Source: Octopus vulgaris
Lineage: Eukaryota
Reading direction: 5' to 3'
DNA: 64,000 nucleotides
NCBI GenBank assembly: GCA_951406725.2
Contig: OX597827.1
Coordinates: forward strand, 64,728,001-64,792,000
The notes under the pieces are model-generated. The model made no database searches. It was not told the origin of the DNA and saw only the letters and a program-made list of their open reading frames with translations. Shown one piece after another: positions 1 to 64,000 of the stretch. A program made the translations under genes and the position numbers. How positions within the stretch are numbered: position 1 is the stretch's first letter; the number at the start of each line of letters is the position of its first letter.

Positions 1-177
1 GATGAGCTTTAGAGATTCATATATCAGAGCTATAAATACCGAATAGTAGGATAAAGTATGGAAACGCTTACGCAGCAAATGACGCGAGTAGATGGTCGGT
101 GTTGCGACTTGAATTATGACTTGGGAGGTAATAGCTACCTATCCATTTACCCAAGGCCCTCGCTTTTCTATCTACTT

Positions 178-2225
<2,048 letters not shown>

Positions 2226-2632
2226 ATTATAACTATCTATATGTCTATTAATCTGTCAATCTATTCATCTTTATGTATCATATACTCTTAACCCCATAAA
2301 CTGATATTAATTACATAAAACTTTTAATTACCCTTTTAATGGCTTTGATATACATCACATAAGAATTTAATATCTTATACACCAGAAACGATAGCATTAC
2401 CCTTACTGACAAATAGTTTGTCCTTTCAATCATGAATTGTATGTTATATTGGATTGACTAATTATGTCGATATATCGAGAAAAATATCAGAAAATAAACA
2501 GTGAATATATTTTATGAAGAACGTATAAAAAATGAGAAAGTGACAAAGTTGTGTACAGAGCACACCAATATATTTTTTACTTTCATCTTGTGGTTGTTTC
2601 AATCGTTATGCTGCGGCCTTACTCTTTATTCT

Positions 2633-3659
2633 TTTATCTTTACTCTTTAAACTCTTTTACTTGTTTCAGTCATTTGACTGCGGCCATGCTGCAGCACCGT
2701 CTTTTGTCGAGCAAATCGACCCCCAGGACTTATTCTTTGTAAGCCTAGTACTTATTGTATCGGTGTCTTTTGCCGAACCACTAAGTTAGGAAGACACAAA
2801 CACACCAGCATCGTTTGTCAAGCGATGTTAGGGGGACAAACACACACATATACATATAAATATACATATATACGACGGGCTTCTTTCAGTTTCCGTCTAC
2901 CAAATCCACTCACAAGGCTTTGGTCGGCCCGAGGCTATACTCTTTACTCTCTCTCTTTTACTCTTTTGCTTGTTTCAGTCATTTGACTGCGGCCATGCTG
3001 CAGCACCGCCTTTAGTCGCGCAAATCGACCCCCAGGACTTATTCTTTGTAAGCTTAGTACTTATTCTATCGGTCTCTTTAGCGAAACCGCTAAGTTACAG
3101 GGACATAAACACACCAGCATCGTTTGTCAAGCGATGTTAGGAGGACAAACACACACATATACATATAAATATACATATATACGACGGGCTTCTTTCAGTT
3201 TCCGTCTACCAAATTCACTCACAAGGCTTTGGTCGGCCCGAGGCTATACTCTTTACTCTCTCTCTTTTACTCTTTTGCTTGTTTCAGTCATTTGACTGCG
3301 GCCATGCTGCAGCACCGTCTTTTGTCGAGCAAATCGACCCCCAGGACTTATTCTTTGTAAGCCTAGTCCTTATTCTAACGGTCTCTTTAGCCGAACCGCT
3401 AGGTTACGGGGACATAAAAACACTACCATTGGTTGTCAAGCGATGTTGAGGGGTGCAAACGCAGACACACAAACACACACATATATATACATCTACATAT
3501 ATACGACGGACTTCTTTCAGTTTCCGTCTACCAAATCCACTCACAAGGCTTTGGTCGGCCCGAAAGTAGAAGTAGAAGACACTTGCCAAAGGTGCTGCGC
3601 AGTGGAACTGAACCCGGAACCATGTGGTTGGTAAGCAAGTTACTTACCACACAGCCACC
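2633..3659 (-). mobile_element. SINE family A: one full copy plus two head-less copies in tandem (~309 bp period)
   Basis: GTTTCAGTCATTTGAC recurs at ~2663, 2972, 3281. The tRNA-like head (minus strand TGGCTGTGTGG...GGTTCAGTTCC) is present only at ~3590-3659. Confidence 0.9.
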
Positions 3660-4769
3660 TTCAAGAATTTTGGTCGAACCTATCAACCTCAGTAGTTATC
3701 GTTTTAATCCTGACGCTTATTCCGTCTGCTAACTTACAGGAACGTAAACACACCAACACCGGTTTTCAGGTATTCCTGGGGTCAAATTCAGATGCAAAGA
3801 CAAACGCACATACACATACATATGTGTGTTTGCATGTGTGTATGTGTGTGTGCGAGTGTACTTTGTGTCTGTGTTTGTTGGGGTCAAATACAGATGCAAT
3901 GACACATACATATATATGTCAGTGTGTGTGTGTTTTTTTATACATGTTTGGCCCTACCACTGCTTGATAACCGGTGTTAGTGTGTTTACAACCTCATTGG
4001 TTGACTGCATACACGCACACATCATACATACACATATACATCGGGCTTCTTTTACTTTCCGCCTACCAAATTTCTCTCACAAGGTTTTGATCGGCCGGAG
4101 GTTCTAGTAGAAGACACTTGTTCAAGCTCCCACACAATGAGACAAAATCCGGGGCCATGCGCATGTGCAACACTGCTTACTACACGGCTCGCCTTCGCTT
4201 GTATTATAATATATTAAACAATATTGAAGAATATAATGATATATTAATCAATATTATACGAGAAATATATCGTAATATGGTAGAATAAATAAAAATATGA
4301 ATATGAAATGTCTAATGATATTATGAAAATGATAATAAAATTTAAATAATTTCATATTACTATCCATCGATTTTTGGATTTATAAATTTCATTGATTTTT
4401 TTTTGTCGCTAATCTACTTTGCTGGTGGTGTATAGCATTAAGCCACTTTTATTGATGCGATACGGTGCGTGGAGCGCTGTTTGAAGCTAATATGTTTTAA
4501 TACATGCTAATGGGTTTCTTGGATATAGTTAAGGGGTATGCTGAGTGTATGCAGAGCAAAACAAGAGTTTTAGGTGCAAATCAGACGGAGGATGTAAACA
4601 AAGTATTCATTGAAGCAATAAAACATCAGTAATAACACAATGTAATTTTGTTGTATTTTGGGAGAGTCATCACGTTAATAATAAATACACGCACTGGTGC
4701 TTTGATGACCTTCCCAATGTACAAGAAAATATGTTTTGACATACGCGTACACATAATTCTTTCTGCTAT

Positions 4770-5190
4770 AAGTCCAAGGACTGGCGTTTGGGGGATGAGC
4801 GGACTAGTCTATTACATCGTCCCCTATACTTGGGAGGTTCTTATTTTACCAACCTGTAATGAAGAAATACAAAATCGATCTCGGATAAATTTGAATTCAG
4901 AACATAAAGGTGGAAGAAATGCCACCGAAGGATTTTGAAACGCGTGCTAACAATTCTTATTTCTTTACTACCCACAAGGGGCTAAACACACAGAGGACGA
5001 ACAAGGACAGACAAGGGATTAAGTCGAGTACATCGACCCCAGTGCGTAACTGATACTTAATTTATCGACCCCGAAAGGATGAAAAGCAAAGTCGACCTCG
5101 GCGGTATTTGAACTCAGAACGTAGCAGCAGATGAAATACCGCTAAGCATTTCGCCCGGCGTGCTAACGTTTCTGCCACCTCACCACCTTT
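4770..5190 (-). mobile_element. SINE family B: diverged copy abutting a younger copy
   Basis: 4957-5190 matches the B consensus (CCCACAAGGGGCTAAAC...CGACCCCGAAAGGATGAAA...GCTAACGTTTCTGCC). Confidence 0.85.
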
Positions 5191-5207
5191 GAAATGTATT
5201 TAGCTAT

Positions 5208-5425
5208 TACTCTTTTACTCTTTTACTTGTTTCAGTCATTTGACTGCGGCCATGCTGAAGCACCGCCTTTAGTCGAGCAAATCGACCCCGGGACTTATTC
5301 TTTGTAAGCCCAGTACTTATTCTATCGGTTTCTTTTTGCCGAATCGCTAAGTGACGGGGACGTAAACACACCAGCATCGGTTGTCAAGCAATGCTAGGGG
5401 AACAAACACAGACACACAAACACAC

Positions 5426-5507
<82 letters not shown>

Positions 5508-5669
5508 GACAGGCTTCTTTCAGTTTCCGTCTACCAAATCCACTCAGAAGGCATTGGTCGGCCCGGGGCTATAGCAGAAGACACTTGCCCAAGATGCCAC
5601 GCAGTGGACTGAACCCGGAACCATGAGGTTGGTTAGCAACCTACTTACCACACAGCCACTCCTGCGCCT
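5208..5669 (-). mobile_element. SINE family A, full length, with expanded internal (TA)n
   Basis: Head AGGCGCAGGAGTGGCTGTGTGG (A box) and GGTTCAGTCC (B box) on minus; short-repeat tail (GAGTAAAA)n. Confidence 0.92.
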
Positions 5670-5832
5670 ATATTTCACAAAAAATAAAAAGAATACTGCT
5701 AGAAACAAAAAAGAAAAGTGGAAAAACCAACGACTGTCCGTGTTCATCTGCTCTTTATTTTTTTCTGTTTTTCAGTCACGATCGAGAAAACCTCTGGCCA
5801 AAAATACTTCAATCTTTATCACCCCATACATC

Positions 5833-6270
5833 TTGTTTCACTCAGTGGAAAGCGGTCATGCTGAGACATAAGTTTGAAGGGTTTAGTCCAACAAATCGAC
5901 CCTAGTACTTATAGAGTTAGCTGGTTCTTTCTATCGCTGTCTGTGCCGATCCACTAAGGTAGGGGACGTAAATAAATGGACACCGGTTGTCGAAGGATGG
6001 TGGGGTACAAACACAAAGACATACAAACACTTATACATGTATGTTATTATTTACGTTTTGAGACGTAAAAGAATTCGTCTTTAACAACGAAACTCGAAGT
6101 AGATAAAGCTATAAATAACAGCATGTACATAAACGATAGGTTGCTCCTACAGAGTTTCTGTCTACCAAATCGAGTCACATGGGCTTTGGTCGGCCAGGGG
6201 CTATACTAGTAAACACTTGTCCAATGGGCCGCGCAGTGGAATTAAACTCGCAATTACAAGATTGCAAAGT
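5833..6270 (-). mobile_element. SINE family A, old diverged copy
   Basis: Colinear degenerate matches (AAATCGACCCTAGTACTT, TCTACCAAAT, GCTTTGGTCGGCC, CACTTGTCCAA). Confidence 0.7.
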
Positions 6271-7331
6271 GAACTTTTTTTTTCGTTCAGTCATAATGTA
6301 CTTTATAATAGCTTTCAATGTGTTTTCATTTCTAAGACAGTGCAGTTAGACTTGATAATTAAACGCTATTTGCATCCAGATCAAGCGACCACGAACGAGC
6401 AGTATATTTTATGGGGGATTAGGCAGATGTGGCTCAAAGTTAGTAGATTAAGAGATATAGAGATCATTACGAGGAGGGATGAAAAATCCCTGGATTTAAG
6501 TAAAAGAAAATAAAAGGAATAATAGGGGTTAGCCATATTTATATGACGAATATACGTCACAAAATACAAGGATATCAGTTAATTATGATATTATTCATCA
6601 TATTTCCCTCTCAGATTCACACACATATTGCAGCTCGGTCCTTCGGTTTTTCTAAGCCCTGTAAAAGAACACGGAAGGTTAGGTTTCCAACCAGGCATTT
6701 CGCGACAACCTCAAAGCCAAGAACTTTTCAGCACTTCCTCGTATATATCTCCCGATAAATAAGAGACAGAAAGAGAGAGAAAACACAATTCAGAGATGAG
6801 AAAGAGTTTTGAGCATCAAGGGGGAATAATAAAATGAATTGTTGCCTGTTGTATAGCAGATGATGATCAGAAATGCGATTCTGGATGTGAATACCATTAA
6901 TATTACAAATAGAAATGAGGCGTTGATGTATTTTCAATTAGTAGTTGATAAATTGCCGCAAATCACTTATGAAGGGCAGAACGGAATAAAACATGTCGCC
7001 TTTAGCGAGTTAATAAATAATAAAATATGCATCTCTCTCTCTCTTTCTCTTTCTCTTCCCCACCTCTCTCTCTCTCTCTGTGTCTATCTGAATTCTGAAT
7101 GTCAGTGTATATAACCATGCGAACTTTATTGTAGCCTCAGCTCTTCTTAAATATTAGTAATGATACAAACTGATATTTATATACGTTATTCATTGACAGG
7201 CTGTTTAGCTCCGTTAACTAACGACCGGTCATTGTTTGCACGATACAGAGGTATGTTGAAAGTATTCTCAACTAATCGTCATGTATGAATGGGTTTGTAG
7301 AACGACTACAGAAAAACGCTGCTGTACTGTT

Positions 7332-7375
<44 letters not shown>

Positions 7376-7574
7376 GACAGACCGAGAGAAATAGAGAGGG
7401 AGATACTAAAAGAGACGGACAGACAGATACACAGATAATTCGATATAGAGACAAACAGAAAATTAGAAAAATAATTAATTGTGATATTTCTCGTGATTTG
7501 CCTTGAACAAGCTGCGTATATCCACTTTCAGAGACATAGCTTGTATCTAGAATTCACTAAAACCATATTCATTA

Positions 7575-7805
7575 TGGCGGCGAGCTGGCAGAAACGTTAG
7601 CTCGCCGGGTGAATGCGTAGCCGTATTTCGTCTGTCGTTACGTTGTGAGTTCAAATTCCGCCGAGGTCGACTTTGCCTTTCATCCATTCGGGGTCGATAA
7701 ATTAAGTAGCAGTTACGCACTGGGGTCGATGTAATCAACTTAATCTCTTTCTCTGTCCTTGTTTGTCCCCTCTGTGTTTAGCCCCCTGTGGGTAGTAAAG
7801 AAATA
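7575..7805 (+). mobile_element. SINE family B, full length
   Basis: GGCGGCGAGCTGGCAGAAACGTTAGC head, GAGTTCAAATTCC B-box-like motif, CCTTTCATCC.TTCGGGGTCGATAAA core (Meta-domain-like, from memory), tail GTGGGTAGTAAAGAAATA. CATATTCATTAT occurs on both flanks (TSD). Confidence 0.92.
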
Positions 7806-8069
7806 CATATTCATTATGATGATCTTCCTGTGTTATATTTCGGATTCTTGTTGAGAAAGTCCTTCATGAATTTGGAAAACAACTCAGGCGTCTTGGAAAA
7901 GGGTAGAGTATGATTTTGTGGTGGAATCGGAAAATCTTTCTATTACATATAGTTTCATATATTCCGTTATTTCTTGCCGCTTTGGTTAATTATCAACTTG
8001 TAAAAAACAAACGAAACAAAAAACAAAAACAACCTACCCGATATTGTAATGAGCAAGTTATTTTATGAT

Positions 8070-8694
8070 ATTGGTTTCTAATTTTGGTACTAATCCAGCA
8101 ATTTTGACCCCCTGTGTTTAACTGGTACTTATATTATCGACCCCGAAAGGACGAAACACAAAGGCGACATAAGTAGAATTTGAACTCAAAAGGTAAAAAC
8201 GTACGAAATGCCGTTAAGTATTTTTCTCATCCGTCTAACGATTCTTATTTCTTTATTGCTCACAAGGGACTAAACATAGAGGGGACAAACAAGGATAGAC
8301 AAAGGGATTAAGTCGATTATATCGACCCCAGTGCGTAACTGGTACTTAAATTATCGACCCCGAAAGGAGGAAAAGCAAAGTCGACCTCGGCGGAATTTGA
8401 ACTCAACGTAACGACAGACGAAATACGGCTACGCATTTCGCCCGGCGTGCTAACGTTTCTTATTTCTTTATTGCCCACAAGGGGCTAAACATAGAGGGGA
8501 CAAACAAGGACAGACAAAAGGATTAAGTCGATTAAATCAACCCTAGTGCGTAACTGGTACTTAGTTTATCGACCCCGAAAGGATGAAAGGCAAAGTCGAC
8601 CTCGGCGGAATTTGAACTCAGAACATAACGGCAGACGAAATACCGCTGAGCACTTCGCCTCGGCGTGCTAACGTTTCTGCCAGCTTGCCGCCTT
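8070..8694 (-). mobile_element. SINE family B array (one old plus two young copies head-to-tail)
   Basis: Three repeats of TATCGACCCCGAAAGGA at ~8136, 8352, 8567. Confidence 0.9.
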
Positions 8695-9827
8695 ATCGTG
8701 ATGTCTGATATAATGTGTTGCTTAAAATATGTCATATAGTTGCTACTGACTGAACTCGGAATCAACCCTGTCAGGTTAGGAATATATTGAGAGACTCCCT
8801 TTTTCCATATATCCAAATGTACACTGTCCAATACGACATTCGTCTTTTATTTTTTAAACAGTAGCGTATGATTAGAAGCGAAGTTAGCAGAAAGTATTAG
8901 TTATGTGCCATTTATATGCTCTACAGCGTTCTATTTTTCTATCGTTTAATCTATCTCTACTAATCTGTCTTTTATCGTAAATTGGTGATTATTGTCAAGC
9001 GTTCATGGATTAAATATAATTTCACAAATAGATTCCTAAGACTATCCATGCTGCACATTAATGTATCACATCAATGATGCCAACGGCAGACACATTTGTA
9101 TTCCGGCCAGAAATAACTGCTATAGATGCCATTCATAATATATGCAACCATTGTAATCATATGACACCATCGCAACTGCATCACTAACATTATCAATTTC
9201 ACCTGCTTATCAATTATCAAATTCAGTAGAGCTATGCTGGCGATTTCCTCTACAAAGTTGTCAACTATCTGGTTATCGTAAATCGTTATTCAAAGTAGCT
9301 TATTGTTCAGATATTATTCAACGGTACAAATAGACTTCGAATTATTCTTCGCCACGAATTGCTACTTTGGGCATTCTTGGTAAATTCGCTTCAGTGTGAG
9401 GCCCGAGTTCACTAACACGTGGATTTTTTTTTTAAAAGAACAGAGCTGTATGATGCTAGCTTTCATCATGAAAAATCTGTCCTCATGTTAGCTGGCGTAC
9501 GGGACTGCATAACACAAAACGAAAGCACGGCTCATTTGTTACAACGTGTCATTCGTCAGAGTTGAAATACATCAGACAGGGCACCAAGCTCTCACTAGAG
9601 ATAAGTATTAGCGAAATCAATGCAAGATTTTAATCTAACACTACTTGGAAAATATCTAGATGTAGGTGCATGAAGAGCTCTATGGCTGGGCAATGCCTTG
9701 TGTGTGAATCAAGCGGACGGAAACAGAGTGGATTCTGTCATCACCTTTTCGTTTTCTCTTTCTCTCTTTTTACCTCTCTCTCTGCATATACACACAAGCA
9801 CGCAAACACACACATGCACAAAATGAC

Positions 9828-10265
9828 TGCTTATTTCAGCCATTAGACTGTGACCATGCTGGGGCGTCACCTTCAGGAATTTTAGTTAAGCAGATCAAAC
9901 GCAGGACTTATTTTCTTAAACGCTATCAGTCTTGTTTGCAGAAGTGCTAAGTTACATAAATGATATAAACATACTAACACCGGTTGTCAAACAGTGGTGG
10001 GAGACAAGTATACACCTCACATACACATACACACACACATACACACATACACACACATATTTATAAGACGGGCTTCTATCAGTTTCCATCTACCAAATCA
10101 GCTCACAAGAATTTTGTCGACCCGTGGCTTAGTAGAATACACTTGTCCAAGGTATCACATGGCTATAGTAGAAGACACTTGCCCGAGGTGCCATGCAGTG
10201 GGACTGAACCCGGAACCATGTGGTTGGTAAGCAAGTTACTTACCACACAGCCACTCCTACGCCTA
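9828..10265 (-). mobile_element. SINE family A: diverged body joined to a young head
   Basis: Head 10160-10265 is near consensus; TAGTAGAA.ACACTTG.CC is duplicated at ~10130 and ~10166. Confidence 0.85.
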
Positions 10266-10753
10266 TATTAGATAAGATTTTAAACCTTTTCTATATATTA
10301 ATATATTTCTTTTAATTTTGGCTTTCTTATAAACATTTCCTGTAAATTTTTCTTTATGTACCTAAGTTACAATTACATGTCGCAGTATACTAGTGTCTAA
10401 ATTACATAGCTTACAGCTGACCTGATAGACCAAAACCGGGTAAAAATTCGTGGAGCATTTTGTTGTATTTTGGGAGCGTCATTACGCCAATAATTAACAC
10501 ACGCACTGGTGCTTTGATGACCTTCCCAAGGTACAAGAAAATATGTTTTGACACACGCGTACACATCAAAAATCTTGCTAGCCAAATCCAAAGTCGTAAT
10601 TCTTTCTGCTATTAGTACAAGTGCTGGCGTTTGGGGGATGAGCGGACTAGTCGATTACATCGTCCCCTATACTTATATAACAAATATAAACTATCTAGGA
10701 CTAACTGTTAATTCTAATTCATTAGACAACAAATTGAAATTACAATACGAACA

Positions 10754-10890
10754 TAGGCGCAGGCCTGACTATGTGGTAAGAAAATTTACTTCCCAACTAC
10801 ATGGTTACGGTTCAGTTCCATTGCGTGGCACCTTGGACAAGTGTCATCTACTATAGCCTCGGCTGACCGAAGTCTCATGAGTGAATTTGG
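10754..10890 (+). mobile_element. SINE family A head fragment
   Basis: AGGCGCAGGCCTGACTATGTGGTAAG...GGTTCAGTTCCATTGCGTGGCACCTTGG. Confidence 0.8.
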
Positions 10891-11666
10891 TACCCTTGTT
10901 TTCGTTTTGTGTTATGCAGCCATTAACTGTTTTGATATACTATGTAATATGTTGGAGTAACATATATATATCTATAACATGAATTCAATATAATGTTATC
11001 TAGTATTCTTTTCATCGTAACACTGTATGCGTTTACTTTAGAATTCTCCGTGTTTCGCAGTGTTGGTTAAAATGCATTTCTTATTTAAGGAATATATAAC
11101 TGATTGATTCACCGAAATTATTGCTTACTTATTTTATTTATTGATTATCGCATTAATTGTTTGATTGAAAAAAAACCCCACAAAAAACAAAAAAAACAAA
11201 AAATAAACTTATGAATTCTGGATGTGTTCGGTGTAAGTATGTGTGTGCATTTAATATATGTTTTTTACGAAACGAAAATATAAACATTTAAGTGACAAGA
11301 GGGGGGAAAAAAAAGCCGTGTTCTACTTAGCTGTATAGAATAAAAGTATTATATTAGAAACAACAGAATATGTCCTTTTAGAATATAAACATAACTTAAA
11401 AAGAAGCGAATAATTTGCGAAAAAAAAAAAAATCTGTGTTGTTTAAAGAAACAATAAATGGTAAAAGATGAGTATCATTGGAAAAAGACTTTGGAAAACA
11501 AAAAAAGAAAAAGCTTTAAAAACAACCATGCAAAAACAACATGGGGATACTGAAAGATGCGTCAAATCAAGAGTTGCTCTTATAGATTAATCAATGAACA
11601 GATGAATATATACATATACACATACATACATACATACATACATACATACATACATACATACATACA

Positions 11667-11699
<33 letters not shown>

Positions 11700-11723
11700 G
11701 TATATATAATATATATATATATG

Positions 11724-11787
<64 letters not shown>

Positions 11788-11909
11788 ATATTTATACACA
11801 CACACATATATTTATATATCTATGCATTTGAATATATGTAAAGAGATGTATATATATATATATATAGACATAGACACTTGCACATATGCATATGTATATA
11901 TGGACCTCC

Positions 11910-11977
<68 letters not shown>

Positions 11978-11982
11978 GTATA

Positions 11983-12019
<37 letters not shown>

Positions 12020-12679
12020 GTGTGTGTGTGTATAAGTATAAAGAGATGTATACATACTAAATTCATATATGTATATATAAGTGCATTTTTTCATATATTT
12101 ATTTATGTATCTATTCTTTCTCTCTCTCTCTCCCACATACGAAACGCGCGCACACACACGCACACATACACACAAGAAGGAATTTCTAGGTAATCGATTC
12201 TCAAGGGAAATATATTGTATATTCGTGAAACCAAATGACATAAGAAAAACAAAACAATAAGGAAAATAACAACAGCAACAACAAGAACAACAACTAAACT
12301 ACGACAACAACGAGGAGAATAAAAAAAAAACAAAGGCAACAAACGAAAATGAACGTCTGCCGGATATAGTACGAAACCTAACCAAAGAAAAAACAATTAG
12401 AAGTATTTCTAATGATTTCAATAAAGCAAAATCGAAGAATAATGTCACTATATAATAAATATATTCTTCAATACTTTTCCAATTTCTTGATTCTCCTCTT
12501 GGACATCTTAATAATTCTTATTAATCATCATCAATATTATCGATGTTAAGTTGTTGTTTTATATATCGACACTTAAGAAAAATATTAGAAAGTTACAATA
12601 AACATTAAATCACTTTCTTGCAACATCAATCTGGGTGTCTTCTGCATTTTATTATATATATCTATATCAATATCTATAG

Positions 12680-12950
<271 letters not shown>

Positions 12951-13205
12951 TATATATATATATATAGACATAGACACTTGCACATATGCATATGTATATA
13001 TGGACCTCCGTATGTATATATGTATATAATATAATACTTTTATTCTATACAGTTATATATATATAAATAAAATTTATATAAATAAGATTAAGATCGTTAA
13101 TTTAAATATCGATCTTATCAAGTAGCCAACATGGGAAAAACCGTCAAAGGTAATAATTATAACTAAAATTATAATTTAGGGTATCTAAGAGATACTTTGA
13201 AAATA

Positions 13206-13242
<37 letters not shown>

Positions 13243-13687
13243 TATAAAAAATGGAACAAAAACGCAATAGAGGACAATAAAACATCCGGGACAGATAGAA
13301 GATACAAAGGCGGACAGGAAAAAAACAACAAGTAGAGGGACAGGAAAAAAATCATTCGTGGCTTTCTTTCGTTGGTCAAGTTACCAGATGTTTTTACAGT
13401 TTCGTGCAGTTAAACTTGAGACTGTTAGATCTGGTTCCCCGCTTCCCACCAAAGTCTCAGCTAAGAGCATTAAAGTTTTTTTTAAAGAAAGCAGAATGAG
13501 TTTGCCAAATGAAAATGAATCAAAAAGTGGTTCTATAGAAGGGGACTGCAGTGCGTCATATGCGTGTAGGGTGCATTTAAGATTTATAGTCTTCATGACG
13601 GAGTGGTTTGGCCTATAGAATATGTACCACACCTAAAAGTAAACAAATACTAGGATCGATTCGTTCGACTAAAAATTCTTCAAGGCG

Positions 13688-14081
13688 TATTGAGAGCTGG
13701 CTGCGACCACCGTGGGTCAGTGAGCCGTGTGACAATGCTGTATTTACCCTGCAAGTTGTGAAATCTGTGTTTTTGTGTATACTGTAGTCTGCGATTTTTG
13801 TAATGGACAGGAATTTGGAACAAAAAAGCAACGTGAAATTTTGCGCTAAACTTGGGAAGTCTGCAACAGAGACATTGAGTATACTTCGAAAAACCTACAG
13901 CGCTGAGGCAATGGGTTGTACGCGATGTTTCACGTGACACAGGGTCTTCAAAGCGCACGACAGGGTCGCAGCTGAATCAAGAACATGCTGATCATGTTTT
14001 TGACATCTGCAGTAGTTTCCATTAATAATTCGACCCCCAGGAACAGACCATCAATCGAGAGTTCTACAGCGACGTTTTGAA
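13688..14081 (+). pseudogene. Mariner transposase remnant, internally deleted
   Basis: From 13803: MDRNLEQKSNVKFCAKLGKSATETLSILRKTYSAEAMGCTRCFT*HRVFK (N-terminal HTH), joined to IKNMLIMF/DI...PQEQTINREFYSDVLK (early catalytic region); stops and a frameshift. Confidence 0.85.
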
Positions 14082-14523
14082 GCATTGCCACAGTCTAATG
14101 GCTGAAACAGGTAAAAGATAAAAAGCAATACAATATTGCTGGGAGGCATAACGCATCGTCTTATTTAACACAATCACCTTGTACTTTTGTGTTTTTAGTA
14201 GTTCAATGGTAGGCTTGATATTTCGTCTTCTTCCCTATAATTATCTGGCAACAATGTGACATCTCTTGGGTAAGTTTTGCGATTTTCAACCTGCTTTAAT
14301 ACATTACTTAGCTCTGAAACCTACATATACTTATGCCTCCAGTCAAGATATAATTGTCTACGAAAATCAAAAATCCATTATCTAATAAAGCTAGAAATAA
14401 AATCTCCATAAATTGAAACATCACTATAGTAAATAGAAAAAAGGAACACCTTATCACAAAATGCTGGCCATTATACACGTTATCTGCTACAAAATACGGA
14501 ATACTGAGAGAATACCTTTCTCA

Positions 14524-14572
<49 letters not shown>

Positions 14573-14574
14573 GC

Positions 14575-14945
14575 TTAGGCGTGGCTGTGTGGTATGAAGC
14601 TTGCTTCCCAACCACATGGTTCCATGTTCAGTCCCACTGCGTGCTAACTTGAACATGTGTCTTCTACTATAGCATCGGGTAGACTGAAGCCTTGTGAGTG
14701 GATTTGGCAGACGGAAACTGAATGAAGCCCGTCGTATGTAATTATATATATATATATATATATGTGTATATTTGTGTGTGTGTTTGTGTTTGACCCTCAA
14801 CATCACTTTGTTTACGTCCTAGAAAACTAACGGTTTGGTGAAAGAAACTGGTAGAATAAGCACGAGGAATGCAGTCCTGGGTTCGATTTCTTCGACTAAA
14901 GATAGTGCAGCAGCATCACTGCAGTCAAATGACTGAAACAAGTAA
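14575..14945 (+). mobile_element. SINE family A
   Basis: GGCGTGGCTGTGTGGTATGAAGC head through GCAGTCAAATGACTGAAACAAGTAA tail. Confidence 0.88.
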
Positions 14946-14989
14946 TATAATACACACACACGCGCACACACAAAAAAAAAATATATAAA

Positions 14990-15670
14990 TCAGGTCATCC
15001 CATATGTTCTGTCCGAATTTTGCATAAAGGAAGCAAGTGATCAAATGTTATATTTAATCGAGATTTAATAATCAATGTACTTTCCCTGACTATCTATGAC
15101 TTCCTTCCGTCTATTTACAAGATTTTTTATCCCATCAATGTAAAACGCTTTTGGTTTCAAAGAGAAGAACTCTGAAATGTCAGTCTCGATCTCCTCCTGG
15201 CTTGCGAAAGTTATATCCCTCAAATGATTCTGTAAACTACGAAACAAATGGTAATCTGAAGGAGTAAGGTCGGGAGAATAAGCTGGATGAGCAATTTTTT
15301 CCCAAGCAAACTCATTGATCTTCTGTGATGTGATCTTTGGAATGTGGGGTCACGCATTGTCCTGATGAAACATCAGTTTTTTTCGATTCATTAAAGCTGG
15401 TGTTTTTTCTTCAAATCTTGGTTCAAACGCTCTAATTGCTGACTGTAGACTTAAGTATTGATTGTTGCATTAAGTGGTAACAATTCAAAGTGAATTACTC
15501 CTTTGCAATCACAGCGAATAGAGAGAAGAAACCTTTTCCCATGAAGTTCCCTTCTCGGTTGTGGTTGAGCATTTTCCCTTTTACCAAGCCACTGTTTACG
15601 ACGTTTAACATTTCGGTAGAAGATCCATTTTTCATCACTACTCACAAGTCTATCCAAAAAGGGTGAAATG
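14990..15670 (-). mobile_element. 5'-truncated mariner (DD34D) element with 3' TIR
   Basis: FLDRLVSSDEKWIFY...QWL...ELHGKR...KGVIHFELL, FHQDNA*PH, HPAYSPDLTPSDYHLFRSLQNHL...GKYIDY*. TIR-like TCAGGTCATCCCATATGTTCTGTCCGAATTT at 14990-15020. Confidence 0.93.
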
Positions 15671-16151
15671 AATGGCCGCATCTCTTTCATGTTCAAACCA
15701 ATTTTGTATTTTTTGTCCTTATGAAATCGACAAAATAAATTCAAGGCACATAATTGCCTTCAGTATAACCGCCAAAAACCATGGGAGGCAGGCTAAGAAA
15801 TGAACTTGAAATATCCTTTAACCTCACAGTTCTTATTCCTCATTATAAAAATAGAATTTGTAGCCTAATGACGAAATCTGTGAAACAGTATTTATGCATT
15901 TGCTTAGTTCTAAATCAGCCCCTATCACACAGTTAATGATTAAAAAAGGTAACCAGCTTATGTTCCCTGTTTTACAGATACAATATATATGTGGCTTTAT
16001 AGATTTCTTGGATCTAGTTTGGATTCTTTGCCATCAAATTTGCATTCTTTGAAATCAAATTTTAATTTTTCAATTGGCGCTCAAGCCTTGAAAAAAGAAA
16101 GAGTTAAACTACATCAGCCGTAAGGGAATACATGTCTATCTTATCTAACTC

Positions 16152-16421
16152 GTCCAGTAGAGCCCATCAATTGATATCTGAAAAGTTCGATGAAATAACT
16201 CATGAACACTGCGATAACTTCTACCAAAAGATGCTCCGTTACTGTCGACCGGTCTGAACAAGGGGTGATAATAAACGAATGATTCCTTTTCTATTATCTC
16301 CCCTTGTTCAGACCGGTCGATGACGTAAATATGTTGAAGCATATTTTGGTAGAAGCTATCGCAGTGTTCATGAGTTATTTCATCGAACTTTTCAGATATC
16401 AATTGGTGGGCTCTAATGGAC
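16152..16421. repeat. Long hairpin / MITE-like inverted repeat
   Basis: Arms 16152-16273 and 16292-16421 are near-exact reverse complements, with one internal bubble and an 18-nt loop. Confidence 0.9.
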
Positions 16422-17988
16422 AGATTTGTAAATCTGTTCATGAGGATTTACAAATATTAGCAAGATACTTCTGTTCAGCCGCAGGTCATTCCTTGTTTAT
16501 GTCGATCTAAGATTAAGGGGTTTGCAGATGCAAATGCTGCATTTTCTTTTTATAGGAACAGTATTTCTAATATTGCTCTTTCGAATAGCATTTCGACTTT
16601 TAATTTAAATACATTAAGGTATAAACTGAACGAGATGTGACTGCTCTTTCCACCGCAAAGTGTGTAGAGTCTCCTTTATATTGAAATAAGATGTATGGAG
16701 GAAAATAAAGCTAAATATAAATTTAAACAAAATAGAATCTAACTAATAATTTTCATGACAGAAAGTCGCTTCTACAATGGAATAATTTATATTTAAACGG
16801 CATCGGACAAAGAAAAACAGGATAGAAATAAATTGTAATTTATTCATAAAACAGAATTCAATATGGCGTCTTGAATTTCATGATGTGAAAATTATTACTT
16901 ATTTATAATTTTATATAATTTTATATCTAGATTTATTTCTCACAAACTGCGTAGTAAAAAAATAAGGAAAGAAATCAGTAAGTATAGTCATACCTTTCAG
17001 TGGTAAATACATGACAAATTGAATTGACATGTATTTAAAACACACGCACACACACGCGTACACACACACGCGCACACACGCAAACACACGCACGCACGCA
17101 TGCACACACACAAATGTATATATATTTATATATATATAATATGCGTACATTATATATATATATATATATATGTATTATATAAATATAACATTATATAAGA
17201 CAATATATATATATATTATATCCTATATATAACATATATATCAAATGCATACATATATGTATATTTGTATATATATATATGAATATATATATATATATAT
17301 ATAATATAAATGTAAATAATGAAATGCATACATACATTTATATATATGCATACATGCATATACATACATATGTACATACATACACACACACACACATATA
17401 TACATAAATATAGATAGATACACACACACATATGTATGAGTTATAGAAGTTATGCAACCAATCAAATTTACATCGGTTGGAAGAATGTTGAAAAAGAGAA
17501 GGAAGAAAAGCTTTCAAATGCAGGAACCAAAGGAATTGTTCTTGCTAACCTTTACACATGTAGAGGCACCGCTGAGGCGAAAGACATGTAAAATGGCCGA
17601 TAAATAACCATCTCTGTTTTCTTAACTATAATGTCGGTTGCATAGTTACGCAACATAGTTTATCTTTTGGGTATCATTTGATAACGCTTATAATGGGAGA
17701 GCACAATTTATACATATACAAACGACACACGCACAGGTACACTTTTGAATAAATATGCATATACATACATGCATACATACACACATATATACATGTAAAT
17801 ATATTTACATACATGTATATAAATACATATATATAAACATACGTATATATGCATATATATATGTATGCATATATATATATACATATATATGTGTGTATAT
17901 ATATGTACATATATATATATACATATCTATATGTATATATATGTATATATATATTTACATATATATATACACACACACATATATATAT

Positions 17989-18024
<36 letters not shown>

Positions 18025-18141
18025 GTCCATATCCATATGTATCTATGCATGATTTTATGATTGTGTGCTATATAAATATTTATATACATGTGTGTATGTG
18101 TGTGTACATTTTTGTGTCCGTATTACATACGTATATATATT

Positions 18142-18181
<40 letters not shown>

Positions 18182-18192
18182 TATATAAAATG

Positions 18193-18235
<43 letters not shown>

Positions 18236-18625
18236 TGCATATATATGTAGAAATTACTTCCATAACTACACACACACAGGCACAAACCTGTTTAGGGTTA
18301 TCAGTAGTATACAGTCGTATGTCGCTTTTATACACAATTTAAATAGAGAAATCAATACAACCAGCATGTAGAGAATATATGATTAATATTGTTTATTCTT
18401 GCAATTTATAAAGCGTTTCAGCCCTAAGGAATCATCTGAGAATACAAGATGATATTGCGAATAACAGCTCAATATATATATGTATCCTTGTCTTACTAAA
18501 GAACCAAAAGACCTACATGTAACGAAACAGAATATGTAAGTGAAAACCAACGCCTTTCAATACGACAAATCGTGACCGTGTGTGAAACGTACGATGACCT
18601 CCCAATATAATCGACATTTAGATGG

Positions 18626-18662
<37 letters not shown>

Positions 18663-18750
18663 GGAGTAAACACATAAATGTGAAACAAGGTGGAAAAAAG
18701 AGTACTCAAGTACAAGTAATATGCTTTATTTAAAGCAGCAGAAAATTCAA

Positions 18751-18800
18751 CAAAACCTGTTACTCTGAGTTTCACGTTCCCGTTCGTCGGACAGTTTTTG
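18751..18800 (-). ncRNA. Type I hammerhead-like motif (variant core CCGACGA)
   Basis: Minus: caaaaactgt CCGACGA acg-ggaa-cgt GAAA ctc-a-gag TA acaggttttg. Stems I, II (GNRA loop) and III all pair; GUA cleavage triplet. Confidence 0.75.
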
Positions 18801-18832
18801 CTAGAATTGAATTTTCTGCTGCTTTAAATAAA

Positions 18833-18867
<35 letters not shown>

Positions 18868-18872
18868 AAATG

Positions 18873-19758
18873 ATAAATAAAACATATGCATATATACATA
18901 CATATATGTACGTACCTACATCTATATGTATATATACATGCATATATGGGTACAGGGCACCAAAAAACGTCGAACACAATGAGAAACGAAAACATAAACA
19001 CAAAATCAAGGAAATGGTCATTTTTCTTAAACAACGAAAAAAAAGAGTACAAGATATACAACACAAAGAATATTCCCCTTCTTCAGCCGCCTCTGTTTCA
19101 TCTACTCCACGTTCGAAGGTAAAGACGAGACACGACTTCGTTGAAATAGTACTTCCCGCAAAAGCGAATTAAATAAAATTTGAGATTTTTTTTGTGGAGG
19201 GTAAAAATGGACAGTAAAAACAATGCAAAATATAAACAGTAAAAGACAGGACAAGGAGAATAACAGTAACTCGAACATTGAGGGCTGTTAAGCCAGATCG
19301 AATGAAAAAATATTTTGAATGCTTTGAGGATGGCAAAGAGAGACAGAGAAAGCCATCCACACTTGAAGGAAGCCAGGTCGGAAAGACAGTAGTAGCCTTC
19401 TCATCGCGTGTCAGCGACGGCAGGGAGGAAGATGAGTAAGAGAAAGGGGAAGAGAAAAAGGGAAGGGTTGTAGAGAAAACCAGAAAGAATGAAGGATGAG
19501 AGAGGGAGGGGAAGAGAAAGGTTAAGAGTGCGCACCATTATTAATATTAAGATAAAACTTACTTAGAAGTGGATGCGCGCGTTCTGTCGTAAAATAACAA
19601 ATTAATAAATAAAACATATGCATATATTCATACATATATGTACGTACCTACATCTATATGTATATATACATGCATATATGGGTACAGGACACAAAAAAAC
19701 ATGTCGAACACAATGAGAAACGAAAACATAAACACAAAGGAAATGGACATTTTTCTTA

Positions 19759-19764
<6 letters not shown>
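18873..19764. mobile_element. Unclassified repeat with ~160 bp direct repeats (Penelope pLTR-like layout)
   Basis: 18873-19035 is repeated at 19605-19764 with few differences. Confidence 0.6.
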
Positions 19765-19790
<26 letters not shown>

Positions 19791-19792
<2 letters not shown>

Positions 19793-20173
19793 CAACAATA
19801 AAGGAACGGCCATAATAGGCCATTCACCCACTAGAAATAACAGCCAAAGCTTCAACCGCAAATAAAAGTTAATTCAGTAAACCAGGAGAAAATTTAAAAA
19901 ACATTTACCCTGTAATTTCTTATACGATATACCGTTTCATCTGCTGATTAATGGTAAACTAACCTGATTAAATTAAATCAAGCCAATCTTCCACACTTTT
20001 ATTTGCGGTTGAAGCTTTGGCTGTTATTTCTAGTGGGTGAATGGCCTATTATGGCCGTTCCTTTATTGTTGATGTTGAACTTAAAAATGGTCTTTGACTA
20101 TTTTAATTTTTTCCTACTAGGCCGCTGGTGGCAAAAGAATTCTACAAAATTTTTTTTTGCCACCCTATATTGA

Positions 20174-20178
<5 letters not shown>
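19791..20178. mobile_element. Inverted-repeat element in (TA)n with partial hammerhead in spacer
   Basis: Perfect 79-bp arms 19791-19869 and 19995-20073. The spacer (minus) has GAAA cggtatatcg TA and a truncated GAAGA at the arm junction. Confidence 0.7.
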
Positions 20179-20229
<51 letters not shown>

Positions 20230-20369
20230 AAAATTAATGGATATCTCTTTAATGCTAATACCGCTTGCTACCACTAATGTTATTGCTATTATTATTTACA
20301 TCAATGTCGCTGATAATAATAACATTTTTACGGTATAGGTTTTGAATATTTATTCATTCTATATATATG

Positions 20370-20419
<50 letters not shown>

Positions 20420-20472
20420 TCATTGGACTGCGCCCATATATATATATATATATTATATATATATATATATTT

Positions 20473-20603
20473 ATTATATAGAAGGAGCTTCTACAGGACT
20501 AGAACTGTTTCATTCAAGAGAAATCTTCAGGAAGCTCAGAGCTTCCTGAAGATTTCTCTTGAATGAAACAGTTCTAGTCCTGTAGAAGCTCCTTCTATAT
20601 AAT
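20473..20603. repeat. Perfect 131-bp palindrome (65-bp arms, 1-nt centre at 20538)
   Basis: Arms checked base by base. Confidence 0.97.
20539..20591 (+). ncRNA. Type I hammerhead-like motif (mirror copy on minus, 20485-20537)
   Basis: gagcttc CTGAAGA t-ttc-tctt-gaa-t GAAA cag-ttctagtc-ctg TA gaagctc. 7-bp stem I, canonical core, GUA site after 20584; U-U mismatch at the base of stem II. Confidence 0.75.
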
Positions 20604-20673
20604 GAATTAATTTTACTCTGCTATGTATTGAGTACCTTATTTACTGTGGTTAACCCCGAATCAACCCGGGACC

Positions 20674-20714
<41 letters not shown>

Positions 20715-21399
20715 TAGTTTTCCGCCTTGAAGAATTTATAGTCGAATGAATCAACCCCGGAACTTGTTTGTTTAAGACCTGGTACTTTCAGCCTTTGGAC
20801 TGCAAACAAGCTGGATCGGCACCTTGAAGGAAGATGTAGACTTATTAAATTGTGGTATTATTCTATCGGTTTTTTAAACCAAACCTCTAAGCTACGGCTA
20901 CGTAAACAACTCAATATCGGTTAAGCAGTGGTAGGGGAGAAATACAAAGACACTCACACACACCCACACATATGTATTCAAATATGAACGAGAAGCAGCC
21001 TGAGCAACATAAACAATAACGAACATTCATGTACAAGGTATGTGTTTTGCATGTTCGTGGGCAGGCTGCGATTTATAGGCTTGAGAGAAAAGTTTCTCGT
21101 GAATACGCCTGGTGTAAAAATACCTGGAAGTCATAGACAAGCGAAGTAACTCACACCAGGTCCCGTTTGCAGGAGTGGTAGACATTAATGTTCCGTCATC
21201 TTTGCGACTTATTAATACCACGTTACCAAAACGACGTAAGCTAAATCGCTCGCATTGACTATATGCGAAACTGAGTGAGAACAAATCGATGGCGTGTCCC
21301 AACGTTTCATACCAAGAACATAGTTACTGTGAAGTCAACAACATGCAACAGGTGTAGAAGAAAATAAAAGAAAATACGTCGAAGAAACAAAAAACAAAA

Positions 21400-21830
21400 G
21401 TCACAGATCAATGAACAACAAAGATCTATAAGTTTTATGCACAGGAAAAACAGAAGTCTTTGATGTTTCGGGCTTACGCTCTTCTATAGAAAGGAATGAG
21501 GTGGGGGGAAGAGAAAAGATGGAGAGAAGAAAAACTAGAGAAGAAAAAATCTCCTGTGTAGTTGTATTTTGTGAAAAAACACAATGTACATCAGAGCTAG
21601 GCGAAATGAAATAGCTTTGTATGTGCCCGTCAGAGTGACAGATACGCATTTCACCGTTTTTGCGGCCTATCAATGTCAGATGTCTGTGACACTTCGTAAA
21701 CAAAGTGGAATGGGTCAGTCTGTAGTATATACAGACTGTGTATAAACGGCAGTAATTTGCAATGACGCCGCAGAAGCAGAATAAAATTCGGATTATGCAA
21801 TAAAAGTAGATGGTGAGTAAAATAATTTAC
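21400..21830 (-). pseudogene. Possible decayed Penelope-like 3' end (GIY-YIG remnant plus degenerate hammerhead)
   Basis: SLYILQTD resembles YIGQTG; downstream TAGAAGA gcgtaagccc GAAA catc at ~21462-21487. Heavily degraded. Confidence 0.35.
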
Positions 21831-22519
21831 ATAAATACATGTGTGCATTTGGGTACGTATGTACGGTTGTATGTAGGATATTCTTTAGAATAATGGGAGT
21901 AAAAATGATTCTATAAAACGATTTGAAGTTTGAAATTTTATAAACTGCAAGCCAAAATGAAGCCAATACTAAGGATGGATAACAACAGGATTCCTACTAT
22001 ATTCTACTGACTGAGATCCGTGAATATGAGCAATTGGATTCTATAAATAAACATATGAATAAATTGAACGATTCTGGAAAAAAAAAAAAAATGGAAATAA
22101 TCACGGAGAAAAAAAAAATTAACGAAATCTAAACTTTTATTCTTGAAAAAGTGAATGAGAAAATGTTGAGCAACATGCCTACGATTTGCATTCTTGAAAG
22201 AAAAAAATTGTGAAAATGGGAAAAAGTGAAGAAAGAAAGATTGCTGTTTTGTAAGAAATTGTAGAATGTTCATTGTACATATAAGTTACACTTCGTAGAT
22301 AGCATGAAATGTAAAAATACTGAAAAATGACAAATATGTGATGTTGCATGGAGACTAATACAGGTGATGTTGTTTGGAGACTAATACAGGTGAACACAAT
22401 AATAATGTAGAGTTTATAATATTGTTTCGCACATAGATACAAGGTTTGAAATTTGGAGAAAGGGGCTACCTGAATACTCGGATCTTAGCAGCTGACCGGT
22501 CTTTATTTTATCGAAACCG

Positions 22520-22756
22520 GATAAGTGCATCGGTTGTCAAGCGATGGTGGGGAACAAACACACACATACACACACATACACAAACACAGATACATACAGC
22601 GGGCTTCTTTCAGTTTCCATCTTCCAAATCCACCCACAAGGTTTTGGTCGTCCCCAGGCTATAGTAGAAAACCCTTGCCCAGGTGCTACGCAGGGGACTG
22701 AACTCGGAATCATGTGACTGGTTAACAAGCTACTTTACACACAGCCACTCCTGCGT
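22520..22756 (-). mobile_element. SINE family A (5' half)
   Basis: CATCGGTTGTCAAGCGATG...GGGCTTCTTTCAGTTTCC...CAGCCACTCCTGCG. Confidence 0.85.
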
Positions 22757-22809
22757 ATATATATATATATATCTGTAAATATAATATGTGACAATTATTC
22801 GGTAGCCAT

Positions 22810-22870
22810 GATAAAACTCCGAGTTTCGGATGTCGGGGCGGAAACCCACGCCGGCATCTCTTCCGTTATC
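22810..22870 (-). ncRNA. Type I hammerhead-like motif with long stem II (core CGGAAGA)
   Basis: Minus: gataa CGGAAGA gatgccggcgtgg-gttt-ccgccccgacatcc GAAA ctc-g-gag TT ttatc. All three stems pair; one core substitution (U4G). Confidence 0.62.
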
Positions 22871-25250
22871 GAGCCATCGAAAAGACTGCTATGAAAATGA
22901 CCGTTAAAAAAAAAATATATATAAGCAATGTTTTGGTTAGTTGAAATACGTTTGTGACATATTTCAACCGCTAAAATATTTTAACTAACCTACACACATT
23001 TCTCAACTAACCTAAACTTTGCTTCTGCCTAAACACTGCTTCTTGGCGCTAAAAATACGGTAATTTCCGCGACCTCGGTGGTCAGTGTTGTTGATTGTAT
23101 TTTAGTTAAAGGCACAGCTGGATTAGATCTCTGCAGAGTTGTCTCTCTTCGGTCTTTCCCATTGATAACAACTATACAGACCTAGAAACAACGACGTCTG
23201 AGAATCCTGACAGGCGGCGACATCGAGTAGACATGGTGTTTTCACACTTTTTTTTTAGAACAAAAGAGAATTTTTCTCGTTAACTGCAAGGAATTTGCCG
23301 TTTAGCAGCTAAAATATGTCACAAACTAGGCACCCTTTGATATGTTTCTTTTGCGCTCCTTTAATCCAACATATTTTCTTCGACTGTACACTTAGTTATA
23401 ATCATAACAGTATATTTATGATCCTTTGCTATCTCTCAGGTTTCACCTTTACTTTCAGTCAGTATCGCGCAGTTTTTTTATTAAATGACATCCGACGTTT
23501 CTTCACGCTTTCAGATTTTCGAAATTCATCATATATTTTTTTTTCTCCAAGCTTAACGAAAATATGCTCTTCGACCTGACATCATGCACTTTTTGTAGAT
23601 TACCATTTCGCTTTTCTTTTATTTTGCAAGATTATTTATTTTCCATACATTATTAATTTCTTTTATTTCTCTATATTTAAACATTTTTTAATATTTATTT
23701 AGATGTCTTCCACTACAGTAAGGCCTTATAAATGCTTTTCGTTTTTATTAAAATAGTATCTGCATTATAGCGATATCTCTATTATATGCTTTAATGCTAA
23801 TTAGTCGTTATTTACTAATTAAACTTAAAGGATGTTCTACTTATTTCTACACAAAACTGTTCCCAAATATTCACTGTTAAGAATCACACATATTCTGTTG
23901 TTCTTCCTACTTCGTTTGTCATTGAATGGTTTAGTTTCCTCTGGCAGTTTATTAAATTTTAACTTTGAAAAACGATTTAATGTACTGATTTTTCTTTGCA
24001 TGACATTAACACTTTTCTTCTATATTAACTCAGACATTGAAATCACCTTATCTTGAATGGATATAACAATTTCTCACGATTCTTAACTATGTTTTCGCAT
24101 TTTCACTACTTAATATATATGTATTACAAAGTAAAATTGGAAAATACCGCACGAGTGAAAATATATAGGGGATAGGATTTGAAAAGGCAAATGTCTTTTA
24201 AAGATGTTTATTGAAACGATCGGTTTCACTGCTTTTTTAAAAAAAGATTTTCAAAAGTAAAGTGTAAGGCTTTGGGAAGCCTTTGTGGTATTAAAAATTA
24301 GTTAACATATATGTTTTAAAATACAGTGATAGTGTCTTTGACAATGATAAGAAAATTTTATGGTTTATAAAAATAAGTACTGCGGGCGATTTATTCGATT
24401 GAACCCTTCGAGGTGGTTCTTCAGGATGTCTGCTTTCCAGTGACTAAAACAAGTAAAAGATAAAAGGTATATAATTATATATATGCGTGTCTGTCTATCG
24501 TCTTGCCGTAGGAAACATGCCGTATATGACGATGGTGTGTGTTGCTCTGTCAAGATTTTGACAGGTTTTCTTGAATAGCATATTTCCTGTTGTTTATTGT
24601 TATCCTTTCTATCATGCCAACTTTATACGACGTTCGTAAATTTCGCTGATAAATCTACCGCTAGATTGTCCGCCATTAACAGAATTATCACCATCAGCAC
24701 TACCACCAATCGCCATCGCCGACACCAACGGCAGCACCACTTCCACCACCACCACCACCAACAACAAAAGCAATCGACCAATCTTAATGCCAGTAACTTC
24801 TTACCACCATCTTATCTTGCTTCTCTTAAATAACATAAATCAACTGCATTTAGCATTAGCCGTGTCATTGTATTTCACAAAAGCCTTTGACTTTCCTTTA
24901 AAAATAAAACTATTCTTCATTCTACTTATTTTTCTCATTCTTTCTTTCTTACTAATACAGGAAATATACGTAGGAAAAAAAAATACCTATTTTGTTGTTG
25001 GTATTTTAAAATAATTTTTTGTTATATTTTAATCCGAGAAAATAGCCATAATCCTCCCATCTGTTTAATTGATGACACTGCATACAAAGCATATCAAAAA
25101 ACGATTCTTTTATCTCATCGCGCATGCATTCTTTTGCATTTTTCCCCATTCATATATATATATATATATATATATAGATAGATAGATAGATACACCCATT
25201 TATATGTATATATAAATATATATATATATATTTATATTTATATAGGTATG

Positions 25251-25336
<86 letters not shown>

Positions 25337-25909
25337 TATTACGTAGCAGTGATTCCCGAACAAAGAAGCATGTGTCACAAAGGACTAAGGCAATATTCTA
25401 ATTCCAAGAAAAAAATGAATTGCTCACCTCAAAATCGTTGTCACCTCTCACTTGCAACGTCTACTTCATATACAAAACAGATCCATAATTTTCAAACGTT
25501 TTTTTTAGCTTCTTTTTCCGCAGCATGTCGGTTTTATCTATATATTTTTTTTTCTCATTTATTCTGACTTATTTGTGATCCTGCAGCAGTGAAATATATA
25601 TATATGTATAAAAAGGCAATATTTTTTATATTCTTCAGAAATGTATTGCTTGAGACAACTGACATTTCTCACTTGCGTTGTCTACTTCAGCAGTTCTCAA
25701 ATTTCTTTTTAAAAATCATCCATTTTCTTGGGGGTGTGATGCGCTTTGGCTGAGCCATTTTGGCGCCGTCCATTTGGCATTGTGGATTCGAACCTGGACA
25801 TTCGATGTTTGAATATTTCTTTCATTGTCTTCCCGTTCTATCTCACTCACTCACTCACTCAGTCTGTCTGTCTGTCTATGTCTCTTTCTCTCTCCCTCCC
25901 TCTCTCTCT

Positions 25910-26125
25910 GGTGTTGAACTGACAGGTTCGTTTTCGCGCCGGGCAAGTTGCTTCGCAGTATTTCGTCTGTCTTTTCGCTTTGAGTTCAAATTCCGCCGAA
26001 GTCGACTTTGATTTTTATTCTTTCAGGGCCGATAAAATATGTAGCAGTTGCGCACTGGGGTCGATGTAATCGACTGACCTCACCCCCACGAAATTTCTGG
26101 CCTTGTGCAAAAACTTGAAGTCAAT
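25910..26125 (+). mobile_element. SINE family B-related, diverged
   Basis: GTATTTCGTCTGTC...GAGTTCAAATTCCGCCGAAGTCGACTTTG...GCACTGGGGTCGATGTAATCGAC. Confidence 0.8.
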
Positions 26126-26354
26126 ATTGTCTTTCTTCTCCCTCCCCCTTTCTATCTATATGTGTATATTTCGGCAAGCACGTAATTTAGTGCTGACTTC
26201 TTCTGCAAGCCACGTTGGGCAATTCTCTTCAACTAAAGCCTCACGACGAACCAGGACGGTCATAGCTGGAACGCCTAATCTACTGGACTTGAGTAGATGT
26301 GGAGACTAAAGCTACATATTAAATAAACTTTGGGTTTTGTATTTTCCATAAGCA

Positions 26355-26775
26355 TAAGCGTAGGAGTGGCTGTGTGGTAAGTAGCTTGCTTACCAACCAC
26401 ATGGTTCCGGGTTCAGTCCCACTGCGTGGCACCTTGGGTAAGTGTCTTCTACTATAGCCTCGGGCCGACCAAAGCCTTGTGAGTGGATTTGGTAGACGGA
26501 AACTGAAAGAAGCCCGTCGTATATATGTATATATATATGTATATGTGTGCGAGTATGTTTGTGTGTCTGTGTTTGTCCCCCTAGCATTGCTTGACAACCG
26601 ATGCTGTTGTGTTTATGTCCCCGTCACTTAGCGGTTCGGCAAAAAAGACTGATAGAATAAATACTGGTCTTACAAAGAATAAGTCCCAGGGTAGATTTGC
26701 TCGACTAAAGGCGGTGCTCCAGCATGGCCGCAGTCAAGTGACTGAAACAAGTAAAAGAGTAAAGAGTAAAAGAAA
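26355..26775 (+). mobile_element. SINE family A, full length, near consensus
   Basis: GGAGTGGCTGTGTGGTAAG (A box), GGTTCAGTCCC (B box), CACCTTGGGTAAGTG (CORE-like), internal TA/TG tract, tail (GAGTAAA)n. Confidence 0.95.
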
Positions 26776-26904
26776 GAGAATCCCAAATTAAATACGGGAT
26801 AGTCATAGTTAGAAGCTCGTCTGAATGTCAGTCAACATGGTTATTACTCACCTTAAACATCCACATTAGAAAACAAGACCCGTTTGGTATACTGCTGTCT
26901 ACTA

Positions 26905-27130
26905 GAGTGAAGGTACCTACCCAAGTGGTTGGAGTATTGCACTCTTGATCGTAAGACCTTGATATGATTCCCGAACTGGGTGGTGCGTTATATTCGTGAG
27001 CAAAGTATTTCATTGCACCCTGTTTCAGTTCATTGAGTTGTTAATAAGTTCAGGGAACTTCGCAACTGATTTATATGCCACGAAAATAGGTTAACTTCCG
27101 TTCTTATAAGCCCTAGGTGCTATTGCTAGT
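26905..27130 (+). mobile_element. Old SINE with D-type head and V-like tail
   Basis: GTGAAGG...AGTGGTT...GATTCCCGAACTGGG head; ATGCCACGAAAATAGG...CTTATAAG tail. Confidence 0.5.
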
Positions 27131-27179
27131 CCACGTCACTCTGTAAGGGGCATAAGGTCAATCACCCGGTTACTCTGAC

Positions 27180-27233
<54 letters not shown>

Positions 27234-27234
27234 A

Positions 27235-27374
27235 TGTGGGTAGAAGCTTGTTTCCCAACCACATGATTCCGGGTTCAGTCCCGCTGTAACTTGGGTGTGT
27301 TCTAAACTAACATCGGGATGACCAAAGCCATGTGAGTGTATCTGAAAGAAGCCCGTCGTATACACTCACACACA

Positions 27375-27429
<55 letters not shown>

Positions 27430-27600
27430 GTATTATTTGTGTCTATGTTTGTCCCGCCACGCCATTGCTTGACAACCGATGCTGGTTCGTTTACGTCCCC
27501 GAAACCTAGCGGCTCGGTAAAAGAGGCCGATTGAATAAGTACTAGGCTTACAAAGAATAAGTCGTGGGGCCGATATTTGTTCGACTAGAGGCTGAAACAA
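27235..27600 (+). mobile_element. SINE family A with deletions and internal (CA)n
   Basis: AACCACATGATTCCGGGTTCAGTCCC...GCTTGACAACCGATGCTGG...CTAGGCTTACAAAGAATAAGTC. Confidence 0.85.
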
Positions 27601-27607
27601 GGAAATA

Positions 27608-27676
<69 letters not shown>

Positions 27677-27685
27677 ACATATATA

Positions 27686-27909
27686 TATTTCTTTACTGCC
27701 CACAAGGGGCTAAACATAGAGGGGACAAACAAGGACAGACAAAGGGATTAAGTCGATTACATCGACCCCAGTGCGTAACTGGTACTTAATTTATCGACCC
27801 CGAAAGGATGAAAGGCAAAGTCGACCTCGGCGAAATTTGAACTCAGAACGTAACGGCAGACGAAATACGGCTACGCATTTCGCCCGGCACGCTAACGTCT
27901 CTGCCAGCT
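27686..27909 (-). mobile_element. SINE family B inserted in (TA)n
   Basis: Near-consensus copy with (TA)n on both sides. Confidence 0.92.
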
Positions 27910-28724
27910 ATATATATATATATATAGTCCTCCGTGAATGGGACGCCGGTCCGTCGTATGATTACTCATTTCTCCCGTTTTATCTCACTCACCCAGTGTG
28001 TCTATCTGTCTGTGTGTCTGTCTATGTCTCTGGTTCTCTCTCTTTCCTGTCTCTCTCTGGTGTTGAACTGGCAGGGTTTTTTTTCTCAAAAACAGAACAT
28101 ATAACCCGGATCAGGAATCGAAACCGCAATCTTACGATCATAAGCCCAACACGCTAACCATCAAGACATACACATCCACCCTACAACTCCTGACTTAAAT
28201 CCAAATTATATTTAATAGAGAAACCCGATCGAAGCTAGGTAGTCGAGATGAGCATGGTGGAAGCATTTTTCAATATGTCAGTCCGGGACCAAATATACTG
28301 TAAAGAAAACAAATGCTGTTTAACAGGTTTAACGCTGAAATGCTGGGCAATCTAAGCTACGTGGTAACATATAGTACAGTAAGTATGGGAAGGATTATTC
28401 TGATAACCTTTTGGCAGTTTTGGTAAAATGCCATTATTCCAGACGTATGTTTACGTAGAAGTTACAGTTAATTTTTACTTAGGAGATGGGTTGGTGGGGC
28501 AAAGAGAGGGTGAGAGAGATAGAGATAGAGAATAAGTGAGAGATAGATAGTGAGGGTGAGAGAGAGAGAGAGAGAGAGAGAGAAAGGGAAAGAGAGGGGA
28601 GAGCTGGAGAGAAAGAAGGGGAGAGGTTAGTCATTGGCTGACGAACATTTTTGGCAAGATTTCTAGCAGAAACAAAACAAAAAAAAAATGAAAATGCGAA
28701 GAGACAAAATATAGATATACTGAT

Positions 28725-28810
28725 GCATGTGATGATGATGACGATGATGATGATGATGATGATGATAGTGGTGGTGATGGTGGTGGTGGTGGTGGTTGTG
28801 ATGTGATGAC

Positions 28811-28846
<36 letters not shown>

Positions 28847-29467
28847 AATGGTGATGGTGGTGATTTTTAGTGGTAGCGGTGGTGATGATGGTGATGGTGA
28901 TGCTGAACGATGACACGAGTCGTAAAAGTGAATCTATGGTGGGTTGGAGCCGTGTATAGGGTGACTGTGATCATGACTATGATGATGATTATGATGACGG
29001 AGGTGATGATGAAATCGATGACGATGACTATGATGACGATAATAATAATTTGATGATGAGGAAGGTGCCGAAGAGAAATGTCATGAAAATGATGATGATG
29101 TTAAAAGTGATTGCTGAAGTCGATGAGAGTGACAATGATGAAGATGGTGGTGATGCTGATGAGGATGGTGATCATGATGATGATGAGGATGGTGGTGATG
29201 ATGACGAGGATGGTGGTGATAATGACGAAGGATACTGGTGATGATGAAGAGGATACTTGTGATGATGATAGATGTGATGATGATGAGGATGATGACGATG
29301 ATGGGAATTATGATGATGACAACAACGACGACGATAGCAACAGCGGTGATAATGATGGTGATGATGATGATGACGATGATGGAAATTATGATGATGACGA
29401 CGGCGAATACGATACAATAACGATGATGATGATAATGATGATACCAATGATAATGATAATAATGATA

Positions 29468-29513
<46 letters not shown>

Positions 29514-29613
29514 CGATGATGGAAATTATGATGATGACGACGACAACGACGATACAATAACGATGATGATGATGATGATGATGATGATACCGATGATAAG
29601 GATAATAATGATA

Positions 29614-29651
<38 letters not shown>

Positions 29652-29676
29652 AATGATGATGATAATGATGATGATA

Positions 29677-29708
<32 letters not shown>

Positions 29709-29720
29709 AAAATTGGTGAT
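28725..29720. repeat. ~1 kb (GAT)n/(GGT)n low-complexity tract with higher-order repeats
   Basis: GATGACGATGATGG(A/G)AATTATGATGATGAC recurs at ~29290, 29370, 29510. Confidence 0.95.
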
Positions 29721-29849
29721 AGAGAGATGCAGAAAGTGGTAGTGGTTTTAGTAAAAAAGAAAGGAAGAAAAACTACTTTCACGAGTCTTAGCGATTCATA
29801 AGGTCCGGTTTCCCAGTTTCAGTGGCCTATATATATCCCTTGGATCCCA

Positions 29850-30081
29850 CTACTTATTCCCTTAAGTCATATACTCATTCTATCGGTCACTTATGCCGAA
29901 CTGCTAAGCTACGGATACATAGGTAAACAACCGCGGTTGTCAAGCGGAGGCGAAGTTCAAACATGCACAAAGACGTACACACACTCACACACACACGTAT
30001 GTATACATATATAGGCACATACATGTATATATGTATATGTATATGTATATATGTATATATATATGTACATATATATATGCA

Positions 30082-30164
<83 letters not shown>

Positions 30165-30360
30165 ATATATATATATATATATATAAAGTATGTATGTATA
30201 CTACGGGATTCCGTCAGTTTCTGCCTACCAAATTCACTCACAAGGATTTGGTCTGCCCAGGGCTATAATACAAGACACTTCCACAGATTACCATTGAAGT
30301 GGAACTGAACCCGAAACGATTTGGTTAGGATGGAAACTACTTACTACACAACCACGCCTG
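29850..30360 (-). mobile_element. SINE family A, old, with expanded internal (TATC)n
   Basis: Body 29850-29970 and head 30200-30360 are separated by TA/TATC tracts. Confidence 0.78.
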
Positions 30361-30783
30361 TTGGTAATGATATCGAAAGAAAACATTAAAAATAAAAAAA
30401 CTATGGAGAAAATATCTTTTTTTATTTGGATAGTTTATAAAACAAAATAATTTTTCAGTTTTTCTTCTTATAATTTTCAATTTTAACGCAAAAAAGCAAT
30501 CGTCCAGAATCTTCAGCAGAGTAATTCACTCGTAACATTAAACTTGATTAGGGTGATTATGGACTGGCAAAATATCATTATCTACAAATCGATATTATCA
30601 ATCTGAATTTAAAGGCAAAAACTACTCCTCTCCATCTCAACCCGTATCGCTGTGTCTTTTTCTCTATAAGTCATCGACGCTTACCTATATTATATAAATA
30701 TATAAAGGTCTACTTTCTCAAATTTATAATATATTTATTACATATATGCATGCAGTCATTTATATATATATATACATATATAC

Positions 30784-30832
<49 letters not shown>

Positions 30833-30911
30833 ATATTCTCAATTTTATAATATAATTATACGTATATTTATGTGTGTATACCCACATATATATATGCGTG
30901 CAGTCATTTAT

Positions 30912-30977
<66 letters not shown>

Positions 30978-31438
30978 ATGTGAGTGTGTATGCATGCATG
31001 TATGTATTTAATGTATTTATATATGTATACCTATATATACAAATATACGTATATCAAGACAAATTAATGTGTATGCGCTTGTATATATATTTCTATCTAT
31101 CTATCTATATGCATACATACATACACACATACGTGATTTATATAGATTTGTTTTCGGCGGGAAATGGATGGATGGTGGGAAAATAAAAGGAAATTAGTTT
31201 GGGTTAATCATTTGTTGAAAATATTAAATAGACAAAGTATAAAATAGAGATGTGTTAAGATTTACACAAGATTACTGAAGTCGATAAGGCTTTTGGCCTT
31301 TTCATCATTAGTTTTCATGTAAAATATAAATCTACTTGCCAAGGATTTGCCAACACTGTTAAAGCTTATATCAAATTTCATAACTCGAAATATATATAAT
31401 ATCTATTTGCTTGAAATAACTTGTACATTTGCCAGAAC

Positions 31439-31493
<55 letters not shown>

Positions 31494-31748
31494 TCTCTCT
31501 ATCTCTCTCTCCTTTTCTCTGTATATATATATGTATGTATATATAGAATACAAATGAACAAAAGCACGTCCAAGTGATTATGATGTGCGCCTCACAAACC
31601 CAAAATGTTACCGGTTCGACTCCATTGCTCGGCGTCTTAGACAATCTTTTATAGTAATAATAGTCTTGGAGTTGAAGTAAATTTGGCAGAGAAAAAGACA
31701 GCACAAACCCGGCAGAAATACATGCGTATACATTAGTTTGCATGTATG

Positions 31749-31794
<46 letters not shown>

Positions 31795-31840
31795 GTAATA
31801 ATTAGGGTTCAGCAAAGATTTGCTTTACCACATACCGAAG

Positions 31841-31877
<37 letters not shown>

Positions 31878-32261
31878 CTTTTTTAATTGAGGAAAGGAGT
31901 TGTTAAATCAGTGTTGCATAAGATTCGGTGATCGACTGGGTTTTAGCTATACACTGAATAGGCACACACACACACAAGCACACCAAATCAAAGCACACAC
32001 ATACACACCCATGCATACATATGTATATCATTGCTATTATGCAAAGGTGTCGTTAGTCCAACATGCTGCTTTTTCAGAAAACGAAAAAATATAGTTTCAC
32101 CATTCCATAGCAAAACCGTTGTGCGACACTGACAATTTTTGATACCTTGGCATCTAATGAAGCTGGAGATACGATAATTTGGCCAAAAGAATAGTGTATT
32201 TTAGGCAAAGATAAATTTGACAAAAACACATTTGGTCAAACGATAGTTTAGCATAATATCA

Positions 32262-32321
<60 letters not shown>

Positions 32322-32600
32322 AATACAAAGGGGTTTGTATGATTGTGTATAGAGGGATATATATTATTCAAAGGAATTCCAACTCTTTTTTTAATGTTTT
32401 ATTTATATTCTTTATAATATTAATGTAGAATATAGAATATATAGTATAAATAGTATATATAGTAAAATGAAATGAAGTATTGATTGTCTTATTGAATAGA
32501 TGAAATATTGAATATAACATATTAAGGGACGAGTATACTTTCTTGCATTTAAGCAGTCTTCAAGTCCCAGGTTGTGACAGGAGTGTTTCAACTGGCATAC

Positions 32601-33102
32601 ATTCGCTAAGCAGATGATACAACCCTGCTGGCAGAAAATAATAAGCATCTTATTCTGCTAGTCAAGAATGAGAGTGAGAAATTTGGGCTGTACCTCAATG
32701 TCAAGAAAACGAAGATCATGTCAACAGCAGCCACAACAAACATCAGCATCAAGATCGATAATGAAGAGATCGAAGTGGTTGATCATTTCATCTTCCTTGG
32801 CTCCAAAATAAATCGAGATGGTAACTGCACTCCAGAAATAAGGCGGCGGATAGTACTAGGCAGAAAGGCAATAGTCAGCATGAGCAAAGTCTGGAAGAGT
32901 AGAGACATCAGCCTCGCTACCAAATGCAGATTGGTGAATGCAATCGTCTTCCCAATAGCAACATATGGATGCGAGACCTGGACACTAAAGAAAGCTGACC
33001 AGAAGAGAATGTTTTCGAGCTTTGGTGTTGGAGAATACTTTTACGGATTCCATGGACAGCGAGGCTCACCAATGGAGAAGCTCTTAACGAGATCAAGCCA
33101 AA
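32601..33102 (+). pseudogene. RTE-clade LINE reverse transcriptase fragment
   Basis: IR*ADDTTLLAE (YADD with stop), GLYLNVKKTKIM, EVVDHFIFLGSKI, EIRRRI, TKCRLVNAIVFPIATYGCETWTL, then frameshifted FELWCWRILLRIPWTARLTN. Confidence 0.93.
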
Positions 33103-33104
33103 AC

Positions 33105-33305
33105 TATGTATGTGTGTGTATATGTTTGTACCTCCCCCAACATCGCTTGACAACCGATGCTGGTGTGTTTACCTCCCCGTAACTTTGCGTTTCAGCAAAA
33201 GAGACCAATAGAATAAGTACTAGGCTTACAAAAAATAAGTCCTGGGGTCGATTTGCTCGACCAGCTTGGTCACAGCAAATGACTGAAACAAATAAAAGAG
33301 TAAGA
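33105..33305 (+). mobile_element. SINE family A 3' half
   Basis: CATCGCTTGACAACCGATGCTGG...GACTGAAACAAATAAAAGAG. Confidence 0.85.
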
Positions 33306-33409
33306 GTTACTGATGTTACGTGGATCTTCACAAAATATTGCAGTTATACATGGATTCAGACTTTTACATCGATTCTAAACCATTTTTCATGGCATTACAT
33401 TTCCACTTT

Positions 33410-33748
33410 GTGAAGGCGCATGGCTCAGTGGTTAGATTGTCTGGCTTACAATCATGAGGTAGTGAGTTCGATTCCCTGATTACGCAGTGTGATATGTTCT
33501 TGAGCAAGACGCTTTAGTTCACGTTACTCCAGTTTACTCAGCTGTAGAAATGAGTTGCGACGTCACTGGTGCCTGGCTGTATCAGCCCTTTGCCTTTCCC
33601 TTAGATAACGTCGGTGCCGTGGAGAGGGAAGGCTGGTATCTATGGGTTACTGCTGGTCTTCCATAAACAATCTCGCTCGGACTTGTGTCCCAGAGATGAA
33701 ATTTCTATGTGCAATGCTATGGTAAATCATGACCGAAAGGGGTCTTCA
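33410..33748 (+). mobile_element. SINE family D (tRNA head, CORE-like middle)
   Basis: TGGCTCAGTGGTTAG A box, GAGTTCGATTCCC B box, TTCTTGAGCAAGAC...CTCAGCTGTAGAAATGAG; second copy at 54405-54753. Confidence 0.88.
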
Positions 33749-34239
33749 CACTTTTACGTTTTCAAATCTACGTCTGTGTTTTTCAACACTCGGAAAACGC
33801 ATGTCAGTAATTACCAATAATCATGTCTTATAGCACATTTACAATATTCAGCAAATTATGTATGTCGGAAATTTAGATTCTAATTATATAAATTGTAATT
33901 ATAACCACGTGTTCTCCCTTCTTTTTAGAAAACGAATACAAGGTATCTTAAATATGCTCTTAAATCAATAATATGCAATGTAAAAGTAAATAAGCTATCA
34001 TTAAATGCCAATTAATAACTGAATAATTAAAACCAATAGTAGTTGTAATATTCAACTTTTGAAACTAATCCCAAGATATGGTTCAACCTACTCAGAAAAT
34101 AATAATGGAAGAAACAAAAGGAACGGGCAAATATTTATTAAAATGAAGAGCTCGGCCATGAAATGAAATGAGATGTAATAATGCTATATATAAAATATAT
34201 ATATGTAGCTATATAAAGTGAAAAGCAAGATCTGCATCG

Positions 34240-34298
<59 letters not shown>

Positions 34299-34619
34299 GA
34301 CTCCGCCGGTTACGACGACGAGGGTCCCAGCTGATACGATCAACGGAACAGCTTGCTCGTGAAATTAACGTGCAAATGGCTGAGCATTCCACAGACACGT
34401 GTACCCATAACGTAGTTATCGGGGATAATCAGCGTGACACAGAGAGTGACAAGGCTGACCCTTTGAAATACAAGTACAACTCATTTTTGCCAGCTGAGTG
34501 GACTGGAGCAACGTGAAATAAAGTGTCTTGCTCAAGGACACAACGCGTCGCCGGGAATCGAACTCACAACCTTACGATCATGAGCCGAATGCCCTAACCA
34601 CTAAGCCACGCGCCCTCAC
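34299..34619 (-). mobile_element. SINE with D-type head and C-type tail
   Basis: Head matches 33410ff; 3' part (GTATTTCAAAGGG...CGTCGTCGTAACCG) matches 41335-41500. Confidence 0.88.
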
Positions 34620-34848
34620 TATATATATATATATATACAAGCACACCTACACATATGTCTATCTCTTCATCCTTTATCAATCTATCTATCTGTTTATCTT
34701 TAAGTATGTGTATATGTGCATTTTGGGGCGAAAACTGATGTTATTTAGCTCCCAGGAGACATCGTCTCCAGTTAGCTATACGAAACACGATCTGTCTGTA
34801 TATTTTCGTACAGGGAAGGTTAGCACCCCAATCCAGTACAAAGCAATA

Positions 34849-34895
34849 TCTGTGGACCGTACGGATTCGAGATTATTTCCCTTCGTCGGCAAAGA
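34849..34895 (-). ncRNA. Degenerate type I hammerhead copy
   Basis: Minus: tctttg CCGACGA agggaaataatctc GAAT ccgtacgg TC cacaga; homologous to 35364-35410, with core substitutions. Confidence 0.6.
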
Positions 34896-35363
34896 ATAAC
34901 TGCTAAATACCCGTTCGAAAATATATATAATTTTTAAGTGACTCACAGTCTCTGATTTAATAAAATAGAAACATTGCTGTTCCTAAATCTCTCAAGGAGA
35001 GATATTGAGTAGCAGCACTTTAAAGTAACGATGTTTTGCGAACCTTATTTGGCAGTTCCATTTTGGGGCGAATGCTATCGTAGTTTAGCTCCAGCTGGCT
35101 ATACGACACACGATCTGTGTCCTTATATTTTCAATCAGGACTAGTTATCACCACTCGCTCAGCACAAAACAGTATAAACGTTGCTGTTCCTAAATCTCTC
35201 AACGAGAGATATTCAGTAGCAACACTTTAAAGTAACGATTTTTTGCCAACCTAACATGGCAGTCCCATTTTGCGGCGGATACTGTTGTCTCTATTTTATT
35301 AGATCAGTAACTGCGAGTCACTAAGAAAATTATATATATTTTCGAACGGGCGTTTAGAGTTAT

Positions 35364-35410
35364 TCTGTGCTGATGAAGAGAAATAGCCCTGAAACTGTAC
35401 GGTCCACAGA
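35364..35410 (+). ncRNA. Type I hammerhead ribozyme motif, canonical core
   Basis: tctgtg CTGATGA agag-aaatag-ccct GAAA ctgtacgg TC cacaga. 6-bp stem I, near-palindromic stem III, GUC site after 35404; one mismatch in stem II. Confidence 0.82.
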
Positions 35411-35598
35411 TACTGCTATGTAATAGGTGGGGGTGCTAACCTACCCTGTTCAAAAATAAAAGGACAGATATCGTGTATCGTATAGCCAGCTGGGGACGAT
35501 GTCTCTTGGGGCTAAACAACTGTAGCATTCGCTTCAAAATTGGACTGCCACATTAGGTATGCAAAATATCGTTACTTTATATATATATATATATACAT

Positions 35599-36099
35599 AA
35601 GTAATGTTCGTAGCCTCTTCAAAATGGCTGTCCGTTCGAACGGACTTAACTGCGATTTTTAACCCCAAGAGGATATATCCTCTTGATGGTTAACGATGCA
35701 TAGCTGCATCCGAGATATTGCGAGCAGGGGACCGAACTCCTACCACCTGCTAGTAACGTTGGAAAATCAGCGACTGTAGGTCGCTTGAAACTGTATGTAT
35801 TGCAAACAGAAACGAGCTACAGCTATCTCTAGCGGAAGAGGTGTCCAGGACTGAAGAGAGGCAGAAATAGCCTGAAACTAGACTGGTATGCTGGTCCCGT
35901 CGCTAGAAGGTGGTAGGGGTTCGCTCCCCTGCTCGTAATATCTTGGATGCAACTGTACAACTGTACATCGTTAACCATCGAGTGGTGATGCTCTCTTGGG
36001 GTTAAAATATCGCTGTAAAATCCGTTCGGACGGTCAACCATGTTGAAGAGAACACGAACCGATCGGACAACCATGTCGAAGAAGGTACGAGCATTACTT
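35599..36099. mobile_element. Diverged inverted-repeat element with hammerhead in spacer
   Basis: 35599-35758 is the diverged reverse complement of 35898-36099. Confidence 0.85.
35845..35894 (+). ncRNA. Type I hammerhead-like motif
   Basis: ccagga CTGAAGA g-aggc-agaaata-gcct GAAA ctag-a-ctgg TA tgctgg. GUA site after 35888; one mismatch in stem I. Confidence 0.72.
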
Positions 36100-36156
36100 G
36101 TTAGTACTATTACTGCGTTGATTACTAAGAGAGATTTCAGAAGCACACACACACAC

Positions 36157-36221
<65 letters not shown>

Positions 36222-36697
36222 CACACACTCATTCTTCGTGTACGAGGAATGTATGAGTGGGTAAGGATCCTTGTTCATTTTGCGTATGCTAATATAATTA
36301 AGCTTTTATTTTCTTTCTCTTGACTCTAACCTCATTGTGTTTTTATTTAGTGTTTAGGTCTTCGAGTTTCAATAATTAATATACGTAGTAACGGCTAATT
36401 AGATTATCTGACTCACCTTTCCCTATTAGTGTGCTTCGATGTGGGATGAAGAAAAGTGCACATCACACTAGACGTCTGTGCTGTACAAGTTTGTGAATGT
36501 ATGTATGTGTGCGCTCGTCCGTCCGTGTGTATGTATGCGTGTGTGTGTGCGTGTGCGTGAGAATGTGTGTCTGTATACGTCCGCAAGCGTGTGTGTATGT
36601 GTGTGTATGGTGGGAGGTTCGAGCATAAATTTTTGTCGATGTAGCGTGCTGTATATGTACGTATGATGTTCGGCGTAGGAGAATTCTGTGTGGGGGC

Positions 36698-36733
36698 TAT
36701 GTATGTATGTATGTATGTATGTATGTATGTATG

Positions 36734-36767
<34 letters not shown>

Positions 36768-37300
36768 TGTATGATTGTATGTATGTATGTATGAATGTAT
36801 GAATGTATGTATGCATGTATGTATGTGTGTATGATTGTATGTATGTATGTGTATATGTATGTGTGTATGTATGCATGTATGTATGATTGCATGTACGTAA
36901 GTATGTATGATTGTATGTATGTATGTGTGTATATATGTGTGTATGTATGCATGTATCTATGATTGTATGCATGTATGTAAGATTTTATGTATGTATGCAT
37001 GTATGTATGTATGCATGTATGATTGTATGTATGTATGCATGTATGATTGTATGTATGTATGTATGTATGATTGTATGTATATATGATTGTATGTATGTAT
37101 GTATGATTGTATGTATGTATGTATGATTGTATGATTGTATGTATGTATATATGTATGTATGTATGATCACATGTATGTATGTATGTATAATTGTATGTAT
37201 GTATGATTGTACGTATGTATGATTGTATGTATGTATGTGTCTATGTATGTGTCTGTGCATGTGTGTGTGTATGTATGAATGTACCTACGTATGTATGTAT
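36698..37300. repeat. (TATG)n tract periodically interrupted by GATT/GCAT
   Basis: Recurrent ATGATTGTATGTATGT units. Confidence 0.95.
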
Positions 37301-37944
37301 GCGAATAAATAGGTGTGTATCACTGTGTGTACCTCCACCATTGCTTGACAACCGATATTGCTGTGTTTACATTCTCATAACATAGCGACTCGGCAAAAAG
37401 TCACTGATAGAATAAATATTAGGTTTACCCTCGGTTTCTTTCAAGAGAAACGATTTAGGTTTAAATACATGTAGGGTTATAGTTTCGGTGGTAACAATGG
37501 CGGTTTGAAGGAAAGAAAGCCACGAACCAACAAGGAACGCCACTATGAGGAACACAGTTGGTAATAGTTGAAGGAAACCAAGAGCAAAGCACGAGCTAAT
37601 GAGAAAATGTCTTTGTGGTTACTCAACTTGTATAAAATAGCACCCGAATCATTTTGAAATCACAGCCACCGTTCTATAAAAGAACTAAAGGACTCAATAG
37701 ATAATGCAGTCTCTTATATAAAGGGATGAGATGGTCACAAATGGAATATGTTCGATCATAGTTTTATTCAGCTGTGACTGAACAACAAAAAACGACAAGA
37801 ACAAGAACAAGAACAACAAGAACAAGAACAAGAAGAAGAACAACCACCACCACCACCACCACCAAAACAACAACAGCAACAACAATGATAATAATAATAA
37901 TAATAATAATAATTATAATAATAGTAATAATAATAATAATAAGT

Positions 37945-38330
37945 ATGAGTATTCCTTGCGATTACAATATAGCGGCGAAAGAATTTGACAAGATCAGTAA
38001 ATATAAAGACTTGCCAATAGAAATTGAAAAAATGTGGCATCTCAAGGCGACTACAGTACCAGTGATTGTAGAAGCCCAAGGAATGATAAAAAAAAGTTAC
38101 TGAAACCTATTTGAAATGATACCAGGCTTACCATCGTGTTAACTGGAACGACTCATGTACTGAGAAGAGCATCCATTCATGAATTTATTTATTTATTTAT
38201 TAAATTCCCTTTTTTTACCTGTGAATTTGTGTGTGCAATCTGGGAATGCATACAATGAGCTTCTTTGCCCTAGGTGTACGGAAAAACACTCAGCGAGAAA
38301 TGGAAGAAAATTTGAAGAAAGAAAAAACAA
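37945..38330 (+). mobile_element. 5'-truncated R4/Dong-like non-LTR retrotransposon (RLE C-terminus plus 3'UTR) inside (TAA)n
   Basis: SIPCDYNIAAKEFDKISKYKDLPIEIEKMWHLKATTVPVIVEAQGMI ... LTGTTHVLRRA; (ATA)n at 37888-37942 and 38345-38400. Confidence 0.82.
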
Positions 38331-38343
38331 CAACAACAATGAC

Positions 38344-38402
<59 letters not shown>

Positions 38403-39145
38403 GAAGAAGAAGAAGAAGAAGAAGAAGGCCAACAGCAGTTGCAGAAACGTCGGTAACTCTAATATGAAGCAACGAAATTCAGAAAAGCAGTAGAAGAGAA
38501 ACCAAATACGATTTTTTTCAAAACAAGAAACACATTTTTAAAAGTTCTCCAGTCTTTCTAACGGGTCAAATCTATAGCCTGTTTAACCTGCCATTTTAGT
38601 CATTCCCAGAAAGCGTAATCTCCCTTTATTCCCTATGTTTCTCTCATTCACAAAATATAAAAAGTCAAGCGAAATTTTCTATGTTGCTCTTACATCTTTG
38701 CTCCCACCTCCGTCCACGTTCACCTCGTTGGAGGAAGCATATTATCAATGATATTCTACCACGGAGCAATTCATACTTTTTAAATGCAAGACTATATTAA
38801 CTAATAAACTTTCTACCTTTTTACTAGTTTGTTTTTTCTGATGTGTTTCACAACCATCGGTTCGTGAGATGGTTGTGATCTGTAAACAGGTTCGAGTAGG
38901 TACAGGAAAGATAACTTTGAATACGCGATGCGCTTGTGCAAACTGGATTCGTAAAGCGGAAGAGAAAAATTAAAATGCAATGCGCATGTCAAAATAAAAC
39001 GGAAGAAGAATGAAACACGTTATGATATTCTCTGCGTGTCACGTCTGAGACGACTATCACACAGCTTTGTTGCAATTTTCTTTTTTCAAATTGTAAAAGT
39101 ACACCCTGTATTATGCAATTTCTTCTGCTGTGTTATGCGCGTGTT

Positions 39146-39214
39146 CCCCAGGTCCGTAGAAAAATTATCTCGCATGAAACAGGCCCGCTGTGCAAAGAAG
39201 GTTGGGGACCGCTG
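39146..39214 (+). mobile_element. hAT (Charlie/MER1-like) terminal sequence
   Basis: GGTCCGTAGAAAAATTATCT...GAAACAGGCCC...AAGGTTGGGGACCGCTG resembles Charlie-type right ends (from memory); no convincing partner TIR. Confidence 0.6.
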
Positions 39215-39829
39215 ATGTAAGAAATGGACAAATCTAAGGAGGTTGCAGTTCTAGAAAGTAATAAACGAACAAAGCGAGTTTGGTCGAAAAAGATAGATAG
39301 ATAGATAGATAGAAAGGAAGAGAGAGATATGAGGCCAGTAATAAAAAAAATGTCGAATGAGAGTGTCTAAGTGAGCTTATACACACGGTGTAGCAGAGCC
39401 TATTGTAGTAGTGACGTCATAGAGAAGAAACAACGCGTTTTGTGTTAAAGTGGCTGGAGCGTGCCGGCGAATGAGATTTTGACAATTAATCAGACATCTT
39501 GGCTCATTGTGAAATGTCGGTCCGTTTTCAATCTATATAAACTAAAACACTTGAAAACATATATATATAATATTAAAGAAAAACATGAATAACAACGTCA
39601 AGAACAATAAGCCAGTCTGATATATCATAAAATGTTTTGTTTCACAGCCAATTACTCCAGCAATCATACAGTTATTAGTCACACGAAAGTAAATCATGTA
39701 ATACAAGGCAAAAATGATTAATAAAAAACCAATCAAGAGATTTTAGTTGTAAAAATATTTTGTCTCAAATTCGAGTATCGAAGTATAAATAGAAGACATA
39801 GTCAGCTCTTAAACTCATTGTCTACTCAT

Positions 39830-39898
39830 ATGCATACTTACATGCATACATACATATATACTCGCATACATACATACATACATACCTACATACATACA

Positions 39899-39932
<34 letters not shown>

Positions 39933-40036
39933 CATACATACATACATACGTGCATACATGCATGCATGCATACATACATATATACTTGCATACATACATA
40001 CATACATACATATATACATACATGCATATATACTTG

Positions 40037-40068
<32 letters not shown>

Positions 40069-40188
40069 CTTGCATACATACATATATACAAACATACATG
40101 CATATATAGTTGCATGCATACATACAAACATTTATACATACATACATTCATACATAGATATATACATACACACATACATATATACATG

Positions 40189-40220
<32 letters not shown>

Positions 40221-40488
40221 CATACATATATACATGCATACATACGTATATACATGCATACATACAGACATACATACCATATATATGTATATAATTGTGT
40301 ATGTAAGTGTACACACACACGCACACATAAACACACACACACTCACACATACACGTACACATATATAATTATATATACTCATATACTATATGTATGTATG
40401 TCTCTTCTATCTTTTAATAATAATTAAAAAATTGGAGACGTACATTCATACATATACTATATGTGTATATATACATACATATACATAC

Positions 40489-40532
<44 letters not shown>

Positions 40533-40550
40533 ACGTATGTATGTATATAA
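39830..40550. repeat. (TACA)n/(TA)n compound microsatellite
   Basis: Directly visible. Confidence 0.95.
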
Positions 40551-41139
40551 CATAGTTTTAGACCTATGGTGCTACTTCTGAAATAATATATATATTTAAT
40601 ATTCTGTCTGTCTGTCCCTCTCCCCCACTTTTCTCCTTCTATAAATATATGGGTGGGTATGTGTACATGTTAACATATATTCGCGAAAAGAAATATTTGA
40701 AAAACCTATCAGCAAACTTGTAACACTTTGTATGATTAGACACAATCACCGATGCGATATGCCATCTTGTAAACTAACTCCAACACTAATATCACCGCTG
40801 CCGCCGCTACCAGCACCATCACCATCACTACCACCATCAACAACAACATCAACGCCCCCGCCATCACTACTCCCACTACCATCACCATCCAAAACCGTCT
40901 CCACTGGCACTGTCACAACGACAGCAATGACGACCTCGGCTACGAACGCAACCACTCCTATAGTCACTACCAAAGTTCGTTGGGGCACCTTCCAAAACGC
41001 CATAACATCAAGTGCCCACTCTTAGGCTCACACTATTTCTCAGCTTTTCTCAGTTTTATAACGACTTCTTATTAACTGGTTGAATGATCTAAGCTAACAC
41101 TCACTATATGACACATGTGATTTCCTTCTATAGTGTAGT

Positions 41140-41504
41140 GGAGGCGCAATGGCCCAGTGGTTAGGGCAGCGGACTCGCGGTCTAGAATCGAGGTTTCGTT
41201 TCACAGACCGGGCGCTGTGAGTGTTTATTGAGCGAAAACACCTAAAGCTTCACAAAGCTCCGACAGGGTGTGGTGGTGAACCCTGCTGTACTCTTTCACC
41301 CCAACCTTCTTTCATTCTATCTTTCTGTTTCTGTTGTACCTGTATTTCATTGGGACCAGCCTTGTCACATTCTGTGTCACGCTGAATCTCCCCGAGAACT
41401 ACGTTAAGGGTACACGTGTCGGTGGCGTGTTCAGCCACTTCCATGTTAATTTCATGATCGGATCACCTGGAACACTCGTCGTCGTAACCGACGGAGTGCC
41501 ACCA
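41140..41504 (+). mobile_element. SINE family C (tRNA-Arg-like head)
   Basis: GGCGCAATGGCCCAGTGGTTAGGGCAGCGGACTCGCGG...GGTTTCGTTTC; tail CGTCGTCGTAACCGACGGAGTG. Confidence 0.88.
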
Positions 41505-42803
41505 CTTGTAATTATGTTTATGATTATACTATTTGTTTTGGGTGTGACTGAAAAACTGCATTAGGACCCTTTTACCAAGTTATAACAAAAAGTTAGTAAA
41601 ATATTTAAAATGTTTACAGTTGGATAGATAGACAAATATAACAAAATAATTTGATAAAAAATGTGAATTTTTAATTATTTTCTGAGATTTTACAAAAACA
41701 AAAAAAATTTCGAAAGTTCTAGGGTACTGAGGAGTTTGAACTCAGCTCTTACACACACATATTTACTCTAATCCGGATTAGTAGTACTGTTAGTGTCCCA
41801 GCTAGAGACTAATTAGCATCTTACAATTACAATAGTAGAATAACCTATCCTGCTACAACTAAGTGACTGAGGAATTTAACTGAGCAATTTATATGGTGTA
41901 GCTTTACATTAAAGAGTGAAACGTAAAATTTCCTGTAATTTAGACTGCCTCATGGTCCCAGCAGGCAAAAAGGAAAAAGGCATTGTCCTGGAGGTTGATG
42001 AGAAAGATGCTCTGGATCAAAGAAACTCCAAGCACAATCCCTAAACCCTTTGTGAGTTCTTTCGGAAAGGAAAAGGCTTGGGAAGTCTACCTCGACAGCA
42101 AATGAATAGCAAAACCCTTCAGAATGTCCGGTACCCTCTTTGACACCCTTTCAGTAACTCCAGAATGTGTGGAAAGTTCCGTCCTGGTAAGGTCGTTTAC
42201 CTAAGACAAGGCCACATCAGCGTACCGCTTGCTCCTCACGGCAGCTATTTTGCTGAGCCACTGAAGTCAGGCTTTCGAGTCTAAAGAATGAGATCGGATT
42301 CCGCCGAGTGACACTTATTTTAAAACCACTTAACTCACCCAGGAAGAAAAGCCCTACAACGATGGAGAAGTGATGAAGATGTAAAGTAGTGGAAGATATT
42401 GACAATTGCAGTTTCAAATCCCTGCGTAGGCGGGTCCTTTCTTCCACGTGATCTTCGGACACGAAGGACTGCTGAGAAACATAAAATTGATTTGCTTCTG
42501 GTAGATCTGAAAATAGCAAATGGAGTGTCACTCAGAAAAATTTACAACGCATATATCTATGCATGTAGCTTGTCAAATATTTCTCTCGAGCTATTGGTAA
42601 AGTTTGATGTCGCCTTTCAGTAAATAAATTAACATTCCAGTGCTGCAGCATGTATTGTATAGTTACTATAATTCGTTCATTTGACAGTGGCCGATGCATA
42701 TAGATAAATAAATAACATATGATGGATGATGTAATAGAATTAATGTAATAGAATTAATTTTAACAGACAACGTTATATTATATCTTTGTGCAATAACTCT
42801 TTG

Positions 42804-42872
42804 CGTAAAGTGGCGGGGTGGAGAAATACTGGACCCACAACCCAGAGGTTCACGAATCGAAACTACGCATTT
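42804..42872 (+). pseudogene. Degenerate initiator tRNA-Met pseudogene
   Basis: AGTGGCG...CTGGACCCACAACCCAGAGG...AATCGAAAC aligns to eukaryotic tRNAi (CTGGGCCCATAACCCAGAGG...GATCGAAAC). Anticodon mutated to CAC; acceptor stem broken. Confidence 0.7.
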
Positions 42873-43059
42873 TAATTCCCAATCACATGGTTTCGGGTTC
42901 AGTTCTACAGTACAGCACCTTGGGCAAATGTATTCTACTTTAGTTTTGGGGCCACTAAAACCTTGTCAGTAGATATATACATGTTTTACAAACAACTTGC
43001 ACATGCAAGTGCAACCATTCGAAAGCTCCACATACCGGAAGCCAGCAAGCTTCTCGTCA

Positions 43060-44520
43060 GGTGAGAATGCGTGCCGTTTCGGGGCTCAGCTCTAGAAGGT
43101 GCACGGCCCCACCACCCTCACTACGCATTGGATCCCCTCATTGTGCACCGGAGCCCCTCACCGCGCACCCTTCTGCTTGTGAACCTCCCCCTCATTGCGC
43201 ACCGCTCTTCCCCGTCATTGCGCACCAGTCCCCCGATTGCTAGATAGAGCTCAATATCCTTCTAGCCATTGCTCTACGTCTGCTTTTAACCAAATCCAGT
43301 GGTTTGCCTTTTCCATTGTAGTGTGGATATCACTTATGGTGGTATTTGCTTTATGATGAGTTAGGGCTAACGATAACAACCGTCGCTTCACACTGTGTCC
43401 AATGAATCCTTTACATCAGACTTCGATTAGAAAATGCTCCATTTTCCAGCCTGCGCCTTCACACTCCTCGAGGTTTTCCTAACGGACAATCATTCAAGCC
43501 CGAGCGGTGTCCATGTTATCTTCACAAGGAACTGTTAACTCGACTAGATGTTCTACTTTCTTTCACACCATATTATGATAACCGGTTTCTTCGTAACTGG
43601 GATGGGAAATAACACTTGGCTCACTAGTAAATCTGCAGTCACTTCCCAATAACCATTTCACTTTTCACCGCTCACAGGAAGTTTCTTCTTGATACAGATC
43701 TGCTGTCCTGAACGCACGAAGGTAATGAAATCTCTGGTTGGTTCTTCCAATTTTTTTTTGCCACTGTTGATGAGAGCAAGTTGGTTCTTTATAGCATTGA
43801 AGATAACCTTAAAGACTAAATTGTGTCCCCATGTATATCTATTCAATACTAGCGAACATTGGGAAATGATATGTTTTAGTGTTCCAAATTTTATGCATAT
43901 GCATATATCATTTGCAGAGACGTTTATCTCACTAGATTTGTAGGCGATGGAAAGGCGCTGTCTTTTTATAAAGAGCATTATATACCTTATTCTCAAACTC
44001 TTTGTATCATTCTTTCTCATTAGCAGCAGGCCACAGAAACCTCGGTTTCATCCGACTACCATCTGATGCACCAGTCTCATATTCTGCAGTTTTCTGTGGG
44101 GAAGAGGTATTTGCTGTAGCATTTATCGATCCGCTGTGGTTTGAGTCCGGAGATGATTAACCGCGTGTTTTATGATCAGATGATCCACACTGCTGTCCTC
44201 TTCTTACAATTCTTTTCCTGGTGTATCTTCAAGCCTCTTTCGATTGCATCCAAAGTTGTTTGCAATTCGTTCGCTGTTAGAAGGAATAATCATAATCATT
44301 TCCAAGGTCATTTCCGTGTTAGCTGGGTTAGACTGATTCTCGACTCCCCACTCTCGGTCAATCATGAGACTCTTATTCTCATTGGTAGTTGTTACAATAT
44401 ATCACAAAGGCGAGAACTGTGAGTCCGCAGCGTTGGACAGTCTTTCTTGGCGTCAGTAGTCTTTCCCTTTGTCAGCTCGTCTTTCCGAACAGTCTTCCTG
44501 TCCTTCTAAGATGCCTAACC
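43060..44520 (-). mobile_element. HERO-like RLE non-LTR retrotransposon, decayed, RT domain absent
   Basis: In order: RGLKIHQEKNC, FLWPAANEKE*YKEF, FPSPTNLVR*, CICIKFGTLKHIISQC...RYTWGHNLV (CCHC), WEVTADL, KKPVIIIW, LVELTVPCEDN, GW...IEV*CKGF, EKANHWIWLK; stop at ~43251. Outer ends approximate. Confidence 0.87.
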
Positions 44521-44560
44521 GTCTTTCCAGTTTATTAAACAACATATTTCCATCAATTGT

Positions 44561-44740
44561 TGGCACATGAGTGGCTGTGTGGTAAGCAGCTTGCTTACCA
44601 ACCACATGGTTCCGGGTTCAGTCCAACTGCGTGGCACCTCGGGCAAATGTCTTCTTCTATAGCTTCGGGCCGACTAAAGCCTTGTGAGTGGATTTGGTAG
44701 ACGGAAACTGAAAGAAGCCCGTCGTATATATGTATATATA
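44561..44740 (+). mobile_element. SINE family A 5' half
   Basis: GAGTGGCTGTGTGGTAAGCAGC...GAAAGAAGCCCGTCGTATATATG. Confidence 0.9.
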
Positions 44741-44912
44741 TACACCAAAATTTCACATGTATTCATAAACAACTTACATCAGCGGATATTTCATTTCAGA
44801 GATTGCTTTAATAAGCCACTGTTTAATCATTTGCTCTCTGGTAGTTTACTAGAATCAGCTGTTTTAAATTTACTTTGCTCTGAAACAAATAACAAGCAGT
44901 ATAAACGCAAAT

Positions 44913-45238
44913 TTTAAAATTTCTTTTATTTATGCACCATTTCAAACCTAGTCAGGCTCATGGGCCCGGTTTTCCGGTATCTATGGCGTATGTGGTCCCC
45001 CCCCCCAGCTGGACAGGACGCCAGTCCATCGCAGTGTTACTCAAGAAACAGGAAGAAAGAGTGAGAGAAAGTTGTGGCGAAAGAGTACAACAGGGGTCGC
45101 CACCACCCCCTGCCAAAACCTCGTGGAGCTTTAGGTGTTTTCGCTCAATAAACACACACAACGACCGGTCTCGGAATCGAAACCGTGATCCTCTGACCGC
45201 GAGTCCGGTGCCCTAACCACTGGGCCATTGCGGCTCCA
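44913..45238 (-). mobile_element. SINE with C-type head and V-like tail, 13-bp TSD
   Basis: Head matches 41140-41330; tail CTGCGATGGACTGGCGTCCTGTCCAG...; TATAAACGCAAAT at 44900-44912 and 45239-45251. Confidence 0.9.
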
Positions 45239-45769
45239 TATAAACGCAAATAACCACCTCTAATTAACTGACAATAAATAACAAAATATTTAAAACCAAC
45301 TGAAATAGTAATATTTTACTCTCAAGGAAATCCAGTTTATCTTAAATATAAAAAAACAGCAAATAGAAAGAAAAAAACAACAACCTAAAACCTCCAACGA
45401 AAGCAAGACACAAGTCAGCCTATCGTTAAAAGGAAAGAAAATGAACTCCAAATAAACAAGAAACATTATTTTTTCTTTAACTTGGTGTAGCAACTATTTT
45501 GGTTTGCGCAATTACGGTAAGATTGCTTGTGATAGAAACATCAGATTTATTACCCTTGCATTTATTCAAGTCGAATTATTGACATCCTGTCCAAAATACG
45601 TTGTAATGTGTTTAAAACTAATTGAATGTCTGTTTACATCTTTATCTACTTTTATATATTAAATATATGATGGGAATTCAGAAGTACGACGCGCCGTATA
45701 AAGCCTGAAGCTAGAGTAAATATATATATATATACATTCATATATATGTGTGTGTATATATATATATGC

Positions 45770-45812
<43 letters not shown>

Positions 45813-45877
45813 TACATATATATATTACATATATACACATACACGTACATAAATACATGCATGCACATACACACACA

Positions 45878-45947
<70 letters not shown>

Positions 45948-46166
45948 TACATACATATGTAAAAGGAAGGATATATATATATATATATCCACACACACTC
46001 ATATATATATATGTGTGTGTGTGTGTATATATATATATATGCGTGTATATATATATATTCATACATATACATAAATATATTACATATATACACATACATA
46101 AATACATACATATATACATACATATGTAAAAAGAAGAATATATATATATGTATATATATATATGTA

Positions 46167-46223
<57 letters not shown>

Positions 46224-47727
46224 GTATATGCATATGTAAAAGGAAAGATCTATTTAAGTATCTATCATAATCTTGCAACACTTTGTCTGTAGGACAAGAA
46301 ACAATCATTGATAATCTCATAACATGCCAACTTATAGACTAAGACCACAAAACTACTCCACCCACAACCACAACCACGACTACCACCACCAGCACCCCCG
46401 CCACCTCCAGTATCATCACAAAGACGACAACGACAACCACGACCACGACTGCGACTACGTTTATAACCGCCACGAAAGCATTACCACGACCACCATCGTC
46501 ACTACCATCGAAACAGTTATTACCACTATCAGAAACACGAGTTCAGCCTCACAACTACGACATTTCTTACTAACGTCACCACCACTGACATTATCGCCAC
46601 CACCACAACCATTTCCACCACCACCACCACCATCATCATCAGCACCATAATCATTACGGGCTCTACCATTGTCACCTCCATCGCTATTACAAAAGAACGG
46701 CCACCAACACGACCATCACTACTATACCGACAAACATCTCCCGAGTTTTCCAGCGGTAAACACATTGGCTTGTTCAGTTTGATGCTTGCGAATATCATTC
46801 CTTCGAAAGGGATTCAATATGTGGTTATTTATTCTGATGATAGGGCAAATGCTTTGTAAACTGGAGCGAATGGGACTCTAGAATTAGAACGAAAATCGAC
46901 TGCACTTGGAATAGATGTCAACTATTGGTAGTTGCCTCTGTAAGAGCCTTTGGATTTATCTAAGTTCAGCAGAGTTCCACAGAAGATACATCACAGCTAT
47001 CTTCTCTGGAAGGAATCTCAACCGTGTTTCGTGTTCTTCTACTACAACGGCTCCTTTATAGGATCCAGTCAGCTCAACACATCGTCAGGAGGAACCACGT
47101 CCGGTTTCGTTCCCTACTCCTCTACTGCCTTGACGCGGCGCCCCCCTCTTTCGAGGGTGTCTTCAGCTCTGGTGTTGGGTGCATGTCTTCTTTCTTCTTC
47201 TTTCTTCTCTTCCCTATGTATCAGATAAGTTGGAGGATGTCCTGAAGAACCTTGTCGGGAATGGCATGTGTCTGCATTTTGACCTACTATAGACGAAAAA
47301 TGTCAGATACCGTGGGAGCACCTTGGGCCAGATTGATGACCTCGGGGTCCAATGCCATTTGCAGTAGAGTCTAGCAGAAAAAGGGGGCAAAGAACCATGT
47401 GGTTGGTAAGCAAGCTACTTACCACACATTCACTCTTGTGCCTGCCACACAGCCACTCCTGCGTCTACCACACAGCTACTCCTGTATATATATACATACA
47501 TGTTTGTATATGTGTGTGTGTGTGTGTGTGCGTGTATATGTGTGTATTGTGTGTTTGCGTTCTGTGTTTACCTCAGACCACTGCTTCACAATGGTGTTTT
47601 CATAAAACACCATATACTGGATTTAGAAGACTGGCTAGAAAAGTCTACCTAGCCCAATGCAGTAGTACTTGGAATAGTTAAAGAATATGCGGCCTCGAAA
47701 TAGTACAGACTTGCGAAGAATTGAATA

Positions 47728-48209
47728 CCTATTTCTTTACTACCCACAAGGGACTAAACACAGAGAGGACAAACAAGGACAGACAAACGGATTAAGTCGA
47801 TTACATCGACCCCAGTGTTTCACTGGTATTTAATTTATCGACCCCGAAAGGATTGAGAGGCAAAGTCGACTTCAGCGGAACTTGAACTTAGAACGTCACG
47901 GCAGACGAAATACGGCTACGCATTTCGCCCGGCGTGCTAACGTTTCTGCCAGCTCGCTGCCTTTTAACTTCCTATACCTATTTCTTTACTACCCACAAGG
48001 GGCTAAACACAGAGAGGACAAACAAGGACCGACAAACGGAGCAAGTCGGTTATATTGACCCCAGTGCCTAACTGGTACTTAATTTATCGACTCCGAAAGG
48101 GTGAAAGGTAAAGTCGACCTCGGTGGAAGTTGAACTCAACGTCACGGCAGACGAAATACGGCTACGCATTTCGCCCGGCGTGCTAACGTTTCTGCCAGCT
48201 CGCCGCCTT
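47728..48209 (-). mobile_element. SINE family B tandem pair
   Basis: Two full copies (47728-47963, 47978-48209); AAGAATTGAATACC flanks both sides of the pair. Confidence 0.92.
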
Positions 48210-48628
48210 AAAGAATTGAATACCACGCGCCTATTAATGATCTCAGTATCATATCAGTTATTTTTATGCTAATTTATGCTGTGAATACAAGAGCCCGTGT
48301 GTCCAAGGACATACGCTGCAGCTCCTTTTGATAACATAAACTTTGTTCATCGTGCAGAAATGATGGCGTACCAAGCTCGCTACGAGCATGTCTTCTAAAG
48401 TGTCATTTCTTATCGCTCCATTGAATTTGTTGACTCTTCCGCCTCGGTCCTATGTATTGTCCTGCCTGCCGACCATTTTATTAGAACCTATCGTCGCTTT
48501 CTCCAGTGATTCTTTTGTTCTCTTCAAGGATTTAGATGTTTGTAAACATACCTCGTTACATGCGGAGCATACGATAAAAATGCCTCTATCTAAAGAGTTA
48601 ACAAAGCCGATATGTAAATGTGTGAGTA

Positions 48629-48709
<81 letters not shown>

Positions 48710-48850
48710 GTCTATCTAGCTATTCATCCATCTATCTATCTATCTATCCATCCATCATTCCATCTATGTATGTATGTATGTATGTATGTATGTATGTATG
48801 TATGTATGTATGTATGTATGTATGTATGTATCTATCTATCTATCTATCTA

Positions 48851-48902
<52 letters not shown>

Positions 48903-49575
48903 CACATACGTATATTTGATGTCATATTTCTGTGAGATCCTTTCTCTCTCTCTTGATATATATATATATATATTTATTTATTTATATATGCATAGGCGCC
49001 TCAGTTATATCTACATCACTATGTACACATCATTACATGTGCACACGCACACACATCGGGAGAGAGAAAGAGAGAGAGAAAGGGGACATCGTTATAGGTG
49101 TATGCAACGCAGACATGTAGAGAACAAAAGAAAACTTGCAAGCTAATTTCGGTTCTGTACGTTACGCGCATTACATAACGTAACGATCCACTTTAATGGG
49201 AGTTACATCAGTGTTGTCAAGAGGTACTGAAGTGAAAAAGCTTGGAGAGTGAGAGAAACTTGTAATTGGAACCGACTGCTAAAGGCTGAATATTGAAATA
49301 GTTATAAGCACATTCGTCTAACGTTTCTGCATTTCTGGTGATTTAAAGGATCAACTGTAGCTAATGCCATGTTTAATTTTAGGCCCCGAAACACTTCTTG
49401 TTCGGGATAATCATTAGCGTATCGAATAAATGAAGGATATCTTTGATCATAGCTTGGAATCATTAGTTAGAGAGTTCAAAAGCTATTTAACCTCTTTCCT
49501 ATGCTAATCCACCTGTACGCATTCATTTAACTCCTGTCTTTCAATAACTCTTTACCTTTATTTCAATTTGTGCAA

Positions 49576-49626
<51 letters not shown>

Positions 49627-49662
49627 GCATTTACAAATATATGTTATATATATATATTTATA

Positions 49663-49725
<63 letters not shown>

Positions 49726-49743
49726 ATATATGTATAATATATA

Positions 49744-49779
<36 letters not shown>

Positions 49780-50093
49780 ATATATATAGATACATACACA
49801 CACACGTACATATGCATGTGTGTGGGTGTATACATGAGTGCGTAATTGTGACACGCACTACAAACAGATACACGTATATTTTCGTATTCACAACCAATAA
49901 TATGGTAAGCTTTAGAAATCGTATTAACGAAGATATATTCGTCTGCTTGCGTATGTGTGCATATGTAAACATATATGACTATGTGTATAGATATGTATAA
50001 ATATATATATATATACATATATATATATATGTATATATATATGTGTATGTATATATATACGTATATGTATATGTATGTAGATATGTAGATATG

Positions 50094-50143
<50 letters not shown>

Positions 50144-50943
50144 TTACACATACACACATTATTTAGTATCATTCATTTAGTATGTATGTATATATATTAA
50201 TATACATATATAATACATCATAAATTGTATTTACAGGTGGATATTTTTCGTCCAACAGCTAATTTGTGGCGTAGTTCGACATGTAGCCAATTTTATCCGA
50301 AAGCTATTCTAGGATGTAAATCACCGTATAGAAAATTGAGACACCGCATATATATATATATATATATTTACAAGTGCAAATTTGGCGTTAACTCCGCTTA
50401 ACATCTGTGACTTACTAACAAGCCAGGCAGGTTACTATAAATTGCAAACGAGCCTCTTGTTTGCGTTCTTATGTGTTTTTAAAATTCTGTCGAAACGTAG
50501 ATGCTTCAATTTCAGCAAGGTTTTCTCCTCCAGCGATCTTGAAAACGCACACGTAAATAGTTTCACACACACTTGCGCGCAACACGTTTTCTCATATGCA
50601 AAATTCCATCTCACAATTTTCCGCCATATTTCGACGCCTTACAGATACTCGCGCGTACATACATACACCTCCAGCACACACACACAGATATACACACAAA
50701 CTCATGCGCACACCGACACACGCACCCACGCAAGCCTACGGTATTATCCACACAACTATATAAACATATGCGCACGCAAATGCATGTACATTTATACCTG
50801 CAAGAACACACATACACACTTATATATAATTATATGTATATAAATATCTCTCTAGGTATGTATATACTTTTATATTTACCTTTATATATAACAAATATGT
50901 ATATATATATGTATATACATACATATATATATCCATATATGCG

Positions 50944-50977
<34 letters not shown>

Positions 50978-50989
50978 AGTAAATTTATA

Positions 50990-51034
<45 letters not shown>

Positions 51035-51189
51035 GCGTGTCTGTCTGTGTATATACATACATTCATATATATATATACACGCGTGTCTGCCTGTGTATAT
51101 ACATACATACATATATATATATATATTCACTTATGTTTTCTACATGTGAATATTATATATGGATATATGTATATACATATACACGTGTG

Positions 51190-51236
<47 letters not shown>

Positions 51237-51941
51237 GAACCACACTAGCTTACACACACAGACACGCACACACATACACCCCTCCACACACTCACACGCG
51301 AACACACACAACACACCAGCTTGAACATTAACACACAGCAAAAACATTTGTTTTTCGCTGCCTTTATAATTATATTCCATCCAGAAATCCAGTTAGTTCC
51401 CATTTCAAAAGGGGACGTAACCGTGAGTTAATCAAGGTGTTCTATCTTCTAACCAAGGTTGTAATGTCGCCAGGAGCTATACTACGTTATATCATAATCA
51501 TCCATTTATTTTTGCTTTCACATCTACTTTCTATTTATGTATAAGAACGATGACAGTGTTATGATATCCAGCCTATCATCAGCATATGCGAGCGGAATAC
51601 GGTGTATGTATGTACGTATGCATGCATGCATGCATGCATCTTTGTATGTATGTATGTATGTATGTATGTATGTATGTATGTATGTATGTACGCGTGCACG
51701 TGTGGATACGTGTGTGCATCTCTGTGTGTGTATGTATATATATATATATATATATAGGTATATAAATATATGTATATGCATATATATTTACATATGTATA
51801 AATATGTACAAATATACGTGTATATATATACACACACACACACACACACATATATATAATTATATATATATATATGTGTACATATGTATGCAGGTGTCTA
51901 TCAATCTATCTACCTATCTATCTGTTTGTCTACCTATCTAG

Positions 51942-52012
<71 letters not shown>

Positions 52013-52055
52013 GTTAGTTATCTATCTATCTATCTACCTGTCAATCTATCTGTCA

Positions 52056-52133
<78 letters not shown>

Positions 52134-52399
52134 TTATCTATCTATCTATCGTCTATCTATATATGATTAACTTAGATTTACTGACTTTTGGTATTGTATC
52201 TTCATTCCTTAGAGAAAGCAAAGAGAGAAAAATACATGCACACACATATATATGCACATTCGTTTATAAAAGTAGAATGTAAGTATTTATACATATGCAT
52301 AAATGCATAGATTCATACACAGAAACTTACCCACATACACACACACATACACATATATATATATATATATAATTACATACGTGTATATGTCTGTGCATG

Positions 52400-52442
52400 C
52401 ATTCGTTCGAAGTTGATTTTTCTACCCCAATTGATGGAGCGG

Positions 52443-52484
<42 letters not shown>

Positions 52485-53825
52485 CGAAGCCGTTGATTGC
52501 AGTTGCTTGAACTAGATATGAATGATAATCCAGTTAATAAAAATATATATTGGTTGCTTAGGAAATTGCACACGTGAAGAAACTCTGAGTAATAATTGAC
52601 TGAACCATGAAATATCAATTCATATCGGTTGGATAATCCCTACTATCAGTGATACGTCCTAACTTAATTAATGAAGATCAGCGTACAATTGTAGTCACTT
52701 CCAAGTTCCTCATTTGTGTTTGTTTCCCAGCCGGTGTTGGTTTGTTAACGTCAACTAAATAAGCTGTTCCGCAAAGAACAGATAACTTTCTTTATTGGCC
52801 ACACAGGGCTGAACGTAGAAGGGACAAATACAAATGTAGAGCTTTTCTTTTCGAAAATGGAAAAGTAAAAGGTGAAAAAAAGGGAACAAATGTAAAATTC
52901 CGATCAAAAGGGATCGGGGAAGAAAAAAAATTTAAGTGATTAAAAGGGATCGTATATCACAGAAAGGAATTTTTAAAAAGTAAGAAACAAGATTAGGTTT
53001 ATCCGAGGAAAGAAAAGCCTACGGAAAAGACCACGGTAACCTCATGCAGGGAGGAAATAAACATATGAGAACAAACTGCTCTCTCTCTCCCTTTTTACGA
53101 TTTACAGGATCATGCTCACAGTGGTTTCGTCGCTCGCACGCACCATCTTTGCTACATTCACCCTACGTTCTTTGAAACCTTCCTTAGAACAGATAGAATA
53201 CGTAGCAGACCTGGGGCCGATTTGTTCCACAGGGCTGTTTCCCAGCATAGCCTGAGTCTAATAAGGGAAACAAGTAATAGAAAATAATGACTATAGCAAG
53301 AGCCGCGGATGACAGATTCGAAAGAACGCCAGATGATTCGATTTGCGATATTTATTTACTTTCCTCCACTTAATGTGTTTAAATCTTACCCAACACAACA
53401 TTACCTCTCACAGTTCAGTGATCTTAGAAATACGTAACAATCAAATACGGTATCAACATATTCAAGTCTAAATAAAGCTTATTTAGAGGACGTCAACAAG
53501 CCAACACCGGCTGGGGAACAAACTCAAGTGTGGAACTTGAAAGCGACTACAACTGTACGCTGATTTTCATTAATTTAGTTAGGATGTATCGCAGTTACTA
53601 GGGATTATCCATTCGATTTGAATTGATAGTGTATGGTTTACGCAATTATTACGCAGAGTTTCTTGACATGTGCAATTTTCTAAGCAACCAATATATATTT
53701 TTATTGACTGGATGATCATTCATATCTAGTTCAAGCAACAGCAATCATCCGCTTCGAAGAATATATATAAATAAGGCCCACTACATCTGGTGGAGTAGAG
53801 AAATCAACTTCGAATGAATACACAC
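52400..53825. repeat. Diverged ~340-bp inverted duplication (52400-52752 / 53489-53825)
   Basis: E.g. GTTGCTTGAACTAGATATGAATGA vs TCATTCATATCTAGTTCAAGCAAC, and CCCAGCCGGTGTTGG vs CCAACACCGGCTGGG. Confidence 0.9.
52785..53185 (-). mobile_element. 5'-truncated LINE 3' end (possibly L1/Tx1-like) with 10-bp TSD
   Basis: TSD AGAACAGATA at 52775-52784 and 53186-53195; ORF end KEGFKERRVNVAKMVRASDETTVSMIL*; tail matches SINE B tail. Clade assignment is tentative. Confidence 0.65.
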
Positions 53826-53984
53826 AAATACGACTGGTTTCTTTCAGTTTCCGTCAACCAAATCCACTAAAAAGGCTTTGGTTTACTTAGGGCTATACTA
53901 GAAAATACTAGTAAGATGGAACACGAAACCTTGTGGGTTCGGAAGAAAACTTCTTATCACACAGGTGTAGCTAAAAGTAAAAAA

Positions 53985-54300
53985 AATATTGTGAAAGTAA
54001 AATTCAAAATAGATGGTAAAATTTAAATATTATGAAAAACGAAGTTAAAGAAATTATGTAAGTTATATATTTATAATAGAATATTATGAAACTTTAAAAA
54101 TAAGTTTTGAAAGAGCAATTAAGAGATTATAAAAGGTAAATTGAAAATAGATTAGGAAAGATAAAGGAAAAATGGATTATGAAAATTAAATTAAAATAGA
54201 TTTTGAAAGGTAAATTTAAAATAGATTATACGAGTAAAATTAGAAATAGATTATGAAAATAATATGAAAAATATATTACGTAAGATTATTTCGATGTAGA
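53985..54300 (+). repeat. Degenerate ~25-bp AT-rich minisatellite (AAATAGATTATGAAAG.TAAATT)
   Basis: Repeated AAAATAGATT units; reverse-complement arrays at 55730-55980 and 57675-57930. Confidence 0.75.
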
Positions 54301-54404
54301 TTAAAGAGCGTTAATTTGAAAAATATCTGCAGAAGAAAAATCACAGAAATGTCACGAAAATTAAGATGAAAATATACTATTAAAAATTGTTTCTAATTGT
54401 AGGA

Positions 54405-54753
54405 CATGAAGAAGCGGAGACCCCCTCCGGTCATGAATGACCATGATACTGCACTTAGAAAGTTACCCTATGAGGCACAAGTCAGGGCAAGATTGTTTGT
54501 GGAAGGCTAGCAGTCGTCCATGCATACCAGCCTCCCCTTCTCCCACTGATGATATCCAAATGAAAGGCAAAGAGGTTGATACAGCTTGGCACCAGTGATG
54601 TCGTAACTCATTTCTACAGCTGAGTCAACTGGAGCAACGTGAAATAAAGTGTCTTGCTCAAGAACACAACACACAGCCCGGTCCGGGAATCGAACTCATA
54701 ACTTCACGATCGTAAGCTCTACGCTCTAACCACTGAGCCATTTGCCTTCACAC
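54405..54753 (-). mobile_element. SINE family D with 8-bp TSD
   Basis: Reverse complement of 33410-33748; TTGTAGGA on both sides. Confidence 0.9.
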
Positions 54754-54829
54754 TTGTAGGATAAGGCCATCAATTTTAAAAGAAAGGTAAATTCGATCAT
54801 ATCCTCTTCAGTACTAAATTTGTTTCCAT

Positions 54830-55580
54830 ATTTCATTGAGCCGAAGGGATGAAAGGTAAAGCTGACCTGAGTGGCATTTGAACTCTCAACGTAATTCCGG
54901 AAGATACATTATTAATCATATTATTTGACATACTAACTATTCTGCCAGCTCGCCTATTTACATATTTCATACTTTGAAACAAGGCCAGTAATTTCAGGGG
55001 AAGAGGTAAGTTGATTACATCGACCCCAGTGTTCAACTGGTTCATATTTTTTCGACCATGAACGGATGAAAGGCAAAGTCGACCTCGGCGGAATTCGAAC
55101 GCAGAACGTAGAAACAGAGGTAATACTGCAAAGCGTTTTGCCCGGCGACCCGACGAGTTTGCCTGCTCGTCAGATTTTGTCACAAGGCCAACAATTTCAG
55201 GGAAGGAGGTGATTTCGAGGGGAGGGGTAAGTCGATTACTTCGACCCTAGTACGCAACTGGTACTCAATTTATCGACCCCGAAAAGATGAAAGGCAAAGT
55301 CGACCTCGGCGGAATTTGAACTCAGAACGTAAAGACAGACGAAATACCTATTTCTTTACTACCCACAAGAGGCTAAACAGAGAGAGTACAAACAAGGACA
55401 GACAAATGGATTAAGTCGATTATATCGACGCCAGTGCGTAGCTGGTACTTATTTAATCGATCCCGAAAGGATGAAAGGCAAAGTCGATCTCGGTGGAATT
55501 TGAACTCAGAACGTAACGGCAGACGAAATACGGCTACACATTTCGCCCGGCGTGCTAACGTTTTTGCCAGCTCGCCACCT
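54830..55580 (-). mobile_element. SINE family B array (about 4 copies, old to young)
   Basis: GATGAAAGG(T/C)AAAG at ~54848, 55065, 55287, 55470. Confidence 0.88.
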
Positions 55581-55979
55581 TATTCACAATAGCCTATTAA
55601 GGTTAAATTTACAAAATGCTCTATTTCATCAGTGACATTATCTTCCTATACCGTTCCTTGACTCCTCTGTCGACAGCCTCTTACGATCGAACATGCCATA
55701 TATAGATCTTTCTAGGATACTTTATTATTAATTTAGATTTCATAATCTATTTTAACATTAATTTTCACAATCCCGTGAAATTAAATAAAAAAAATAACTT
55801 GCTTAATCCATTTCTTACATTAATGTCCCGTAATCTTTTAACCTAACAACCATAATTTTTCATCTAAATTTAATTTCTGTAATTTATTATTAAGTTAACT
55901 TTCATGATATATTTTTAAGTGATCTATAAAAATCTATTTTCTTTAACTTCTATTTTCTATTTCAAATTAATTTTCAACG

Positions 55980-56360
55980 TTGCTGTGTAAGAGGTTTAAT
56001 TCCTAACTACATGGCTGCGGGTTCAATCCCGCATCATGGCACCTTGGGCAGGTTTCTTCTACTATAACCACGTGCCGACCAAGTCCTTGTGAGAACATTT
56101 GGTAGACGGAAACTGCAGGAAGCCTGCAGCATATGTATATATATTTTTGTGTGTGTCTGTGTGTGTCTATATATTCGTACCCCACCACCGTTTGAAAAGT
56201 AGTGTTGGTTTGTTTGCGTCTCTGTAACGTACTGGACTGGCAAACGCACAAAACAAAAAATACACTAGCATAAACTTCTGGGGTCAATTTTTACGAGTAA
56301 ACCCTTCAAGGCGGTACCCCAGCTGAGTCGCAATCTAATTATTAAGTAAAAGATAAAAGA
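55980..56360 (+). mobile_element. SINE family A, diverged
   Basis: GGGTTCAATCCC...GGCACCTTGGGCAGG...TTTGGTAGACGGAAACTG. Confidence 0.8.
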
Positions 56361-58229
56361 TGTATTTTTAATTTAACTTTTCTCTTTTGTAACTAATGCT
56401 TTCATGTTTCAAAAATATATTTTCATAATCAACTTTCGCTTTTTCTGTAGACAAATCCAGAAGTTTTGTGGGAGACAAACTCTTACTGAATTCTGGAAGA
56501 AGGTAAAACTTCAATTCAACGAGGTACGAATTCTTTAGGTAACTAAATACTGTAACTCACGTTATCCGATGCTACGTCAATTCTGTTATCCGTCGCTCTT
56601 TCCCGATGAGAAAGACAACAAAAATATATGTTTCCATATTTACCATTGGTTGCTTTTGTTTCTCCTATGCGTTTGATCAGCATGGGTTTGCTATGGGTTG
56701 AAAAACAGCTTCTACCTACGCCAGTTTATTGGTTACCTTGTTTTCTAGAATTTTTTACCGTTCAACGACCTCACGTCAGAGCTATATGGCAGTTATATCG
56801 ACTTCTGTATCGGCATCACTGAAATTGCAAGACAGCAGCTAAATTCTTTGGTATCGTTCGCTAATACTTTAGATTAACTTCACTTCACTTTAGATGTAAC
56901 ATCTCCATCAATAACTTGACTATTTGGTTTCGACCGAAATCTCATCTCCTTTCGCTGGCGTAAACAGATACATCAATTTTCTCAACAATCCACCTTACTT
57001 GCACTAAATTCACTTTCCTTCCCTCACAGTTGCTGCTTTACGCTTTGACAACGAGTCCAAGTCAGACCACACAAGCCATTTTTCTTCAAATGAGTGTTTT
57101 CTTATCTACTTTCGACCTCATCTCAGCCCTTCAGCCCTTCAGCCCTTCAGCCCCAGGTACTCACATCTTTGAAACACCTTCCCTTTTAATACCTTCCTCT
57201 CCTCTACACAGACTCTCCAAAGCGTGATCTTCCTCATTTCCCTGCTTTGCTTTCTCTAATTTGTTCAGCGGCCACCTTCATCTCTCTGTAACATCCAGAG
57301 TTCGGGATGTAAGCCATTGGATGTTCTGGATGTTAGCCATTGCATAATCAACATCACTGCTCATTTTCCATATCTACTCACCACTGTTCCGAAACGACAT
57401 ATCAAGCCCCCGTCCCTTCTTTTCTTTGTTACTAACATGACCCCTGAATACTATCACATCGATCTATCTCTATTCTTTTCCGCTACAAATAAACTGAGCC
57501 TGAATATTGATACTTTTTCTTTCTTTCTTCACAGCAACTCCATTTATATTATCTAAGGCCATAAAGTTTTATTCTGCGTAGCAATAATTCATTTGGTTGC
57601 ACAGAATAATTACCAGATCATTTGGGAATAATAATCGAAAATGATAAATGCATAATAATTATAATTGTCACTATATAATTTAACTTCAGTAATCTATTTT
57701 TAATTAAACTTTCCTAATCTGTTTTTAATTTAACATTTTATAATTGATTTTTATTTAACGCATACAATCTATTTTTTATATATATTTTATAAGCTATGTT
57801 TGTTGTAGCGCTCAAAATCTAATTTCTATTTAACTTTCATGATGTTTTATGAAATTTAACTTACATTATCTATATTTAATTTATCTCTGATAATTTCTTA
57901 ATTTACATTTCGTAATCTACATTTGATTAATCTTTGTTTAGGAATTCACTATCAAAATCAAATATCATTAATTATTTTAATTTTATTCTTAAATTAAAAA
58001 AAAACACAGCTTCAAATATTTTTCGCGGAATATAGTCAATTATATCAGCCCCAGTATTTCATGGATGCTTACATATGTTTTTCGTCCTTAAATGGATAAA
58101 AGTCGAATTTGACCACGTTTAGATTTGAATACAAATTGTAGATAGCCTGTAACTACATTCAGTAAACCCACTTCACTAAACTGTAGGAGATGCAGTGTTA
58201 GCATTCTTACTAGATTGGTGTTTATGCGA

Positions 58230-59025
58230 TTCTTATTTCTTTATTGCCCATAAGGGGCTAAACATAGGGGAACAAACAAGGACAGATTACATCAACTCCA
58301 GTGCGTCACTGGTACTTAATTTATCAACCCCGAAAGGATGAAAGGCAGAGTCGACCTGGGCAGAATTTGAACTCAGAACGTAGCGGCAGACGAAATACCA
58401 CTAAGCATTTCATCCGGCTTGCTAACGTTTCTTATTTCTTTATTGCCTTCAAGGGGCTACACAGGGGGACAAACAAGGACAGACAAAGGGATTAAGTCGA
58501 TTACATCGACCCCAGTGCGTAACTGGTACTTAATTTATCGGCCCCGAAAGGATGAAAGGCAAAGTCGACCTGGCGGAATTTGAACTCAGAAAGTAACGGA
58601 GACGAAATACCTATTTCTTTACTACCCACCAGGGGCTAAACATAGAGAGGACAAACAAGGACAGACAAACGGATTAAGTCGATTATATCGACCCCAGTGC
58701 GTAACTGGTACTTATTTAATCGACCCCGAAAGGATGAAAGGCAAAGTCGACCTGGCGGAATTTGAACTCAGAACGTAACGGAGACGAAATACCTATTTCT
58801 TTACTACCCACCAGGGGCTAAACATAGAGAGGACAAACAAGGACAGACAAACGGATTAAGTCGATTATATCGACTCCAGTGCGTAACTGGTACTTATTTA
58901 ATCGACCCCGAAAGGATGAAAGGCAAAGTCGACCTCGGCTGAATTTGAACTCAGAACATAACGGCAGACGAAATACGGCTACGCATTTCGCCCGGCGTGC
59001 TAACGTTTCTGCCAATTCACTGCCC
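58230..59025 (-). mobile_element. SINE family B tandem array (4 units, ~181-200 bp)
   Basis: CCCCGAAAGGATGAAAGGCA at ~58328, 58542, 58723, 58906. Confidence 0.93.
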
Positions 59026-59058
59026 TTGTTTATGCGATTCTTGTTGATGGCATTATTT

Positions 59059-59280
59059 AGGCGGCGAGCTGGCAGAATCGTTAGCACGCCGGGAGAAATG
59101 CTTAGTGGAATTTCGTTTGCTGCCACGTACTGAGTTCAAATTCTGCCCAGGTCGACTTTGCCTTTCATCCTTTCGGGGTCGATTAAATAAGTACCAGTAA
59201 CGCATTGGGGGCGATATAATCGACCAGTCCGTCCCCGTACCCCAAAAGTTTGAAGGGCTTGTGCCTAGAGTAGAAATAAT
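59059..59280 (+). mobile_element. SINE family B-related copy, opposite orientation
   Basis: GGCGGCGAGCTGGCAGAATCGTTAGCACGCC...CCTTTCATCCTTTCGGGGTCGATTAAATAAGTACCAG. Confidence 0.9.
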
Positions 59281-60382
59281 TATTTAGGAAACAGATCTTC
59301 CGGCTTTTCACCTTGTGAATTCAAATTCCGCCGAGATCGAATTTGCCTTTCATCGTTGGGGTTAATAAAAATAGGTACCTGTTGAACATTGGATTTGATG
59401 TAACTGATATACACATTCCATACTATTACTGGCTTTATGTCAAACCTTTGGAACAGTTATCTAAGAGCAGATCAATACTGATGAAGCATATCAATGAAAA
59501 CCCATATACGGCTATGAGTATCCTGACTGGACGCTGTAAAAATTTGGATCGAGGTAACCACTACTGGATAACCACTGCTAGACATTAAAGAATTTGTGTT
59601 GTCATTTTTCCTGTTCTGGATATGTTCTGTAAAACCGTTCCAATCCATTAAAACAGCAACGAAATATCGTTCCGATCACAAATTACCGTTAGTGAAAACA
59701 AAACCCCAGAAAACAAAATAAAAAGCAAAACAAAACAAAAAACCCCCCAGAAAATACATTGCGTTACGTGATCCTAAAGAGTGAGTAAAAATCCTGACAC
59801 AAGGAGACAGTTGATTATATACTTCACTATTTCAGCCTTTTGTGTTAAATTTTTACGAAAATAAAATATCTAAGCTTATAAATATGCTTGTACTGTATGA
59901 ATTTATATTCCGATACGGAGAGAATAATACTTTCCAGCTACATTTACGTAGAAAAGAAGAAACACCTAGTTTCACTGCTTTCGAGTCATCTCGTTTTTTG
60001 TGACACCTTATCTGGTTAAACAGTTGTTTGCACGTATTCAAAATAATCGAAAAGTTTTTAGAGAGAAGCACTGATGAGATTCAATTACTCTGAAAGAAAG
60101 TTTAGTTGTATGCTACTAAGGCTATATTTTACAGATGTGCCTGTTTATATATTTTATTCTCACGTAAGTTTCTTGAACGAAGACGGTTAAAATGGTGACG
60201 CTAACAACTCTGAACGGCGGAGAAATGCTGGAGGAAAGATAAACCACTGCAACTTCGAGGCGAGGTGTTTGTGGAACTGTGAGCTGTAGAGATAGTCTAT
60301 TATGGAATTTGATAGAAATAAATTGTTTAATACAATGCCGTACTCAATGTCTTTCTTAATTTGTTACCACTCTTAAACACGT

Positions 60383-60426
<44 letters not shown>

Positions 60427-60665
60427 CATGCACACACACACAGAATCATGCACGCACGCACACATACTTACACACAAATATATATATAGATTTATACACA
60501 TCCATATGTATGTAAGTATATGTATGGATATACGTTTGTGTGTGTATAATTAAGCATATATAGAACTATATATCTATATATACATTATATACACAAACAC
60601 ACAGACACGTATTTATATGTATGTATATGTATATGTGTATGTGTATGTATCTCTTTCTCTCTCTC

Positions 60666-60706
<41 letters not shown>

Positions 60707-61727
60707 AGAGAGATAGAGAGGGAAGAGACGGAGAGGAAGAAAGAGATAGAGAAGAAATATGTTGATTTCAAAACTGAAGGAGCCAGATGAGATTGTGACA
60801 TACACGTAGATGCCTTATCAGAGACAGCTCCGAGAGTTAATCAGACGTATAGAACACAAATTCGATTATACCAGCAATTTCAAACGTAGCATCATTGAGA
60901 TATATCGGATTAAAAGTGAGATTGAAGTGGGAGACGCTTTAAATTAATTCTATATCCTGTCAAAATATTTTTCTTTTTCTCTGCAGAATCCAATTCCTTT
61001 TATTTGTTTTTTTTTCTTTAATGTTTTTTTTTTTTTTTTAAAGTTTTCTTCTTGTATTTCTAACTGCATGAAATTTTTTTTTTTTTCATTTATAAAGATA
61101 CAGCTCATGTCTGTCTGGTTTATGTTACAACAATGTTTGTACGTACATCTGTGTATAAATACGTATATGTGTATTTATATGAACGCATGTGCGTACGTAT
61201 AAATGGAAGAGTGCATGCATATAGAAAAATATAACGTTTGTATGCATCTATGTTTGTAATTATATGTATATCGATACAGGTAAACTATGTACGTATACAG
61301 GTAAGCTATGTACATATAGAAGTAAAACATGTGATTATATGAATTTATATATATGTTAGTCATTACATTTGTATATGTACATACACACAAATATATATCA
61401 AATATACATATATATATGTAGTATATATTTTTTATACATACACATATGTGTGTTGAGAGAGGTTATGTATATCTTATATGTGCGAATGTGTATGTGTTTA
61501 ACTCACATGTATATATATATATACATACATACATACATATATATATATATATATGTGTGTGTGTGTATGTATGTGTGTGTGTATATACATATATGTATAT
61601 ATACACACACAACAAAAAAAAAACAAACAATAAAATAACAACAAAGAGAAAGACAAAGGCAAATTGAATTCCGTACAAATATGTATATTCATGTGTATAT
61701 ATATGTATATGTAAATATACACATACT

Positions 61728-61781
<54 letters not shown>

Positions 61782-61817
61782 ATATGTATATATATATATC
61801 AATATATAAATAAATAA

Positions 61818-61855
<38 letters not shown>

Positions 61856-61990
61856 GTACATTATTGAGATGTATAATTATATGCATATATATACTTGGAC
61901 ACACGCACACACACATACACACACATATATGTATATGCCTACGAGTCTACGTGAGTGCGTTGCGATCAATACACTTTGTTTTCGTGCACA

Positions 61991-62040
<50 letters not shown>

Positions 62041-62046
62041 CATACA

Positions 62047-62111
<65 letters not shown>

Positions 62112-62491
62112 GTATACGTGCACTCATTCTCTCTCTCTCATACACACACACACACACACACACATATATTTGTATATACATATATACACACAGGTATATA
62201 TTGATGATTACTTACATATTTCGAGTATCGATAGTCGATGATGATTATGAATCAGCACCAGTTTCTTGGGCAACGCTATAATTGTAAAACAACATCAACA
62301 AAAAACCTTAACAACAACGAGAACGACAACAACACACCAACACAAGACAATGACAAATTGAATTTCATATAATTTGCGAAAGAAAAAAATGAAATAATAA
62401 AGCTGCATCAACGGCAATGAGTACGTTGTTTTAATATGATACAGGAAATAATTAATGACAATAACAATTCTGGGGAAGACTAATTAGTTCA

Positions 62492-63235
<744 letters not shown>

Positions 63236-63455
63236 TATATATGTATATATAAGTATATGCATACGTGTGTATGTGTACGGATATCTGTGTTTGTGTATAT
63301 GTGTAGTGCATGCTCGTATGTTTGTGTATTTGTGAGTGTGAGTGCGTGTGTGGCTTATAGACATTTGAATATATAGATTTATACCTTAAAACTTTTAATG
63401 TATCTACACATTCATATGTACATATACATATACATATATACATGCATGCAAACAT

Positions 63456-63524
<69 letters not shown>

Positions 63525-63798
63525 TTCAGCGTTTTGTACGTTCTTAGTACGAATTGTAAGGCGTTAATAGATTTCTTTTTCAATCGTTTCAATGCTGCAT
63601 ACAAAACTAAATACATTACATACCTAACCATACCTCCGAGCACATACGTATGAATGTTTCCCCCGTGAAAGACATCGCATGAGAGTTCTGCTTTTTGCCG
63701 AACGACCTGTGCTAGTGATTTGCTTATAGTAATCAAATGTGTCTGTTGTACATTAGCTTCTTCCTTCAATCAAATCGACGTGGCCTGAACAGATGTAT

Positions 63799-63888
<90 letters not shown>

Positions 63889-63914
63889 ACACCCACCCAC
63901 ACACACACACACGC

Positions 63915-63945
<31 letters not shown>

Positions 63946-64000
63946 TATATATATTATTTTATTAATTAATTAATTAATTAATTAATTATTTTTTAAATAT

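Follow-up and report, generated by a model that had tools for sequence, protein, structure and literature searches.

A decayed insertion of a dispersed 361-nt hammerhead repeat in the Octopus vulgaris genome, likely mobilised in trans by a Penelope-like protein

In the window, i.e. the stretch of 64,000 nucleotides of Octopus vulgaris contig OX597827.1 (64,728,001-64,792,000) that we have analysed, two hammerhead-bearing insertions stand next to each other, each consisting of two arms that are joined back-to-back. The first one is a copy of a dispersed repeat that we refer to as "family M", while the second one, located at 35599-36143 in a TA tract that is also used by M, is a copy of a paralogue, "family B"; the preliminary description of this DNA had missed the directly adjoining B insertion. 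The features of the locus are listed below, where "c" denotes a position in the consensus of the respective family.

34719..35175, minus strand: left arm of the M insertion, main piece; c193-361 followed by c1-324, i.e. more than one unit head-to-tail, with the normal 3' end missing
34849..34895, minus strand: left-arm hammerhead, decayed, with the core CCGACGA; cleavage predicted between 34855 and 34854
35173..35288, minus strand: 5' piece of the left arm (the "unit lacking hammerhead"); c299-361, c1-56
35286..35579, plus strand: right (inverted) arm of the M insertion; c49-361, ending at the short 3' end of the family, then (TA)n
35364..35410, plus strand: right-arm hammerhead with an intact helix I, a CTGATGA core and a GUC site; cleavage predicted after 35404
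35579..35598, no strand: (TA)n tract, the target common to the M and B insertions
35599..35753, minus strand: left arm of the B insertion; c204-359, stopping at the short 3' end of B
35758..36143, plus strand: right arm of the B insertion; c59-359, c1-43, stopping near the long 3' end of B before (CA)n
35845..35894, plus strand: hammerhead of B; canonical CTGAAGA core, GAAA, GUA site

The comparison of repeats within the window has confirmed the outline that had been drawn for the M insertion: a 340-bp period (34719 and 35059), a second unit without the hammerhead block, where the junction at 35173-35175 skips consensus c54-192 (~119 nt when measured against unit 1), and, at 35286-35579, an inverted copy with 81% identity to unit 1 (E 8e-65). 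The inversion junction is bridged by contigs of two DNA-like runs with 1 difference each, either run being a possible source of the assembly. The monomer itself had been put at ~340 bp; the period stands, but the full-length unit of the family is 361 nt, and both window arms carry the same 19-20-nt deletion, which is absent from the other 27 loci in the M alignment and indicates that the two arms come from one source; a similar junction occurs at locus L092. Copies of the family terminate either at c~361 or at c~57, so that the 40 nt with which the inverted copy closes represent a regular 3' end, one that unit 1 no longer has. Position 34721, previously proposed as the unit junction, is not a family terminus, and the course of the inverted copy across this point no longer speaks for a multimeric or circular template. 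The left arm, which adjoins a TG/TA microsatellite, is atypical in ending at c324. Its 5' piece stops at the long 3' end of family M and then joins c193; this c56-to-c193 junction, a single case that was found in none of 68 other M loci, connects the long 3' site with a position that lies 5 nt beyond the cut and may be a template jump.

The motifs CTGATGA (35370), GAAA (35391) and GTC (35402-35404) are indeed present in the inverted copy, while the reported occurrence of the hammerhead in both orientations is an appearance that results from the inversion: the motif lies on one strand only, with 0 antisense motifs in the consensus sequences of M, B and the sister family M2, described below. Both window copies are damaged: in the left-arm hammerhead, mismatches disrupt helix I, the foot of helix II and, with the loss of A15.1, the pair 15.1-16.1, and the right-arm hammerhead has an A-C mismatch in helix II. 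Neither of them folds as a hammerhead (z +0.5 and +0.1), and an Rfam scan of the window copies has returned no hammerhead match at the gathering score and none among 7 weak matches; the segment 35355-35420, suggested earlier as a cleavage substrate, is a decayed copy that would be expected to cleave weakly or not at all. The B hammerhead next to them has a GUA site, while GUC is the family majority, and one G-G mismatch in helix I.

The CTGATGA core, which had been taken as that of the family, is not the majority core of M, which is CCGACGA, with C at U4 in 23 of 29 rows. The frequency of C-to-T at U4 in M (0.18) equals the mean of the 13 other CpG cytosines (0.18), the value for non-CpG cytosines being 0.085; as unit 1 retains CCGACGA, the canonical look of the right-arm core is, by this comparison of sequences, most likely the product of CpG decay through two CpG transitions. 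The extension of this explanation to all canonical cores has been dropped, since the core of M2 is canonical. The U4C change is a natural viroid variant with lower activity in vitro (PMC3088659), and it recurs in the octopus genome, i.e. in CCGA cores of two other families and in CCGAAGA in the pLTR of a Penelope-like element (PLE). The ancestral AGGG/CCCT stem II and CCGTACGG stem III that had been proposed from the two window copies match the M majority. Together, the window locus is a fossil, an old and damaged copy of a dispersed repeat, which, once placed, decayed neutrally and is unlikely to cut itself or to form RNA circles.

The search of the genome (2.8 Gb, 227 contigs) with unit 1 has given 902 first-look candidates, the best 40 of which, when scored, yielded at least 70 matches besides unit 1 itself, at 71-88% identity. 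The majority unit is 361 nt long, with the core at c153 and the predicted cut after c187; the consensus has every tested pair of helices I-III, helix II being formed by AGGG/CCCT and helix III by ACCGTACGGT. An exact 34-nt pattern of the intact M hammerhead has 0 matches in the genome, and an exact 24-nt pattern has 4, so that M proper is without young copies detectable by exact patterns; judged by its sequences, family M is old. Contigs of presumed-RNA runs contain only partial matches to other copies of the family, and such contigs cannot show ends, strand or circles.

The sister family, M2, was reached via high-depth patches in DNA runs. Its 26-nt marker has 1,092 exact matches in the genome, the first 100 of which, as listed, include 16 inverted pairs and 1 same-strand pair. 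The unit of M2 (353 nt) is 83% identical to M, the copies are 94% identical to their consensus and the longest arm measures 787 nt (2.2 units); by these sequence measures, M2 is younger than M. The consensus has A-G at the base of helix II, and the core has U4 (CTGATGA-type) in 11/11 copies; a 32-nt core pattern has 85 exact matches, with CTGA (U4) in 83 of them, and two intact head-to-tail dimers with a spacing of exactly 353 nt (G000:C10:36491176-36491774 and G000:C14:78909377-78910059) occur among these 85. The search for intact head-to-tail arrays, which had been recommended, has yielded dimers in M2 and no long arrays. Family B (944 candidates) has a unit of 359 nt that is 62% identical to M. 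The three units (361, 353 and 359 nt for M, M2 and B; GC 0.44, 0.41 and 0.48) are non-coding and without a link to an ORF; the core, the three helices and the cut site have been kept across families that are only 59-62% identical.

The ends of the insertions follow a common scheme. At 61 loci, the 3' ends of M cluster at c~349-8 and c~47-70, i.e. at two fixed points ~57 nt apart, usually preceding (TA)n or (CA)n, while the 5' ends are variable; variable 5' truncation, partial tandems, back-to-back inversions and (TA)n targets characterise the copies, and those longer than one unit run on into another copy of the same unit, up to 787 nt. In back-to-back insertions, a long end is regularly combined with a short one: in 17/17 M insertions with both ends defined (69 loci, p 8e-6; 16 further back-to-back insertions with at least one undefined end stand outside this count), in 38/41 M2 insertions (57 loci, binomial p 5e-9) and in 5/6 B insertions (20 loci). 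Target duplications of at least 8 nt (8-15 nt in M2) are found at 24 of 59 M2 loci, two of which duplicate others, versus 2 of 59 shifted controls. The combination of a ~57-nt 3' tail at one end, 5' truncation, partial tandem and inverted 5' copy is that of PLE insertions, which are described as mostly 5'-truncated, with partial tandems, an inverted 5' copy and a tail at one end that is quoted as 30-40 nt (PMC8557442). The 5' ends have also been considered as marks of the cleavage site, and this idea has been set aside, its pile-up at c191-203 having arisen in a sample that was selected on c200-361. With a query starting at c235, 6/30 5' ends fall in these 13 nt, versus 5/30 in 31 nt downstream and 7/30 in 31 nt upstream, the samples overlapping; an excess is not evident in the position-ordered M2 sample, and these counts are suggestive of an excess just past the cut site that is at most modest.

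Folded as circles, the consensus sequences of M, M2 and B are predicted to form a long rod that extends helix I and is capped by hairpins, with z-scores of -8.7, -7.5 and -8.6 (40 shuffles). The antisense strands fold almost equally well (z -6.6 to -8.0), so that the fold energy alone does not set the polarity. When the structure predicted for M is scored on B, 19 double-sided changes are found versus a null mean of 8.4 (0 of 2000 shuffles reach 19), and 33 of 123 pairs are broken versus 49.5 in the null; as far as a test on three consensus sequences and one alignment can indicate, the fold of the unit in its full length appears to be under selection.

A candidate source of the enzyme is present in the genome, where the GIY-YIG scan has found at least 148 matches among 150 scored of 6,136 candidates, and ORFs with RT and C-terminal GIY-YIG domains reach 781 aa; their CxxxxCxxC linker fits Neptune/Nematis as these are described in PMC8557442. 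Such proteins could act in trans on M, M2 and B. A pLTR resembling the three families occurs at 0 of 38 distinct GIY-YIG loci (from the 148 listed, family B being judged among the matches listed), and the sampled PLEs have 3' UTRs without sequence relationship to these families. Conversely, at none of 145 repeat loci is an RT ORF continuous with the repeat; PLE ORF fragments lie in the fetched flanks of 4 of the 145, two of which, on re-fetching, have proved to be separate neighbours, the other two being judged by coordinates. Two sets of candidate partners, distant M-like relatives near PLEs (L073/L238, L193) and M or B copies near PLE fragments (L115, L050), have been rejected as separate insertions. 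That the family is non-autonomous, of the Penelope pLTR type and equipped with a type I hammerhead, as had been suggested earlier, is well supported by the PLE anatomy, the head-to-tail units and the lack of an ORF-linked copy at these 145 loci.

Among the PLEs of the genome, the one at L193 (2321-3086 and 4718-5483; G000:C14:47992500-47999500) is a young PLE with RT and GIY-YIG domains, whose inverted arms are 100% identical and whose pLTR hammerhead has the U4C core mentioned above. At L186 and L187 (G000:C16), a young family of PLEs with a 781-aa ORF is preceded by a separate open frame of 333-359 aa, with no Pfam match in the one that was scanned; a 456-nt direct repeat of 99% identity flanks both ORFs at L187, and a scan of this repeat for canonical hammerheads came out negative. 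PLEs do not usually have two ORFs.

Our preferred explanation, which we hold to be probable, is that the locus goes back to one insertion, since decayed, of the dispersed non-coding 361-nt hammerhead repeat, and that a Penelope-like RT/GIY-YIG protein likely provided for its mobilisation in trans. In the mechanism that we propose, a source with at least two units would be transcribed; the RNA would fold into the long rod that extends helix I, capped by hairpins, and would be bound by the PLE protein, probably as a dimer; the endonuclease would nick both target strands ~10-15 bp apart, and each nick would prime one cDNA, the long internal start site serving one of them and the short site the other; both cDNAs would stop early and be joined back-to-back, leaving one long and one short end. 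For arms that extend through an intact hammerhead or over more than one unit, the template would be an uncleaved multimer or a re-ligated circle. In vitro, both target strands are nicked and extended by a PLE enzyme, two internal RT start sites correspond to the tail, the uncleaved RNA is the dominant substrate and the protein is predicted to be a dimer (PMC11167929); the one-long/one-short ends and the target duplications match both the PLE anatomy and this two-start-site model. A test for a circular template by private variants has given similar differences within and between insertions, i.e. 7.0 and 10.6 versus 7.4 per 100 in M2 and 13.4 and 15.2 versus 16.6 per 100 in M.

The same anatomy would be expected if an autonomous PLE existed of which the sample contained only pseudo-LTR ends, truncated on the 5' side, and no full-length copy, given that most PLE insertions are 5'-truncated in this way and that only 38 of the 148 listed GIY-YIG loci (6,136 candidates) have been examined; we hold this to be improbable, since copies of more than one unit carry on with that unit again (up to 787 nt), none of the 145 loci continues into an ORF and the sampled PLE 3' UTRs are unrelated in sequence. 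It is far less probable that the inverted structure is a DNA-level fold-back or a MITE-like terminal inverted repeat with an incidental hammerhead-like motif: the arms do make long inverted repeats and the window holds no Rfam hammerhead, but the arm lengths and junctions vary by copy, the outer ends differ systematically, unlike those of terminal inverted repeats, and an incidental motif would not be expected to keep its core, three helices and cut site between families at 59-62% identity.

We give very little credence to the reading of the window locus as a working tandem retrozyme, transcribed and self-cleaving into ~340-nt circles, in spite of the canonical CTGATGA...GAAA...GUC core and intact helix I of the right arm and of the abundant circles that the 350-390 bp retrozymes of mussels yield (PMC7229834): the release of a circle requires two hammerheads on the same strand, while the window has one per strand, both damaged and failing to fold, and the divergence between the arms, ~20 per 100 non-CpG sites, is that of copies under neutral decay. 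Two consecutive units with a complete hammerhead each are absent from the window locus and occur in M2; the earlier suggestion of a retrozyme that gives rise to circles may hold at the level of the family, by analogy and on account of the intact M2 dimers, with no long arrays having been found. Beyond the trans-mobilised repeat that we favour, a wider picture is doubtful enough to be offered as speculation: M, M2, B and further relatives might belong to a radiation, within this genome, of hammerhead RNAs that encode no protein and circulate in covalently closed form, for which reason selection would maintain their whole ~360-nt fold; a PLE enzyme acting as a dimer would start simultaneously at both fixed sites, with one nicked strand for each, and a slowed U4C core, which spares the template from cleavage so that it can be inserted, would have become established in several lineages, a recently active autonomous PLE among them.

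The class to which the repeats belong is already known, i.e. animal retrozymes of the non-autonomous PLE type, and the locus is ordinary decayed repeat DNA. The families resemble the metazoan non-LTR retrozymes described by Cervera & de la Pena (2020; PMC7229834), e.g. the 350-390-bp repeats of Mytilus, in the unit of ~350-360 nt, the GC content of 41-48%, the lack of an ORF, the single type I hammerhead with a short palindromic helix III, the highly self-paired predicted fold, the head-to-tail units and the target duplications of >4 bp; they differ from them in that most copies are short back-to-back inverted fragments and not arrays, in the U4C core of subfamily M and in being known from sequence alone. 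Hammerheads of PLEs have been described in PMC4209133, and non-autonomous PLE derivatives have been proposed in bioRxiv 10.64898/2026.07.22.740005, which sampled vertebrates, insects and a coral, and no mollusc. The octopus families share with these derivatives (same preprint; PMC8557442) the partial tandems, the inverted 5'-truncated copy, the tail at one end, the microsatellite targets, the hammerhead ~170 nt upstream of the 3' end and the coexistence with RT + GIY-YIG elements, but no homologous pLTR donor is found among the 38 GIY-YIG loci, and the tail is ~57 nt and not 30-40 nt as in PLEs. The dimer by which the preprint recognises such elements is found in M2 and is lacking at the window locus; of 9 predicted retrozyme dimers in the preprint, only 1 cleaved. 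As in PAc (Poseidon of Anolis, PMC11167929), there are two 3' ends, corresponding to two internal RT start sites, AT-rich targets and arms that often keep the uncleaved hammerhead, but the PAc hammerhead overlaps the start of an ORF, which is absent here; the near-strict long/short pairing is quantified here from genomic copies, while the available sections of PMC11167929 hold no such count. The literature searched, with Repbase and Dfam outside its scope, contains no description that we have found of M, M2 or B or of octopus or cephalopod retrozymes; the words "hammerhead" and "ribozyme" have 0 occurrences in the cephalopod repeat paper PMC8967140.

The window also contains, at 20469-20678 between (TA)n tracts, a hammerhead repeat of a third kind, Y, which is very young and unrelated to the others. 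It consists of a ~141-nt arm that starts at helix I, back-to-back with an inverted short arm of 50-77 nt, and its type I hammerhead has a 7-bp helix I, a CTGAAGA core, U-U at the base of helix II and a GUA site. Among 580 candidates, the other 39 of the best 40 are 99% identical, most of them with the inverted arm; the 15 loci that were read have a common 5' start and keep the ribozyme uncleaved, with no ORF in the flanks and no direct tandem. Y may still be active and may lend itself better to experiments than the M locus. The near-strict long/short pairing in dozens of copies provides a clean genomic test of the two-primer, two-start-site model; the families bear on how PLE insertions acquire their inverted, one-tailed shape and on whether animal retrozymes are passengers of PLEs, which has so far been argued mainly from vertebrates, and the intact M2 dimers and the 99%-identical mini-family of the window are ready substrates for assays of cleavage, circle formation and trans-mobilisation.

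Further hammerhead-like families, with cores that are CCGA, TTGA-AA (U3-A8-like) or canonical, have been seen at L010:3162(-), L039:2512(-), L059:200(+), L047:2955(+), L073:27(+) and L066:3015(-), and L238 carries a tandem of 360 nt, 96% identical, from a family related to M. Elsewhere in the window, tandem repeats of 309, 215 and 182 bp with 2.6-2.9 copies occur at 2643-3563, 8119-8678 and 58467-58976; their sequence is SINE-like and is present in the flanks of other loci too, and they are putative octopus SINEs. A 190-aa open frame at 32610-33182 on the plus strand presumably corresponds to the C-terminal RT region of an RTE/BovB-type LINE. Just to the left of the M insertion, an element of ~325 bp, which we assume to be a tRNA-derived SINE from its appearance, lies at 34295-34620 between two (TA)n tracts.
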